Position numbers and translations under genes: made by a program. 64,000 nucleotides of DNA, taken from contig JAJFHA010000027.1 in NCBI GenBank assembly GCA_021775875.1, positions 21,599-85,598 of the forward strand, written 5' to 3'. Shown in pieces: positions 1 through 64,000 of this stretch (positions are counted from its first letter, which is position 1; each line of letters begins with the position of its first letter). The notes under the pieces were generated by a model, which ran no database searches, had not been told where the DNA came from, and saw only the letters and a program-made list of their open reading frames with translations. This stretch comes from Hyphomicrobiales bacterium (GTDB taxonomy: Bacteria > Pseudomonadota > Alphaproteobacteria > Rhizobiales > NORP267).

Positions 1-348
1 GTTGGCAATTATGTACTCCTGTCCGGCCACGGATTTGCCTGGAGTCAAGACCCGTTAATTGCATTCAATCCTGTTTGTGGGGGAGGGTTCGAATGCTGGT
101 AATCAAATGCAGGATCAGGCTTTCTGCTTTATCGAGCATTGTTAGCCAGCAGGCGGGACCGTCGCCGGAGAATGGAGACAATTGATAGGTCATGACCCTG
201 GTTTTGAGGCTGAATTTAAGGCTGACTGCGGCAATAATTTTACGCATCGTAAAAGAATCAATGGTAAAAATAATCAGTGTAAGGCATTGTTTTTAAGAGG
301 TAAAATAAGACGTGAACAGATCATAAAGTGACCGGAATCGACGTTTTT

Positions 349-366
349 TGTGTCATTTGTGTAACA
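349..366 (+). promoter_or_regulatory. TGT-N12-ACA box upstream of porin 1
   Basis: TGTGTCATTTGTGTAACA; ends 49 nt before a TTGAAC -35-like hexamer at 415 (-10-like TATCAAT follows); same layout as upstream of porin 2. Regulator unknown. Confidence 0.4.
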
Positions 367-555
367 CTCTTTTCCTATTCGCTCCGAACCAGACCTTTTG
401 GGTGCTGAAATCGGTTGAACTAGCTCTCTTCCTTGGTATCAATGCACCTATGCTTTTGCGCATTTGCGTTCAAGTACCAACCCTGCAGCCAGGTTATCCG
501 GGCAAACCCGAAAGGTGGTCGCAGGAAATTTTCGAAGGATTTAGGAGGTCCTATT

Positions 556-1869
556 ATGACTAAACTTAAGAGCCTATTGCTGGGTACTGCGGGAGCTCTT
601 CTGCTTTCCTCAGGCGCAGCTGTAGCAGCTGACCAGCCGCAGGCGCCACAGCGCACTCCGGTCTGGGCATGTGACATTACCGGTTTCTGGGAACTTCCCG
701 GCACCGATATCTGCTTCAAGGTTGGTGGCTATGCCAAAGCCGACCTGATCCTCACTTTTGATGAATTCAATGCTAATCCAGGCGGTCTTGCCGCTGGTGG
801 TTCTGGCTCAGAATTTCTCGACACGGTTTTTGGCCTGGTCGGGATTGCCCGGGGTGGCGCTGGTACACTGGGTAATGGCGACGAAGCCCGTATCCATGCT
901 CGCCAGTCCCGTGTTAACTTTGATGCTCGTACGAACACTTCTTATGGTACCGTTCGCGCATTCATCGAAGGTGACTTCTTTGGTACAGGTGGCAACGAGA
1001 CGATTTCAAACTCGTCTGCGCTTCGCCTGCGTCATGCTTTCGTTCAGTTCGGCAACCTGCTTGCCGGTCAGACCTGGGGCACCTTCATGAATCTCCCGGC
1101 ACTTTACGACACCCTCGACTTTGGTGGTGCCGGTGCTGTGAGCTTTATCCGTCAAGCCCAGTTCCGCTGGACCCAGCCTTTGGGCAATGGTGTGAGCCTT
1201 GTTGTGGCGATCGAAAACCCGGAAAACATGGATATTCGTAACGTTGCGTTGCGGACTTCTGTTAATGACGAAGTTCCGGATTTTGTAGCCAAGCTGGTCG
1301 TTGCACAGGCATGGGGTCATATCGAACTTGCTGGTGTGCTTCGTGACATGCAGGGTGGCCAAGTGGCTGGAGCTGCTAATCTTCCGCTCATGCCAGCTGG
1401 CACCGTTCTCGAAGATGAAGTTGGCTGGGCCGTTTCATTTAGTGGCCGGATCAAACTTCCGGTTGCCAATGGCAAAGATGATATCCGCTTTAACGCCATC
1501 TACAGTGATGGTGGCACCCGGTATCTTCTTAATGCTGCTCTGATGGGTCTAGCCAATGGCGGAACCGAAGGTGCTCGTGAATGGAACAATGCAGGTCAAT
1601 TGCTTGAATCCTACGGTGTATCCGCTGGTTTCCGGCATTTCTGGTCGGATAACCTCCGGTCCAACCTGATCGGTAGTGTCACGGTCCTCGACAATGTTCT
1701 TATTGGCACTTCTGTTGAAGAGACCCACACGGTCTTTGCCAACCTGATCTGGTCGCCTGTACCGCGTGTCGATATGGGTATCGAGTTTATCTGGTCAGAA
1801 CTTGAACTTCTGAACGGTACCTCGGCTGATCTGTCTCGCCTTCAGGTCTCAGTCTCACGCAGCTTCTAG
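556..1869 (+). CDS. Major outer-membrane porin, copy 1 (Omp2/RopA-type N-terminus, DcaP-like barrel motifs)
   Basis: ATG 556 after GGAGG (544-548); signal peptide MTKLKSLLLGTAGALLLSSGAAVA; CDITGFWELPGTDICFKVGGY resembles the Omp2/RopA N-terminal Cys motif; ARQSR..YGTVRAFIEGDF, LRLRHAF, LLAGQTW; C-terminal Phe. The track start at 433 is too far upstream. Confidence 0.9.
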   Translation: MTKLKSLLLGTAGALLLSSGAAVAADQPQAPQRTPVWACDITGFWELPGTDICFKVGGYAKADLILTFDEFNANPGGLAAGGSGSEFLDTVFGLVGIARGGAGTLGNGDEARIHARQSRVNFDARTNTSYGTVRAFIEGDFFGTGGNETISNSSALRLRHAFVQFGNLLAGQTWGTFMNLPALYDTLDFGGAGAVSFIRQAQFRWTQPLGNGVSLVVAIENPENMDIRNVALRTSVNDEVPDFVAKLVVAQAWGHIELAGVLRDMQGGQVAGAANLPLMPAGTVLEDEVGWAVSFSGRIKLPVANGKDDIRFNAIYSDGGTRYLLNAALMGLANGGTEGAREWNNAGQLLESYGVSAGFRHFWSDNLRSNLIGSVTVLDNVLIGTSVEETHTVFANLIWSPVPRVDMGIEFIWSELELLNGTSADLSRLQVSVSRSF

Positions 1870-1950
1870 GCTTCGTTTGATCTGAACTAGTCAGGTATCT
1901 GACACGTCCGTTTCTGACAGACCCCGGTGGTTTTCGGACCACCGGGGTTT
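625..1950 (+). repeat. Direct repeat copy 1 (1326 bp, pairs with 2617-3942)
   Basis: Same 1992-nt offset at the start (GCAGCTGACC), internally and at the terminator; 35 amino-acid differences counted over the 413-aa mature proteins. Confidence 0.95.
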
Positions 1951-1954
1951 TTTT
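1920..1954 (+). terminator. Rho-independent terminator of porin 1
   Basis: GACCCCGGTGGTT-TTCG-GACCACCGGGG followed by a run of 7 T. Confidence 0.9.
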
Positions 1955-2007
1955 GTGTGTAGTTTTTGAATTTATCATTCTGAATGTCCTCTGAATCCCC
2001 CCAAAAT

Positions 2008-2144
2008 CCGTCATTCCGGGATAAGCCGGAATCCAGAGCGGACGTGCTAAGTGTTGGATCGCTAAAGCTGGATCCCGGATCGCACGGCGGGTCAACGTTT
2101 GCGCCATGCAAGATATCCAGGCCGCCGCTTGTCCGGGATGACGG
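2008..2144. repeat. CGTC-type REP-like palindromic element (inverted dimer)
   Basis: CCGTCATTCCGG-GATAAG-CCGGAATCCAG ... CTGGATCCCGGA ... GTCCGGGATGACGG; typical alphaproteobacterial CGTCAT.../...ATGACG repeat. Only copy I found in the window. Confidence 0.7.
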
Positions 2145-2289
2145 GGAGACTAAAGTTGTTTCGAATCAAAATTCTGCCTGAATTCGCCTATCTCTTGACA
2201 TAATCCAGCGACAAAACATTTTCCTTCGCGGTGAAATTTACAAAAAATTTTGGCCGAATTCACGAGAAAAACCGGTTTGCGTCACGTTT

Positions 2290-2309
2290 CTGTGATCAAA
2301 ATATCACAG
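2290..2309 (+). promoter_or_regulatory. Perfect palindrome (TGT-N12-ACA) upstream of porin 2
   Basis: CTGTGAT-CAAAAT-ATCACAG; the ACA ends 48 nt before TTGAAT at 2356, which is followed by a CTATTC -10-like element. Confidence 0.5.
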
Positions 2310-2544
2310 TGCACGGAAAATACCTCTGCAGACCATCAGAATGCGGTTCTTTTCATTGAATTCATAATCAGCCTGCTGTCTATTCAGTTTCGGAACAACT
2401 TGATCTCAGCTCTTGTTAGTTGAAGCAAAGCGTTTCGGACAGGGCAAACGTTCTGTTCTGATGGGGGGTCTGCAGATACCTGCTTCGCCATTTCGGCAAA
2501 AAGGATATCGGGGCCCGACTTTATAACTTTAGTGGAGGTCTATT

Positions 2545-3861
2545 ATGAAAATGACCAAAAATCTGCTTCTCGGGTCGGTCGCCGCAGCCTTTGTGCTGGG
2601 TGGCAGTGCGGCTCTTGCAGCTGACCAGCCGCAGGCGCCACAGCGCACTCCGGTCTGGGCATGTGACATTACCGGTTTCTGGGAACTTCCCAACACCGAT
2701 ATCTGCTTCAAGGTTGGTGGCTATGCCAAAGCCGACCTGATCATCACTTTTGATGAATACAATGCTAATCCAGGCGGTCTTGCCGCTGGTGGTTCTGGCT
2801 CAGAATTTCTCGACACGGTTTTTGGCCTGGTCGGGATTGCACGTGGCGGCGCTGGTACACTGGGTAATGGCGACGAAGTTCGCCTCCATGCTCGCCAGTC
2901 CCGTGTTAACTTTGATGCCCGCACGAACACCTCTTATGGTACCGTTCGCGCATTCATCGAAGGTGACTTCTTTGGTACAGGCGGCAACGAGACGATTTCA
3001 AACTCGTCCGCACTTCGCCTGCGTCATGCTTTCGTTCAGTTCGGCAACCTGCTTGCCGGTCAGACCTGGTCAACCTTTATGGGATTGCCAGCACTTTATG
3101 ACACCCTCGACTTTGGTGGTGCCGGTGCTGTGACCTTCCTTCGTCAATCCCAGTTCCGCTGGACCCAGCCTCTGGGCAATGGTGTGAGCCTTGTTCTGGC
3201 GATCGAAAATCCGGAAAACGCGGATGTTCGTAACGTTGCGTTGCGGACTTCTGTCAATGACGAGTTGCCAGACTTTGTTGCCAAGCTTGTTGTCGGCCAG
3301 GAATGGGGCCATGTCGAACTTGGCATCGTTCTCCGTGACATGCAGGGTGGCCAAGTGGCTGGAGCTGCTAATCTTCCGCTCATGCCAGCTGGCACCGTTC
3401 TCGAAGATGATATTGGCTGGGCTGTTACCTTTAATGGCCGGATCAAACTTCCGGTTGCCAATGGCAAAGATGATATCCGCTTTAACGCCCTCTACAGTGA
3501 AGGTGGTACCCGGTATCTTCTTAATGCAGCTCTGATGGGTCTAGCCAATGGCGGAACCGAAGGTGCTCGTGAATGGAACAATGCAGGTCAATTGCTCGAA
3601 GCTTGGGGTGTATCCGCTGGTTTCCGGCATTTCTGGTCTGATAACCTCCGGTCTAACCTGATCGGTAGTGTCACGCACATGGAAAATGTTCTGATTGGCA
3701 CTTCTGTTGAAGAGACACACACTGTCTTTGCCAACCTGATCTGGTCGCCTGTTCCGCGTGTCGATATGGGTATCGAGTTTATCTGGTCAGAACTTGATCT
3801 TCTGAACGGTACCTCGGCTGATCTGTCTCGCATCATGGCATCCATCTCACGCAGCTTCTAG
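2545..3861 (+). CDS. Major outer-membrane porin, copy 2
   Basis: GGAGG RBS then ATG 2545; different signal peptide MKMTKNLLLGSVAAAFVLGGSAALA; mature protein about 91% identical to copy 1; C-terminal Phe. Confidence 0.9.
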   Translation: MKMTKNLLLGSVAAAFVLGGSAALAADQPQAPQRTPVWACDITGFWELPNTDICFKVGGYAKADLIITFDEYNANPGGLAAGGSGSEFLDTVFGLVGIARGGAGTLGNGDEVRLHARQSRVNFDARTNTSYGTVRAFIEGDFFGTGGNETISNSSALRLRHAFVQFGNLLAGQTWSTFMGLPALYDTLDFGGAGAVTFLRQSQFRWTQPLGNGVSLVLAIENPENADVRNVALRTSVNDELPDFVAKLVVGQEWGHVELGIVLRDMQGGQVAGAANLPLMPAGTVLEDDIGWAVTFNGRIKLPVANGKDDIRFNALYSEGGTRYLLNAALMGLANGGTEGAREWNNAGQLLEAWGVSAGFRHFWSDNLRSNLIGSVTHMENVLIGTSVEETHTVFANLIWSPVPRVDMGIEFIWSELDLLNGTSADLSRIMASISRSF

Positions 3862-3942
3862 GCTTCGTTTGATCTGAACTAGTCAGGTATCTGACACGTC
3901 AGTTTCTGACAGACCCCGGTGGTTTTCGGACCACCGGGGTTT
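2617..3942 (+). repeat. Direct repeat copy 2 (pairs with 625-1950)
   Basis: See copy 1; includes mature porin CDS, 3' UTR and terminator stem. Confidence 0.95.
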
Positions 3943-3943
3943 C
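3912..3943 (+). terminator. Terminator hairpin of porin 2 with short U-tract
   Basis: Same stem-loop as 1920-1954 but followed by TTTC instead of T7. Confidence 0.7.
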
Positions 3944-3959
3944 TAAAAAGAAAGATTTT

Positions 3960-4077
3960 TAATTTACTGCAGCAAGATCGGTCCCGGACTGGTTGAGCGA
4001 TTTGATAACAAAAAACCTCCTAAGTCCTTCAATAGCGTGGAACGGTATTCTCTGAATCCTCTCCGCGCTATTTTTTT
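3960..4077 (+). ncRNA. Candidate small RNA with anti-Shine-Dalgarno seed (5' end uncertain)
   Basis: Short 5' hairpin ATCGGTC/GACTGGT, A-rich linker, ACCTCCTAAGTCCTTC (4015-4030) complementary to 534-549, then hairpin and T7. Prediction only. Confidence 0.45.
4031..4077 (+). terminator. Second intrinsic terminator downstream of porin 2
   Basis: AATAGCGTGGA (4031-4041) pairs with TCCGCGCTATT (4062-4072); inner ATTC/GAAT stem; T run 4071-4077. Confidence 0.65.
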
Positions 4078-4221
4078 GTCTTAACTTGTCTCGTTCACGT
4101 TGGCAGCGCGTGCGTATTATGTTCTTATCGCCATCGAATTTGAGTGCTGTATTTGATGTGATGCTGGCCAAATTAGTTGGACGGATTCATACACGGCGCG
4201 TTCTGAGTGAGGGTTAGTTGC

Positions 4222-5625
4222 ATGTTTCATCCAGCAAAATTTTTGTGGGGGTTGTTGCCGCTTTTGTTGCTCGCATTGGTTACGTTATGGGCCAAGAGCG
4301 ATGCAATTCAGGATGATCTGGCGTCGCGTACGAATACAGAGCGGCGTGCGGAAGGACATCGATGGGCGCGGGTTGAAATGGACGGGCGCGACTTGAGCCT
4401 TACCGGGACCGCGCCGACAGAAGCTGATCGTTCGCAAATGATGGAAATCGCGGCGGCTATTTGGGGTGTCAGGCAGGTTAGTGACAATACCGAACTTCTG
4501 GTGATTTTTGATCCTTATATCTGGTCGGCCGAGAGAACGGATCGCAACATCATTTTGACCGGGTACGCCCCGAATAGAGAGAGTCGCAAAAGCATTGTTG
4601 ATGCTGCGAAAGCCAGTTTCCCGGATTTGCGTGTGAAAAATGAAATTGAATATGGTCGCGGTGCGCCGGTGAATTTTGAAATTGCAACGGCATTTGCATT
4701 TAGCCAGCTAGGGTATTTGCAGGAAGGCAGTGTAACATTTTCCAACCAGACGATTGCTTTTTCGGGCCGGGCCGCGAATTTGGAAAGTTATAATGCGGCA
4801 CTTGCTGTCATTAGCAACCCCGAACTACCCACCGGATTTACACTTGGGGATAGCAATATTTCCCGCCCGATTGCCAGTCCGTTCGTCTTTTCGGTAAAGC
4901 GCGTGGGTCGAAACATTCAATTATCCGGATTTGCCCCCACTGACGAAGAAAAAGCGGGTATTTTGGCTACCGTGGCACGAAAATTCCCGAATTTTGTCAT
5001 AGATGACCAGATCAATATTGCTGACGGTGCGCCTGACGGATGGCGTGCGATAGCAAATTTTGCCTTGCAGCAAATTAGCCGCCTTGTTTCAGGCGAAGCC
5101 GTTATCAGTGATACAGAAATTGCGGTGAGCGGGGAGGCGGTGCATCAGGGGGCGATCGATGGCATTGTTACTGCATTGAATGGTGCACTTCCAGCTGGAT
5201 TTTCAGGTGCTGGCGAGATTGCGATTGCGGCGCCTGGTCCTCCGGTAGATTTATTTGCCTGCCAGGATTTTTTCAATGAAGTGATGGGCAGCGAGAAAAT
5301 CCTGTTCGATGTGGGCGACGCCATGATCAGCATGGATAGCATGCGGGTGATTGATGAAATTGTGGTTGTTGCGCTACGATGCCCCAATGGAAAAATAGCA
5401 ATCCTTGGGCATACAGATGATGATGGTGATGATGCTTCAAACCAGAATTTGAGCGAAGTCCGGGCCAATTCTGTCCGGAGTGCCATGATAGCCGGAGGCA
5501 TCAGCGACACCCGCTTGACGGCGATTGGATATGGCGAAAGCCGTCCTGTTACGTCGAATGAAACCGAAGACGGCAAAGCTGCCAACCGGCGAATCGAATT
5601 CCGGGTTGTCCGGATCCAGTATTAG
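4222..5625 (+). CDS. Membrane-anchored OmpA-family protein with repeated BON-like domains (ArfA/Rv0899-like)
   Basis: N-terminal TM helix; three repeats DGRDLSLTGTAP / TDRNIILTGYAP / VGRNIQLSGFAP; C-terminal OmpA-like domain GHTD...NQNLSEVRANSV...GYGESRPV...NRRIEF. ATG 4222 preferred over GTG 4207. Confidence 0.85.
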   Translation: MFHPAKFLWGLLPLLLLALVTLWAKSDAIQDDLASRTNTERRAEGHRWARVEMDGRDLSLTGTAPTEADRSQMMEIAAAIWGVRQVSDNTELLVIFDPYIWSAERTDRNIILTGYAPNRESRKSIVDAAKASFPDLRVKNEIEYGRGAPVNFEIATAFAFSQLGYLQEGSVTFSNQTIAFSGRAANLESYNAALAVISNPELPTGFTLGDSNISRPIASPFVFSVKRVGRNIQLSGFAPTDEEKAGILATVARKFPNFVIDDQINIADGAPDGWRAIANFALQQISRLVSGEAVISDTEIAVSGEAVHQGAIDGIVTALNGALPAGFSGAGEIAIAAPGPPVDLFACQDFFNEVMGSEKILFDVGDAMISMDSMRVIDEIVVVALRCPNGKIAILGHTDDDGDDASNQNLSEVRANSVRSAMIAGGISDTRLTAIGYGESRPVTSNETEDGKAANRRIEFRVVRIQY

Positions 5626-5634
5626 GAGCGTAGA

Positions 5635-5733
5635 ATGGATTATCTGCTGTCAGAATTATGGCCGTTTATGATCGCTGCATTGGCGATCGGGATTTTCACC
5701 GGTTGGTTGGCTGTCTCTCCGCCACGCTCATAA
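5635..5733 (+). CDS. 32-aa single-TM peptide (ArfB/Rv0900-like), absent from the ORF track
   Basis: AGGAG at 5624-5628, ATG 5635, MDYLLSELWPFMIAALAIGIFTGWLAVSPPRS, TAA 5731-5733; fills the gap between two co-oriented genes. Confidence 0.75.
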   Translation: MDYLLSELWPFMIAALAIGIFTGWLAVSPPRS

Positions 5734-5771
5734 AATTTGGGCGTTGATATAGTTGAATTGAGGATGCTGAA

Positions 5772-6209
5772 ATGGGCTATATGATTTTCCAGACGTTGAT
5801 TTTGTTGCTGGCCGCATTCATTGTCGGTTGCATTTTAGGCTATTGGCTGAAACGCACTTTTGGCGCGTCAAACACTGACAGTCCAACTGCTGTGGCGGTA
5901 TCTCCTGTTCCAGCGGATGGACGTCCGGAATCTTTGGCTGCGCCGATTGGTGGCACCAAAGATGATTTGAAACGGATCAAAGGTGTCGGCAAAGTCATCG
6001 AAGACAAGTTGAACGGTTTGGGGATATTTCATTTCAGCCAGATCGCCGAATGGGGCGCTGATGAAATTACCTGGGTTGACGGGTATCTTTCTTTCAAAGG
6101 CCGGATCGAACGTGACGGTTGGGCCAATCAAGCGAAAACCTTGACCGAAGGCGGAGAAACCAATTTTTCAAAACGCGTCGACAAGGGTGAAGTTGCCAGC
6201 AGTTCCTGA
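5772..6209 (+). CDS. TM protein with helix-hairpin-helix-like domain (ArfC-like position)
   Basis: N-terminal TM MGYMIFQTLILLLAAFIVGCILGYWL; DDLKRIKGVGKVIEDKLNGLGIFHFSQIAEW...GRIERDGW is the domain also seen appended to alphaproteobacterial NuoE. Confidence 0.75.
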   Translation: MGYMIFQTLILLLAAFIVGCILGYWLKRTFGASNTDSPTAVAVSPVPADGRPESLAAPIGGTKDDLKRIKGVGKVIEDKLNGLGIFHFSQIAEWGADEITWVDGYLSFKGRIERDGWANQAKTLTEGGETNFSKRVDKGEVASSS

Positions 6210-6225
6210 TCCGACCGGGATTGGA

Positions 6226-7137
6226 TCAGGAATGTTTTTCTTTATCTAATTTATTAAAAAAACTGCTTATTTTTCCGATGCTGATGGAATCCATCAAGAG
6301 CGGTGCGTGACCCTCTTCCTTGATTTCCAGGGTTTCCATCTTGTTGTGGCGCTGGCCCATCTCAACGAGCGTAGTTTCATCGAGTAGGTCGGAATTTTCA
6401 CCTCTGATAACCAGCGTGGGAATATTACGCAGCGCCTCAAATTGAGGCCAGAGTGTTGTAACTGGTTTGGACAGGTCCAGGTCTTCGAATGGCCGCGCAA
6501 GATTGGGATCATAAGCCGGTGCGATTTCTCCATCTTTTTCCACGTATGAACGTTTGGCAAAACCCATCCAGGCATCGTTATCAAGATAAGGGAATTGGCC
6601 TTCATTCAAGGTTTTGATGAGACGAGCGGCATCTTCCCAATTATGTACCGGTGGTGTCTTGCCCACATAGCCTTTGATGCGGGCAAGGCCCTTGGCGCCA
6701 AGAACCGGGCCAATATCGTTGAGAACCACGCCAGCCATTACACCGGGGCGCATGACAGCGATGATCAAGGCCAGAATGCCGCCGCGTGATGTGCCCACGA
6801 TTCCTACATGACCAAGTCCGAGAGCAGGCATGACACTGAGCACGTCATTGGCTTCAATCTGGGAATCATAATTGCGCCAATTAGTGTCCCAATCTGATCT
6901 GCCGCGCCCTCGGCTTTCAAGAGATACGACGCGGCGAGGGTGTTTGTCGTTATAGGCCAAGTGGAGCGCTAACTCATGAAAGTCGTGGGCGTTCCGGGTC
7001 AGCCCGGGTAAACACAAGACCGGTAGGGCGTTGCTTGTCCTGTCGCCATAATCTCGCGCATGAAGTTTTAGGCCGTCATTCATGGATACGAAAACATCCA
7101 GCCAGGGCTGGGCGTCATGGTTGACTGTTGAATTCAT
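6226..7137 (-). CDS. Alpha/beta-fold hydrolase
   Basis: LCLPGLTRN oxyanion region, GTSRGG nucleophile elbow, RGENSDLL, GHAP. Start uncertain (7137 or 7155). Confidence 0.88.
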   Translation of the reverse strand: MNSTVNHDAQPWLDVFVSMNDGLKLHARDYGDRTSNALPVLCLPGLTRNAHDFHELALHLAYNDKHPRRVVSLESRGRGRSDWDTNWRNYDSQIEANDVLSVMPALGLGHVGIVGTSRGGILALIIAVMRPGVMAGVVLNDIGPVLGAKGLARIKGYVGKTPPVHNWEDAARLIKTLNEGQFPYLDNDAWMGFAKRSYVEKDGEIAPAYDPNLARPFEDLDLSKPVTTLWPQFEALRNIPTLVIRGENSDLLDETTLVEMGQRHNKMETLEIKEEGHAPLLMDSISIGKISSFFNKLDKEKHS

Positions 7138-7205
7138 CGGGACCCTGCAATTCAATGTTACTTTAACTGGAGCATACAGGTCCTTGCCTTGACGATCCAG
7201 AGGCG

Positions 7206-9461
7206 TCAGCTTCCTCCTCTTATCAAATCAATTTGAATTTCGAGCGGGTGGGCGCCATTATTCAAGCGCGCCCGATAAATTTGCAGGTTTGCCAAAACAC
7301 GCTGCACGTAGTTTCTGGTCTCATTGAAAGGGATCATTTCGATCCAGTCGATCGGGTCAATTACGCCGTCGCGCGGATCGCCGAAACTATCCATCCATTG
7401 GGTTACGCGCCCGCCGCCAGCGTTATACCCGGCAATGCTCATAATGTAGGAGCCGGAGAAACGTACCAGTAATCCTTCCAGGTAGGTCGCGCCGAGATTG
7501 ACATTATAAGACGGGTCCTGGGTCAGGCGGGCAAGGTTGTATGGTAGTTGAAGCCCGGTCGCGACTTCGCGGGCGGTCGCCGGCATCAATTGCAATAGGC
7601 CCCGCGCGCCGGAATGGCTGACGGCTGTTTGCAAAAAGGCACTTTCCTGACGGGCAATGGCGTAGGTCAGGGCAGGTTCCAAAGAGCGATTGTCATCAAA
7701 GCCTTCGGGCAACCCGGCCAAGGTGAATGCCGCATGTAATTGTGGTTGGTTTCGGATAATCGCGGCCTTGCCAATGCGGAGCGCTATATCGGCGCGGCCC
7801 AGATTTTCTGCATATTGAGCTGCCAACACAATTTCAGGATCGAATCTGTTGACGCGGCCAATCTGGACGAGAAATTTTTGCATGGAACCGAATTCACCTA
7901 GATCGGCAAATAACCGTGCCGCGAGGGCTAATTCGTTGGCTTCGAACAATTCAGTGTCTGCCGGGGTTGAAGGTGAAGTCACACCAAGGACTATTTCCGT
8001 CCGGTTGACCTCAAGCGCTGCCAATTGGCCGTAATAAGTATATTTATACCCGGCGGCGTTGGCGAAATGCTCCTGTGATAATGCTGAATTGCCACGGATA
8101 TGCTCGGTACGCCCAAGCCAGTATTCCGCACGTGACACGCTCAACGGGCTGGTAACGGCGGATCGCAACCTGGTGAAATGGTGAAGTGCGATTTCCGGGT
8201 CAAATTGATGTCTGAGCGCGATCCATCCGGCAAGAAATTCGCCTTCGGCATAATAAATTCCGGGGGGGGTATTGTGGCCTGCTGCTAGACTGAAAGCGAG
8301 GTCAGGTCTCATTTCAAGTAATACGCGGCGCACGAGCAGGCGGCGTTCCGGCCACCAGCCGCGCGCATCGGTCAGATGCTGGTTTTCAGGTGTCGAACCA
8401 ATTAAAATTTCTGCCGCTGTAACCGCGTCTCCACGGCGTCTTTTTGCCTGGGCCTTGCGTAATACAATCAACGGGTCGCTGTGCACGGATTCTGACGCAT
8501 CGGTCATAATTTTACGGGCGTTGGCGCTCCGCTTTCCGACCGCGCCGTAGGCCCGCAAAAGTTGATTGCCGAATTCACCGACCATGCGCATGATGCGGGC
8601 GGCGGCAGATGTGCGGCCGCGATAATAAAGCCGTCTTGCCCTGATACGATGGTCACTCGCATCGATGAAGTCTGAAAACTCTTCCAGAATTTTATCTTCC
8701 AGCGATCTGCTCAATTGACCCAGATGCCATACTTCATCGACCAGTTCCGCCGCTGCATCCGGGTTTCCCTGAGCCACATTCCAGCGAGCCAGAACAATTT
8801 TGCCAAGGTTGGATATCGGCTGGTGGGGCGCCAAAAGGTCCGGGAAATTATCCGGTGTGATATTTTGCAGATAAAACGCGCCTTCTTGTCGTACCCTGAT
8901 TTGGTCCAGGTCCGGCCAGGTTGGGTGGGCGGCAATAAACTCTCCGATCCTTTCAGGTGACGCATGGATGGCGGCTCCTCGAACATAGAGCCATTCCGCG
9001 ATGTCGCGGGCAAGCGGGTCAACAATTGTTCCCTGTATGGATAAAGCCGAGACAATGGCTTCATCACCAAGTAGTGAAATAAAATTCTGCGTTGCGTAAT
9101 AATCTTCCGTTCCGACAATTCTGGATGGGGGAGGCGGATCAGAGGGGCGTAATGATGGGACCACCATACCATGTGATACCGTTTCTTCCCGCCTTTCCGC
9201 CTGTTCCGTGCTGCTTTGAGCCGGACGAATTTCGGGAACCGGCGGTTCACCGAGTTCAGATTCGGGGCGAAATTGTGGAATGGGGGCATCTTCAGTCGCG
9301 GCAAGAATTGGCGATACGAAAATTGTTGCGGTAAGGAACAGGCCGGAAATCAAGACCCACGCCGTCTTGCGAAAAAAACCGTCAATCTCACCGATTTTCA
9401 ATTTTTCCCCCCGCATTTGAGCTTGGCCCTGATTCTGACGGATTTCCGTCATATTCGTCAC
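7206..9461 (-). CDS. slt: Soluble lytic transglycosylase (Slt70-like)
   Basis: AIARQESAF, SGARGLLQLMPATA, AGYNAG, ETRNYVQRV; helical repeats and a Pro-rich N-terminal linker. Start uncertain. Confidence 0.9.
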   Translation of the reverse strand: MTNMTEIRQNQGQAQMRGEKLKIGEIDGFFRKTAWVLISGLFLTATIFVSPILAATEDAPIPQFRPESELGEPPVPEIRPAQSSTEQAERREETVSHGMVVPSLRPSDPPPPSRIVGTEDYYATQNFISLLGDEAIVSALSIQGTIVDPLARDIAEWLYVRGAAIHASPERIGEFIAAHPTWPDLDQIRVRQEGAFYLQNITPDNFPDLLAPHQPISNLGKIVLARWNVAQGNPDAAAELVDEVWHLGQLSRSLEDKILEEFSDFIDASDHRIRARRLYYRGRTSAAARIMRMVGEFGNQLLRAYGAVGKRSANARKIMTDASESVHSDPLIVLRKAQAKRRRGDAVTAAEILIGSTPENQHLTDARGWWPERRLLVRRVLLEMRPDLAFSLAAGHNTPPGIYYAEGEFLAGWIALRHQFDPEIALHHFTRLRSAVTSPLSVSRAEYWLGRTEHIRGNSALSQEHFANAAGYKYTYYGQLAALEVNRTEIVLGVTSPSTPADTELFEANELALAARLFADLGEFGSMQKFLVQIGRVNRFDPEIVLAAQYAENLGRADIALRIGKAAIIRNQPQLHAAFTLAGLPEGFDDNRSLEPALTYAIARQESAFLQTAVSHSGARGLLQLMPATAREVATGLQLPYNLARLTQDPSYNVNLGATYLEGLLVRFSGSYIMSIAGYNAGGGRVTQWMDSFGDPRDGVIDPIDWIEMIPFNETRNYVQRVLANLQIYRARLNNGAHPLEIQIDLIRGGS

Positions 9462-9644
9462 AATAGTGCGATATGGACAGAAAGTGGCATTTCGAAGATG
9501 CTAAACTACTTTTAGTTTTACCATAGCTACGTAATGTGGCTTAGAATCCTACGTTCGCCTTGTGTCCGTATCTGGGAATGACTATGGTCCGCGACGAAGA
9601 TTGATGGCGGCATTTGCTTGCCATTAGAACCGGAGTGTTTCGAA

Positions 9645-10523
9645 ATGTTTACGGGTTCAATTACCGCACTGATTACGCCATTCAGAGATGGTGCGGTGGA
9701 TGAGAAATCCTTTCAGGAATTTGTCGATTGGCAGATTACAGAGGGAACCCATGGCCTTGTGCCCGTTGGGACCACCGGTGAATCTCCCACACTTACAACT
9801 GAAGAGCATATGCGGGTCGTGGACCTTTGTGTTGAAGCGGCTGGCGGTCGGGTTCCGGTTATTGCCGGGGCTGGGTCCAATTCCACAGCCGAAGCGGTGG
9901 AATTTGTAAAGCACGCCAAGGCGTCCGGCGCGGACGGCGCTCTTGCGGTTTGTCCTTATTACAACAAGCCGATGCAAGAGGGGTTGTATCAACATTTCAA
10001 GGCCTTGAACGATGCGGCTGAGATTCCGATTCTGATCTACAATATTCCTCCGCGTTCTGTCGTGGATATGAGCGTTGAGACCATGGCGCGACTATTTGAG
10101 TTGCCCAATATTGTTGGCGTCAAGGATGCGACCGCAGATTTGGCGCGGCCAAGCTTGCAGCGCCATGCGATGGGGCCTGAATTCCTGCAATTTTCCGGTG
10201 AAGACGCGACGGCGCTGGCCCATAGGGCGCATGGTGGACATGGCTGTATTTCAGTTACTTCAAATGTTGCGCCCGGGCTTTGTTCGGCATTTCAAAATGC
10301 GTGCGCGGTTGGCCGTTATGACCGTGCTCTGGAAATACAGGATCTGCTGATGCCGTTGCATGATGCGCTTTTTGTCGAATCCAGCCCTGGGCCTGTCAAG
10401 TATGCGGCCGAATTGCTTGGCAAATGCGGTGACCAAACCCGGTTGCCGCTGGTGCCTGTTAGCGAAACAACCAAACAGGTTGTGCGCGACGCCATGGTCC
10501 ATGCTCGAATCCTGAACGGTTGA
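9645..10523 (+). CDS. dapA: 4-hydroxy-tetrahydrodipicolinate synthase
   Basis: [38 protein letters not shown]. Confidence 0.97.
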
Positions 10524-10538
10524 AGCCGTATATGAACA

Positions 10539-11009
10539 ATGGCAAAAGAAAAAAGCACCTATAGAGCCGTTGCGGAAAACCGCAAGGCGCGGTTCAACTA
10601 TGAACTTATGGAAACGTTTGAGGCTGGGCTCCAATTGAAGGGCTCTGAGGTCAAAGCGCTTCGTTTGGGCAAGGCCAATATTGCAGAATCATACGCTAGC
10701 GTTGAAGACGGCGAATTGTGGCTGATCAATTCCAATATTCCGACTTATGCCCAGGCAGCGCGTGAGAACCACGAACCGCGGCGCCATCGCAAATTGCTTT
10801 TGAAACATCGCGAGATCAACAAGCTTATAGGTGGAATCGAGCGGGACGGCATGACGATTGTACCGCTCCGGCTTTATTTCAACGATCGCGGGCTCGCCAA
10901 ATTGCAAATCGCGCTGGCGCGGGGCAAGAAGCTTCATGACAAACGCCAGACCGAAAAAGACCGGTCCTGGCAGCGGGAAAAACAACGCGTGATGCGCGAA
11001 CGCGGGTGA
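10539..11009 (+). CDS. smpB: SsrA-binding protein
   Basis: [36 protein letters not shown]. Confidence 0.97.
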
Positions 11010-11015
11010 TAATGG

Positions 11016-11663
11016 TTACGCGTCTAAGTCTGATCTGATTCTTTTAAAAACTGCATCAAACATATCGCCCGTCAATCGACCGGTATTGGTATTGTAACGG
11101 GAGCAATGGTAGCTGTCGTAAAGCTGGATTTCAGGGCTTAGCTGGTGTCTTCCTTCATGGCCAAACGGGTGTGCGGCCAGGCGTAATTCGAAGGCCCTGA
11201 TCACGTTGTCGTGGGCGATTTTTCCGAGCGCGAGGATCGCTTCTAAACGTGGCATAGCGTCTATTTCTGCGCGTAAAAATGGCCTGCAGGCATTCATCTC
11301 GGCACCAATTGGTTTGTTTGCGGGTGGCACGCAGCGCACTGCGTTCGCGATCCGGCATTCAAAAAGCTGGAGATTGTCATCTACGTGAGCGGCGAAATTG
11401 TCGCTCGCAAATCCAAACTTTGCCAAAGTCGGATAAAGCAGATTTCCTGCATGGTCTCCAGTGAACGGACGCCCGGTACAATTGGCGCCACGTAATCCAG
11501 GCGCCAGGCCGACAACCAGAAACCGTGCGTTGAGAGAGCCGAAAGACGGGACCGGGGCATTATGCCAGTCTGGATATTTCGCCCGTTGTTCGAGACGGAA
11601 TTCAACCAACCTAGGACAAAGCTGGCAATCGTGGTCAGGCGTGTTTTTTAAAAAAGGATTCAA
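11016..11663 (-). CDS. Uracil-DNA glycosylase, Fe-S type (family 5-like)
   Basis: CxxC, GLAPGLRGANCTGRPFTGD, RCVPPANKP, YHCSRYNTNTGRLT. Confidence 0.9.
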   Translation of the reverse strand: MNPFLKNTPDHDCQLCPRLVEFRLEQRAKYPDWHNAPVPSFGSLNARFLVVGLAPGLRGANCTGRPFTGDHAGNLLYPTLAKFGFASDNFAAHVDDNLQLFECRIANAVRCVPPANKPIGAEMNACRPFLRAEIDAMPRLEAILALGKIAHDNVIRAFELRLAAHPFGHEGRHQLSPEIQLYDSYHCSRYNTNTGRLTGDMFDAVFKRIRSDLDA

Positions 11664-11684
11664 TTACAACGACCCGGTGCCGGT

Positions 11685-12311
11685 TCAAGTGTCGACGAGT
11701 TCGTCTTCTTCCTGATCATAATAGGCGTTTTCATTCGTCTCTTGGGATTCGGGTCGTGCGTTACGATTGGCAGGGCGGGCAATAGTACCGTCAAATTCAA
11801 CCAGATCAATAAAATGATCGGCCTGGCGGCGCAATTCGTCGGCAATCATCGAAGGTTGCGTTGATGTTGTGGAAATTACGGTAACCCTCAATCCTTTTTT
11901 CTGTACGGCTTCGACTAATGAGCGAAAATCTCCATCGCCGGAAAACAGGACAACATGGTCCAGATAAGGGGCAAGTTCGAGAACGCCAACGGCAATCTCG
12001 ATATCCATATTGCCTTTAATTTTGCGTCGACCGGCTTCGTCATAGAATTCCTTGGCCGGTTTGGTGACCATGGTATAGCCGTTATAATCCAGCCAATCGA
12101 TCAAAGGGCGTATCGAAGAATATTCCTGATCTTCAATAATCGCTGTGTAATAAGTGGCACGCACAAAATAAGTTTGGTTCCGAAAAAAATCCAGCAGCCG
12201 CTTATAATCAATCTCCAGAGAAAGCGCCTTCGCGGCAGCATACATGTTGGCACCATCGAGGAACACGGCAACGCGTTCTGTGGGTTTAAACAGTGTTTCA
12301 ATTTTGGTCAT
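11685..12311 (-). CDS. NYN-domain (LabA/DUF88) protein
   Basis: FLDGAN, KGNMDIEIA, LFSGDGDF, ELRRQAD. Confidence 0.93.
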   Translation of the reverse strand: MTKIETLFKPTERVAVFLDGANMYAAAKALSLEIDYKRLLDFFRNQTYFVRATYYTAIIEDQEYSSIRPLIDWLDYNGYTMVTKPAKEFYDEAGRRKIKGNMDIEIAVGVLELAPYLDHVVLFSGDGDFRSLVEAVQKKGLRVTVISTTSTQPSMIADELRRQADHFIDLVEFDGTIARPANRNARPESQETNENAYYDQEEDELVDT

Positions 12312-12485
12312 GAAAATTGTTCTTAATAAAAAGCATGTTTAGATTACTTGGAACAGAATTTAGGGGCATTTCAAGGTACGCAATCCGAGTAGAGATGATT
12401 TGTAGTCGAAATCATTTTATACGCGGAAATGTTATGTGTAAACGGAGTAAATTGTCATCCATTTCTTGGATGCTGTGAGGTGGCC

Positions 12486-13052
12486 ATGATCTTAATTTCG
12501 TTTGGCAGTAATCTAAGAGGGCACTTTGGGGGGTCCGAGGCGACGCTACGTCAATCTTTTACGTTATTGGCAAAAAATGGCATTGACGTGGTTGCACTGT
12601 CCGGGCTGTACGAAACACCACCAGTTGGCCCGGGTCGCCAGAATAATTATCTCAACGCGGTTGCGCAGGTAGAGACGCGGCTTTCTCCTGCCAGCCTGAT
12701 TAAAATTCTTTTGAGAATTGAAATCGCATGTGGCCGACGACGTGGGCCTCGTTGGTCTGCACGGGTTCTCGATCTCGATCTATTGGCGTATCGCCGCATG
12801 GTATTTGGGTGGGGTGAGGGGATCAATCAATTACGGGACGGTCGCGCTGCTGCATCGCATCTGGTTATTCCGCATCCGCGCATGGATTTCAGGCCGTTTG
12901 TGCTTCGCCCGATGATTGATATAGCTGCGGAATGGCGACACCCCGCCTTGGGTTTGACAGCCTTGCAGCTTTTGCACGGCGTCGAAAAATCAAGTGAGAC
13001 GCAAGGGATTATAAGAATATCAAATCCGAATTGGGGTTCAACCGAAATTTGA
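12486..13052 (+). CDS. folK: 2-amino-4-hydroxy-6-hydroxymethyldihydropteridine pyrophosphokinase
   Basis: ISFGSNL, YLNAV, RWSARVLDLDLL, IPHPRM..RPFVL. Confidence 0.93.
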   Translation: MILISFGSNLRGHFGGSEATLRQSFTLLAKNGIDVVALSGLYETPPVGPGRQNNYLNAVAQVETRLSPASLIKILLRIEIACGRRRGPRWSARVLDLDLLAYRRMVFGWGEGINQLRDGRAAASHLVIPHPRMDFRPFVLRPMIDIAAEWRHPALGLTALQLLHGVEKSSETQGIIRISNPNWGSTEI

Positions 13053-13083
13053 GGGCAAAAATCAAGTGAGACGCAAGGAATTA
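12985..13083 (+). repeat. 27-bp direct repeat, two copies 72 bp apart
   Basis: AAAAATCAAGTGAGACGCAAGG(G/A)ATTA at 12985-13011 and 13057-13083. Confidence 0.85.
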
Positions 13084-13161
13084 CTTGCGTTTTTACTCAT
13101 GTGGGCATACATAGCGCGTATATCAGATATTTAAAAAACCAACCTGCGAAAGGGCCTGCCC

Positions 13162-13545
13162 ATGGCTCGCGTAACCGTTGAAGACTGCATTGATAAGGTA
13201 GAGAGCCGTTTTGAGCTCGTTTTGCTGGCTGCCCACCGGGCCCGGGAAATTTCTGAAGGCGAGCCGCTCACGATTGATCGCGACCGGGATAAAAACCCTG
13301 TAGTAGCTCTTCGTGAAATCGCCGGGGAAACAATCCTTGCCGGTGATGTGCGGGAAGAACTGATCCATTCGCTGCAAAAATATGTTGAAGTGGATGAACC
13401 CGACGACGAGGATGTAATCGTACTTGCGAATGAATCATCTGAAGACGGGGAATCGGGCGATCAAATGGACCGCATGTCAGAGGAAGACCTTCTCAAAGGT
13501 CTTGAAACCATGCTTGCGGCAGAAGGTGATTCAGACCGCCGTTAA
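13162..13545 (+). CDS. rpoZ: RNA polymerase omega subunit
   Basis: MARVTVEDC...[15 protein letters not shown]...[12 protein letters not shown]. Confidence 0.97.
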
Positions 13546-13617
13546 TCCAGTTCGGACTTTTGCCAGAATTGGCATTGGGCACGGGTATATGCTGATCCTT
13601 CGTGAAGCGGAGACGGT

Positions 13618-15855
13618 ATGACCCGGCAGATTGAACTAGTAGAAAAAGTAGGATCCTACAATCCAGGCACGGATGAGGCGCTGCTCAACCGTGCCTATGT
13701 CTATGCTATGAAAGCCCATGGCAGCCAGAAGCGAGCATCCGGCGAAGCCTATATTACCCATCCTCTTGAAGTTGCGAATATTTTAGCCGATCTCCATCTT
13801 GATGATGCTTCGATTGCGGCAGCCTTGTTGCACGATACGATCGAGGATACCCAGGCGACGCAGTCCGAAATTGCTCAACAATTCGGGGCCGAGATTGCTG
13901 ATATTGTTGAAGGCCTGACCAAAATCAACAAACTTGATCTTGTCTCAAAGCGTGCCAAACAAGCCGAGAATTTCCGCAAACTCCTGCTCTCGGTTTCCAA
14001 TGACGTGCGGGTGCTGCTGATCAAACTTGCCGACCGTCTGCATAATATGCGGACGCTTGATCACGTGGCGCCGGAAAAACGCACCCGGATCGCGCAAGAA
14101 ACCATGGATATCTATGCACCATTGGCTGGGCGTATGGGGATGCAGGAAATTCGTAGTGAGCTGGAAGACCTTGCATTCCGTTACCTGACGCCAGAAGCGT
14201 TTGAGATGGTGAATGAGCGGCTGGAAGCGCTGCGCGAGAAAAACACCGACCTGATCAAAGAAATTTCTGATGAACTTGGGCATCGTCTGGAAGAAGCCGG
14301 GATTACGGCAACCGTAACCGGGCGGGAAAAACGGCCCTATTCAATTTGGCGGAAGATCGAACGGAAATCCATTTCGTTCGAGCAGCTATCGGACATTTAC
14401 GGATTCCGCATCACTGTTGAAGATGAAGCTGCGGCCTATCAAGCGCTCGGGATTGTGCACACAACCTGGCCGATGGTTCCAACCCGGTTCAAGGATTATA
14501 TCTCGACACCGAAGCAGAACGATTATCAATCGATTCATACAACGGTGATTGGGCCGGGTCGTCAAAGGGTCGAACTGCAAATTCGCACCCACGCCATGGA
14601 TGATGTGGCTGAATATGGCATCGCAGCGCACGCATTTTACGCGGATACGGGTGATGGAGCCTCAGCTCGCTCAAAATCCCACGTCAAAGACACCAAAGCT
14701 TATAGGTGGTTACGGCAGCTTGTAGATAGTTTGGAAGAGGGCGATCATCCGGAGGAATTCCTGGAGCACACCAAGCTCGATCTATTTTACGATCAGGTTT
14801 TTTGCTTTTCTCCCAAAGGAACACTGATCGCGCTGCCTGTAGGTGCCAAGCCAATCGATTTTGCCTATGCGGTGCATACCGATATAGGCAATACCTGCGT
14901 TGGCTGCAAAATTAATGGCAAAGTGTCGCCGTTATTTGACGAATTGCACAACGGCGACGAAGTGGAAATTATCTGCTCGAAAACCCAGACACCGCCACTC
15001 GTTTGGGCTGATCTGGCGGTAACCGGCAAGGCAAAAGCGGCGATCCGCCGGGTTACCCGCGAAGCGGCACGGGGGCAATATACCAGTCTTGGCAAGAAGA
15101 TACTGGAGCGTTCGTTTGAACGTGCAGGACGGGCTTACTCAGAGGAACGCATTGAGGGTGCGCTAGCGCGTCTTGCCTTCAGCCGACTTGACGATGCTTT
15201 CGTCGCTGTGGGGCGCGGTGAAACATCTTCGAATGATGTACTTCAGGCTGTGTATCCCGACTATCAGGAATCCCGCCCGGTTCAAAAAGTGACCGGAAAG
15301 GTGGACGAAGGTTGGTTCGGAATACGGCGGGTCATGGGATTAAAATTCAGAATTCCCGGCAGAAATCGTTCAAAATCCGCCAAAGCAGATAGCAAAGAAA
15401 TCAGACAGAACATTCCGATCCATGGGTTACATGGCGACCTCCCAGTAGATTTTGCCAGCACGGGCGCTGTTCCAGGTGATAGAATCGTTGGTATTCAAGA
15501 ACCGGGGAAGGGAATTAAGATATTTCCAATTGAGTCCCCCAACTTGAGGCAATTCGACAACCAGACCGATCAATGGCTTGATGTAATGTGGGATATTGAC
15601 CCGGAAAATGCAGACCGATTTCCAACGCGCATCCGTGTGATGGTTATGAACGAGCCAGGCGCACTTGGTGAGATCGCGACTTTGATCGGAGAGCAGGATG
15701 GCAATATCGACAGTTTGGATATTATTGGCCAGACCCGTGATTTCCGGGAAATGATTATTGATCTTGAGGTATGGGACGCCAAACACCTGAATGGCATTAT
15801 TTCACATTTACGCAAAATGCCTGGCGTGAATGAAGCTGAACGTGTCATTGGGTGA
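13618..15855 (+). CDS. spoT: Bifunctional (p)ppGpp synthetase/hydrolase (Rsh)
   Basis: HD domain (LLHDTIED, KLADRLHNMRTL), synthetase (GREKRPYSI, KDYISTPK, ELQIRT), TGS and ACT domains. Confidence 0.96.
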   Translation: MTRQIELVEKVGSYNPGTDEALLNRAYVYAMKAHGSQKRASGEAYITHPLEVANILADLHLDDASIAAALLHDTIEDTQATQSEIAQQFGAEIADIVEGLTKINKLDLVSKRAKQAENFRKLLLSVSNDVRVLLIKLADRLHNMRTLDHVAPEKRTRIAQETMDIYAPLAGRMGMQEIRSELEDLAFRYLTPEAFEMVNERLEALREKNTDLIKEISDELGHRLEEAGITATVTGREKRPYSIWRKIERKSISFEQLSDIYGFRITVEDEAAAYQALGIVHTTWPMVPTRFKDYISTPKQNDYQSIHTTVIGPGRQRVELQIRTHAMDDVAEYGIAAHAFYADTGDGASARSKSHVKDTKAYRWLRQLVDSLEEGDHPEEFLEHTKLDLFYDQVFCFSPKGTLIALPVGAKPIDFAYAVHTDIGNTCVGCKINGKVSPLFDELHNGDEVEIICSKTQTPPLVWADLAVTGKAKAAIRRVTREAARGQYTSLGKKILERSFERAGRAYSEERIEGALARLAFSRLDDAFVAVGRGETSSNDVLQAVYPDYQESRPVQKVTGKVDEGWFGIRRVMGLKFRIPGRNRSKSAKADSKEIRQNIPIHGLHGDLPVDFASTGAVPGDRIVGIQEPGKGIKIFPIESPNLRQFDNQTDQWLDVMWDIDPENADRFPTRIRVMVMNEPGALGEIATLIGEQDGNIDSLDIIGQTRDFREMIIDLEVWDAKHLNGIISHLRKMPGVNEAERVIG

Positions 15856-15969
15856 CCAGAATTTATACCGCTCTTTTCAATTCCTCTTATTGCGAATTTA
15901 CCGGATCATCACTATTTTAATCGGATAGTGGATATCAGAAGCACTTCAATTATTTGTCTGTAATCAGTT

Positions 15970-16536
15970 ATGCTTTTCGGACGACGCGATAAACCTGACC
16001 TTGCCGAGCGCGTGCGGGTGTTTTTTTGGCCGCGCCGGGGTTGGGTCAGATCAAGCCGCTATGTTCTGAAACGAGTACTCAGGCTGTCCGGTAGTCCGCA
16101 TGCCATTGCTCTTGGGGTGGGTGCCGGGGTGTTTGCCTCATTTACACCGTTTATCGGATTTCATTTTATCCTGGCAGGCCTGATTGCCTGGCTGATTGGC
16201 GGTAACCTGCTTGCGTCGGCGCTTGGAACGTTTGTGGGTAACCCTCTGACATTCCCGTTTATCTGGGCGTCTACCTACGGTATTGGCAATTGGATACTTG
16301 GTGTGAATGCGCATGCTGCTCTTGAGATTGATCTCGAACCCGGGTTGCTGGAAGGTTCGTTTGTTACCTTGTTGCCAATTATGAAGCCAATGTTCGTTAG
16401 CGGAATTCCACTAGGTATATTTGTGGCGCTTATGTTTTATTTTCCGGTTCGTGCAGGTATAGATATCTATCAACAGAGGCGGCGGGATCAATTGCGGGCG
16501 AGTGTTGATGGCAATGGTCAGGGGATGGAATTTTGA
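15970..16536 (+). CDS. DUF2062 membrane protein
   Basis: SPHAIALG, GNPLTFPFIW; usual neighbour of rsh. Confidence 0.85.
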   Translation: MLFGRRDKPDLAERVRVFFWPRRGWVRSSRYVLKRVLRLSGSPHAIALGVGAGVFASFTPFIGFHFILAGLIAWLIGGNLLASALGTFVGNPLTFPFIWASTYGIGNWILGVNAHAALEIDLEPGLLEGSFVTLLPIMKPMFVSGIPLGIFVALMFYFPVRAGIDIYQQRRRDQLRASVDGNGQGMEF

Positions 16537-17309
16537 AACCATTGCTGAACGAATTGCGGCTTGGTGTAAATATCGATCATGTGGCAACCATCAGGAATGC
16601 GCGCGGCGGAATTCATCCGGATCCTGTACGCGCGGCGCTGATGGCCGCTGATGCGGGCGCTGACGGCATTACGGCTCATCTGCGTGAAGATCGCCGACAC
16701 ATCAGTGATGACGATATTGCCCGGCTTCGCAGCAATGTTGCGCTTCCTCTCAATCTGGAAATGGCGGCAACAGAAGAAATGCTGGCGATCGCGCTTAGGC
16801 ATATTCCTAATGCTGTCTGTTTGGTACCGGAAAAACGTCAGGAATTAACCACTGAAGGTGGTTTGAACATCTACCGGAATAAGAAATATCTGCATGATTT
16901 CATTCAGGCGCTTAAAGCAGCTGGGACCAGGGTATCGCTGTTCATAGATCCAAGCGGCAAACAAATCGAAGCAGCCGCTGAGATTGGTGCTGATATAGTT
17001 GAATTGCATACAGGACGCTATTGCGAAGTGGTACTGGGCGCTGACCGGAAAGAAGAGGCCAGGGAATTGAAACGCCTTGTTGAAGGTGCAACGTTTGCTG
17101 CAGGATTCGGTTTGGAGGTACATGCTGGCCACGGGCTCGATTTTGAAACTGTAAAACCGGTCGCCGCCATTCCTGAATTGGTTGAACTGAATATCGGCCA
17201 TTTTTTAATCGGTGAAGCGATTTTTATCGGCATGGAAGCTGTTGTAACGGATATGCGGAAAATCATGCATGAAGTACGTTTGGGTGTGAATGCAGAGCCA
17301 ACGCCGTGA
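16533..17309 (+). CDS. pdxJ: Pyridoxine 5'-phosphate synthase
   Basis: [38 protein letters not shown]. Confidence 0.97.
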
Positions 17310-17707
17310 TTATCGGCATTGGCAACGATATTATAGATATCAGGCGAATTGAAAAAACGCTTCTACGTTTCGGACCCCGCTTTACCGACCGGATTTTTAC
17401 CAAACTTGAGCGTGAAAAATCCGACGGGCGGAAGTTACGTGCGGCGTCATATGCAAAACGATTTGCGTCCAAGGAAGCCTGTTCCAAAGCCCTAGGCACC
17501 GGGTTTCGTCGTGGTGTTTTCTGGCGCGATATGGGCGTGGAAAACCTGCCTTCCGGCAAGCCGACCATGCTGTTAACCGGTGGCGCCAGATTGCAACTGG
17601 ATCGGATCACGCCGGATGGTAGTGAGCCGGTTATTCATCTGACAATTACTGATGATTGGCCCATGGCTCAGGCGATTGTGATCATCGAGGCGCACAGACC
17701 CGGTTAG
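17306..17707 (+). CDS. acpS: Holo-ACP synthase
   Basis: [24 protein letters not shown]. Confidence 0.96.
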
Positions 17708-17771
17708 AGACTGTTTTCATTCGGATCGAAATAGGGCATAGGGTGCATGAAACCGATCAGGACAATGGATC

Positions 17772-18533
17772 ATGACAATTATGAATGACGAAGTGGCGGA
17801 AAATAAAGATGGCGGTATGCGCGAAACCATCAAGGTAGTTATTCACGCCTTGTTGCTGGCGCTGATCGTTCGCACTTTTTTATTCCAGCCGTTCAATATC
17901 CCGTCTGGGTCGATGAAATCTACCTTGTTGATTGGCGACTATATTTTTGTTTCCAAATTCAGCTACGGCTACAGCAATTTCTCGCTGCCGTTCAGCCCGA
18001 ATATATTCTCCGGGCGGATTTGGAACGAGGAACCTGATCGTGGCGATGTGGCCGTATTCCGCCTGCCGCGCGACACCAGCATCGATTATATCAAGCGGGT
18101 CATTGGGTTGCCGGGTGATGAAATCCAGATGATCGACGGTGTTCTCCATATCAACGGCACAGCAGTTCTGCGGCAGCGAGTTGAGGACTATGTGATGATC
18201 GACCGCCGCGGCCGCCAGATCAACGCACCGCGATACCGCGAAACGTTGCCAAACGGCGTATCGCATTACACGCTGGATCTTGTGGAGAATGGATTTAGCG
18301 ACAATACCGGCGTGTTTAAAGTGCCTGATGGGCATTATTTCATGATGGGTGACAATCGGGATAATTCATCCGATAGCCGGGTCCAGTCAGGTGTCGGATT
18401 TGTGCCGCTTGAAAACTTTATCGGGCGGGCGAACATTGTTTTCTTCTCTCTGGAAGAGGATGCCAGCGCGTGGCGGATATGGGAATGGCCAACATCGGTG
18501 CGTTGGGACCGCTTGTTTACGTCGGTGGATTAA
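17772..18533 (+). CDS. lepB: Signal peptidase I
   Basis: IPSGSM, YIKRVIGLPGD, MGDNRDNSSDSR. Confidence 0.97.
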   Translation: MTIMNDEVAENKDGGMRETIKVVIHALLLALIVRTFLFQPFNIPSGSMKSTLLIGDYIFVSKFSYGYSNFSLPFSPNIFSGRIWNEEPDRGDVAVFRLPRDTSIDYIKRVIGLPGDEIQMIDGVLHINGTAVLRQRVEDYVMIDRRGRQINAPRYRETLPNGVSHYTLDLVENGFSDNTGVFKVPDGHYFMMGDNRDNSSDSRVQSGVGFVPLENFIGRANIVFFSLEEDASAWRIWEWPTSVRWDRLFTSVD

Positions 18534-19250
18534 GTGGGGGCATCTGAAAAATTTGATGTGGACGGCGTCTCCCGCCGGGTTGGATATGAATTCAGCGACC
18601 CGGATGTGCTTCGTCTTGCGCTAACCCATAAAAGCGTTCTAAATGACGATTTAGATGCCAAAACCAACGAGCGGTTGGAGTTTTTAGGCGACCGCGTGCT
18701 TGGGCTGGTAACGGCGGCCATGATCCATAAAGGTTATCCGGATGCCGATGAAGGTGAATTGCATCGCCGACAACGTGCATTGATCCGCAAAGGGACTTGC
18801 GCCGATATTGCAAAAGAAATTGGCCTCGGGGCGCATCTGATCCTTGGTAACAGCGAACAACGCTCTGGTGGACGATCCAAGCAGACGATCCTTGGAGATG
18901 CCTGCGAAGCGGTTTTGGCGGCAATCTATCTCGATGGCGGGTTGGATGAAGCTGCCGGGTTCATTGAGCGCCACTGGCGGCCCCGGATGGAAACTGCAGA
19001 TAAACCCCAGCGCGATGCCAAATCGGCACTTCAGGAATGGGCACAAGGCCAGAGTTTGCCCCCACCGGTATATGAAGTGGAAGACAGGACCGGGCCGGAT
19101 CATGAACCACTATTCACCGTGCGCGTTGTGATTTCCGGGTTGGAGCCAATGTCTGCGAAAGGGCGCTCAAAGCGCGATGCGGAACAGAGTGTTGCAACTA
19201 TTTTTCTCGTTAAAATCGGATTGTGGCAGGAAGAAGCAAATAATGAGTGA
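18534..19250 (+). CDS. rnc: Ribonuclease III
   Basis: NERLEFLGDRVLGL and C-terminal dsRBD. Confidence 0.97.
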   Translation: MGASEKFDVDGVSRRVGYEFSDPDVLRLALTHKSVLNDDLDAKTNERLEFLGDRVLGLVTAAMIHKGYPDADEGELHRRQRALIRKGTCADIAKEIGLGAHLILGNSEQRSGGRSKQTILGDACEAVLAAIYLDGGLDEAAGFIERHWRPRMETADKPQRDAKSALQEWAQGQSLPPPVYEVEDRTGPDHEPLFTVRVVISGLEPMSAKGRSKRDAEQSVATIFLVKIGLWQEEANNE

Positions 19251-20169
19251 CGAATTCGTAACACCACCAATCGCTGATATGCGGTGTGGCTTTGTTGCTG
19301 TCATCGGCGCCCCGAATGCCGGGAAATCCACGCTGATTAATCATATGGTTGGCAGCAAGGTAGCGATTGTCAGCCATAAGGTGCAGACCACGCGGTCGAC
19401 CCTGCGGGGTATTGCTATTTTTGGCAATAGTCAGGTGATATTCATCGATACACCGGGGATTTTCGCCCCCAAACGCCGGCTCGACCGTGCCATGGTCAAA
19501 CAAGCCTGGAGCGGGGCAGGTGACGCTGATTTCGTCATGCTTCTGGTGGATGCCAGAAAAGGGATTGACGACGAGACCCGCGCCATTGTGGAGGGTTTGT
19601 CGGAATTAAAACGGGATATTTTCCTGATCCTCAACAAGATCGATCTGGTGGAACGGGAATCGCTCTTGAAGCTGACTGAAGACCTTGCTGCCATGTATCA
19701 ATTCAAGGATGTATTCATGATCTCGGCGTTGAAAGGCGATGGGGTTGATGATTTGAAAAAGCATCTTGAGGAAAATAGCCAGCCAGGACCGTGGCATTAT
19801 CCGCCGGACCAAATTTCAGACGCACCAAAATATTTCATTGCGGCCGAGATCACGCGGGAAAAGCTGTTCCTGAGACTGCATGATGAATTGCCATATGCTT
19901 CCACGGTTGAAACTGAGACCTGGGAAGACAAGGCCGATGGTTCTATCCGGATTGAGCAGGTGATTTATGTAATCCGCGACAGCCAGAAACCTATTGTTAT
20001 TGGCAAGAACGGGCAGACGATCCGGGCTATCGGGTCAGATGCGCGAACGGAATTATCTGAAATTCTGGGATGCAAGGTTCACTTGTTTCTGTTTGTAAAA
20101 GTGCGTGGCAAATGGGGTGATGATCCGGCGCGATATCGGGCCATGGGGCTTGATTTTCCGCGCGAATGA
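19243..20169 (+). CDS. era: GTPase Era
   Basis: GAPNAGKS, DTPG, NKID, KH domain; ATG 19243 overlaps rnc end. Confidence 0.97.
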   Translation: MSDEFVTPPIADMRCGFVAVIGAPNAGKSTLINHMVGSKVAIVSHKVQTTRSTLRGIAIFGNSQVIFIDTPGIFAPKRRLDRAMVKQAWSGAGDADFVMLLVDARKGIDDETRAIVEGLSELKRDIFLILNKIDLVERESLLKLTEDLAAMYQFKDVFMISALKGDGVDDLKKHLEENSQPGPWHYPPDQISDAPKYFIAAEITREKLFLRLHDELPYASTVETETWEDKADGSIRIEQVIYVIRDSQKPIVIGKNGQTIRAIGSDARTELSEILGCKVHLFLFVKVRGKWGDDPARYRAMGLDFPRE

Positions 20170-20215
20170 ACTGAATTCTGTTCTTGGTCCAGTGATCTGA
20201 AGGAACATTCCCTCA

Positions 20216-20956
20216 ATGGAATGGCAAGAACCTGGCATAATTCTCGGCACCCGCAAGCTCGGTGAAGGCAGCGTTATTGTCGAGATTCTTACACTCGACC
20301 ATGGCCGCCATATGGGGGTTGTGCGCGGTGGACGCGGCAGTCGGATGCGCAGTATTCTGCAACCGGGAAACCGGGTTTTTGCGACGTGGCGGGCGCGCCT
20401 TTCCGATCATCTTGGGCAATTCAAACTGGAACCGGACCAACTTGATGCGGCCCTGTTCATGGATGACCGTTTACGTTTGCTCGGTCTGAACCAGCTCAAC
20501 GAACAGGTCAGGTTGTTGGCCGAGCGTGAACCGCACCCGGACCTTTTCGCACGTTATAAATTTATGCTGGATGCTGTGCTTGAAGGCGCAAATTGGGCAA
20601 AATATCTGATCGCGTGGGAAGTGAATTTATTGCAGGAACTTGGCTTCGGCCTGGACCTTTCGGTTTGTGCCGCGACAGGCAAAACGGATGATCTGGTTTA
20701 CGTCTCTCCCAAAACCGGACGTGCGGTGAGCCGTGAAGCAGGCGAGCCGTATCATGATCGAATGCTGACGCTTCCAAAGTTTTTGGTTGCGGACAATGAT
20801 CCCGATGCGGAAGAATTGCGGGCCGGATTTGCCCTTACTGATTTTTTTCTGTTGCGGGAAATATACAATCCACGGCAAATCGAACCCTCAATCATTCGCG
20901 AACAACTGGTGGGCAAGCTTTGCAGACCTGCGAAAAATGGTCGAAATTTGCTCTAG
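20216..20956 (+). CDS. recO: DNA repair protein RecO
   Basis: LQPGN..WRARL..HLG, ELGFGLDLSVCAATG, YVSPKTGRAVS. Confidence 0.95.
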   Translation: MEWQEPGIILGTRKLGEGSVIVEILTLDHGRHMGVVRGGRGSRMRSILQPGNRVFATWRARLSDHLGQFKLEPDQLDAALFMDDRLRLLGLNQLNEQVRLLAEREPHPDLFARYKFMLDAVLEGANWAKYLIAWEVNLLQELGFGLDLSVCAATGKTDDLVYVSPKTGRAVSREAGEPYHDRMLTLPKFLVADNDPDAEELRAGFALTDFFLLREIYNPRQIEPSIIREQLVGKLCRPAKNGRNLL

Positions 20957-21006
20957 CGCTCGGGAAGCCTTGAGATTGGCGCTTTGTTGGAGTAATCCGA
21001 CACATT

Positions 21007-23262
21007 ATGAGCAAAGCAGCGCAACCACCTGATTCGGGCGATATCGAGCCAATTGGCCTGCGCGAAGCGTTGGAAGAACGCTATCTGGCTTATGCGCTTT
21101 CAACAATCATGCACCGGGCTTTGCCGGATGTCAGGGACGGCTTGAAACCGGTTCACCGGCGCGTTCTTCATGCGATGCGATTGTTGAAGCTTGATCCTGA
21201 TGCAGGCTTCAAAAAATGCGCCCGTGTTGTTGGCGATGTGATCGGCAAATATCATCCTCACGGCGACCAGTCGATTTATGACGCGTTGGTGCGGTTGGCC
21301 CAGGAATTTGCAGTGCGTTACCCGCTCGTAGATGGGCAGGGGAATTTCGGCAACATCGACGGCGATAACGCCGCCGCCATGCGGTATACCGAAGCGCGGC
21401 TGACCGCAGTCGCGACGGCGCTTCTGGAAGGTATAGACCAGGATACGGTTGATTTTCGCAGCACCTATGACGGTGAAGAAGAAGAACCGGTTGTTCTGCC
21501 CGGCAATTTTCCCAATCTGTTGGCAAATGGTTCCACCGGTATTGCGGTTGGTATGGCGACCAGTATTCCTCCGCATAATGCCGGCGAATTGTGCGACGCC
21601 GCGTTGCATCTGATTAAATTCCCAAACGCAACAATTGCGAAGCTGGTTGATTTCGTTCCCGGTCCAGATTTCCCGACGGGTGGAGAAATTATTGAAGGCC
21701 GCGATTCTATTGTTGAATCGTATAAGACCGGGAAGGGCGGCTTTAGCCTGCGCGCCAAATGGGAGAAGGAAGATACCGGGCGTGGGGGCTATGTTGTTGT
21801 CCTTACTGAAATTCCGTATCAGGTTCAAAAATCCCGTCTGATTGCGAAAATCGCCGAATTACTGTTCGCCAAGCGCCTGCCGCTGCTTGGCGATGTTCGC
21901 GATGAATCTGCTGACGATGTTCGCATTGTTCTGGAACCGCGCAGCCGAACTGTTGATCCCGTCGTAATGATGGAAAGCCTGTTCAAGCTGACCGATCTTG
22001 AGGTGCGGATTTCCCTCAACATGAATGTTCTCAGCCAGGGCAAGATCCCCAAGGTGATGAACCTCTCGGAAGTGTTGAGCGAATGGTTGGCGCATCGAAA
22101 AGAAGTGTTGGTTCGCGCCACCAGTTTCCGGCTTGGAAAAATAAATCACCGGCTGGAAATTCTGGCGGGCTATTTGATCGCCTACCTCAATCTGGATGAA
22201 GTGATCCGGATCATTCGTTTTGAAGACGAAGTCAAGAAAACGCTGATCGCTACATTTGCTCTGACAGAGGTCCAGGCGGAAGCCATCCTGAATATGCGTC
22301 TGCGCTCTTTGCGCAAGCTGGAAGAGATGGAAATTCGCAAAGAAAACGAAAGTCTTCTGGAGGAGAAAGCAGCGCTTGAAGCGCTTCTGGCATCAGAAGA
22401 TATGCAATGGACGCGGATAGCTGAGCAAATCCGGGATATTCGCGAAAAATTCGGTGTCAAGACCGAGCTTGGCAAGCGCCGCACCGGGTTCGCTATCAAA
22501 CCTGAAACAGATGATAGTGATATTGCCGAAGCAATGATCGAGCGTGAGCCGGTGACAATCGTCTTTTCTGAAAAAGGCTGGATCAGGGCGATGCGCGGGC
22601 ATCTGGAAGATTATTCTAAAATCCAGTTCAAATCCGGTGACCGGTTGCGGTTTGCTTTTCATGGCGAGACCACTGACAAGATCATTTTGTTTGCGACCAA
22701 CGGCCGGTTTTTCACTCTTGCCGCCGATAAATTACCCGGTGGGCGTGGGCACGGCGAACCGATCCGGTTGATGATCGACCTCGAAGAGAATAACGAAATT
22801 GTCGTCCTGGCGCGCCATGTGCCTGGCCGCAAGCTCCTTGTTGCAGCGACCGATGGTCGGGGATTTATCGTGACTGAGGACGATGTGGTGGCGATGACCC
22901 GCAAGGGCCGGCAGGTCTTGAATGTGCCGGATGGCGAAGAAGCTTGTGTTTGCGTGCCTGCGGTCGGGGATCACATTGCTTGCGTCGGGTTGAACCGCAA
23001 ACTGCTCATATTCAAATCCTCCGAATTGCCTGAAATGGGCCGGGGTCGGGGAATTGTATTGCAGCGTTATAAAGATGGCGGGCTGTCTGACGCACGCATA
23101 TTTGCTCTTGAAGAAGGTTTAACCTGGCTCGATAGCGCCGGGCGCACCTGGACTGTGAAAGAAGCTGATCTTGCTGATTGGCACGGAGGCCGCGCCCAAG
23201 CTGGCAGATTACCGCCCAAGGGCTTTCCAAAAAACAATAAATTCGGACCTGCCGGGTTTTAA
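21007..23262 (+). CDS. parC: DNA topoisomerase IV subunit A
   Basis: [29 protein letters not shown]; 751 aa, shorter CTD than GyrA. Confidence 0.95.
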
Positions 23263-23279
23263 TTCTGATCATACCACTA

Positions 23280-24029
23280 TTATTTTAGCAACTGCCACCC
23301 GGCGGGGCTTAAATGTTCTTGGGGTTTGAACCGGGTTTTATAATCCATTTTATCCGATCCCTTGACCCAAAATCCAAGATACAGATAGGGCAGGCCCAGC
23401 TTTCTGGTGCGTTCAATATGATCCAGGATCATGTAGGTGCCGAGGCTGCGGTCCAGCGCTTCGGGCTCAAAAAACGAATAGACCATCGACAAACCGTCTT
23501 CGAGCTGGTCGGTCAACGAGACGCCCAGCAATTCACCTGATTTAGTCACTTCACTATCCAGCATCGGAGGTTGGCGTAGACGATATTCGATTAGGTGCGT
23601 GTCTATCGAAGTGTCTTCCACCATCAGTGCATAATCAAAGATGGTCATATCCACCATGCCACCGTCGCTGTGGCGGGCATCGAGATAGGCCCGAAAAATA
23701 GAATATTGATTACTGGTGGGCACAGGGTCAATGACGTTTGCTAGAAGATCTCTGTTGATTTTTGTAACCCGTTTCATGTTCCGGGTCGGTATAAAATCAT
23801 CGACCAGTACGCGCACCGAAATACAGGCGTCGCAGGTTTCGCATGACGGGCGATAAGCAATGCTCTGGCTGCGCCTGAAACCGGACTGGGTCAAAAGATC
23901 GTTGAGTGCTGCCGCTTCATCGCCACCCAGATGGGTGAAGATTTTGCGCTCCTTCTGCCCCTTGATGTAAGGGCATGACGTGGGGCGCGTCATGAAAAAT
24001 TGAGGCAGGTCTCGGCTATGCTTTGTCAA
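23280..24029 (-). CDS. bpt: Aspartate/glutamate leucyltransferase (arginyltransferase-like)
   Basis: [37 protein letters not shown]. Confidence 0.9.
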
Positions 24030-24059
24030 AATGTTTGATCCAAAAAACCCGGCAAATCT

Positions 24060-25898
24060 CTAAACAGCGAGATTGTAATACCAGGGGGCAATAATTGAAA
24101 ATGTCAACCACACAATGAAGGCAAGAGGAAGTCCGGTGCGAATAAAATCTGAAAATCTGTAATGTCCGGGTGCCATCACCAACAGGTTGGTTTGATAGCC
24201 AAACGGCGTCGCAAACGAGCAGTTGGACGCAAAAATGACAGCGACCACAAAGGGCATGGGTTCGACTCCCATGCGGGCGGCGAGGCCGATTGCGATTGGC
24301 GTGAATAAAACCGCAGTTGCATTATTGCTGAGAAAATTTGTTAAAATAGCGACCAGCCCGAACATGGCGGACAACATGATAGCAGGCGATGCGCCTGCCA
24401 AAGCGTCAAACAGGCTGTTGGCGATAAAGGTGGCGCCGCCGGTCGCTTGCAATGGCACGGCCATGGCGAGCGATGCGCCGACGAGCAAATAGATGCGCTG
24501 ATCGAAGGCGCGCGCGGCCTGGCGTACATTCAGGCATCCCATGGGGATCATCAAAAGTGCGCCAGCAAGCGCCGCCACAACGATGGGCACTATGCTGGTG
24601 GCGGCCGCCGCGATGACACCTGCGAAAATGAGCAGGGCGCGAAAGGCAAGCGCCGTTCGTGGCAATTCGGTAGCTGACCATTCAAGCAGTAGAATATCCC
24701 TGTTAAAACGTAGTTTGAAAACGCTTTGCGGGGATCCCATGACCAACAATACGTCGCCCGATTCAAGTCGGATTTCATTCAGGCCAAGCCGGATCATACG
24801 ACTGCGACGCTGCACCCCAAGGACGATACAACTGGTGTCGGAATGAAGTCCTGTTGTCTCAACCGTGCGCCCGATCATGCGGGAACCTGGAGCAACAATG
24901 GCTTCGGCGAGCATTAATTCGTCTTGGGTCGATTGGTTCACGCTATCCGATTGAGTTTGTTCGCTCGGATTTGATTGCAGAATAGCCCGGCGCGCTTTCA
25001 AGGCTTCTGTGAGAACATTGCGGGTGGCGGCAACCACAACTTCATCGCCGGGTCGCAGGGTAATATTTTCAAATGGGGGTAGAAATGGATGCTCGCCACG
25101 TTGCACCAGCCGGACGGTCATTTCTTTTAACTCAGGGAACATACCTGCGATGGATTTTGCGCCGACCAGCGGGTGATCATGGGTGATGTCGATCTGGGCG
25201 ATGAACTGTTTGCCGCCATGCTCGACGACTTCATCGGTAAGGGTGGCTCGTTTGACCAACATTCGCGGCATAACAAACAATACATAAAGTGAGCCGACAC
25301 TTGCCAAAATCAAACCAGGGATGGTGAAATCAAAAAAGCCTATTGGGGCCAATCCATTTCGGGTTGCCTGCCCAGCAACCAATAAATTGGTTGAGGAGCC
25401 AATCAACGTCGTCATGCCGCCAAGAATGCAGATGAAACTAAGGGGCATCAACACGTTGGAGGCGGTTCTGCCTATCCGTGAGGCCATGACGCTGACAATC
25501 GGAATAAACATCACGACAACGGGTGTATTGTTCATGAACCCGCTCATGAGCCCGGCAAAGACCAGGACCAATAGTATCATGATGCCGCCATGCTTTGCCG
25601 AATGATTGGCAAGATAGCGGGCAGGGCCTTCAAGAGCGCCGGTATGAAACAACCCCTGGCCGATAACCAATAGTGCAATGATTGCGATCAGAGACGGGTC
25701 TGCCAGACCAGCGAGCAACTGATATGGCTCGATCAGGTTTTCCCCATTGACGCTGACAATCGGCAGGAATTCAAATATCAGCAAAAATGCAACAATGGTG
25801 CCGACGCAGGTAACTTCAAGCCGTACCCGCTCCATCGCCAGCAATACGACCGTTACGGCGATAACGCCGAATGTGAGCCACATCTGTAGGTCGTGCAA
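24060..25898 (-). CDS. SLC13/CitMHS-family permease with two TrkA-C domains
   Basis: FMNNTPVV, GGMTTLIGSSTNLLV, LSNNATAV, TPFGYQTN. Confidence 0.9.
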   Translation of the reverse strand: MHDLQMWLTFGVIAVTVVLLAMERVRLEVTCVGTIVAFLLIFEFLPIVSVNGENLIEPYQLLAGLADPSLIAIIALLVIGQGLFHTGALEGPARYLANHSAKHGGIMILLVLVFAGLMSGFMNNTPVVVMFIPIVSVMASRIGRTASNVLMPLSFICILGGMTTLIGSSTNLLVAGQATRNGLAPIGFFDFTIPGLILASVGSLYVLFVMPRMLVKRATLTDEVVEHGGKQFIAQIDITHDHPLVGAKSIAGMFPELKEMTVRLVQRGEHPFLPPFENITLRPGDEVVVAATRNVLTEALKARRAILQSNPSEQTQSDSVNQSTQDELMLAEAIVAPGSRMIGRTVETTGLHSDTSCIVLGVQRRSRMIRLGLNEIRLESGDVLLVMGSPQSVFKLRFNRDILLLEWSATELPRTALAFRALLIFAGVIAAAATSIVPIVVAALAGALLMIPMGCLNVRQAARAFDQRIYLLVGASLAMAVPLQATGGATFIANSLFDALAGASPAIMLSAMFGLVAILTNFLSNNATAVLFTPIAIGLAARMGVEPMPFVVAVIFASNCSFATPFGYQTNLLVMAPGHYRFSDFIRTGLPLAFIVWLTFSIIAPWYYNLAV

Positions 25899-25994
25899 AA
25901 TCTCATCCGTCTGCTGCTGGGGATTTAACCCTGATTCAGGACATTGTGACGGACGAGATCAGATTTTCAAGGAGGAATTGACTGTCTGGAACGA

Positions 25995-26507
25995 TTAGAG
26001 GATGCGGTCTGCGGCCTGGCGATCAACGATAACGGTGCCGAGCAGCAAATCGTGGAGCAGACGTCCGCGCGGTTCAAACAGGGCAATAGCCAGGACAAAT
26101 GGGGTCAGCGCCACGATGGAGACGTAAAAGCCGATGGCATGGAAAACAGCCAGCAAGAAGTCCAGTTTCCTGCCGCTCCAGGTGATGACCTTCAGGTCCA
26201 TCACGCGCATGCCGAAGGTCGCGGATTGCGGACCGGACAATCCAAACCCGGTATAGAGAAGCGCGACACCGGGAAACACAAGTCCCAGCGCCAGCCAGGC
26301 CAGACCAAAGGTGAAAATTCCCAACACCAGCGTCACCATAAAGACAGCGGATGACAGCAGGGCAACAACGGTTACATCGATTAAAAACGCGAAAATACGG
26401 CGACTGACAACACCTTCATAGAGTTCCGGGTAATCAGGCGCGTTGAAAGTATCGGAAAATCCGGTTTCCCGGTCCGTATCCTGCATTTTAGCGTCGATAT
26501 GATCCAT
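25995..26507 (-). CDS. RDD-family membrane protein
   Basis: RRIFAFLID, ATFGMR, RLLHDLL. Confidence 0.9.
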   Translation of the reverse strand: MDHIDAKMQDTDRETGFSDTFNAPDYPELYEGVVSRRIFAFLIDVTVVALLSSAVFMVTLVLGIFTFGLAWLALGLVFPGVALLYTGFGLSGPQSATFGMRVMDLKVITWSGRKLDFLLAVFHAIGFYVSIVALTPFVLAIALFEPRGRLLHDLLLGTVIVDRQAADRIL

Positions 26508-26600
26508 TTCCTGATTTCTGTTTTTGTTTGGAGATAGCTAACAGATAAGAGAAAGACAGTAAATTTCAAGGGGATTTGGCTCAAGTTACAAAAAGGAAGG

Positions 26601-27425
26601 TTACGCCGTGTCCTTGATTTTCAACTCAATTTCATCACGAAGTTTTGTGATTTTTCGATCAAAAATTTCGTCGATTTGTGCGTTAGTTAGCTCGAATTCC
26701 ATGGATTTCTTGATGATGTCGTCCACATTGAAATTTTGGGGGTCTTCAATCTTTGAGAGTTTGTTGAGCCAGCTAAAATGTTGTTTTTGATAATCCAGAA
26801 GTTGCGCGCCTTTTTGGGCAATTGTTTCAGTCAAATTTGAAATGAACGGCGCAATCGCTTTTTGTTGATTTTCAAAATAGGGATTGTTGTTTTCGTTATC
26901 TGTGTAGGGAATTTTGATCCTTGAAAAATGGTCATGTCCGGGAGAAAAAAGAGAAAAATATTTTTCCAGATCACCGGAATGGTTTTTGGCTAACAGCGCA
27001 GATTCCTGTTTTGATGTAATCAATAGAGCGTGCAGGTCGTCTTCCATAAGGTGTTTCACAAGCCAGAAATCAAATTGATCTCGTAACAAGTGGGCGATTG
27101 AAGATAGAAGGATATACGTGTTGTGGGCGTTGGCGGCGAGGGGGATGCAGTGCTGCGCATCATTCAGATTGATCCAAAACTGCGTACCCCGCCATTCCGC
27201 TGTCAGGGTTTCAGAATCGGGAAGTTTTTTACCAAGTTGGTGGCAGATGCCTGTTTCTTCTTGAAACCATGCGACCCACAGAAACTCCTTTTCCATTTCA
27301 TTTCTTGAAATGAAGGCTTCTTCCTGCTCGGCGTCGAAGTTAGATGCACCATCCTCAGCACCGTTTTCGTTTGGTCCAGACGCAAAGATTTTCGTTGCCT
27401 TGAGCATCCATTCCAAATTTCGCAT
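26601..27425 (-). CDS. Hypothetical protein (AT-rich, not recognised)
   Basis: 274-aa ORF from ATG 27425, 7 nt after the upstream stop; visibly more AT-rich than its neighbours. Confidence 0.7.
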   Translation of the reverse strand: MRNLEWMLKATKIFASGPNENGAEDGASNFDAEQEEAFISRNEMEKEFLWVAWFQEETGICHQLGKKLPDSETLTAEWRGTQFWINLNDAQHCIPLAANAHNTYILLSSIAHLLRDQFDFWLVKHLMEDDLHALLITSKQESALLAKNHSGDLEKYFSLFSPGHDHFSRIKIPYTDNENNNPYFENQQKAIAPFISNLTETIAQKGAQLLDYQKQHFSWLNKLSKIEDPQNFNVDDIIKKSMEFELTNAQIDEIFDRKITKLRDEIELKIKDTA

Positions 27426-27432
27426 TATCGCT

Positions 27433-28494
27433 TTACCCAAGCTTTTCAGCAGCCAACGCGGTTCCCACCACCCGTGCCTTGATTTTGGCAAACGCTGTGG
27501 CGCGGGCCATGGCGATGTCGTCGCCGAAGGGTGAAAAGCCGCAATCGTCGGTGGTGCCGAACCGTTCGCCCTTTAAATGTTCTGCGATTTCCAGGGTGCG
27601 GTCACGGACAATATCAAATGTCTCAACATTCATGTCGCACGGATCAATGACGCCGATGAAAGTGGTCTGGAATGGTTGGCGTTCACGCTGGATAATATCG
27701 AGGATACGGGGTTTATCGATTTCGCTCGCCATCTGGAGATAAAATCTGCCGGCTTTCATCTGGAACAGATCAGGCAGAAGTTCTGAATAATCCACGTCGG
27801 CGGAATGGGTGGAATTGTGATCGCCACCGGGGCAGGTATGGATGCCGATATTTGCGCGCTCAGAATCTGAGAATTGATCGAGCACCGCGTTGTTCAATTC
27901 TACAAATTGGCGGAGCAATCCTTTGGAGGGGTCCAGCTTGCAGGCTAGCCGTCCTTCGGTAAAATCGATTTGTACAATTTCGGCACCAGCGTCGAATGCG
28001 GACCGGATGTCTTTGACGCATTCGCCAATCAGGTCTGCGATAAACGTTTCGCGCGGATAGCCGTCAATTCCAGATTCGGGATATAGCAGGCACATGGCGG
28101 AGGGGGAGATGACGGCCTGTTTCAGTCGGAGCTTTGTATGTTTGCGTGCCTGCGCTACATAGGCTCCGGTATAGGCGCTGTAACGAAATGGGCCGCTGGT
28201 AAGGCAAGGCAGTTGGCGGGTGTGGCCATCGGCAAAAGGAATAACAACGCCATCGGGGCCCAGATTGGTCAAACCGTCCAGAGGGTAAGTCGCAAAACTC
28301 GGTTTGGATTGTTCGCCATCTGTGATGATCGATGATCCGGTCGCTTCCATTTCCGTAATGGTTTCAATAATCGCTTTTTCCGTTGCCGCGTCGAAACCTG
28401 CTTTGGATATTTTGCCGTCCTTGAATGCGCCCATTGCTTCGAGCAAATAGGATGGCCGCGGGACACTGCCGCAGCCTTCCGTTGGAATAGCCAT
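27433..28494 (-). CDS. Cobalamin-independent methionine synthase II family protein (single catalytic barrel)
   Basis: GSVPRP, ITDGEQ, IVQID, HTC and DDCGF zinc-ligand motifs; 353 aa, lacks the N-terminal MetE barrel. Confidence 0.85.
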   Translation of the reverse strand: MAIPTEGCGSVPRPSYLLEAMGAFKDGKISKAGFDAATEKAIIETITEMEATGSSIITDGEQSKPSFATYPLDGLTNLGPDGVVIPFADGHTRQLPCLTSGPFRYSAYTGAYVAQARKHTKLRLKQAVISPSAMCLLYPESGIDGYPRETFIADLIGECVKDIRSAFDAGAEIVQIDFTEGRLACKLDPSKGLLRQFVELNNAVLDQFSDSERANIGIHTCPGGDHNSTHSADVDYSELLPDLFQMKAGRFYLQMASEIDKPRILDIIQRERQPFQTTFIGVIDPCDMNVETFDIVRDRTLEIAEHLKGERFGTTDDCGFSPFGDDIAMARATAFAKIKARVVGTALAAEKLG

Positions 28495-28509
28495 TGTTTT
28501 TTCCCCCGT

Positions 28510-29514
<1,005 letters not shown>

Positions 29515-29661
29515 TAGAAACGGTCCAAAATACTGAATTCAGCAGAACCTATTCCAAGCCATGGTGGCATGCAATTGGAAGCATTTAAATTGGTTACATT
29601 ATACCCTTGCTTGACGGTGGTCCGGGGCGGCTATATTCGTTCAGCACAATTTGGGGCCAAT

Positions 29662-30807
29662 ATGACAATCAATTTTGAACTAAGTGAAGAACAATCCGCT
29701 ATCCGCGAAATGGCGAATGCGTTCGCCATGAATGAAATGGCGCCGCATGCTCGAAAGTGGGATGAGGAATCATTCTTTCCTGTAGAGACCTTGCGTCAGG
29801 CCGCCGCGCTTGGATTTGGCGGCCTTTATGTGGGCGATGATGTGGGCGGCTCCGGGCTGACCAGACTGGACGCGGCGCTTGTGTTTGAAGAACTAGCTAA
29901 AGGCTGCACATCAACGGCTGCCTATATGTCGATCCACAATATGTCTGCATGGATGATCGATGCGTTTGGCAATGACGACCAGCGCCAGAAATGGCTGCCG
30001 GGCCTTTGCTCGATGGACCTGTTTGCAAGTTATTGTCTGACAGAGCCGGGGGCGGGGTCTGACGCGGCGGCGTTATCCACCAAAGCGGTTCGCGATGGTG
30101 ACGATTATATTCTGAACGGGGCGAAAGCCTTTATTTCTGGCGGTGGAACCTCCAACATATATGTGTGCATGGTTCGAACCGGTGAAGCCGGGCCAAAGGG
30201 CATTTCCTGCATTGTGGTCGAAAAAGACACGCCCGGTCTTTCTTTTGGCGCTCAGGAAATCAAACTTGGCTGGAAGAGCCAACCTACAGCTGCGGTGATA
30301 TTTGAAGATTGCCGGGTTCCAGCCAGCAATCTGATTGGTGGTGAGGGGAGCGGTTTCAAGATCGCCATGGCGGGCCTCGATGGGGGCCGTATCAATATCG
30401 GTGCCTGTTCGATTGGCGGGGCACAATTCTGTCTCGATACAGCTGTCGAATATATGAAAGAGCGGAAACAATTCGGCAAAGCGATCGCCGAGTTTCAGGC
30501 CCTGCAATTTCGGGTGGCCGATATGGCTAGTGCCCTTGAAGCGGCCCGTTTGATGATCTGGAAAGCCGCCATCATGGTTGGTGAAAAGCAACCCGGCGCG
30601 ACCCGGATGGCGGCGATGGCCAAAAAAATAGCAACCGATTCAGGTTTTGAAGTGGCCAATGATGCTTTGCAGCTTCACGGCGGCTACGGTTATTTGCGGG
30701 ATTACCCGATCGAGCGTGTGTTGCGTGATGTGCGCGTGCATCAAATTCTTGAAGGCACCAACGAAGTGATGCGTTTGATTATAGCACGTCAGATATTTGG
30801 ATCCTGA
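29662..30807 (+). CDS. Acyl-CoA dehydrogenase (isobutyryl-CoA dehydrogenase-like)
   Basis: [32 protein letters not shown]; upstream of hydrolase and mmsB. Confidence 0.9.
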
Positions 30808-30809
30808 TT

Positions 30810-31871
30810 GTGGTGGATAACAATAGCGACGAAGTTCTCTTTGATAGGGACGGGGTAACCGGCTCGATCACACTCAACCGCCCCGGGGCGATGAATGCGC
30901 TTACGCACGATATGGCGCTTCGTATCAGATCACAGCTCATCGATTGGTCAGGTGACAATGCAATCCGGCATTTGGTGATCAAAGCTGCGGGTGAAAAAGC
31001 CTTTTGTGCCGGTGGCGATGTGCGCAAGCTCTATGAACAGGGTATGGCGCAGGATAAAGGCTTTTTGGCCTTTTATCACGACGAGTATCAGCTCAACACC
31101 ATGATCAAGCGTTACGGCAAGCCGTATATCGCGTTTGTCGACGGCATCGTCATGGGGGGCGGGGTAGGGGTCTCGTTCCATGGTTCGCATCGGGTCATGA
31201 CGGAAAACGCGACCTTTGCCATGCCTGAAACAGGGATCGGGCTTTTTCCCGATGTAGGAGGCACTTATTTTCTGCCTCGATGTCCCGGCGAGATCGGCAT
31301 GTATCTCGGATTGACCGGTGCACGTCTGAAAGCGGGCGATGCGCTCTATGCCGGGCTGGCCACGCATCATGTGCCGCGCACAAAGCTGGGGTCACTTCTG
31401 GAACGGCTGAAAAATGCTGCTGCGGATGACGCGATTGCGGAATTCTCCGAGACCTTGGAACCTGGCAATCTCGCTCAAATTCGCAACTGGATTGACGAAG
31501 CATTCAGTGGCTCTTCGGTGGAGGATATTGTCACGCGGCTTGAAGGGCTGGACGGCGACGCGGGTGAATGGGGGCGCAAGATGGCGTCGCTCATTGCCAC
31601 GAAATCACCAACGAGCCTGAAAATTACGTTTCGACAAATTCGAGAAGGCGGCAATCTCTCGTTTGAAGATTGTATGCGGGTTGAATATCGCATGGCGAAC
31701 CGGATTTTCAGGGCACCAGATTTTTTCGAGGGCACCCGTGCGATCATTATCGATAAGGATAACGCACCAAAATGGTCTCCCGGAGACCTGGCTGGCGTGA
31801 GCGAGGAATTGGTAGATGAATTTTTTGCCGATCTGGGCGAAGATGAATTAGAGCTTCCGGCATACGGATAA
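30810..31871 (+). CDS. 3-hydroxyisobutyryl-CoA hydrolase (crotonase family)
   Basis: AFCAGGDV, GIVMGGGVG, AMPETGIGLFPDVG, EGTRAIIIDKD. Confidence 0.9.
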   Translation: MVDNNSDEVLFDRDGVTGSITLNRPGAMNALTHDMALRIRSQLIDWSGDNAIRHLVIKAAGEKAFCAGGDVRKLYEQGMAQDKGFLAFYHDEYQLNTMIKRYGKPYIAFVDGIVMGGGVGVSFHGSHRVMTENATFAMPETGIGLFPDVGGTYFLPRCPGEIGMYLGLTGARLKAGDALYAGLATHHVPRTKLGSLLERLKNAAADDAIAEFSETLEPGNLAQIRNWIDEAFSGSSVEDIVTRLEGLDGDAGEWGRKMASLIATKSPTSLKITFRQIREGGNLSFEDCMRVEYRMANRIFRAPDFFEGTRAIIIDKDNAPKWSPGDLAGVSEELVDEFFADLGEDELELPAYG

Positions 31872-31899
31872 TTTTTCAAATAAGATAGAGGGCCGTGAA

Positions 31900-32790
31900 A
31901 TGGCAAAAATCGGATTTATAGGTCTTGGCAATATGGGTGGGCCAATGGCTGCCAACCTGATCACAGCAAGCCATGAAGTATCGGGCTTCGATTTGAGTGC
32001 GTCTGCGATTGAGGAATTCAAGGCAAATGGCGGCAGCGCAATGGCCAACACGTCCGATTTGGTGAAAGACGTCGATATTGTCGTGACCATGCTTCCCGCA
32101 GGCACCCATGTACGGAGCGTCTATACCGGCGACAAAGGTATTCTGGCTGCAGCAAAGCCGGGCACTTTGTTCATTGATTCTTCCACCATTGATGTTCAAT
32201 CCGCGCGTGAAGTGGCTGACGCAGCGAAGGCTGCTGACATGTTGATGATCGATGCGCCGGTATCCGGTGGTACCGGTGGAGCAACGGCCGGGACATTGAC
32301 CTTCATGGTCGGCGGTCCTGATGAAGCGTTTGCAAAAGCAAATGAGTATTTGGAAATTATGGGCAAGACGATTGTCCATGCGGGCGGCGCTGGAAACGGC
32401 CAGGCAGCGAAAATCTGTAACAACATGATTTTGGGTATTTCGATGATCGGCGTCAGTGAAGCGTTTGTGCTCGCTGAAAAGCTTGGGCTGGATCACCAGA
32501 AACTGTTCGATATTTCTTCAACCGCCTCCGGGCAATGCTGGTCGATGACAACATATTGTCCGGTTCCGGGGCCTGTCCCGACATCTCCCGCCAATCGGGA
32601 TTATGAAGCCGGTTTTACAGCAGCCATGATGCTGAAAGATTTGAAGTTGGCGCAGGATGCGGCCAACGCGTCGGGTGCCTCTACGCCGCTTGGGGCGGAA
32701 GCTGCTCAGATGTACAATCTCTATGCAAGCTCGGGTGAAGCGGAGACTGATTTTTCCGGAATTATAAAATTCCTTCGCGGAACATCATGA
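31900..32790 (+). CDS. mmsB: 3-hydroxyisobutyrate dehydrogenase
   Basis: FIGLGNMGGPMA, DAPVSGG, KICNNM, YCPVPG. Confidence 0.95.
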   Translation: MAKIGFIGLGNMGGPMAANLITASHEVSGFDLSASAIEEFKANGGSAMANTSDLVKDVDIVVTMLPAGTHVRSVYTGDKGILAAAKPGTLFIDSSTIDVQSAREVADAAKAADMLMIDAPVSGGTGGATAGTLTFMVGGPDEAFAKANEYLEIMGKTIVHAGGAGNGQAAKICNNMILGISMIGVSEAFVLAEKLGLDHQKLFDISSTASGQCWSMTTYCPVPGPVPTSPANRDYEAGFTAAMMLKDLKLAQDAANASGASTPLGAEAAQMYNLYASSGEAETDFSGIIKFLRGTS

Positions 32791-32985
32791 ATCAAACCTT
32801 TGCAATATAGGACAATATGTTTCGATAATTGACTGTTTTCCGGGGGTTTTGCATATATGAATTGATTGCCGTTAAAATTTTTAACGCGCCATTATCCCTT
32901 TCGCTTAAGTGGATTTTAGAAAGCTTTCTGTAGATTGTTCGTCAAGCAGGGGAAGAACCCCGCACAAGTGACGAGGCAAAACAGA

Positions 32986-33495
32986 ATGAATATCGCCACC
33001 AACGCCGTAGCTGCTGATGAAGCTACAAAAACGGAAGAATTTACGCCTTTATATCTGGAGTCGTTGACCTTGGTTGAACGGCTGCACCGCCGCCTTTTGG
33101 ATGTTATCAAGGACGAGTTTGATCGCCGAGGGCGTTCAGACGTCAATTCGGTGCAAGCGTTGCTGTTGTTCAATATCGGTGATTCCGAATTGACTGCAGG
33201 CGAATTGCGTACCCGTGGATATTATCTCGGATCGAACGTTTCTTATAACCTCAAGAAATTGGTTGATGCTGGCTATATCCTGCATACCCGCTCTGAAGTT
33301 GACCGGCGATCTGTCCGGGTTCGATTGACCGAGAAAGGGAGTGAGATTTGTGAGATTGTGAATGATCTCTATCAGCGCCAACTTACCACAATTGAACAGG
33401 TTGGCGGCATTTCTTTCGAGGATTTGAAGACTCTGAACCGGTCTTTGCATCGGTTGGAGAGGTTCTGGACCGACCAAATTCTATACCGCCTATAG
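32986..33495 (+). CDS. ldtR: MarR-family regulator LdtR
   Basis: LVERLHRRLLDVIKDEFDR, GYYLGSNVSYNLKKL, RFWTDQILYRL; precedes L,D-transpeptidase. Confidence 0.9.
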   Translation: MNIATNAVAADEATKTEEFTPLYLESLTLVERLHRRLLDVIKDEFDRRGRSDVNSVQALLLFNIGDSELTAGELRTRGYYLGSNVSYNLKKLVDAGYILHTRSEVDRRSVRVRLTEKGSEICEIVNDLYQRQLTTIEQVGGISFEDLKTLNRSLHRLERFWTDQILYRL

Positions 33496-33513
33496 AAAAG
33501 GTCAAAAAAATGC

Positions 33514-33542
33514 AGCCCCGGCTTTGTCCGGGGCTTTTTTTT
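33514..33542 (+). terminator. Intrinsic terminator after ldtR
   Basis: AGCCCCGG-CTTTGT-CCGGGGCT then T run; A run upstream. Confidence 0.85.
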
Positions 33543-33709
33543 GCCCAATTTCGACCCTAAATATCTAATAATGCTTCGTTTCGTCGCGAAGTCGCGTTTG
33601 AAAGAATTGGTAACGCATTTTTTATTAACTAAACCGCTGTTATCGTTGTATGTAGTTTGAATAAATTGACAGATCAAAACAGTCGGGCATTTGCGCTCTG
33701 GATAACAAG

Positions 33710-35005
33710 ATGACGAACGATAAATTCGATATAAAATTACCGATGAACCGCCGGAATTTTGGGCGGGCTGCGCTTGGAATGGCGTCATCACTTATTATGG
33801 CCCGTGCCGCTATGGCGGAGACAATCGGCGTAGATGTTGCGTCGCTTGATACTCCTCAGGCGGAATGGGAAGAACCGTTTGATCCGAACCTTGGCCGCAC
33901 CCTGTTTGGTGCGCCGGGAACTGACTATGCAACGCTTGCACCGACGACTCTGCAATCCAGCCAGAATGCAATCGATAGATATGCAGAAATTGCAGCAAAT
34001 GGTGGATGGGCCTCTGTACCAGATGACGTGGCGCTGCGATTGGGTGTGCGCCATGAAAATGTCATCCTTTTGCGCCGTCGCTTGATGGTAACCGGAGACC
34101 TTGAATCAACGGAGGGTCGCGCAAATGTATTCGATTCATTTGTTGAAATGGGCGTTCGCCATTTCCAGTATCGCCACGGGCTTTACCCGAATGGTCTGGT
34201 GAATGAAGCAACGCTGGCGGCTTTGAATGTTTCCGCGCTTGATCGCTTGCAGCAGCTTCGGGTCAATATTGTTCGGTTGCGCAGTCTTGCTGAAGATATT
34301 CCTGAAAAATACGTGATGGTGAATATTCCTGGTCAGGAAGTCGAAGCGATTGAGAATTCCATCGCCTATTCGCGCCATGTGGCCATTGTCGGGAGACCGG
34401 AACGCCAAACCCCGATTATTATCGCCAAAATTCACGAGTTGAATTTCAGTCCCTATTGGCATGTACCGCGCAGTATTATTGAGCGAGATCTTATTCCTCA
34501 GGTGCAAACCGATCCCGAATATCTGGCACGTTATCAAATACGTATTTATGACAATAACCTCGACGAAATAGCGCCTGAAACCATAGATTGGTATAGCGAT
34601 GAGCCGCTGAAATATTCTTTCCGCCAGGATCCCGGCGAAGATTTGAATGCCATGGGTGCCGTCAAGATCAATTTTTACAATAGTCACGCCGTTTTCTTGC
34701 ATGATACACCGGAGAAAGACCTGTTTGCGGAGAATTACCGGGCCTACAGTTCCGGCTGTGTTCGGGTGCAGAATGTCGAGCATTTGATTACGTGGCTACT
34801 TTCGGCCAACCAGAAAGAAGAATGGTCGCGCAGCAAAGTTGATGCGGTTATACGCAGCGGTGAGCGTATTGATGCGCCGCTTGAGGCCAGAGTACCGATC
34901 TACCTGAGTTATATTACCGCATGGTCGCAACCGGATGGAAAAGTTCAGTTCCGCCGTGATTTGTACGAACGTGATGGCGTTGATCAACTGGCCGGTAGCT
35001 ACTAA
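33710..35005 (+). CDS. L,D-transpeptidase (YcbB/LdtP-like) with Tat-like signal
   Basis: NRRNF twin-arginine motif, PG-binding domain (FQYRHGL), HDTP...SSGCVRV. Confidence 0.92.
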   Translation: MTNDKFDIKLPMNRRNFGRAALGMASSLIMARAAMAETIGVDVASLDTPQAEWEEPFDPNLGRTLFGAPGTDYATLAPTTLQSSQNAIDRYAEIAANGGWASVPDDVALRLGVRHENVILLRRRLMVTGDLESTEGRANVFDSFVEMGVRHFQYRHGLYPNGLVNEATLAALNVSALDRLQQLRVNIVRLRSLAEDIPEKYVMVNIPGQEVEAIENSIAYSRHVAIVGRPERQTPIIIAKIHELNFSPYWHVPRSIIERDLIPQVQTDPEYLARYQIRIYDNNLDEIAPETIDWYSDEPLKYSFRQDPGEDLNAMGAVKINFYNSHAVFLHDTPEKDLFAENYRAYSSGCVRVQNVEHLITWLLSANQKEEWSRSKVDAVIRSGERIDAPLEARVPIYLSYITAWSQPDGKVQFRRDLYERDGVDQLAGSY

Positions 35006-35092
35006 ACGCTGTCTTTCAGCAATATCCCGGTAATTGTTTTCTGTTATTTGTGATTGCGGACGATCCCGATTATCGAATACGGGTTGAATGGG

Positions 35093-35281
35093 ATGCAAAA
35101 TCAAAAATCAGGCGGAACTTATTTCGAGCATTTGCGGCTCGGGAATTATTATAAAATCGTCGCGATTGATGCGAATACCGGTGTTGAAGTCACCGTCATG
35201 GGTCCAGCCAACGGTAATATCAAACGACTTGAAGATATAGCTCTTCGCAAACTGAATATGCGCCTTGAAAAAGGCCACTAA
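35093..35281 (+). CDS. Small conserved protein (DUF6898-like)
   Basis: YFE..LGNYYKIVAIDANTGVEVTVMGP..LEDIALRKL; typical gene before glyA in this order. Confidence 0.7.
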   Translation: MQNQKSGGTYFEHLRLGNYYKIVAIDANTGVEVTVMGPANGNIKRLEDIALRKLNMRLEKGH

Positions 35282-35385
35282 AGTCGATCGGGATTTCGAT
35301 CAGGATTTCGGTTGGCGTGAGCGGTGATCTAGTGCTAGTGAGCAACAATTGACAATCTCCCTGCACCCTAAGTCGGACAATTACG

Positions 35386-36666
35386 ATGACCTTCAATCAT
35401 TCCGGTTTCTTTTCAAATCCCCTTAGCGCTACCGATCCTGAAATTGCAGCGACAATCAGCAATGAACTTGGGCGTCAACGCGACGAAATTGAGCTGATCG
35501 CTTCCGAGAATATTGTGTCCCGTGCTGTGTTGGAAGCGGCCGGGTCCGTCATGACCAACAAGTATGCCGAGGGCTATCCGGGGCGCCGGTATTATGGCGG
35601 TTGCGAACATGTGGATGTAGCTGAAAACCTGGCAATTGAACGGGTCAAAAAATTGTTCGGCGCTGCTTTCGCCAATGTTCAAACCCATTCCGGGTCGCAG
35701 GCTAATCAGGCGGTGTTTTTAGCGCTTGCAAAACCAGGTGATACGATCCTTGGGTTGAGCTTGGCGTCGGGTGGGCATTTGACCCACGGTGCGCCACCAA
35801 ACCAGTCGGGTAAATGGTTCGATGCTGTCTCTTACAATGTTCGCCGTCAGGATTCGCGAATCGATTGGGATGAGCTTGAAGCTAAAGCTGCAGAGCACAA
35901 ACCAAAAATTATTATCGCTGGTGGGTCTGCTTATCCACGTACCATCGATTTTGCCCGTTTTCGGAAAATTGCGGATTCAGTAGGGGCTTACCTGCTGGTA
36001 GATATGGCACATTTTGCGGGCCTTGCTGCGACGGGCTTGTATCCAAATCCGATTGAACATGCTCATGTTGTAACTTCGACAACCCACAAAACCCTGCGCG
36101 GACCGCGTGGCGGTCTGGTTTTGACCAACGACGAGGTAATCGCCAAGAAGATAAATTCTGCTGTATTTCCTGGCCTGCAAGGCGGACCGTTGATGCACAT
36201 CATCGCTGCCAAAGCGGTCGCCTTCGGCGAAGCATTGAAGCCAGAATTCAGGGTTTATTCTCAGGCTGTCATGGATAACGCGCAGGCACTTGTAAAAACC
36301 ATCCAGCAGGGTGGTCTTGATATTGTTTCTGGCGGTACGGATTCACATTTGATGCTGGTGGATTTGCGACCCAAGGGGTTGAAAGGCAATGATGCTGAGG
36401 AAGCGCTTGGCCGGGCCAATATTACCTGCAACAAGAACGGGGTTCCCTTTGACCCGGAAAAACCGACCATCACATCTGGCATCCGTTTGGGAACGCCGGC
36501 TGGAACAACCAGAGGTTTCGGGACTGCTGAATTCGAAGACATCGGGTCGATGATCATCGACGTGTTGGATGGGCTACAGGAAAATGGAGCTGACGGCAAT
36601 GAAAACGCCGAAGCCAAAGTCCGTGATCGCGTAAGCGCGCTTTGTGCTCGTTTTCCTATATACTGA
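35386..36666 (+). CDS. glyA: Serine hydroxymethyltransferase
   Basis: [27 protein letters not shown]. Confidence 0.98.
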
Positions 36667-36715
36667 TTGTAGGCAAGCAATGCAGCCGGATTCGATCCGG
36701 AACAGGAGACCCTGA

Positions 36716-37207
36716 ATGCGATGTCCTTATTGTAGCAGCGACAATTCGCAGGTGAAGGATTCACGCCCGACGGAAGACAATACGGCGATCCGGCGACGCC
36801 GCGCCTGCCCGGATTGTTCCGGGCGGTTCACGACCTTCGAGCGTATCCAGATGCGCGAACTCACCGTTATTAAAAGCAACGGTCGGCGCGCGCCGTTTGA
36901 TCGCGACAAGTTGATGCGCTCAGTTCAGATAGCGTTGCGCAAACGCCCCGTCGAAGCAGAGCGGATTGAGCGCATGGTCAGCGGCATTGTGCGGCAACTG
37001 GAAAGCAAGGGCGACAGCGAGATCACAACCGAATCGATTGGTCATATCGTGATGGACGGGTTGCGGGTTCTTGACGATGTTGCTTATGTGCGGTTTGCTT
37101 CTGTTTATCGCGATTTCAGGGAAGCTAAGGATTTCGAAGAATTCATCGATGAGCTTTCCGAAATTTCACCAATAACGGATTCTACCGTCGTTTCTGACGA
37201 TAGCTGA
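36716..37207 (+). CDS. nrdR: Transcriptional repressor NrdR
   Basis: [32 protein letters not shown]. Confidence 0.97.
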
Positions 37208-37229
37208 GTAATTTTCAAAGCTGCTTTCG

Positions 37230-38351
37230 ATGCGTTTTTCTCAATTTCAGAATGATCGCCGTAATATGATGGCGGCGTTGCGGCTGGCAATGCGCGGTCT
37301 TGGTCGCTGTTGGCCAAACCCAGCCGTTGGGGCGCTTTTGCTGGATAAGGCCGGGCATGTTGTGGGTACAGGCACAACTGCAGATGGCGGGCGTCCGCAC
37401 GCGGAGACCATCGCCATTTCTGAAGCTGGCGCGGCGGCAAAAGGAGGCACGCTTTATGTGTCGCTTGAACCGTGCGCCCATCAGGGGCAGACGCCGCCTT
37501 GTACCGATGCTATTATCGCTGCTGGAATTCGGCGGGTGGTTTGCCCTGTTTCTGATCCGGATATACGTGTTGCTGGTAACGGGTTCCAGAAATTGCAGGA
37601 TGCCGACATTGAGGTAACCACCGATATATTGATGAACGATGCCACCGGAATTGCGATTGGGCATATTTCGCGGGTGACACGGGGACGACCATACCTGCAA
37701 TTGAAGCTGGCTGTGTCCGCAGATGGTTTCATAGGCCGGGCGGGAGCCGGGCAGGTTGCGATTACGGGTGATGTATCGCTTCGATATGTGCACCGAATGC
37801 GTGCCATGAGCGATGCCATTCTGGTGGGGAGCGGAACTGCACTGGCTGATGATCCTGATTTGCGATGCCGACTGCCCGGCTGCGGCGATCTGTCGCCCGT
37901 GCGGGTTGTTCTGGATTCGGGGCTGAATTTGCCCCAAAAATCGAAGCTGGTGAAGACAGCCAATGAGACGCCTGTCTGGATTTTCTCGGGGCGAGATTTC
38001 AATGAAAACCGCCTGAATGATCTTTCCAATCTTGGTGTTAAAATTGAACCTATTGAGCAAATTAATGGCGGAAAACTTGACCTGAACAAGGTAATGACTG
38101 CGCTCGGGCAAGAGGGTGTTACCCGGCTCATGGTGGAAGGGGGTTCGGCTTTGTCCGGCGCGTTGCTGGACGGAGAATTTATTGACGAACTCGTTGTCTT
38201 TGAGGGAAAAATGGAAATTGGCAAATGTGGAATATTGCCATTCAAAGACCGAAAAATTGATGTCATAACCCGCTCACCACTATATTATCTGGCCGAGACC
38301 CGCGTTGTTGGGGGCGACAGGATGCGTATATTCCGAAAGCGGAGGCTTTGA
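37230..38351 (+). CDS. ribD: Riboflavin biosynthesis deaminase/reductase
   Basis: PNPAVG, HAE, LEPCAH..TPPC, VEGG. Confidence 0.95.
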   Translation: MRFSQFQNDRRNMMAALRLAMRGLGRCWPNPAVGALLLDKAGHVVGTGTTADGGRPHAETIAISEAGAAAKGGTLYVSLEPCAHQGQTPPCTDAIIAAGIRRVVCPVSDPDIRVAGNGFQKLQDADIEVTTDILMNDATGIAIGHISRVTRGRPYLQLKLAVSADGFIGRAGAGQVAITGDVSLRYVHRMRAMSDAILVGSGTALADDPDLRCRLPGCGDLSPVRVVLDSGLNLPQKSKLVKTANETPVWIFSGRDFNENRLNDLSNLGVKIEPIEQINGGKLDLNKVMTALGQEGVTRLMVEGGSALSGALLDGEFIDELVVFEGKMEIGKCGILPFKDRKIDVITRSPLYYLAETRVVGGDRMRIFRKRRL

Positions 38352-38352
38352 A

Positions 38353-38961
38353 TTGTTTACGGGAATAATCACCGACAAAGGCCAGGTTGCCTCGCTTGAA
38401 AAATCCGAAGACGGCATGACGGTTCGGATCAAGAGTGGCTTTCAGGCAGACACAATTGAAACCGGTTGCTCGATTTGTTGTTCTGGCTGTTGCCTGACAG
38501 TCACTGATTTTGGCGAGGCTGATGCCGGGTGCTGGTTTGAGGTTGATATTTCTAACGAAAGCCTTGCCCTGACGACGCTTGGGCAGTGGGAAATCGGATC
38601 GCCAGTAAATCTGGAACGCGCAGTAACCCTCTCGACGGAGCTTGGTGGTCATATGGTCACGGGCCATGTTGATGGACTGGCGACAATCGTCGCGCAGGCA
38701 GGTGATGGTGACAGTGTCAGGTTCGATCTCGAAGCGCCTGTCGATCTTGCTGGCTTTATTGCGAAAAAGGGTTCAGTAACCCTCGACGGAACGTCTTTGA
38801 CGGTCAACGGAGTTGACGCCCGGCAGTTTTCCATCAACCTCATTCCCCATACTCTGGGTGTCACAACATGGGGAAAAAAGCAGGTTGGTGACGCGGTTAA
38901 TCTGGAAGTTGATCTGATAGCCAGATATGTTGCCAGACTTGTTGAATATAATGCCGACTAG
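38353..38961 (+). CDS. ribE: Riboflavin synthase
   Basis: TTG start after GGAGG gives MFTGII; GCCLTV, VNLERA, GGHMVTGHVDG, VNLEVD. Confidence 0.95.
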   Translation: MFTGIITDKGQVASLEKSEDGMTVRIKSGFQADTIETGCSICCSGCCLTVTDFGEADAGCWFEVDISNESLALTTLGQWEIGSPVNLERAVTLSTELGGHMVTGHVDGLATIVAQAGDGDSVRFDLEAPVDLAGFIAKKGSVTLDGTSLTVNGVDARQFSINLIPHTLGVTTWGKKQVGDAVNLEVDLIARYVARLVEYNAD

Positions 38962-38976
38962 GGTCAGGAGCAGACT

Positions 38977-40122
38977 TTGAACGAGCGTGCTACAGAAGAT
39001 TATTCCTCTTTCCTCTCACCGATTCAGGATGTGATTGAAGACGCCCGCAACGGGCGCATGTTCATCCTTGTGGATGCGGAAGATCGCGAGAATGAAGGGG
39101 ATTTGATTGTCCCAGGCCAGATGGCGACGCCGGAAGCTGTTAATTTTATGGCCAAATTTGGTCGCGGTCTGGTTTGTCTGGCTTTGACCGGTGAGCGGGC
39201 CGAGCAACTTGATTTATCAATGATGTCACGCGCCAACCGCTCGCGGCATCAAACTGCTTTCACGATTTCGATTGAAGCGCGGGAAGGTATCTCCACCGGC
39301 ATTTCGGCGCATGACCGGGCGCGTACGATTTCGGTCGCGATTGATCCAACCAAATCTGATGAAGACCTGGTCTCTCCCGGGCATGTATTTCCACTCATCG
39401 CCCGCGATGGTGGCGTGTTGGTGCGGGCAGGGCACACAGAAGCAGCCGTTGATATTTCGCGGCTTGCCGGTCTCCATCCGTCTGGCGTGATTTGTGAAAT
39501 CATGAACGACGACGGCACCATGGCACGGTTGCCTGATCTTGTGGAATTTGCCCGTCACCATGAGTTGAAAATCGGGACCATCGCCGATCTCATTGCTTAT
39601 CGGCGCAATCACGACAGTCTTGTCCGGATGGATTACGAGACCGAAATTGATAGCCAATTCGGCGGAAAATTCGCTCTTAAAGTTTATGTGAATACCCTTG
39701 AATATGCCGAGCATATTGTTCTGGCAAAAGGCGACATTCAGAGCGACAAACCGACCCTTGTCCGGATGCATTCGGTGAATGTTGTCGATGATATTGTTGG
39801 TGCTAATGTTGGCACAGGCAATCTGGTTCACCGGGCCATGGAAGAAATTGAGCGGGAAGGGAGCGGCGTTATCGTCGTTATTCGTGATACCCGTCCGACC
39901 ACAGTGACCGACAGGTTGCTCCGGGCGGAAAAAGGCGACAACGAAAAAGTTGGTGGAAATCGGCTTATTGAATATGGCGTCGGGGCGCAAATCCTGCTCG
40001 ATCTGGGTGTCAAGGATATGATTTTGATGTCGAACCGGCCCTCCAAAAAAATTGTCGGGCTTGAAGGTTATGGCTTGCGGGTTGTTGGTCACCGGACATT
40101 GAGCCCGAAGGAAACCGGATAG
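38977..40122 (+). CDS. ribB: DHBP synthase fused to degenerate GTP cyclohydrolase II domain
   Basis: [26 protein letters not shown]; C-terminal domain lacks the Cys zinc ligands. Confidence 0.93.
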
Positions 40123-40125
40123 ACG

Positions 40126-40566
40126 ATGGCTCATTATTTGATTATCGATGCGCGGTTTTACCCAGAAATCGCAGATGAATTATGCGCTGGTGCTATCGCA
40201 GAGATAGAATCTGCTGGTGCGACGTATGAGCGGGTTTCGGTTCCGGGCGTTCTCGAAATGCCGACTGCGCTTGCGATTTCTTATGATGTGAATGGTAAAA
40301 AATACGACGGATTCATTATGCTTGGATGTGTCATTAGAGGCGAGACATCGCATTATGATATTGTGGCAATTGAATCGGCGCGAGCTATCATGGATTTTTC
40401 TGTTGCCTATCGTGCACCTGTGGGAAACGGTATTTTGACCGTTGAAAACCGGCGACAGGCTGAGGTTCGGGCCGCTGTTAGTGACAAGAATAAGGGCAGG
40501 GACGCTGCACGCGCGGTCATTGCTCTGGCTGCGTTGAAACAACAAATGGCAGGTGAAGCATCGTGA
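40126..40566 (+). CDS. ribH: 6,7-dimethyl-8-ribityllumazine synthase
   Basis: VPGVLEMP, GCVIRGETSHY, GNGILT. Confidence 0.95.
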   Translation: MAHYLIIDARFYPEIADELCAGAIAEIESAGATYERVSVPGVLEMPTALAISYDVNGKKYDGFIMLGCVIRGETSHYDIVAIESARAIMDFSVAYRAPVGNGILTVENRRQAEVRAAVSDKNKGRDAARAVIALAALKQQMAGEAS

Positions 40567-41030
40567 GCAACAGGGTCGATCATACAAGCCGCAGCCTGGC
40601 CCGCCTTGGTGCGGTGCAGGCGCTTTATCAGATGGATATTGCGGGCAGTGATCTGGAACGTGTTCTGGCGGAATTTGCTTCCTTGTATCTGGGTAAGGGG
40701 CCGGATGGCGAAATAATTGGCGAGGCTGACGAAAATCATTTTCGCGCACTTGTTTCCGGCGCTGTCGAAAATCAAAGCGAGATCGATCCCAAGATCGATA
40801 AACAGCTAGCTGAAGGGTGGCGCCTGGACCGACTTGATTCTACCCTACGTGCGATTTTGCGAATCGGCACCTTTGAGCTTGGCTGGTGCCTGGATGTGCC
40901 GGTAAATGTGGTGCTCGACGAATATATCGAGCTGTCCCACGATTTTTTCGATGGCGACGAAGACAAGGTCGTAAACGGCGTTCTGGATGCGCTTGCTAAG
41001 ACATTGCGGGCTAGCGAATTATCCGCCTGA
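40563..41030 (+). CDS. nusB: Transcription antitermination factor NusB
   Basis: RSLARLGAVQALYQ, WRLDRLDSTLRAILR, VNGVLD. Confidence 0.95.
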   Translation: MSNRVDHTSRSLARLGAVQALYQMDIAGSDLERVLAEFASLYLGKGPDGEIIGEADENHFRALVSGAVENQSEIDPKIDKQLAEGWRLDRLDSTLRAILRIGTFELGWCLDVPVNVVLDEYIELSHDFFDGDEDKVVNGVLDALAKTLRASELSA

Positions 41031-41055
41031 TCAATTTGATCAATGGACCGGGCAA

Positions 41056-42042
41056 ATGAATACAATATCAAATCCCAAAACTGAACGTGCCAATGAAGAT
41101 ACATTGATCGCACGTTATTTTGCGCCGCTCGCAATACATGCTGGTGCGCGAGGGCTTCTGGATGATGCAGCGTTGATGCAGGTCCCCGAAGGTTCTGAAC
41201 TGGTTGTTACGCTCGATACGCTGGTTGAAGGGGTGCATTTCCGTGAAACTGATCCTGCCGACCTGATTGCCCGCAAGGCATTGCGGGTAAATTTGTCTGA
41301 TCTGGCGGCGAAGGGCGCGAAGCCGCAAGGCTATTTTTTATCCTTGGCGCTGAATAAAGATTGGTCCGAAGACTGGATTGCGAAATTTGTTTCAGGGTTG
41401 AAATCTGATCAGGAAGAATTTGGTTTGTCTCTGTTTGGTGGCGATACCACAATGTCGCCCGGGCCGCTCACCATATCGATCACGGCAATGGGGTTAGTCG
41501 ATACCGGCAAGATGGTTGCGCGTTACAACGCGAAGCCTGGTGACATGGTTTTTGTAACTGGAACCATCGGTGATGCAGCACTCGGTTTGCAGGCTAAAAA
41601 TGCAAGCGATGCCAACGACGCATTTCTTAAACAACGATATCTGTTGCCTGAACCAAGACTGGGGTTGATTGACGCACTTGCAAAATATGCCAGTGCAGCC
41701 ATGGATATTTCAGACGGGCTTCTGGGCGATTTACAGAAAATGTGCCGGGCGAGTGGCGTGGGGGCTTCTATCGAGCGAAGCAATGTGCCGCTTTCTTCCG
41801 CAGCTCAGGAATGGCTAAAGCGGTCGCCAGATATTTGGGAAAATATCCTGACTGGCGGCGATGACTATGAAATTCTTGCTGCGGTCCCGGAAAAAAATGC
41901 AACAAAATTTGTTGATGCCGCAATTGTTGCAGGAATCGATGTCACATGGTTAGGTCAGTTTGAAAAAGAGGACGGGATCAGGTTGAGTGAAAATGGCAAT
42001 CAACTGGCCCTGCCGAACACGTTGAGTTATTCCCATTTTTGA
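41056..42042 (+). CDS. thiL: Thiamine-monophosphate kinase
   Basis: DDAA, VEGVHF, VNLSDLAAKG, DISDGL, GGDDYE. Confidence 0.95.
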   Translation: MNTISNPKTERANEDTLIARYFAPLAIHAGARGLLDDAALMQVPEGSELVVTLDTLVEGVHFRETDPADLIARKALRVNLSDLAAKGAKPQGYFLSLALNKDWSEDWIAKFVSGLKSDQEEFGLSLFGGDTTMSPGPLTISITAMGLVDTGKMVARYNAKPGDMVFVTGTIGDAALGLQAKNASDANDAFLKQRYLLPEPRLGLIDALAKYASAAMDISDGLLGDLQKMCRASGVGASIERSNVPLSSAAQEWLKRSPDIWENILTGGDDYEILAAVPEKNATKFVDAAIVAGIDVTWLGQFEKEDGIRLSENGNQLALPNTLSYSHF

Positions 42043-42097
42043 CGGAACGCCGCCCTGGCGGTTCCGCTGACGAAGAAATTCCAGAAATTGAGACCTG

Positions 42098-43315
42098 ATG
42101 TCTGATTTACCCGAAACGGATCACGTTGTTGATGATGGCGTTGCCAGGCGCAATGCCGTTCTGCTGTCATTTGGGCAGGCGTTGGGTGGGTCAATTGCCG
42201 CAATTATTATTGCGACCGGCGGCCATGTTGGTGCAATGCTGGCGGATGACCGCTCACTTGCAACTCTGCCAGTCTCGGCGTTTATTCTGGGCACCGCTTT
42301 TTCTACCCTGCCCGCAAACATTGCCATGCGTTATATCGGTCGGCGCGGGGGGTATTTTCTGGCGAGCATAATCGGTATTTGCGCGATTTTGACCGCCGCT
42401 TATGGCGTCTATGTAGAAAGTTTCCGGATTTTTACCACCGGAACTTTCGCGACCGGCGGGTATTGGGCCTTTGTGCAAAGTTATCGGTTTGCCGCCGCTG
42501 ACATGGCGAGTGACAAGTTTAAAAGCAAGGCCATATCTTGGGTGATGATGGGAGGATTGGTTTCGGCTGTTGTGGGGCCGCAAACCATTATCTGGACGAA
42601 AGATTTGATTCCGGCGCATGTTTTTGCCGCAACCTATCTTGCGGGTGCGGTTTTGATTTTTGTCGCGATGCTGGTTGTCACTCAAATTAGGATTGAAAAA
42701 CCGGTTGAAACGGTTGTTACAACTGAGGCCAGGCCACTTGCTGAGGTTGCGTTGAACAGTCGGTTCCTGATTGCTGTTTTATGCGGTGTTGTTAGTTACT
42801 CCGTGATGAGTTTCATGATGACAGCATCGCCGCTTGCAATGGTTGGCATGGGTCATAGTCATTCACAGGCCGCGTTGGGAATTCAATGGCATATCGTGGC
42901 TATGTATTTCCCAAGTTTTTTCGCTGGTAATCTGATCGTGCGGTTTGGCCAGGTTAAAATTGTTGTTGCTGGTATGATATTCCTGACCGGTGCCTCAATA
43001 GTCGGATTGTCTGGAATTACGATCGCACATTTCTGGATATCTCTGATCTTTCTGGGTATAGGTTGGAATTTTGGTTATATCGGTGCAACGTCAATGTTGA
43101 CTGACTGCTACCGGGCATCCGAGAAAAACAAAGTGCAGGGTCTCAATGATTTTATGATTTTCGGGTTGAACGCAGCTGCTTCGCTTTCAGCTGGAATTAT
43201 CTACTTCCATTATGGGTGGGGTGCGATATCTGCTCTTGTCCTCCCAGCCATCGGTATTTGTCTCATGTCTCTCGCTTGGATATCCACTCGCAACAGGCAA
43301 ATATTGGGCGCGTAA
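42098..43315 (+). CDS. MFS transporter
   Basis: About 12 hydrophobic segments; IGRR loop, YRFAAAD, IQWH..MYFPS, GIGWNF. Confidence 0.88.
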   Translation: MSDLPETDHVVDDGVARRNAVLLSFGQALGGSIAAIIIATGGHVGAMLADDRSLATLPVSAFILGTAFSTLPANIAMRYIGRRGGYFLASIIGICAILTAAYGVYVESFRIFTTGTFATGGYWAFVQSYRFAAADMASDKFKSKAISWVMMGGLVSAVVGPQTIIWTKDLIPAHVFAATYLAGAVLIFVAMLVVTQIRIEKPVETVVTTEARPLAEVALNSRFLIAVLCGVVSYSVMSFMMTASPLAMVGMGHSHSQAALGIQWHIVAMYFPSFFAGNLIVRFGQVKIVVAGMIFLTGASIVGLSGITIAHFWISLIFLGIGWNFGYIGATSMLTDCYRASEKNKVQGLNDFMIFGLNAAASLSAGIIYFHYGWGAISALVLPAIGICLMSLAWISTRNRQILGA

Positions 43316-43401
43316 ACAGACAAAAAACTCAAGCGTTTCCGATAAGGCGTATTTTGACGTATGGTGCGATAATCAGACTATGGTTGTTTAATCGGAAGCA
43401 T

Positions 43402-43433
43402 ATATTGCATTGCAGTATGAATTTTGCCATGTT
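43402..43433 (+). promoter_or_regulatory. Putative sigma70 promoter of hppA overlapped by a TGC-N3-GCA palindrome
   Basis: TTGCAT-17 nt-CATGTT; ATATTGC-ATT-GCAGTAT resembles PhaR/AniA-type boxes. Confidence 0.35.
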
Positions 43434-43543
43434 CGCGCGGAATTCAGAGTAGAGCGGGGAGATTCCGCCCATTTAATTGGAATGGGGTTACGGGAGACCA
43501 CCACTCAAACGGGGCTTCAATAGATTTACAGGAATCTTTAGAT

Positions 43544-45655
43544 ATGGAAATTTGGCTGATTTTCGCTTGCGGTGCGCTGGCGATTGTTTACGGGATCTGG
43601 GCCAGTCAGGCCGTGATGTCGGCTGACGCCGGCAACGCACGCATGCAAGAAATTGCTGGTGCGATCCAGGAAGGTGCGCAGGCTTTTCTGACGCGCCAAT
43701 ATTCAACGATTGCCATTGCTGGTGTCGTCATTTTTGGCGTGGTTGCCTATTTGCTGTCCTTCACGGTCGCAGTCGGGTTTGCCATTGGGGCTATTTTATC
43801 CGGACTTGCCGGGTTTCTCGGCATGCATGTGTCGGTGCGGGCAAATGTGCGTACGGCACAAGCTGCAAGCAAAAGCCTTGCTGCAGGCCTGTCCGTCGGC
43901 TTTCGGGCTGGTGCGGTAACCGGGATGCTGGTTGCGGGCTTCGCCCTGTTGGCAGTCTCAGTATATTATTATGTTTTGACCGATGTTTTGGGAAATAGCG
44001 TTGGCGACCGGATCGTAATTGATGCGCTTGTGGCACTTGGTTTCGGCGCTTCGCTGATTTCAATTTTTGCCCGTCTCGGCGGCGGTATTTTTACCAAGGG
44101 TGCAGATGTTGGCGGCGATCTTGTAGGTAAGGTTGAAGCAGGTATTCCGGAAGATGATCCGCGTAACCCTGCAACGATTGCCGATAATGTTGGTGATAAT
44201 GTTGGTGACTGTGCCGGTATGGCTGCAGATTTGTTCGAGACTTATGTTGTGACCGTTGTAGCAACCATGGTGCTTGGGTCGATCTATTTTGCCGGATCAA
44301 ACCTGCTGTCTTCGATCATGCTGCTGCCGCTCGCCATTGGCGCGATCTGCATCATCACATCGATCATTGGAACATTCTTTGTTAAGCTTGGTGCCAGCAA
44401 CTCGATCATGGGTGCGCTGTATAAGGGCTTTATTGCAACAGCCGTTCTTTCAATTGCTGGTGTTGGTTACGTCATCAATTCTCTGATCGGATTTGATACG
44501 ATGATGACCACAGCTGGTGTCACATATTCCGGCCTTGATCTGTTTTACTGTGGTATCACCGGATTGGCGATTACCGGTCTGATCATCTGGGTGACTGAAT
44601 ATTATACTGGCGTTGAATATCGTCCGGTAAAATCAGTTGCTGCAGCATCTGCTACTGGTCACGGTACGAATGTTATTCAGGGCCTGGCTGTTTCGATGGA
44701 AGCAACCGCCGTACCGGCTCTGATCATCATTGCCGGTATTCTGATTACCTTCAGCCTGGCTGGATTGTTCGGGATCGCGATTGCGGTTGCAACCATGCTG
44801 GCACTTGCCGGCTTTGTTGTGGCGCTTGATGCGTTCGGTCCGGTTACGGATAATGCTGGTGGTATTGCTGAAATGGCAAACCTTCCTGAAGAAGTTCGTA
44901 AAACCACCGACGCGCTTGATGCGGTTGGCAATACCACAAAGGCTGTCACCAAGGGCTATGCCATTGGGTCTGCCGGTCTTGGAGCATTGGTACTGTTTGC
45001 CGCTTATACGGCTGATCTGGACTTCTTCGCCCGTACCGCAGCACCTGGAACATTCTTCTACGGTGTTAGCGTGGACTTCTCATTGTCCAACCCCTACGTG
45101 GTGGTCGGCCTGCTGTTTGGCGGTATGTTGCCTTACCTGTTCGGCTCCATGGGCATGATGGCTGTTGGCCGGGCTGCTGGATCGGTTGTTGAGGAAGTGC
45201 GGCGTCAGTTCAAGGAAAACCCTGGCATTATGAAGGGCACGGTTCGTCCTGATTATGGTCGGGCAGTGGATATGCTGACCAAGGCTGCGATCAAGGAAAT
45301 GGTTGTTCCGTCTATGCTGCCGGTACTTTCGCCAATCGTTTGTTTTGCGGCGATTTACGCAGTTGCTGACAAATCGGACGCGTTTGCTGCTCTTGGCGCG
45401 ATGCTTCTCGGTGTCATTGTGACCGGTATTTTTGTCGCTGTTTCAATGACTGCCGGTGGCGGTGCCTGGGACAATGCCAAAAAATATATCGAAGACGGCA
45501 ATCACGGTGGCAAGGGATCAGAATCCCACAAAGCTGCTGTGACCGGCGATACAGTTGGTGATCCCTACAAGGATACAGCTGGTCCTGCGATTAATCCGAT
45601 GATCAAGATCACAAATATTGTGGCTTTGTTGATGCTGGCTGTTCTCGGACACTAG
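43544..45655 (+). CDS. hppA: Membrane proton-translocating pyrophosphatase, K+-independent type
   Basis: [30 protein letters not shown] (Lys at the K+-dependence position), [10 protein letters not shown]. Confidence 0.95.
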
Positions 45656-45684
45656 CAGCGCGAATCAGCGATTAAGCAATACAG

Positions 45685-45720
45685 ACCCCGCGATGCGAAA
45701 GCGTCGCGGGGTTATTCTTG
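45685..45720. terminator. Terminator hairpin between convergent hppA and bamE
   Basis: ACCCCGCGATGC-GAAA-GCGTCGCGGGGT followed by TATTCTT. Confidence 0.75.
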
Positions 45721-45721
45721 C

Positions 45722-46186
45722 CTAATTACCACCTTCGCTGAAGTTGCCGATGTTGCCGAGGATTTGGCGCAACGCTGTCAACGAATCGCCTCGGGTCGGG
45801 GTGGTGCGTGTAATAAAATCGAAAACCACGCCGTCTTTCAGGCCGTAATTGGCAATCCGCTCAACCCGGTCAGTACCATCGAAGTGAAATGTCAGGACGC
45901 GGCGCTCTGTGGTTTCAGGAGCAAAGAAGAGGCGTTGCTCACGAATTTCGGAAATGTAGAAATAAACATTGTCCTGGATCGCCGCTACTGTTGATGGCGT
46001 TCCCATGATCAGGCGTACTTGCTCCTTGCTCGACCCGATCTGGATTTGATCGAGAGCTGACTGAGACGGTACATAGCCGTGTTGCGACTTGATTTCCCCG
46101 CAAGCGCCTAGTGCCAAAGGCAGCGCAAAAACAAGGGCTGTCATCACATTCTTTGTGGTTTTTTGCTGTTGGTGACGGTTACGCAT
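45722..46186 (-). CDS. bamE: Outer membrane protein assembly factor BamE
   Basis: Lipobox LALGAC, HGY, SKEQV..MGTPS, YYIS-like FYIS. Confidence 0.9.
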   Translation of the reverse strand: MRNRHQQQKTTKNVMTALVFALPLALGACGEIKSQHGYVPSQSALDQIQIGSSKEQVRLIMGTPSTVAAIQDNVYFYISEIREQRLFFAPETTERRVLTFHFDGTDRVERIANYGLKDGVVFDFITRTTPTRGDSLTALRQILGNIGNFSEGGN

Positions 46187-46303
46187 AATGGTAATCAATT
46201 CTCAATTGCCGCATTTCTGAATGTGACCTAACCCTGCATTGGGTTATTTGCAACCAGAAGCTTTTCATTTGGCACCAAACAAGACGTTTTAAGGACGCAG
46301 GGA

Positions 46304-46867
46304 ATGAATTTTATCAAACGACTTGGCTCCCTGTTCGGTCAACAGGATGACATTTCTTACCAACTTTATGGCGCTCTTGTGGCTCAGGCGCGAAGTAAAT
46401 CCTTTTTCGCAAATGGCGGCGTTCCGGACACAATGGATGGACGGTTCGATTTGATGGTGCTCCACGCGTTTCTCCTTATCCGGCGGTTGAACAAGGCCGG
46501 AAATGCAGGTGAAGAACTGGCGCAGCAAGTTTTTGACGGGATGTTTCTTGATCTTGATAATTCGCTGAGAGAAATCGGCGTTGGTGATCTCAGCGTACCA
46601 AAAAAAATAAAGGTCATGGCAAAAGCGTTTTATGGCCGTTGTGAAGCCTATGAAGAAGCTATGGATAACGGCGATAAAACGAATCTTGAACAGGTCATTG
46701 GGCGGAATATTTTCGCGGATTTTGAACCTCCAAAAGGTGCATTGTCTGCTATCGCCACTTATATGATTGATAGCGAGGCAGAACTTACTCGCCAGAAAGA
46801 CGAGAAAATTTTGTATGGTGAAGCCACATTCCCGGTATTTAAAATGCGACAAGACACATCATCATGA
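46304..46867 (+). CDS. Ubiquinol-cytochrome c chaperone (Cbp3 family)
   Basis: GVPDTMDGRFDLMVLH, DLDNSLREIGVGDLSVPKK, AFYGR. Confidence 0.92.
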   Translation: MNFIKRLGSLFGQQDDISYQLYGALVAQARSKSFFANGGVPDTMDGRFDLMVLHAFLLIRRLNKAGNAGEELAQQVFDGMFLDLDNSLREIGVGDLSVPKKIKVMAKAFYGRCEAYEEAMDNGDKTNLEQVIGRNIFADFEPPKGALSAIATYMIDSEAELTRQKDEKILYGEATFPVFKMRQDTSS

Positions 46868-47448
46868 CTGAACCGGATTCAATAATTCTTGATTGGAAAG
46901 TTCAGGCCAGAGAGCTTGGTCGCAACGGTGTGAGCCACCAATATATGGCCGATTCAAAGGAACTTGAAGCCATCAAGGTGGCGTACAATCTGATCAGCGT
47001 GTCGCAGTTTAAACTGGACGCAGAACTTGTTCCGGGGCGAAAAGGATTGATCACCTTCAAGGGGGCAGTCCAGGCGCGAGTTGAGCAGCCTTGCAGCGTT
47101 ACATTGCTGCCGGTTTTTGAGAAAATAAACCTATCTTTCAATAGGTTACTGGCTTTTAAGGTCGCAAAATCCAAGAAGAGAATGCGTAATTTGCCAACTG
47201 GAAGAGAGACATTGCCTGTCGAAGAGATCGTGTTCACTCTCGATGAGATAGATCCGCCGGATATTCTCACTGGCAATAATGTTGATTTAGGGGAAATTGC
47301 ACTGGAAGAATTTGCTTTGGCGCTAAACCCTTATCCACGCCATGCCGAGGCAGGTGACGACGGAACATTTGTCTATCAGGAATATGTGGAGGGGGAGGAG
47401 TTGAATTCAGATACGCCCCACCCATTTGCCGCTTTGAAAAAGAAGTAG
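46864..47448 (+). CDS. YceD/DUF177 family protein
   Basis: VEQPCSVTL, DLGEIALEEFALALNPYPR, HPFAALKK. Confidence 0.88.
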   Translation: MTEPDSIILDWKVQARELGRNGVSHQYMADSKELEAIKVAYNLISVSQFKLDAELVPGRKGLITFKGAVQARVEQPCSVTLLPVFEKINLSFNRLLAFKVAKSKKRMRNLPTGRETLPVEEIVFTLDEIDPPDILTGNNVDLGEIALEEFALALNPYPRHAEAGDDGTFVYQEYVEGEELNSDTPHPFAALKKK

Positions 47449-47622
47449 AATTACCAACTTATTTTGCTCAAAAACCATGGATTGGCTTTTGGTAGAAAGT
47501 TTTTTTGTTGTTTGTCCGGTCCAATCGGATATTCTTTGTCGATGCTAGTCGCGGCAGGGGAGACAAGCCATGTCTGAATGCCGTCATAATCAACCAGTTA
47601 GATTTGCCGCAGGCCAGCTTGG

Positions 47623-48693
47623 ATGTCAGAGATAATCTCAATTTCAGTAGATGTCATGGGGGGAGATACAGGTCCCGCCGTCACCGTTCCCGGTTGCGCC
47701 TTGGCGCTGGAACGGCTGCCGAATACCCGATTCATTTTGGTGGGTGACGAAACGCAGATTAAAGCGGTCCTTGAAAATTACCCTGAGCTCGAAGAAAAGT
47801 CCGAGGTTATCCACACAGATGTGGCTGTCGGAATGGATGACAAGCCGAGCCAGGCGTTACGGCGTGGGCGACGGGTTTCCAGCATGTGGGTTGCTCTTGC
47901 TGCGGTTGCTGACAAGCGGGCTGGGTTTGCTGTTTCTGCGGGCAACACGGGCGCATTGATGGCGATGGCGCGGTTTGCCCTGAAAATGATGCCGAATGTT
48001 TCAAGACCTGCAATTGCGGCTATCTGGCCGACTATACCGGGCGAATCCATCGTTCTTGACGTTGGCGCAACAATTGGTGTGGATTCGGAACGCTTGGTGG
48101 ATTTTGCTGTCATGGGCGAAGCGATGGCGCGCGCCTTGTTCGGAATCGAACGCCCCAGCGTCGGATTGTTGAATATCGGTGTTGAAGAGGTTAAAGGCCT
48201 GGAAGAAGTGCGTATCGCGCATCGAATGCTGCGAAGTTCAAATATTCCAATGCAATATAAAGGCTTCGTCGAAGGCGATGATATCGGCAAGGGCAGTGTT
48301 GATGTTGTTGTAACAGAAGGTTTTTCCGGAAATATTGCGTTGAAGACTGCTGAGGGAACCGCCAAGCAGTTTGCAGCATATTTACGGAGCGCGATGAGCC
48401 AGACCTTTTTGTCGAGGATCGGGTTTTTGCTGGCCCGTTCTGCTTTTGCCCGGTTGCGGGAAAAAATGGATCCCCGAAAGTCAAATGGTGGTGTTTTCCT
48501 CGGTTTGAACGGTATTGTAATTAAAAGTCATGGGGGAACTGACGCGGAAGGGTTTGCAGCCGCCGTCGCTCTGGGTTACGAGATGACTTCGAATAATTTG
48601 CTGGACAACATTTCGGCTGATCTCACACTTCATCGAGCAAGTGTAGATGCCGAAGCTGAGACTGGCCAGGAAGGCGAGAAACAGGATAAGTGA
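47623..48693 (+). CDS. plsX: Phosphate acyltransferase
   Basis: [41 protein letters not shown]. Confidence 0.96.
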
Positions 48694-49667
48694 GTATCAT
48701 CAGGTCCATTGTTATGGGATGCGGGTCCTATTTACCCGAGCGTATTTTGACCAATGCAGAGCTTGCTGAAAAAGTAAAAAGCTCTGATGAATGGATCAAA
48801 CAGCGCACAGGAATTCACCAACGCCATATTGCGGCTGATAGTGAAACAACTTCCGATATCGCGACGATTGCCGCTGAAAGGGCTTTAGCTGACGCTGGGA
48901 TTGATGCACAGGATATAGATCTGATTGTCCTGGCGACATCGACACCGGATCTGACATTTCCGGCAACGGCGACAACCGTCCAGGCCCGGCTTGGGATCAG
49001 GCACGGATTTGCTTACGATATTCAGGCCGTATGTTCGGGCTTTGTATTTGCACTGACCGTTGCCGACAATCACATCCGCATGGGTCAAGCAAAACGCGCA
49101 CTTGTCATTGGCGCTGAAACATTTTCGCGTATTCTTGATTGGGAAGACCGCACCACCTGTGTGTTGTTTGGTGATGGTGGCGGCGCAGTTGTTCTTGAAG
49201 CCGGTGAAGGTGAAGGAACCTCAGATGATCGAGGAATCATTTCCACCCATTTACGTTCAGACGGACATTATAATGATAAATTGTACGTAGACGGCGGACC
49301 GTCTTCCACAGGCACAGTAGGTTATCTCCGCATGGAAGGTCAGGAGGTTTTTCGTCGGGCAGTTGGGTTTTTGGCGGAAGTAATCGAAGAAGCTTTGCAA
49401 TCTTCCGGTCTGAAGGCAGAGGACATTGACTGGTTTGTTCCCCACCAGGCGAACCGCCGGATTATCGAGGCAACGGCTCGCAAAATGAACCTTTCCTGGG
49501 ATAAGGTGATCTTGACGGTGGATCGTCATGCCAACACATCGGCTGCTTCAATTCCACTGGCGCTTCGTGTTGCGTTGGACGAAAACAAGATTAAACGCGG
49601 TGATCTTGTTCTGCTTGAGGCAATGGGTGGTGGCTTTACATGGGGGAGTGCTTTGGTGCGTTGGTGA
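48690..49667 (+). CDS. fabH: 3-oxoacyl-ACP synthase III
   Basis: AVCSGF, LFGDG, PHQAN, ANTSAAS, GGGFTWG. Confidence 0.96.
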
Positions 49668-49709
49668 CCCAGGTGTCCGATGTGACTTGAAGCTATTTTT
49701 TCAGCATTA

Positions 49710-49739
49710 TTGACGTGAAGGCTGCAACGAGGCTAAGCT
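49710..49739 (+). promoter_or_regulatory. Putative sigma70 promoter of ihfA
   Basis: TTGACG-18 nt-TAAGCT. Confidence 0.4.
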
Positions 49740-49776
49740 GTTCTGCAACAACAGTTTTTCTTACGAGGAGGTTGCA

Positions 49777-50070
49777 TTGGGGGGGAATACCATTACACGA
49801 GCAGACCTCAGCGAGGCTGTTTACAAGGAAGTTGGTCTATCGCGTTCAGAATCTGCGGCGCTGGTGGAATCTTTTTTGAACGAAATTTCAAAATGTCTTG
49901 AGCGTGGCGAAACGGTGAAATTATCATCGTTTGGGTCATTTGTTGTGCGGCAGAAAAACGAGCGAATTGGTCGTAATCCTAAAACCGGCGAAGAAGTTCC
50001 TATTCCGCCACGCAAGGTGCTGGTGTTTAAACCGAGCAATGTTTTGAAAAACAAAATCAACACTGATTAA
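49777..50070 (+). CDS. ihfA: Integration host factor alpha
   Basis: [30 protein letters not shown]; TTG start after GAGGAGG. Confidence 0.96.
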
Positions 50071-50138
50071 TGGTGGGCAAGATTTTGTCCGAAATAATCC
50101 ACATATCCGGTATTCTTTGAATCGAACCGGAGATTCGT

Positions 50139-50642
50139 ATGACAACAGAAAAATCTGCCGAAGCATTTCGTACTATAAGCGAGGTCGCGCAGGAGCTTGA
50201 CCTTCCCCAGCATGTTTTGCGATTTTGGGAGACCAAGTTTTCCTATGTGAAACCTATGAAACGGGGCGGCGGACGTCGCTATTATCGACCGGGCGAAGTG
50301 GATTTGTTGCGCGGTATTCGTCACCTTCTTTATGTCCAGGGGTATACCATCAAGGGAGCGCAGAAGGTGCTTGGCGAGCATGGTGTCCGGTTTGTCGCTG
50401 AATGCTGGCAGGATGGCCATGTTCAGGCAGAATCAATGATTGCTGAAGAAACCGCTCCAGATGTGCCAGTCGATGAAGCCCCTGTTTATGTGGACCCACC
50501 GGCTGCACCAGCCGCCGCCCAAAGTGGTTCAAGCGGAATATTGACCTCAAATATCAGTCCTGAAGCGAAGCGGGCTTTGCGGTCAGTTCTGGTGGAAATG
50601 AGGGCTGCGCGCGACATGCTGCGGACTGTTCAGGCCGAGTAA
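50139..50642 (+). CDS. MerR-family HTH protein
   Basis: [35 protein letters not shown]. Confidence 0.92.
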
Positions 50643-50682
50643 TCTGTCGGTTAACATCTACAATCACAAGTGGTTTTTGAGA

Positions 50683-50760
50683 TGGTCGGAGCGGCAGGAT
50701 TTGAACCTGCGACCCCCAGTCCCCCAGACTGGTGCGCTAACCGGGCTGCGCCACGCTCCG
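50683..50760 (-). tRNA. tRNA-Pro(GGG)
   Basis: Reverse complement CGGAGCGTGGCGCAGCCCGGTTAGCGCACCAGTCTGGGGGACTGGGGGTCGCAGGTTCAAATCCTGCCGCTCCGACCA; cloverleaf, anticodon GGG, encoded CCA. Confidence 0.97.
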
Positions 50761-50821
50761 TACTTCTTCAAGCCGCATCATGTAGCGAGTTTATGTTGGC
50801 AAGGCAACGCCATAATATGCA

Positions 50822-52090
50822 TTAAGACACAGTCATTTGTTGTCGGGCCGTGGTAGGTCGCTTGGATAAGAATCCACCCGGCGCGATTGCGCCGCCCCAA
50901 ACCAGTCCCATCAATAAAAAATAATGACGCCAATGGTCTGTGTCGATCAACATGCCTTCCATAGCGACACCCAGATAGGTGGCATACAGGATTATATAAT
51001 AATTTTGCCAGGGGACCTTCACAAAGACCTGTTTCAAGCCCACAAAAATGGTGCACAACACAACTATCAAATAGACCGCGCCACCCGTCCATCCAGTGAT
51101 GACGAAAATATTGATATAGACGTTGTGAGGCGCTTCAGGGAAGACATCTTCAAATCCTTGGGAACCAAGTCCTGCAGGGTTATCCAGGATCAAATCCAAA
51201 GCAAGGATGTGGCGGGCAAAACGACCGCCTGGACCTGAGTCATAGTTTTGAGTGACCGCAGCACGGCGTTCAAACAAGTCGCCGACTGAATTAAACGAAA
51301 TGGTCCAGATACCAAGCATGCCAATCATGACGATCCCCATAAAGCCAAAACTAATGAGTTTAAATCGTTCATGAATGTTTTGAGCGGAGATGAACAGGAA
51401 ATAGCCAAATATTATGCCAGAGAGAATTGCATGGCCCCAGGCGCCGCGCGAAAATGCCAAAAGCAAGCCCAATGAGAGAAGAGGGATCATTGGTACAGCC
51501 CAGAGGTAACTTTTTGCGCTGCCACGGAGTAGTTTGGAAATTGCATACAAAAGCGGCGCGATCAAAAAAGGGCCAAGCACGTTTGGGTCTTCAAATGTAC
51601 CTCTTGCACGCTCGTGGATTGTAAGAAATTCTGATGCGGGTCCGGCAAGGTGAAAATAACCCAATATCCCGCTTAACGCTGCATAACAGGCAGCAACAGA
51701 CCATCCGTTCATGATGCGTTCGAAATTTCTGTATGGATCCTGAGCTATATAACTTGCGATAAAAATTGACGACAAGATCAAATAGCCGGTGATCAGCACG
51801 TTGACCCCTGTTGGCATGAAATTGATCGGGACGATGGAAGCAAAAAATCCACCTGCCACATATGCAGCCAGTAAAATTATCAGCGGGATCAAGCGCCAGG
51901 AAATTGTCATTCCGGTCATAAAAAATACCGCAATTGTTCCCAACATTAAAACGTCATATGGAGCTGGTTCGAATAGAACAAAACCGCTTGTCACCATGGT
52001 TAGCCATATCAGGCCATGGCCAAGCTTATTTGTTTGTTGGCCAGTGGATTGAAATCCTGGATGCGTAATTGTTGGTTGCAGATAGGTCAT
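50822..52090 (-). CDS. O-antigen ligase/Wzy-family membrane protein (upp cluster)
   Basis: EPAPYD, RARGTFEDPNV, FSRGAW, PHNVY, IDTDHWRH. Confidence 0.88.
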   Translation of the reverse strand: MTYLQPTITHPGFQSTGQQTNKLGHGLIWLTMVTSGFVLFEPAPYDVLMLGTIAVFFMTGMTISWRLIPLIILLAAYVAGGFFASIVPINFMPTGVNVLITGYLILSSIFIASYIAQDPYRNFERIMNGWSVAACYAALSGILGYFHLAGPASEFLTIHERARGTFEDPNVLGPFLIAPLLYAISKLLRGSAKSYLWAVPMIPLLSLGLLLAFSRGAWGHAILSGIIFGYFLFISAQNIHERFKLISFGFMGIVMIGMLGIWTISFNSVGDLFERRAAVTQNYDSGPGGRFARHILALDLILDNPAGLGSQGFEDVFPEAPHNVYINIFVITGWTGGAVYLIVVLCTIFVGLKQVFVKVPWQNYYIILYATYLGVAMEGMLIDTDHWRHYFLLMGLVWGGAIAPGGFLSKRPTTARQQMTVS

Positions 52091-52100
52091 TTTAGCCGAA

Positions 52101-53666
52101 CTAATAAGCGTTTTCGGTATTGAGAAGTGAAAAAGGCGTCATGAGCAGGATGTGAAAATCAAACAACAATGACCAATTTTCAATGTAATAAAGGTCATGC
52201 TCGACCCGCCGATGGATTTTTTCCTCGGTATCTGTTTCGCCGCGCCAACCGTTGATTTGCGCCCAACCAGTAATGCCGGGTTTAACCCGATGTCTGGCGA
52301 AATACCCGTCGACTACATTGCCATAAAGATAGTTTTTTGCCTTGGCATGCACGGCGTGGGGGCGTGGGCCGATCAGGGAAAGGTTGCCATGGAATACGAC
52401 ATTGAAAAGTTGCGGCAGTTCGTCGAGACTGGTTTTTCGTATGAACCGGCCAACCTTGGTGACACGATTATCGTTTTTTGTTACCAGCTTTGCTGCCGAC
52501 GCGTCTGACTGTTCCACATACATTGAGCGGAACTTGTAGATTTCGATCAATTCATTGTTGAACCCGTACCGCTTCTGTTTGAACAAGGCCGGGCCTTTGG
52601 ATTCCAATCGTACGGCAATTGCTACTGCCGCCATGACGGGAGCCAAAGTGATCAGCATCAACGTTCCGATGATACGGTCGAAAAGGGACTTCATCACAAA
52701 GTCCCAATCAGCCAACGGTTTGTCGAATACATCGAGGAACGGGACGTTGCCTATATAGGAATAGGACCGAGGCCGAAATCTAAGTTTGTTGGTGTGTGCT
52801 GAGAGGCGAATATCAACAGGCAGCACCCAGAGTTTTTTCAATAATTCGAGGACTCGGTTTTCCGCACGGATCGGTATTGATACGATCAACAAATCAATCC
52901 GTGTTTGGCGACCAAATTCTACCAATTCACTTACGGTTCCTAACTTTGGATAGCCGGCCACGATTGCTGGTGATCGGTCATCAGACCGATCATCGAAGAC
53001 CCCGCAAATACGAATGTCGCTGTCTTGTGCGGTTTCCAGAGCGGAGATCAGGTCTGCTCCGTTTTCACCGCCACCGACAATTACAGCGCGCCTTTCCAAG
53101 CGACCTTGCTTTGTCCAATGTCGAATAATTGCAGCGACCGCCATGCGACCTGCTATCAGAAGGAATAAACCAGCCAGATACCATGAGAGCAACCATACGC
53201 GGGAAAAACTGTCTCCCATTTTCAGGAAAAAGACACCGGCAACCGCAAGGGCCAAAGTGATGGTCCAAGCTGCTCCAAGGCGCCCGGCTTGCGCCAGGTA
53301 TTGTCGCAGAGACTGAAGGTTGTATAAATCGAATATCTGAAAAATAAGGATTGAGCTGGTTGAGATTGCTGAAGCCAGAGTCAGATAAATCCATATATTG
53401 GTTGGATCCTGCTGAAATACATATGCAAAATAGACCCCCATTCCGATAGCGAAAATCGAAATGAACTCGACCATCCGTACCAACCCGGTCAAGATCACTG
53501 GAGAAATGGCATCTACCACTTCCTGATCAGCAATTTTGCGTGCGAGTTTGCTTAGATGAGGAGTTGTTTTTGGGCTAATTCCACCTGAAAAACGCTCCGC
53601 GTCAGATATGCTGGCGGCAAGAATGCGTTCGGCTGTATCGCCGCTACTATTTTCAAACTGAACCAT
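52101..53666 (-). CDS. uppE: Undecaprenyl-phosphate hexose phosphotransferase (WcaJ/UppE-like)
   Basis: YKFRSM, DNRVTKVG, SLDELPQL, GPRPHA, KPGITGWAQING, DLYYIENWS; cluster layout matches Rhizobiales upp locus. Confidence 0.88.
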   Translation of the reverse strand: MVQFENSSGDTAERILAASISDAERFSGGISPKTTPHLSKLARKIADQEVVDAISPVILTGLVRMVEFISIFAIGMGVYFAYVFQQDPTNIWIYLTLASAISTSSILIFQIFDLYNLQSLRQYLAQAGRLGAAWTITLALAVAGVFFLKMGDSFSRVWLLSWYLAGLFLLIAGRMAVAAIIRHWTKQGRLERRAVIVGGGENGADLISALETAQDSDIRICGVFDDRSDDRSPAIVAGYPKLGTVSELVEFGRQTRIDLLIVSIPIRAENRVLELLKKLWVLPVDIRLSAHTNKLRFRPRSYSYIGNVPFLDVFDKPLADWDFVMKSLFDRIIGTLMLITLAPVMAAVAIAVRLESKGPALFKQKRYGFNNELIEIYKFRSMYVEQSDASAAKLVTKNDNRVTKVGRFIRKTSLDELPQLFNVVFHGNLSLIGPRPHAVHAKAKNYLYGNVVDGYFARHRVKPGITGWAQINGWRGETDTEEKIHRRVEHDLYYIENWSLLFDFHILLMTPFSLLNTENAY

Positions 53667-53783
53667 TGTTACTCAAACCCAAACAATCACGTTCAGAAAT
53701 TACAAAAAATCAATATAAAAATTCTTAATAAATCTGATTTTTTTAAATGGATTCAAGTGGCTGTCGAGTGATGATTTATTCTG

Positions 53784-54890
53784 CTATTTTTTGTAAAAAT
53801 CCAGGATTTGAGCAGTCATATTAATTGCCGAAAAGTTCTGGCTGATCCGCGCTTGCAATTGTTGACTGGTTTCATTGCAAAGATCTGGTGATTCCAGATA
53901 GCGCTTCATCTGAGCCGCCAGTTTTGCTGCGTTACCCGCCTCGACCAGATTGGCCTTCAGCGGCCCAAAAATTTCAGGAATTCCACCGACATTGGTCGCA
54001 ATGACGGGGATAGCGGCTGCACCTGCCTCCAAGATTATATAGGGTAGCGATTCGTGTAACGATGGCACTATCAAAATGCGTCCAAGGCTAAACGCTTTGC
54101 GCGCCGGCATCGCTCCTGGAAACGATACTTCGGCTTCGATTTTCAAATCTTTGGCTAATTGAATAAATTTCTCGCGGTCTGGACCCGCACCAATAATCGA
54201 GGCCGTGACCCTGGTGCCGGAGTCGTGCAAGAAACGCATTGCTTCAAGCAATATTGCGACCCCTTTCAGGTCTCGCAATTCACCGACAAATACAAAATCC
54301 TTGGGGTTATCGGCCTGTTGAATGGGACTAAATTCGCTTTTTAGAATACCATTATGGATAATTTTTGAGGCGCAGGTGAGGGCACCTATACGAGTTTCAA
54401 AAATTGTCCGAGCATATTTGCTTTCAAAAATAATGCCATCAGAGCGAGACATTAGATATCGTTCGAGTGCCAGAAAAACAGCCCCAACAGGGGATGTTCG
54501 GGAATAATGCAAGCTTCCGCCATGGGGGGTATAGAAGCGCTTCGTGGATGTTCGCACCGATTTTGCGAGGCGGACATAGGCACCTCCCTTGGCACCATGC
54601 CCGTGCATGATGTCTACATCCCAATCGCGGGCGCACCGGGCGATATATCTGGTGGCTGAGAAATCTGAAAAGCCCGGCATACGTCCCATCGACAGGCGGT
54701 GAATGCCAAGGCTGCATTTGGATTCTAAATTCTCTAGTGCTTTATCAGCGTTAAAACCACCAGTCCCAGCATCACAAACAATACCAACTTGATGGCCGGC
54801 ATCAGCTAGTATTTCTGTCAAATCGCAGACATGGCGAAACAATCCTCCAACAGGAGCACGTAAACATTGCATAATCTTGAGGCCAGCCAT
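53784..54890 (-). CDS. Glycosyltransferase family 4
   Basis: RAPVGGLFRHV, HGHGAKGG, HGGSLH, ESLPYIILEA. Confidence 0.92.
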   Translation of the reverse strand: MAGLKIMQCLRAPVGGLFRHVCDLTEILADAGHQVGIVCDAGTGGFNADKALENLESKCSLGIHRLSMGRMPGFSDFSATRYIARCARDWDVDIMHGHGAKGGAYVRLAKSVRTSTKRFYTPHGGSLHYSRTSPVGAVFLALERYLMSRSDGIIFESKYARTIFETRIGALTCASKIIHNGILKSEFSPIQQADNPKDFVFVGELRDLKGVAILLEAMRFLHDSGTRVTASIIGAGPDREKFIQLAKDLKIEAEVSFPGAMPARKAFSLGRILIVPSLHESLPYIILEAGAAAIPVIATNVGGIPEIFGPLKANLVEAGNAAKLAAQMKRYLESPDLCNETSQQLQARISQNFSAINMTAQILDFYKK

Positions 54891-54908
54891 TCTGGGTTGG
54901 TCCCTAGA

Positions 54909-55469
54909 TTAAAAAAAGCGTTCGCTGATTGTAATGGTGTCCCCGGGGCGAACCGGGTGATTGGGCGCAACTTCACCGGATATGACGCGGCCGGTTACCT
55001 GGCGGTTGATGACAGCAGATCGTTGTTGGGCGCGGGGAGTGTAGCCTCCAGCAATTGCGGCGGCGGTTTGTACGGTCATCCCGATAACATATGGGAATTG
55101 GCCAGGATTTTGAACTTCGCCCAGAATGAAGAATGGACGATATTCCGCAACCTCAACAGTAACATCTGGATTACGCAGATACCTTTCGCCAAGTTGCGCG
55201 CTCAATTGAGTTTCAAACTGACGCAATGTCAGGCCGCGTGCCTGTATTGCACCGATTAGCGGAAATGCGACTTTGCCGCCGCCATCAACAGAATAGGTGT
55301 TGGAAAGGTCTGTTTGTCCAAAAACAACTACGCGAAGTTGGTCTCCACTATCCAGTTGGTATGCGTTTACCAAGCTATCGCGAAACGCTTGAGAAGGTTC
55401 CGGCGTCGAAGAGCAACTCGCCAGCAGGGCACCCACAAGGGAGATAATCAATATAATACGCTTACTCAT
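54909..55469 (-). CDS. Polysaccharide export lipoprotein (Wza/UppC-like)
   Basis: Lipobox LLASC, YQLDSGDQL, FPLIG, GEVQNPG, AGGYTPRA. Confidence 0.92.
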   Translation of the reverse strand: MSKRIILIISLVGALLASCSSTPEPSQAFRDSLVNAYQLDSGDQLRVVVFGQTDLSNTYSVDGGGKVAFPLIGAIQARGLTLRQFETQLSAQLGERYLRNPDVTVEVAEYRPFFILGEVQNPGQFPYVIGMTVQTAAAIAGGYTPRAQQRSAVINRQVTGRVISGEVAPNHPVRPGDTITISERFF

Positions 55470-55521
55470 ATTAATCGCCGTGTTTTCAATTTCAGTAATT
55501 CAAGATTAATATGACACGATC

Positions 55522-55570
55522 ATGGTTAATATTTTCTGTCATCGGTGGCCTTAATTATTCTGTTAACCAG
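55522..55570. promoter_or_regulatory. CtrA-like half sites in divergent upp promoter
   Basis: ATGGTTAA (= TTAACCAT reverse) at 55522-55529; TTAACCAG at 55563-55570 preceded by TAAT at 7-nt spacing. Confidence 0.35.
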
Positions 55571-55587
55571 TTAGTTACCGCAAAAGT

Positions 55588-57828
55588 ATGTACTGGGTTC
55601 AAGAAGCAGAATCAGGTCCGCACATGAACACATACGCAGCCACGCCCCATTTTACTGAGGTTGACCCACGACATCACGGCATTGCCAGCGATGGTTTATC
55701 GTTGATATCGTTGGTCAAGGCGTTGTGGCGCCGGAAATTGATTGTGATAATTCCGGTATTGGTCGTATTTTTGGGTACATTTCTGGTCCTTGCCAACACG
55801 GAATCCCGGTATACATCTACAGCGAGTATATTGGTCGATACGCCGCGGGCACCTTTTTCCAGACCCGACCAGGGAAATGACAGGGTCGACAATCCGGACA
55901 GTCTTGCTATTGGCAGTCACGAACAATTGTTGCTGTCGCGTGATTTGGCGCGCGAAGTCACTCTTCGGTATGACCTGGCCCAGGTTTCAGAATTTCAGCC
56001 GAGTGGTCGTAATCCCGGGTTCATCCGACAAATGATGATGCTGGTCGGATTGGCAAGCAATCCCGGAAACTTGACGGTTGAAGAAAAAGTCATCAGCAAA
56101 TATTTCTCCCGTCTTGTTGTTTCCAGAGTGGATGACTCTCGTGTCATCGAAGTGGCTTTTTCGTCATCTGATCCGGAACTGGCAGCTGAAATTGCTAACG
56201 GTGTAGTCGACAATTATCTGACTTCTTTACGGGAAGCCCGGCGGCAATCTACCAGCGAAGCAGCATTGTGGCTTGAAGAGCAGATTGAACAACTTCGCAA
56301 TAAAGTCGAAACAGCTGAAGCAATGGCGGCGAGCTATCGTAGCGAGCATGGCCTGTTGCGTGGCGCAAATGATACCACCCTCTCGAGCCAACAATTATCG
56401 GAATTGAACAGTCAGTTGATTCTCGCTAGGACCTCCAGGGCAGAATCTCAGGTCAGGGCGCAAATAGTGCGAGAAATGTTGGCATCTGGCGGGTCGCTGA
56501 GCAGCGCGTCTGATGTGTTGAATTCTCCATTGATACAACGGCTTCAAGAACAAGAAGTGACATTGCGTCGTAGTATTGCTGAGTTTTCTGCGACTTTGCT
56601 CCCGTCCCATCCGCGCATTATGCAGCTTGATGCTGAACTTACGGATCTTGGAAAGCAAATTCGTGCGGAGGGGCAGAAAATTGTCCAGGCGCTGGAGAAT
56701 GAAGCAGACATTGCCGGCGCACGTGAAAATGCGTTACGGGCAAATTTAAACTCATTGAGGCAAGACGCCGGTCGTACTGATAGTGATGCTGTCGAACTTC
56801 GTGCGTTGGAGCGCGAAGCTACAGCGCAACGGGTCTTGCTTGAGTCGTTCCTTGGAAGATACCGCGAAGCTACAGCGCAAACGCAACTTGAAGCTCTGCC
56901 AGTGCAGGCGCGTATTATCTCCAGAGCGGCCGTGTCCACAGATCCATCATTCCCGCGTCGACTCCCCATTTTGGTTATGACATCTCTCGGCACAGCATTT
57001 CTCGGGATTGCACTCATTTTCTCTACAGAACTCATGAAGGTTGGCGCTTCACTTAATGCTGGCCAATCAATTTCCAGGCACCCTGTGCCGGAAAATCTTG
57101 ATATTAGGCCCGTCACAGAACCTGTTCCAGGTGCCGGTGATGACGTAAATATCGTTCATGTTACAAGTGATTCTGGTGATCCGGACACAGTATCAGATGC
57201 TGTGCAGGCTGTAATCGGGGCCATTTACGGGCGCGTAAACCCCGGCGAAGCCTCGCGCACTTTTGTATGTGCGCCACAACGCCAAAGTCCGGATAATTTT
57301 TCTGCGCTGAATATCGCCCGTGGATTGGCTTTGGACGGGCATAAAGTCGTGGTGATTGATAGCAACATGCGGGCTTCGCGTTTGGCAATTCAAACGGGAC
57401 TGGCCGGAGCACCTGGTTTTTCCGATCTTTTGACTGAAACTCATGATTTTGTTGATGTGCTGCAACGGGATCCAATTTCCAGAGTTCACGTGATTGCCGG
57501 CGGGACCCATGTGCTTGACCCAGTCAGAATGATCCGCCACGACCGCCTGGAACAAATCCTGGATGCCCTTGAAGGGACCTATAATCATATCGTTATTGAT
57601 GGCCCACCTGTCTTATTAGCGTCAGAAGCCCATATTTTGGCGTCGTGCTGTGATGGCGCTGTCATAGTACCGGATACCTTGCCAGGCGGGCAAAAGATGG
57701 TTGAACGCACGCGAGACGTGTTGACTAATAATGGTCAACACCCAATCGAAATGATTGCTGCTTCTTCAAAAATTTCTGAGATGATTGTTGACCGGCATGA
57801 TCATGGAAGTCTGCTTGCCACAGCTTAA
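55588..57828 (+). CDS. Polysaccharide co-polymerase (GumC/Wzc-like) with degenerate kinase domain
   Basis: Two TM helices flanking a long coiled coil (HPRI, LRALEREA); cytoplasmic domain keeps VIDS and IVIDGPP. Start may be 55624. Confidence 0.88.
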   Translation: MYWVQEAESGPHMNTYAATPHFTEVDPRHHGIASDGLSLISLVKALWRRKLIVIIPVLVVFLGTFLVLANTESRYTSTASILVDTPRAPFSRPDQGNDRVDNPDSLAIGSHEQLLLSRDLAREVTLRYDLAQVSEFQPSGRNPGFIRQMMMLVGLASNPGNLTVEEKVISKYFSRLVVSRVDDSRVIEVAFSSSDPELAAEIANGVVDNYLTSLREARRQSTSEAALWLEEQIEQLRNKVETAEAMAASYRSEHGLLRGANDTTLSSQQLSELNSQLILARTSRAESQVRAQIVREMLASGGSLSSASDVLNSPLIQRLQEQEVTLRRSIAEFSATLLPSHPRIMQLDAELTDLGKQIRAEGQKIVQALENEADIAGARENALRANLNSLRQDAGRTDSDAVELRALEREATAQRVLLESFLGRYREATAQTQLEALPVQARIISRAAVSTDPSFPRRLPILVMTSLGTAFLGIALIFSTELMKVGASLNAGQSISRHPVPENLDIRPVTEPVPGAGDDVNIVHVTSDSGDPDTVSDAVQAVIGAIYGRVNPGEASRTFVCAPQRQSPDNFSALNIARGLALDGHKVVVIDSNMRASRLAIQTGLAGAPGFSDLLTETHDFVDVLQRDPISRVHVIAGGTHVLDPVRMIRHDRLEQILDALEGTYNHIVIDGPPVLLASEAHILASCCDGAVIVPDTLPGGQKMVERTRDVLTNNGQHPIEMIAASSKISEMIVDRHDHGSLLATA

Positions 57829-57874
57829 TCAATCTGCATTCCCATCAGAACGCAGGTTTTATTTTCGGATAAAA

Positions 57875-59095
57875 TTACCGGTTCTTGATCGATTGCAGCC
57901 ACAACGCCATCTTCAATAATTGTGATTTCTGTTTCACCATTCGTTTCAATCGCTGTGCGTAACTGAAAATGGTTGCGGAAATTTTTCCTTTAACAGAGAA
58001 ACCGAAATAAGTGTCGAACATGACGTCTGTTTTGTTGCACCATTGCTGCTTATAACCAGCTTCACCGATGCCCAGATCAAAAGACGTGAGTCCTCGTTCA
58101 GCGCAATCAAGGATCATGTGGTGTAACAAAGTGTCGCCAACGCTGTATCGGCTTGCTGGTCCAATATCAATTGAATTGAAAAAAGCGGAGAAGCGGTTTC
58201 CTGCAATTGCGCCGCCATAAATCGACAATATTTCACCGTTGATCAATAATGCGTGGAGTTCCAAAGGAGGTTGGTCTTCTTGCGGTGCGCGTGAAGATAA
58301 ATCTGTTAAAAACTCCCTGACTCCGGCTTCAGATAACGCGTCATATTTGCCTAACGATTTGAAGCGAATTTCTCGTAACTCAAAATGTCGTTCAAGGAAC
58401 CGTTCAACATCTTCTTTTCTGGTTGCTCGCTCAAACGTCAATTCGCCCATTTCGGATAGACGGCGCTGTTGCCAGCGAATTCTTTTGCGTGCGCGTTTGC
58501 TTTTTATATTTTTGAAATATACATCGAACCCTTCAGCAAAATCGGCCCAATAGCCATAACTGGGGGAAGCGTTTCTCTTCAGAGGCAGGAACGGGTTTTG
58601 TCGTCCGTCCCAGGTTTCAGGCTGATTCTGGAGGTGGATACCGTCAAAGGAAAAAATTTCACGGGCTTTTCTGAAAACTTCCAGAATGACTTGGCGATTT
58701 AAGTACGGCGCCCAGTCCAAGCGGTTGAGCCCCATATTATAATTTGCGTGCTTTTCACCAGCCCATGTCAGATGAGTACCCAATCTTGTAGTTTTGAGTA
58801 CAAATGGCCAGATGAATACGGTTTCGCCATTTTCGTCTTTTCCGGACATTATGAATGGTTGAAATCCGTGATCCTTTCCGAGATGTTTGAACCAGGATTC
58901 TACGAAATCAAATCTTTGATAACAGGAAATGGCGGTGTGAGTTTCAAATTCGCGCCAGATTTGTTCGACGTCTTCAAATGTCTGGAAAATACTGATTTCC
59001 GTCCGCAGATCTTCGATGGTTGCTGCATCGGCAATCGCAATTGTCTCTGAATGGTCTGTTTTGGGTGCCATGGAGTCAAGAAACGCGGTGGACAT
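57875..59095 (-). CDS. GNAT-family (CelD/BcsL-like) acetyltransferase
   Basis: HANYN, RYSVGDTLL, FDLGIGEAGYKQQW. Confidence 0.85.
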   Translation of the reverse strand: MSTAFLDSMAPKTDHSETIAIADAATIEDLRTEISIFQTFEDVEQIWREFETHTAISCYQRFDFVESWFKHLGKDHGFQPFIMSGKDENGETVFIWPFVLKTTRLGTHLTWAGEKHANYNMGLNRLDWAPYLNRQVILEVFRKAREIFSFDGIHLQNQPETWDGRQNPFLPLKRNASPSYGYWADFAEGFDVYFKNIKSKRARKRIRWQQRRLSEMGELTFERATRKEDVERFLERHFELREIRFKSLGKYDALSEAGVREFLTDLSSRAPQEDQPPLELHALLINGEILSIYGGAIAGNRFSAFFNSIDIGPASRYSVGDTLLHHMILDCAERGLTSFDLGIGEAGYKQQWCNKTDVMFDTYFGFSVKGKISATIFSYAQRLKRMVKQKSQLLKMALWLQSIKNR

Positions 59096-59216
59096 GAGCC
59101 TGAAAATCTCAATTATTTAAAAATGTAACCGGAAAAATGATTATGGCAACGAATTATCAAAAAAGTATTGGCATAATGGTTTTCGTTGAATCAGATTTGC
59201 AAATTAAGGTGCGCAC

Positions 59217-60263
59217 GTGAAGACGACTTTGATCAAAGTGGGCCTTGACGCTATTTACTTTTCGGGTGGGCACATTGCCATGCGCCCTTTTTGTCGTGGG
59301 ATTGGTGCCATTTTGACCATGCACCATGTGGTGCCACGAAAAGAAGCGCGATTTGCGCCGAACAATATCCTTGAAATTACGCCGGAATTTCTGGTCCGCG
59401 TCATAAAAATGGTCCGCCGAAAGGGGTACGATATTGTATCGCTGGATGAAGCCCACCGCCGGATTACAGCTCCTGATGCGCAAAAACCGTTTGTTTGCCT
59501 CACATTTGATGACGGATACCGCGATAATCTGGAAATTGCCTACCCGATTTTGCGGCGCAATGACGCGCCATTTGCCATCTATGTGGCAACAAGTTACCCG
59601 GACCGGGTTGGGGAATTATGGTGGTTGGCGCTCGAAGAGATCATTTCCAAATGCGACTATATCGGCGTTCTCATGGCGGGCGATCAGCAACATTTTTCAT
59701 CCCGGACGTTGGCTGAAAAGCAGGAAGTCTGGGATAAATTATATTGGTGGCTGCGTAATTTGCCGCAAAAAGAGCAGCGTCAGGTTATTCGCGATCTTTG
59801 TGCCCGATATGATGTTGATCTTGTCGCGATGTGCGAAAAAATGATCATGAGCTGGGATGAAATTCATAAATTGGCGTTTGATCCTTTGGTGACGATCGGC
59901 GCTCACACAGTCAATCATTTTGCCCTTGCAAAATTATCTGAAGCGGATGCCAGGGCTGAGATGGTCACCAGCGCCGAGATTATTTCGTCTTATATCGGCG
60001 AGCGGCCAAAGCACTTTAGTTTTCCTTATGGCGATCCGGGTTCTGCCGGACCTCGCGATTTCGAAATTGCAAAGGACGCCGGATTTTTAACGGCGGTTAC
60101 AACCCGCAAAGGCGTGGTCCATAAAGAATATGCCGATCATATGACCGCGCTGCCGCGGATTTCCCTCAACGGCAATTACCAATCGTTGCGCTATCTGGAT
60201 GTGTTTCTTGGCGGAACAGCGTTTTCGCTGAAAAACCGGATGCGGCATTTGGATATTGCCTGA
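59217..60263 (+). CDS. Polysaccharide deacetylase
   Basis: LTFDDGYRDN, IGAHTVNH, FSFPYG, AVTT, LPRISLNG. Confidence 0.92.
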   Translation: MKTTLIKVGLDAIYFSGGHIAMRPFCRGIGAILTMHHVVPRKEARFAPNNILEITPEFLVRVIKMVRRKGYDIVSLDEAHRRITAPDAQKPFVCLTFDDGYRDNLEIAYPILRRNDAPFAIYVATSYPDRVGELWWLALEEIISKCDYIGVLMAGDQQHFSSRTLAEKQEVWDKLYWWLRNLPQKEQRQVIRDLCARYDVDLVAMCEKMIMSWDEIHKLAFDPLVTIGAHTVNHFALAKLSEADARAEMVTSAEIISSYIGERPKHFSFPYGDPGSAGPRDFEIAKDAGFLTAVTTRKGVVHKEYADHMTALPRISLNGNYQSLRYLDVFLGGTAFSLKNRMRHLDIA

Positions 60264-60265
60264 AT

Positions 60266-60457
60266 TTAACGCCGCGACCAATTGATGATCCATTTAGCGG
60301 GCCAAATCCAGCCGATACCTGCGGCTGCGAAAAAAATCAATTGGATCAAGGCTGGTGTTTCGGTCGGCAGCCTGTCTGCGATGGTGACAACAATCCCGAC
60401 ATAGAGAATGATCATTATCAGTAACGTGGATATGCCAATTAACATGCGCATGAACAA
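60266..60457 (-). CDS. Small two-TM protein (DUF2842-like)
   Basis: RMLIG...QLIFFAAAGIGWIWPA; usual position between deacetylase and ctaA. Confidence 0.75.
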   Translation of the reverse strand: MFMRMLIGISTLLIMIILYVGIVVTIADRLPTETPALIQLIFFAAAGIGWIWPAKWIINWSRR

Positions 60458-60572
60458 TTCCTGTCAGGATGCGACGATGACGCGCCTTGATGAGTGAACG
60501 TCATCCAGTTAGATCAGGCTATACGGGATTGTAGGGACAGGTTCCAGAAATTCCGCGCCGTGGGCTGGATTA

Positions 60573-61613
60573 TTGGAGATAACGGGATTGCGTATTTGGC
60601 TTTTTGTTTTGGGTCTTCTGGTTTCTGTCATGATTTTGGTTGGTGGCGCGACCCGGCTGACAGATTCCGGTCTCTCGATTACCGAATGGCAATTGATTGC
60701 CGGGTTCATTCCACCGTTGAATGAGAGCCAATGGCTTGAAGCCTTTGGCAAGTATCAGCAAATCCCAGAATTCTCCATCATCAATCCGGATATGACTTTG
60801 GCTGGATTTAAATCTATTTACTGGTGGGAATGGGCGCACCGGTTTCTGGGGCGGTTCGTTGGAATTGTCTTCGTTCTTCCTTATCTTGGATTCCTGATCA
60901 GTGGGCAAATTGGTAAAGCGTTGAACCGGCGCTTGCTGTTTCTGCTTCTATTGGGTGCGCTTCAGGGCGGGCTTGGCTGGTACATGGTCTCCAGCGGGTT
61001 AGTGGACCGCGTAGATGTCAGTCAGTACCGGTTAGCAGCACATTTGGGACTGGCAATATTTATCCTCGCAGCGATCTGCTGGACAATCCTTAGCCTGTCG
61101 CGTTCCGGAAATGAGGGTTTTGATCAACAAGGACAATTTGGTGCGCTTGTCCTGGCTTTCCTGGTTTTTCTGCAAATTTTGCTGGGCGCTTTGGTGGCCG
61201 GAACCGATGCCGGATTGAGCCACAATACCTGGCCGTTGATGGATGGGAAAATTATTCCCGGTGGTTTGTTTGTTATGGAACCGTGGTGGCTCAATCTTTT
61301 TGAAAATGTGAGAACCATCCAATTCGATCACCGTATCGTGGCTTATCTATTGGTTATTGGTGCGGTTTGGCACGCAGTCGGATTGAGGGCGCGCAGGAGC
61401 GTAGCAGCTAAAACCGCGCTTTGGTTGGCAGGCCTCATTCTGTTGCAAATGACCGTTGGTATCTGGACACTGCTACAAGCCGTACCGCTGAACCTTGGCC
61501 TGTTCCATCAGGGCATGGCTGTTTTGGTCATGCTGATGGGGGTCATACATCTGCACGGCATTGCCGGGCGTCGCGACTCAGAACGGTTGCACTTTGGGAG
61601 GAAAAAATCCTGA
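60573..61613 (+). CDS. ctaA: Heme A synthase (COX15/CtaA)
   Basis: VGGATRLTDSGLSITEW, WEWAHR, GWYMVSSGL, QYRLAAHL, QFDHR, HQ. Confidence 0.94.
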   Translation: MEITGLRIWLFVLGLLVSVMILVGGATRLTDSGLSITEWQLIAGFIPPLNESQWLEAFGKYQQIPEFSIINPDMTLAGFKSIYWWEWAHRFLGRFVGIVFVLPYLGFLISGQIGKALNRRLLFLLLLGALQGGLGWYMVSSGLVDRVDVSQYRLAAHLGLAIFILAAICWTILSLSRSGNEGFDQQGQFGALVLAFLVFLQILLGALVAGTDAGLSHNTWPLMDGKIIPGGLFVMEPWWLNLFENVRTIQFDHRIVAYLLVIGAVWHAVGLRARRSVAAKTALWLAGLILLQMTVGIWTLLQAVPLNLGLFHQGMAVLVMLMGVIHLHGIAGRRDSERLHFGRKKS

Positions 61614-61614
61614 C

Positions 61615-62904
61615 CTAAGGCAGACTTTCCAACGCTGCTTCCAAATCCGCAATCAGGTCTTCTTTATCCTCGATCCCGACAGACAGGCGGACAACATCGG
61701 AACCCGCACCAGCGGCGCTTCGTTGCTGCTCTGTCAATTGACGATGGGTGGTCGAAGCCGGATGAAGGATCAGGCTTCGGGTATCACCGATATTTGCCAG
61801 CAGAGAAAACAAGTAGACATTCGATACCAGTTGAAGGCCGGCTTCATAGCCACCCTTCAAACCGAATGTAAGAACGGCACCTGCGCCCCTCGGGCAGTAT
61901 TTCTCAGCCAGGTTATGATGTCTGTCACCGGGAAGTCCGGCATAATTGACCCAAGCCACCTTGTCATGAGCGTCGAGAAATTCTGATATTGCGAGCGCGT
62001 TCTCGCAATGCTTTTGCATGCGCAAGGGCAGGGTCTCGATCCCGGTCAGTATCAAAAAAGCGTTGAAAGGCGAGAGGGCCGGGCCATAATCGCGCAATCC
62101 CACCATACGGCAGGCAATGGCGAAAGCAAAATTGCCGAATGTTTCATGAAATATCAGCCCACCATAACTTTCGTTTGGTTTGGAAAGCATCGGATAGCGG
62201 CCCTCGCGAGACCAATTAAATGTGCCGCCATCGACAATCACGCCGCCAATTGAATTGCCGTGGCCGCCAAGAAATTTGGTTGCGGAATGCACGATAATAT
62301 CAGCGCCGTGTTCAAAAGGGTTGCATAGATAGGGGCTGGCTAACGTGTTGTCGACAATGAGCGGGACGCCAGCACGTCGGGCAACCTGTGAAATGGCAGC
62401 AATGTCTGTAACTCTACCTCCGGGATTGGCGATTGATTCCACAAAAATTGCTTTTGTACGCGGTGTGACCGCTTTTTCAAACGACTCGATATTGTCGGCA
62501 TCGGCCCAAACCACGTTCCAGTCGCTTTTCTTGAACGATTGACCGAACTGGTTGATCGACCCGCCGTATAATTGACGGGCGGCAATGAATTCATCGCCCG
62601 GATCCATGATTGTATAAAAGACAAGATGCTGGGCCGCATGGCCGGAGGCAACAGCGAGGGCGGCCGTGCCACCTTCAAGTGCCGCGACGCGTTCTTCAAG
62701 AACGGCGCAGGTGGGGTTTCCGATCCGGGTATAAATATTGCCGAACGCTTCAAGTCCAAACAGGGATGCGGCGTGATCGGCGTCATCAAACACAAAACTT
62801 GAAGTTTGATAGATTGGTGTCGCGCGGGCACCTGTGGTCGGGTCTGGCTGTGCGCCTGCGTGAACTGCTAGGGTGTCAAAGCCTGGAATTCGATCTTCAC
62901 TCAT
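61615..62904 (-). CDS. metY: O-acetylhomoserine sulfhydrylase
   Basis: PIYQT, GNIYTRIGNPT, HSATKFLGGHG, ANIGD, HPASTTH, RLSVGIE. Confidence 0.9.
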   Translation of the reverse strand: MSEDRIPGFDTLAVHAGAQPDPTTGARATPIYQTSSFVFDDADHAASLFGLEAFGNIYTRIGNPTCAVLEERVAALEGGTAALAVASGHAAQHLVFYTIMDPGDEFIAARQLYGGSINQFGQSFKKSDWNVVWADADNIESFEKAVTPRTKAIFVESIANPGGRVTDIAAISQVARRAGVPLIVDNTLASPYLCNPFEHGADIIVHSATKFLGGHGNSIGGVIVDGGTFNWSREGRYPMLSKPNESYGGLIFHETFGNFAFAIACRMVGLRDYGPALSPFNAFLILTGIETLPLRMQKHCENALAISEFLDAHDKVAWVNYAGLPGDRHHNLAEKYCPRGAGAVLTFGLKGGYEAGLQLVSNVYLFSLLANIGDTRSLILHPASTTHRQLTEQQRSAAGAGSDVVRLSVGIEDKEDLIADLEAALESLP

Positions 62905-62980
62905 AACAACAACCTTCTTTATAGGGACTGATATGACCATTCATGGTGTAACGATTTGCGAGTGGTTTGCAAATCGGGTT

Positions 62981-63520
62981 TTAGCCTTGATTTTTTCTAT
63001 TTCGCTGAGGCCGCAGGGTCAGATGCTGAAAGCCTTTGCCGGCCAGTTTTGGTTTCTGCGAAGACAATTTACCGCTATTGACCCCGGCCCAGGCAATTTC
63101 ACCTGAAAGCCGCGCATATTCGATTTTTGGACAGCGATTCATGACGACATCCAAACCCGCAGTTTCAGCGCGCACGGCGGCGTCAGTGTTGGAAATCCCC
63201 AATTGCATCCATACAGTAGCCGCCTTCAATTCAATCGCCTGGTCTGTAATACCATCGGCGGCTTCACTGTTGCGGAAAATATCGACCATATCGACGGGTT
63301 CAGTAATATCGGTAAGGCTTCCGATAACCAATTGCCCGAGCAAATGTTGGCCTGCAAGACCCGGATTGACCGGGATCACATTGAAGCCTTTGGCCAGCAT
63401 ATACTTCAAGACAAAATAGCTGGGTCGAACCCTGTTGGCGCTGGCCCCGACCATGGCGATGGTTTTGGTTCTCAACAGGATATTATGGATATAACTGTCA
63501 GGATATCGACTGTGGTCCAT
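62981..63520 (-). CDS. CoA-binding protein (YccU-like)
   Basis: IAMVGAS..RPSY, PVNPG, VDIFR, VWMQLG, MNRCPKIE. Confidence 0.92.
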   Translation of the reverse strand: MDHSRYPDSYIHNILLRTKTIAMVGASANRVRPSYFVLKYMLAKGFNVIPVNPGLAGQHLLGQLVIGSLTDITEPVDMVDIFRNSEAADGITDQAIELKAATVWMQLGISNTDAAVRAETAGLDVVMNRCPKIEYARLSGEIAWAGVNSGKLSSQKPKLAGKGFQHLTLRPQRNRKNQG

Positions 63521-63525
63521 TCAGG

Positions 63526-63999
63526 CTATCCCGTCCATTTGGGTGCGCGCTTTTCAATGAAAGCCGAAAACCCCTCAACGGATTCATCAAGCATCAAATT
63601 CTGAACCATAACTTTTTCCATGGCCTGGTAAGCTTCTTGGCGCGGCATCTGTATTTGTGCCTGAAATGCTTTTTTCCCCAATGCCACTACATTACTGGGT
63701 TTGCCAGCTATTTTACGAGCCAAGGCCATTGTCGCACCTTGCAATTTATCAGGGCTTACAACTTGATTGAGAAGGCCTGCATCCATTGCTTCATGCGCAG
63801 TCAGCATGTCACCCGTTGTAAGTAGCTCCATGGCAATTTTACGGCCAATGTTTCGACTTAACGCAACCATGGGAGTGGAACAGAAAAAGCCGACATCAAT
63901 ACCGTTTACGCCGAACCGGGCAATATCGCTGGCGACGGCCAAGTCACAAGTTGCCACCAACTGGCACCCGGCAGCGGTTGCTATCCCTTGTATTTCAAC
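63526..63999 (-). CDS. Enoyl-CoA hydratase family protein (5' part outside window)
   Basis: Frame open to window edge: GIATAAGCQLVATCDLA, GFFCSTPMVALSRN, EGFSAFIEKRAPKW. Confidence 0.92.
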   Translation of the reverse strand, partial: VEIQGIATAAGCQLVATCDLAVASDIARFGVNGIDVGFFCSTPMVALSRNIGRKIAMELLTTGDMLTAHEAMDAGLLNQVVSPDKLQGATMALARKIAGKPSNVVALGKKAFQAQIQMPRQEAYQAMEKVMVQNLMLDESVEGFSAFIEKRAPKWTG

Positions 64000-64000
64000 A

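Follow-up and report, generated by a model that had tools for sequence, protein, structure and literature searches.

The tandem porin locus

The window, meaning the whole 64,000-nt stretch of contig C20 that was analysed, belongs to a 3.13-Mb genome of the Hyphomicrobiales (G000), and coordinates are window positions unless a locus label precedes them (L031 being the corresponding locus of G001, a genome of the same genus). Two tandem porin genes stand at its start, followed by the segment 3960-4077, a candidate sRNA referred to here as the element, and by a gene for a protein with BON and OmpA domains (Table 1). Both porins score above the curated cut-offs for Pfam Porin_2 and DcaP (PF02530, 87.9 and 76.7 bits with a cut-off of 22; PF19577, 68.9 and 63.9 bits with a cut-off of 27), and DcaP-like 6EUS was the sole solved relative found with a profile of six homologues. 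No other strong porin copies of this type were found in the G000 genome. As the signal peptide of porin 1 resembles that of a single-copy relative, porin 1 is probably the older of the two copies. Gene order in G001 is the same as in G000, namely porin 1, porin 2, element, BON-OmpA gene, a small gene and a hydrolase gene. The porin genes of the two genomes are 72-73% identical, whereas the paralogues inside each genome are 91-93% identical, and the leaders and signal peptides remain orthologue-specific; this pattern suggests an old duplication homogenised by gene conversion. The homogenised tract begins where the signal peptide ends and reaches the base of the terminator hairpin (556-3861; L031 2078-5482), and a few residues in the C-terminal half of the porins are orthologue-specific in both species despite homogenisation.

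Table 1. Features of the porin locus, in window positions
Feature	Position	Strand	Remarks
Palindrome, TGT-N12-ACA type, 18 bp	349..366	.	Upstream of porin 1 promoter; likely transcription-factor site
Predicted porin 1 promoter	415..443	+	-35/-10-like hexamers read by eye; conserved blocks in 3-genome alignment
Hairpin in porin 1 leader	482..525	+	Conserved
U-rich stretch	526..533	+	Directly 5' of target; candidate Hfq rim contact (role suggested by the available text of PMC12205990)
Target site	534..549	+	Porin 1 Shine-Dalgarno plus upstream bases; weak hairpin, Shine-Dalgarno in or near the loop
Porin 1	556..1869	+	437 aa, Porin_2/DcaP
Porin 1 terminator	1919..1954	+	Intact intrinsic terminator, hairpin plus T7
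Dispersed repeat, ~137 bp	2008..2144	.	Intergenic; many copies in G000, G001, G002 and G005; outside the circuit
Same 18-bp palindrome, opposite orientation	2291..2308	.	Upstream of porin 2 promoter
Predicted porin 2 promoter and leader	2356..2544	+	Leader ~150 nt, conserved, structured; no Rfam match
Porin 2	2545..3861	+	438 aa, Porin_2/DcaP; gene predicted to host the RNA
Shared terminator hairpin behind porin 2	3911..3942	+	Without free U-tail; predicted read-through point
AU-rich stretch	3943..3967	+	Candidate RNase E cut region or weak -10 element
Predicted 5' hairpin of sRNA	3972..3998	+	From single-sequence folds
Identical block	3997..4021	+	25 nt; three AAN triplets (4007-4015) and anti-Shine-Dalgarno core
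Seed	4015..4030	+	16 nt antisense to porin 1 ribosome-binding site; predicted single-stranded; compensatory changes in G001
Element terminator	4031..4077	+	Intrinsic; terminator of the putative sRNA and probably of porin 2 mRNA; T7 in both species
BON + OmpA-domain gene	4222..5625	+	Downstream; syntenic in G001; not a predicted target

The palindrome upstream of porin 1 is kept in G000, G001 and G002, and look-alikes are seen upstream of the single porin genes in G003 and G005, which represent two other genera (L005 1280-1297 and the G005 leader). The distance from the palindrome to the predicted -35 is 48 nt at porin 1 and 47 nt at porin 2. This shared arrangement suggests that one regulator could serve both porins. 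A matrix scan placed the two porin sites, on which the matrix had been trained, first; the next three sites, at C3 337725, C3 87794 and C20 97660, are intergenic. The porin 2 leader is a candidate cis-regulatory RNA: the consensus fold of 2392-2544 pairs its 5' end with its own Shine-Dalgarno (SD) sequence and contains one-sided changes that keep the pairing, and the single-sequence fold of the G000 leader differs from this consensus. A tRNA-Ser(GCT) gene is divergent from porin 1 (L136 6415-6504, upstream of the window; L032 4419-4508), and in G000 it lies ~700 bp before the window start, with a gene for a large repeat-rich secreted-type protein further upstream. A second dispersed intergenic repeat family is found at ~44-168, with several copies in G000; by appearance, both families are REP-like.

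Both porin genes end in the same hairpin. Behind porin 1 it is followed by a U-tail in G000 and G001, as it is behind the single porins of G003 and G005. Behind porin 2, by contrast, the window has TTTCTAAAAAG in place of the T7 of the porin 1 copy, and the tail is lost in both of the two species with porin 2 assembled, so that the U-tract loss claimed in a preliminary description of this DNA holds beyond the window. That the tail is lost behind porin 2 in both species and kept in single-porin relatives favours read-through. The AU-rich stretch that follows is present in both species with diverged sequence. A hairpin of different, unrelated sequence is predicted in G001 at the place of the 5' hairpin of G000, and the consensus fold of the two-species alignment contains no hairpin at 3972-3998. 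An A-run (4010-4015), the seed, a hairpin (4031-4072, z = -4.98) and T7 (4071-4077) then follow in the order that had been described. All 14 pairs of the element terminator are kept in both species (28 of 28 cells paired), 4 of the 14 being changed on both sides; slid controls gave no two-sided changes, and the shuffle control (32 of 500) is weak with 2 rows. As the first U-tailed hairpin after porin 2 is that at 4031-4077, the porin 2 transcript probably includes the element, which would thus lie, as 3'-UTR sRNAs do, within the 3' UTR of its host mRNA and share its terminator.

Pairing of the element with the porin 1 ribosome-binding site

An inverted-repeat search recovered the antisense match that had been claimed between the element and porin 1. 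The seed ACCTCCTAAGTCCTTC (4015-4030) is complementary to GAAGGATTTAGGAGGT (534-549) at 15 of 16 positions, and the sixteenth is a G:U pair when both are read as plus-strand RNA. The seed is predicted to be open, exposure costing 0.9 and 0.5 kcal/mol, of which 0.9 kcal/mol is the value for 4015-4030. As had also been claimed, the match to the porin 2 ribosome-binding site (RBS) is short, with a contiguous core of only 6 bp and -13.1 kcal/mol, compared with -28.3 kcal/mol for porin 1. When G:U pairs and at most one further mismatch were allowed, the seed complement was found at two sites on both strands of the genome, one being the strand opposite the seed itself and the other the porin 1 RBS; with two mismatches, 22 sites were found.

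Targets were ranked over the start regions of 2862 crude, self-called ORFs of G000. With the 23-nt seed region as query, porin 1 ranked first of 2862 at -28.3 kcal/mol, with the runner-up at -21.7 kcal/mol and porin 2 at rank 586. Linker and seed together still placed porin 1 first, with a lead of only 1.6 kcal/mol. The expectation that porin 1 should stand at or near the top was thus borne out for these queries, and again when opening costs were added (-20.8 kcal/mol against -12.9 for the next, among the best 150 of 13,236 start regions). It failed for the entire 81-nt RNA scored with no accessibility term, for which porin 1 ranked 689 of 2862 owing to promiscuous pairing of the terminator arms under that model. 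After opening costs a single target stands ~8 kcal/mol clear, short anti-SD targets of 6-8 bp being beyond such prediction. Two further pairings were discarded: the BON-OmpA gene, considered as a target or an attenuated gene, pairs over at most 6-7 bp, and a second contact of the 5' block beside the start codon (5-6 bp by eye) is absent from the best duplex. As an empirical null, the 200 nt behind a gene were compared with the start region of a gene no more than 5 kb away; of 24,830 such pairs, 6000 were drawn, 21 were dropped as too short, and 2 of the 5979 scored reached at least 16 contiguous pairs (~3e-4 per pair). The match alone is therefore rare but neither unique nor proof, and the case rests on comparative evidence.

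That evidence comes mainly from G001. Its target carries a T-to-A change and is one base shorter than that of G000, and its seed carries an A-to-T change and a 1-nt deletion, both matching its target. Seed (L031 5634-5649) and target (L031 2055-2070) pair at 16 of 16 positions, with one G:U at a position other than that in G000, so that the non-Watson-Crick positions of both genomes are G:U in the plus-strand reading. Cognate duplexes reach -28.3 and -26.0 kcal/mol, whereas cross-species duplexes reach -23.0 and -19.9 kcal/mol. A search of the G001 genome for the seed complement, with at most two mismatches, returned no site besides the seed and the porin 1 RBS. Co-variation of seed and RBS, which had been proposed as a check, is thus seen as a matched substitution and deletion in the one informative relative, the evidence amounting to two species and about two compensatory events. 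The 25-nt block that includes the start of the seed is identical at 25 of 25 positions, whereas its flanks agree in only 27 of 64 and 70 of 160 columns (42-44%). G002 (genome 93% complete) has a target of the G000 type, on a contig that ends within porin 1, and its assembly lacks the downstream block. Judged from these sequences, the pairing of the seed with the porin 1 RBS is real and under selection, and the comparison as a whole supports a structured plus-strand RNA that would end at 4077 and carry a seed selected for the porin 1 RBS.

Within the genomes searched, the element appears to be confined to this genus, and the pair occurs in two species only. A covariance model built from the two copies found only those two among 151 order-level genomes and gave no match in G002-G005, the close comparison set being a family with five genomes besides G000. 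An Rfam scan of 1-6000 gave 4 matches up to an E-value of 10, all below gathering score and none over 3960-4077. All 10 matches of a metagenome pattern scan were chance matches, none of them near a porin, and viral contigs gave 0 matches to the element. A porin survey covered 94 loci, with 102 porin ORFs in 92 of them, and yielded 126 pairs of a downstream region with an RBS, including 26 cross pairs; 16 paired bases were found only at the G000 locus and at that of G001 (counted twice, as L031 and L134). The best match at the 5 other multi-porin loci was 13, including 2 G:U, and fell at a terminator. In other genomes of the order, at L124 (G024:C9), L125, L126 and L127, two to four related porins stand together, in tandem or divergently, and none of these clusters showed a long match of a 3' UTR to a sister RBS. 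Self matches of 12-13 nt in L065, L067 and L070 were rejected because they lie inside the coding region of the next gene.

A putative porin replacement switch and its alternatives

The element is very probably a trans-acting repressor of porin 1: the seed is predicted to be accessible, it covers the SD of its target, and the pairing is conserved, as expected of a base-pairing repressor. The complete model, in which RNase E frees an sRNA from the porin 2 3' UTR and this sRNA blocks porin 1 translation, is given a probability of roughly 0.6. RNA polymerase starting at the porin 2 promoter would read through the tail-less hairpin and stop at 4077. RNase E would then cut within the AU-rich stretch, so that a protective hairpin remains at the 3' end of the porin 2 mRNA and an RNA of likely ~80-115 nt is set free, comprising the 5' hairpin, AAN repeats, seed and terminator. 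Genes for RNase E and Hfq are present in G000, and PF04352 (ProQ/FinO) gave 0 matches in this 100% complete genome. The hfq gene lies on the same contig (G000:C20:104584-104772), ~79 kb from the element. A class II Hfq sRNA is described in the available text of PMC12205990 as having a poly(U) tail and at least three ARN repeats, with a U-rich stretch upstream of its target. By sequence, T7 and three AAN triplets are found in both species and the U-rich stretch precedes the target in all three leaders of the genus. The element is thus probably Hfq-dependent and class II-like, a resemblance of sequence under binding rules that come from enterobacteria and may not be those of this Hfq. Hfq would hold the U-tail and AAN repeats, with the U-rich stretch before the target on its rim.

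The predicted outcome of the pairing is repression. The porin 1 RBS lies in a weak predicted hairpin that duplex formation would displace, and in the G000 co-fold both hairpins of the RNA stay intact with a gain of 22.5 kcal/mol. Activation through opening of the RBS hairpin was rejected, as the duplex itself covers the SD. With the whole porin 1 SD covered by the 16-bp duplex, porin 1 synthesis would fall whenever porin 2 is transcribed, and porin 2 would escape its own RNA because no more than 6 contiguous bases of its RBS pair. The outcome would be a one-way replacement of porin 1 by porin 2. The preliminary description had gone further and proposed mutual exclusion of the two porins, which exceeds the evidence: no conserved counterpart by which porin 1 would pair with porin 2 came to light, so that, from what is known at present, the switch would act in one direction only. 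A match of 11 nt between 2149 and the porin 2 leader was rejected, being located beyond the intact terminator of porin 1 and having no counterpart in G001.

The same RNA with the same target could also be made from a promoter of its own in the AU-rich stretch, sharing only the terminator with porin 2 in the manner of MicF, in which case porin 1 could be repressed independently of porin 2 transcription. By eye, both species show a -10-like hexamer in this stretch, spaced so that transcription would begin close to the predicted 5' hairpin. It is accompanied by no conserved -35, however, identity over 3939-3996 is 42%, and no porin-promoter palindrome lies nearby (best score 5.5-6.2 versus 22-26). 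A consensus promoter scan of 1-4400, which missed the predicted porin promoters too, found none, and neither species retains the U-tail of the upstream hairpin. This origin is considered rather unlikely. A chance match, in which an anti-SD-like run happens to stand by an ordinary terminator, or a functionless fossil of an inverted leader copy, must be weighed against the null given above, since the scanning of many windows yields such matches. Full pairing is nevertheless kept through a matched substitution and deletion although the porin genes have diverged to 72-73% identity, and it sits in a block far more conserved than its flanks, which makes chance or a relic improbable.

The two 16-mers are also inverted repeats flanking both genes, so recombination between them could flip a 3.5-kb porin block and cut porin 1 from its promoter, as in phase variation; such repeats would also need to co-vary, and the genome contains 5 tyrosine-recombinase and 2 serine-recombinase matches. 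None of these is on C20, however, and a single orientation is seen in the three assemblies (G000, G001 and G002, as far as assembled). The repeats moreover differ internally and vary in length between the species, their mismatches allow G:U pairing, and inversion would leave the covarying U-tailed hairpin and the A-rich block unexplained, so that this reading is considered very improbable. A minus-strand micro-gene is hardly credible. Read in reverse, the seed is a strong SD followed by TTG and four identical codons, and in both species the 25-nt block matches the extent of SD, spacer and five codons on that strand. Against this, the peptides diverge in sequence and length directly after the block, synonymous positions are frozen too, the SD spacing is only 4 nt, the G001 hairpin folds better on the plus strand (z -3.94 versus -2.76), where it has its U-tail, and the covariation with porin 1 is left unexplained. 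Small ORFs over the element were likewise set aside, neither frame nor product being conserved between G000 and G001.

Relation to known RNA regulators and possible origin

Porin exchange sets outer-membrane permeability, and its control by RNA is well described in enterobacteria and Pseudomonas. The micF gene adjoins ompC, ChiX silences the chitoporin gene chiP from a promoter of its own, and MalH, which stems from the malG mRNA's 3' end by RNase E-type release, reportedly represses in trans targets that are not paralogues of its host gene. The likeness to AbcR1/2 suggested in the preliminary description is a poor fit, as sRNAs of the AbcR type are broad anti-SD regulators with many targets and a single predicted target dominates for this seed. 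Closer analogues are FlaX and MicF.

FlaX of Vibrio, according to the available text of PMC11879080 and its extension in bioRxiv 10.64898/2026.08.28.747715, is released from the flaA 3' UTR through RNase E cleavage and keeps the flagellin gene flaB from being translated, so that, like the element, it is a 3'-UTR sRNA of one gene directed against a paralogous surface-protein gene. As described there, FlaX concerns flagellins, is ~265 nt long, is bound by ProQ, has several binding sites and activates other flagellins, whereas the element concerns tandem porins, has one 16-bp site in a genome in which ProQ was not found, and has no sequence relation to FlaX that could be found. Repression of ompF by MicF is subject to MicF's own transcriptional control (PMC13501541, available text), and MicF and MicC, as far as described, resemble the element in lowering one general porin by start-region pairing that is coupled to the control of another porin. 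MicF differs in having its own promoter (OmpR, SoxS) and further targets, whereas the element follows the paralogue, with both on the same strand. In Pseudomonas aeruginosa, Sr0161 lies between PA0160 and opdC and represses oprD translation with Hfq (PMC8395346 and PMC7264166, in the text available), and is thus likewise encoded beside one porin gene and directed against another; its target is distant, it has further targets (exsA), and no 3'-UTR origin appears in the available part of its description. FarS, a processed 3'-UTR sRNA that targets two fadE paralogues, shares RNase E-type release from an mRNA 3' end and repression in trans, and differs in that its targets are not paralogues of its host gene (PMC7148568, available text). 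Class II Hfq RNAs are viewed as silencers (PMC9068810, in the part available); members such as ChiX are defined, in the descriptions available, by binding tests with Hfq face mutants, whereas the element is likened to them by sequence. By analogy, the element would follow a logic known from FlaX and MicF and work like FlaX applied to porins. In the open-access literature, subscription papers and supplements aside, no porin 3'-UTR sRNA silencing a tandem paralogue was found. The same literature, supplementary sRNA catalogues aside, gave no case for an alphaproteobacterial Porin_2 or Omp2/RopA locus, in agreement with the earlier statement that none was known for the latter.

As to origin, the seed possibly arose from an inverted copy of the sister gene's own RBS after tandem duplication of the porin, and gene conversion would hold the coding regions at ~91-93% identity. 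As the coding regions are homogenised, the identity of each paralogue would reside mainly in the leaders and the 3' RNA. The single-porin relatives show the ancestral terminator, which allows a plausible sequence of duplication, tail loss and seed gain to be drawn up. It is possible, if doubtful, that the new copy dropped its terminator tail and gained a dedicated single-target RNA that silences its older twin, which would make the element a young, genus-restricted sRNA. The finding is taxonomically narrow and has a conceptual precedent, the pattern of a 3' UTR directed against a sister RBS being known so far mainly from Vibrio flagellins. It suggests a genome screen for long antisense matches between the 3' UTR of one paralogue and the RBS of its sister, and offers a compact circuit for which two species have supplied natural compensatory mutations. 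If the proposed course is true, the birth of a paralogue-silencing sRNA would be readable from this locus, which bears on how sRNAs arise.
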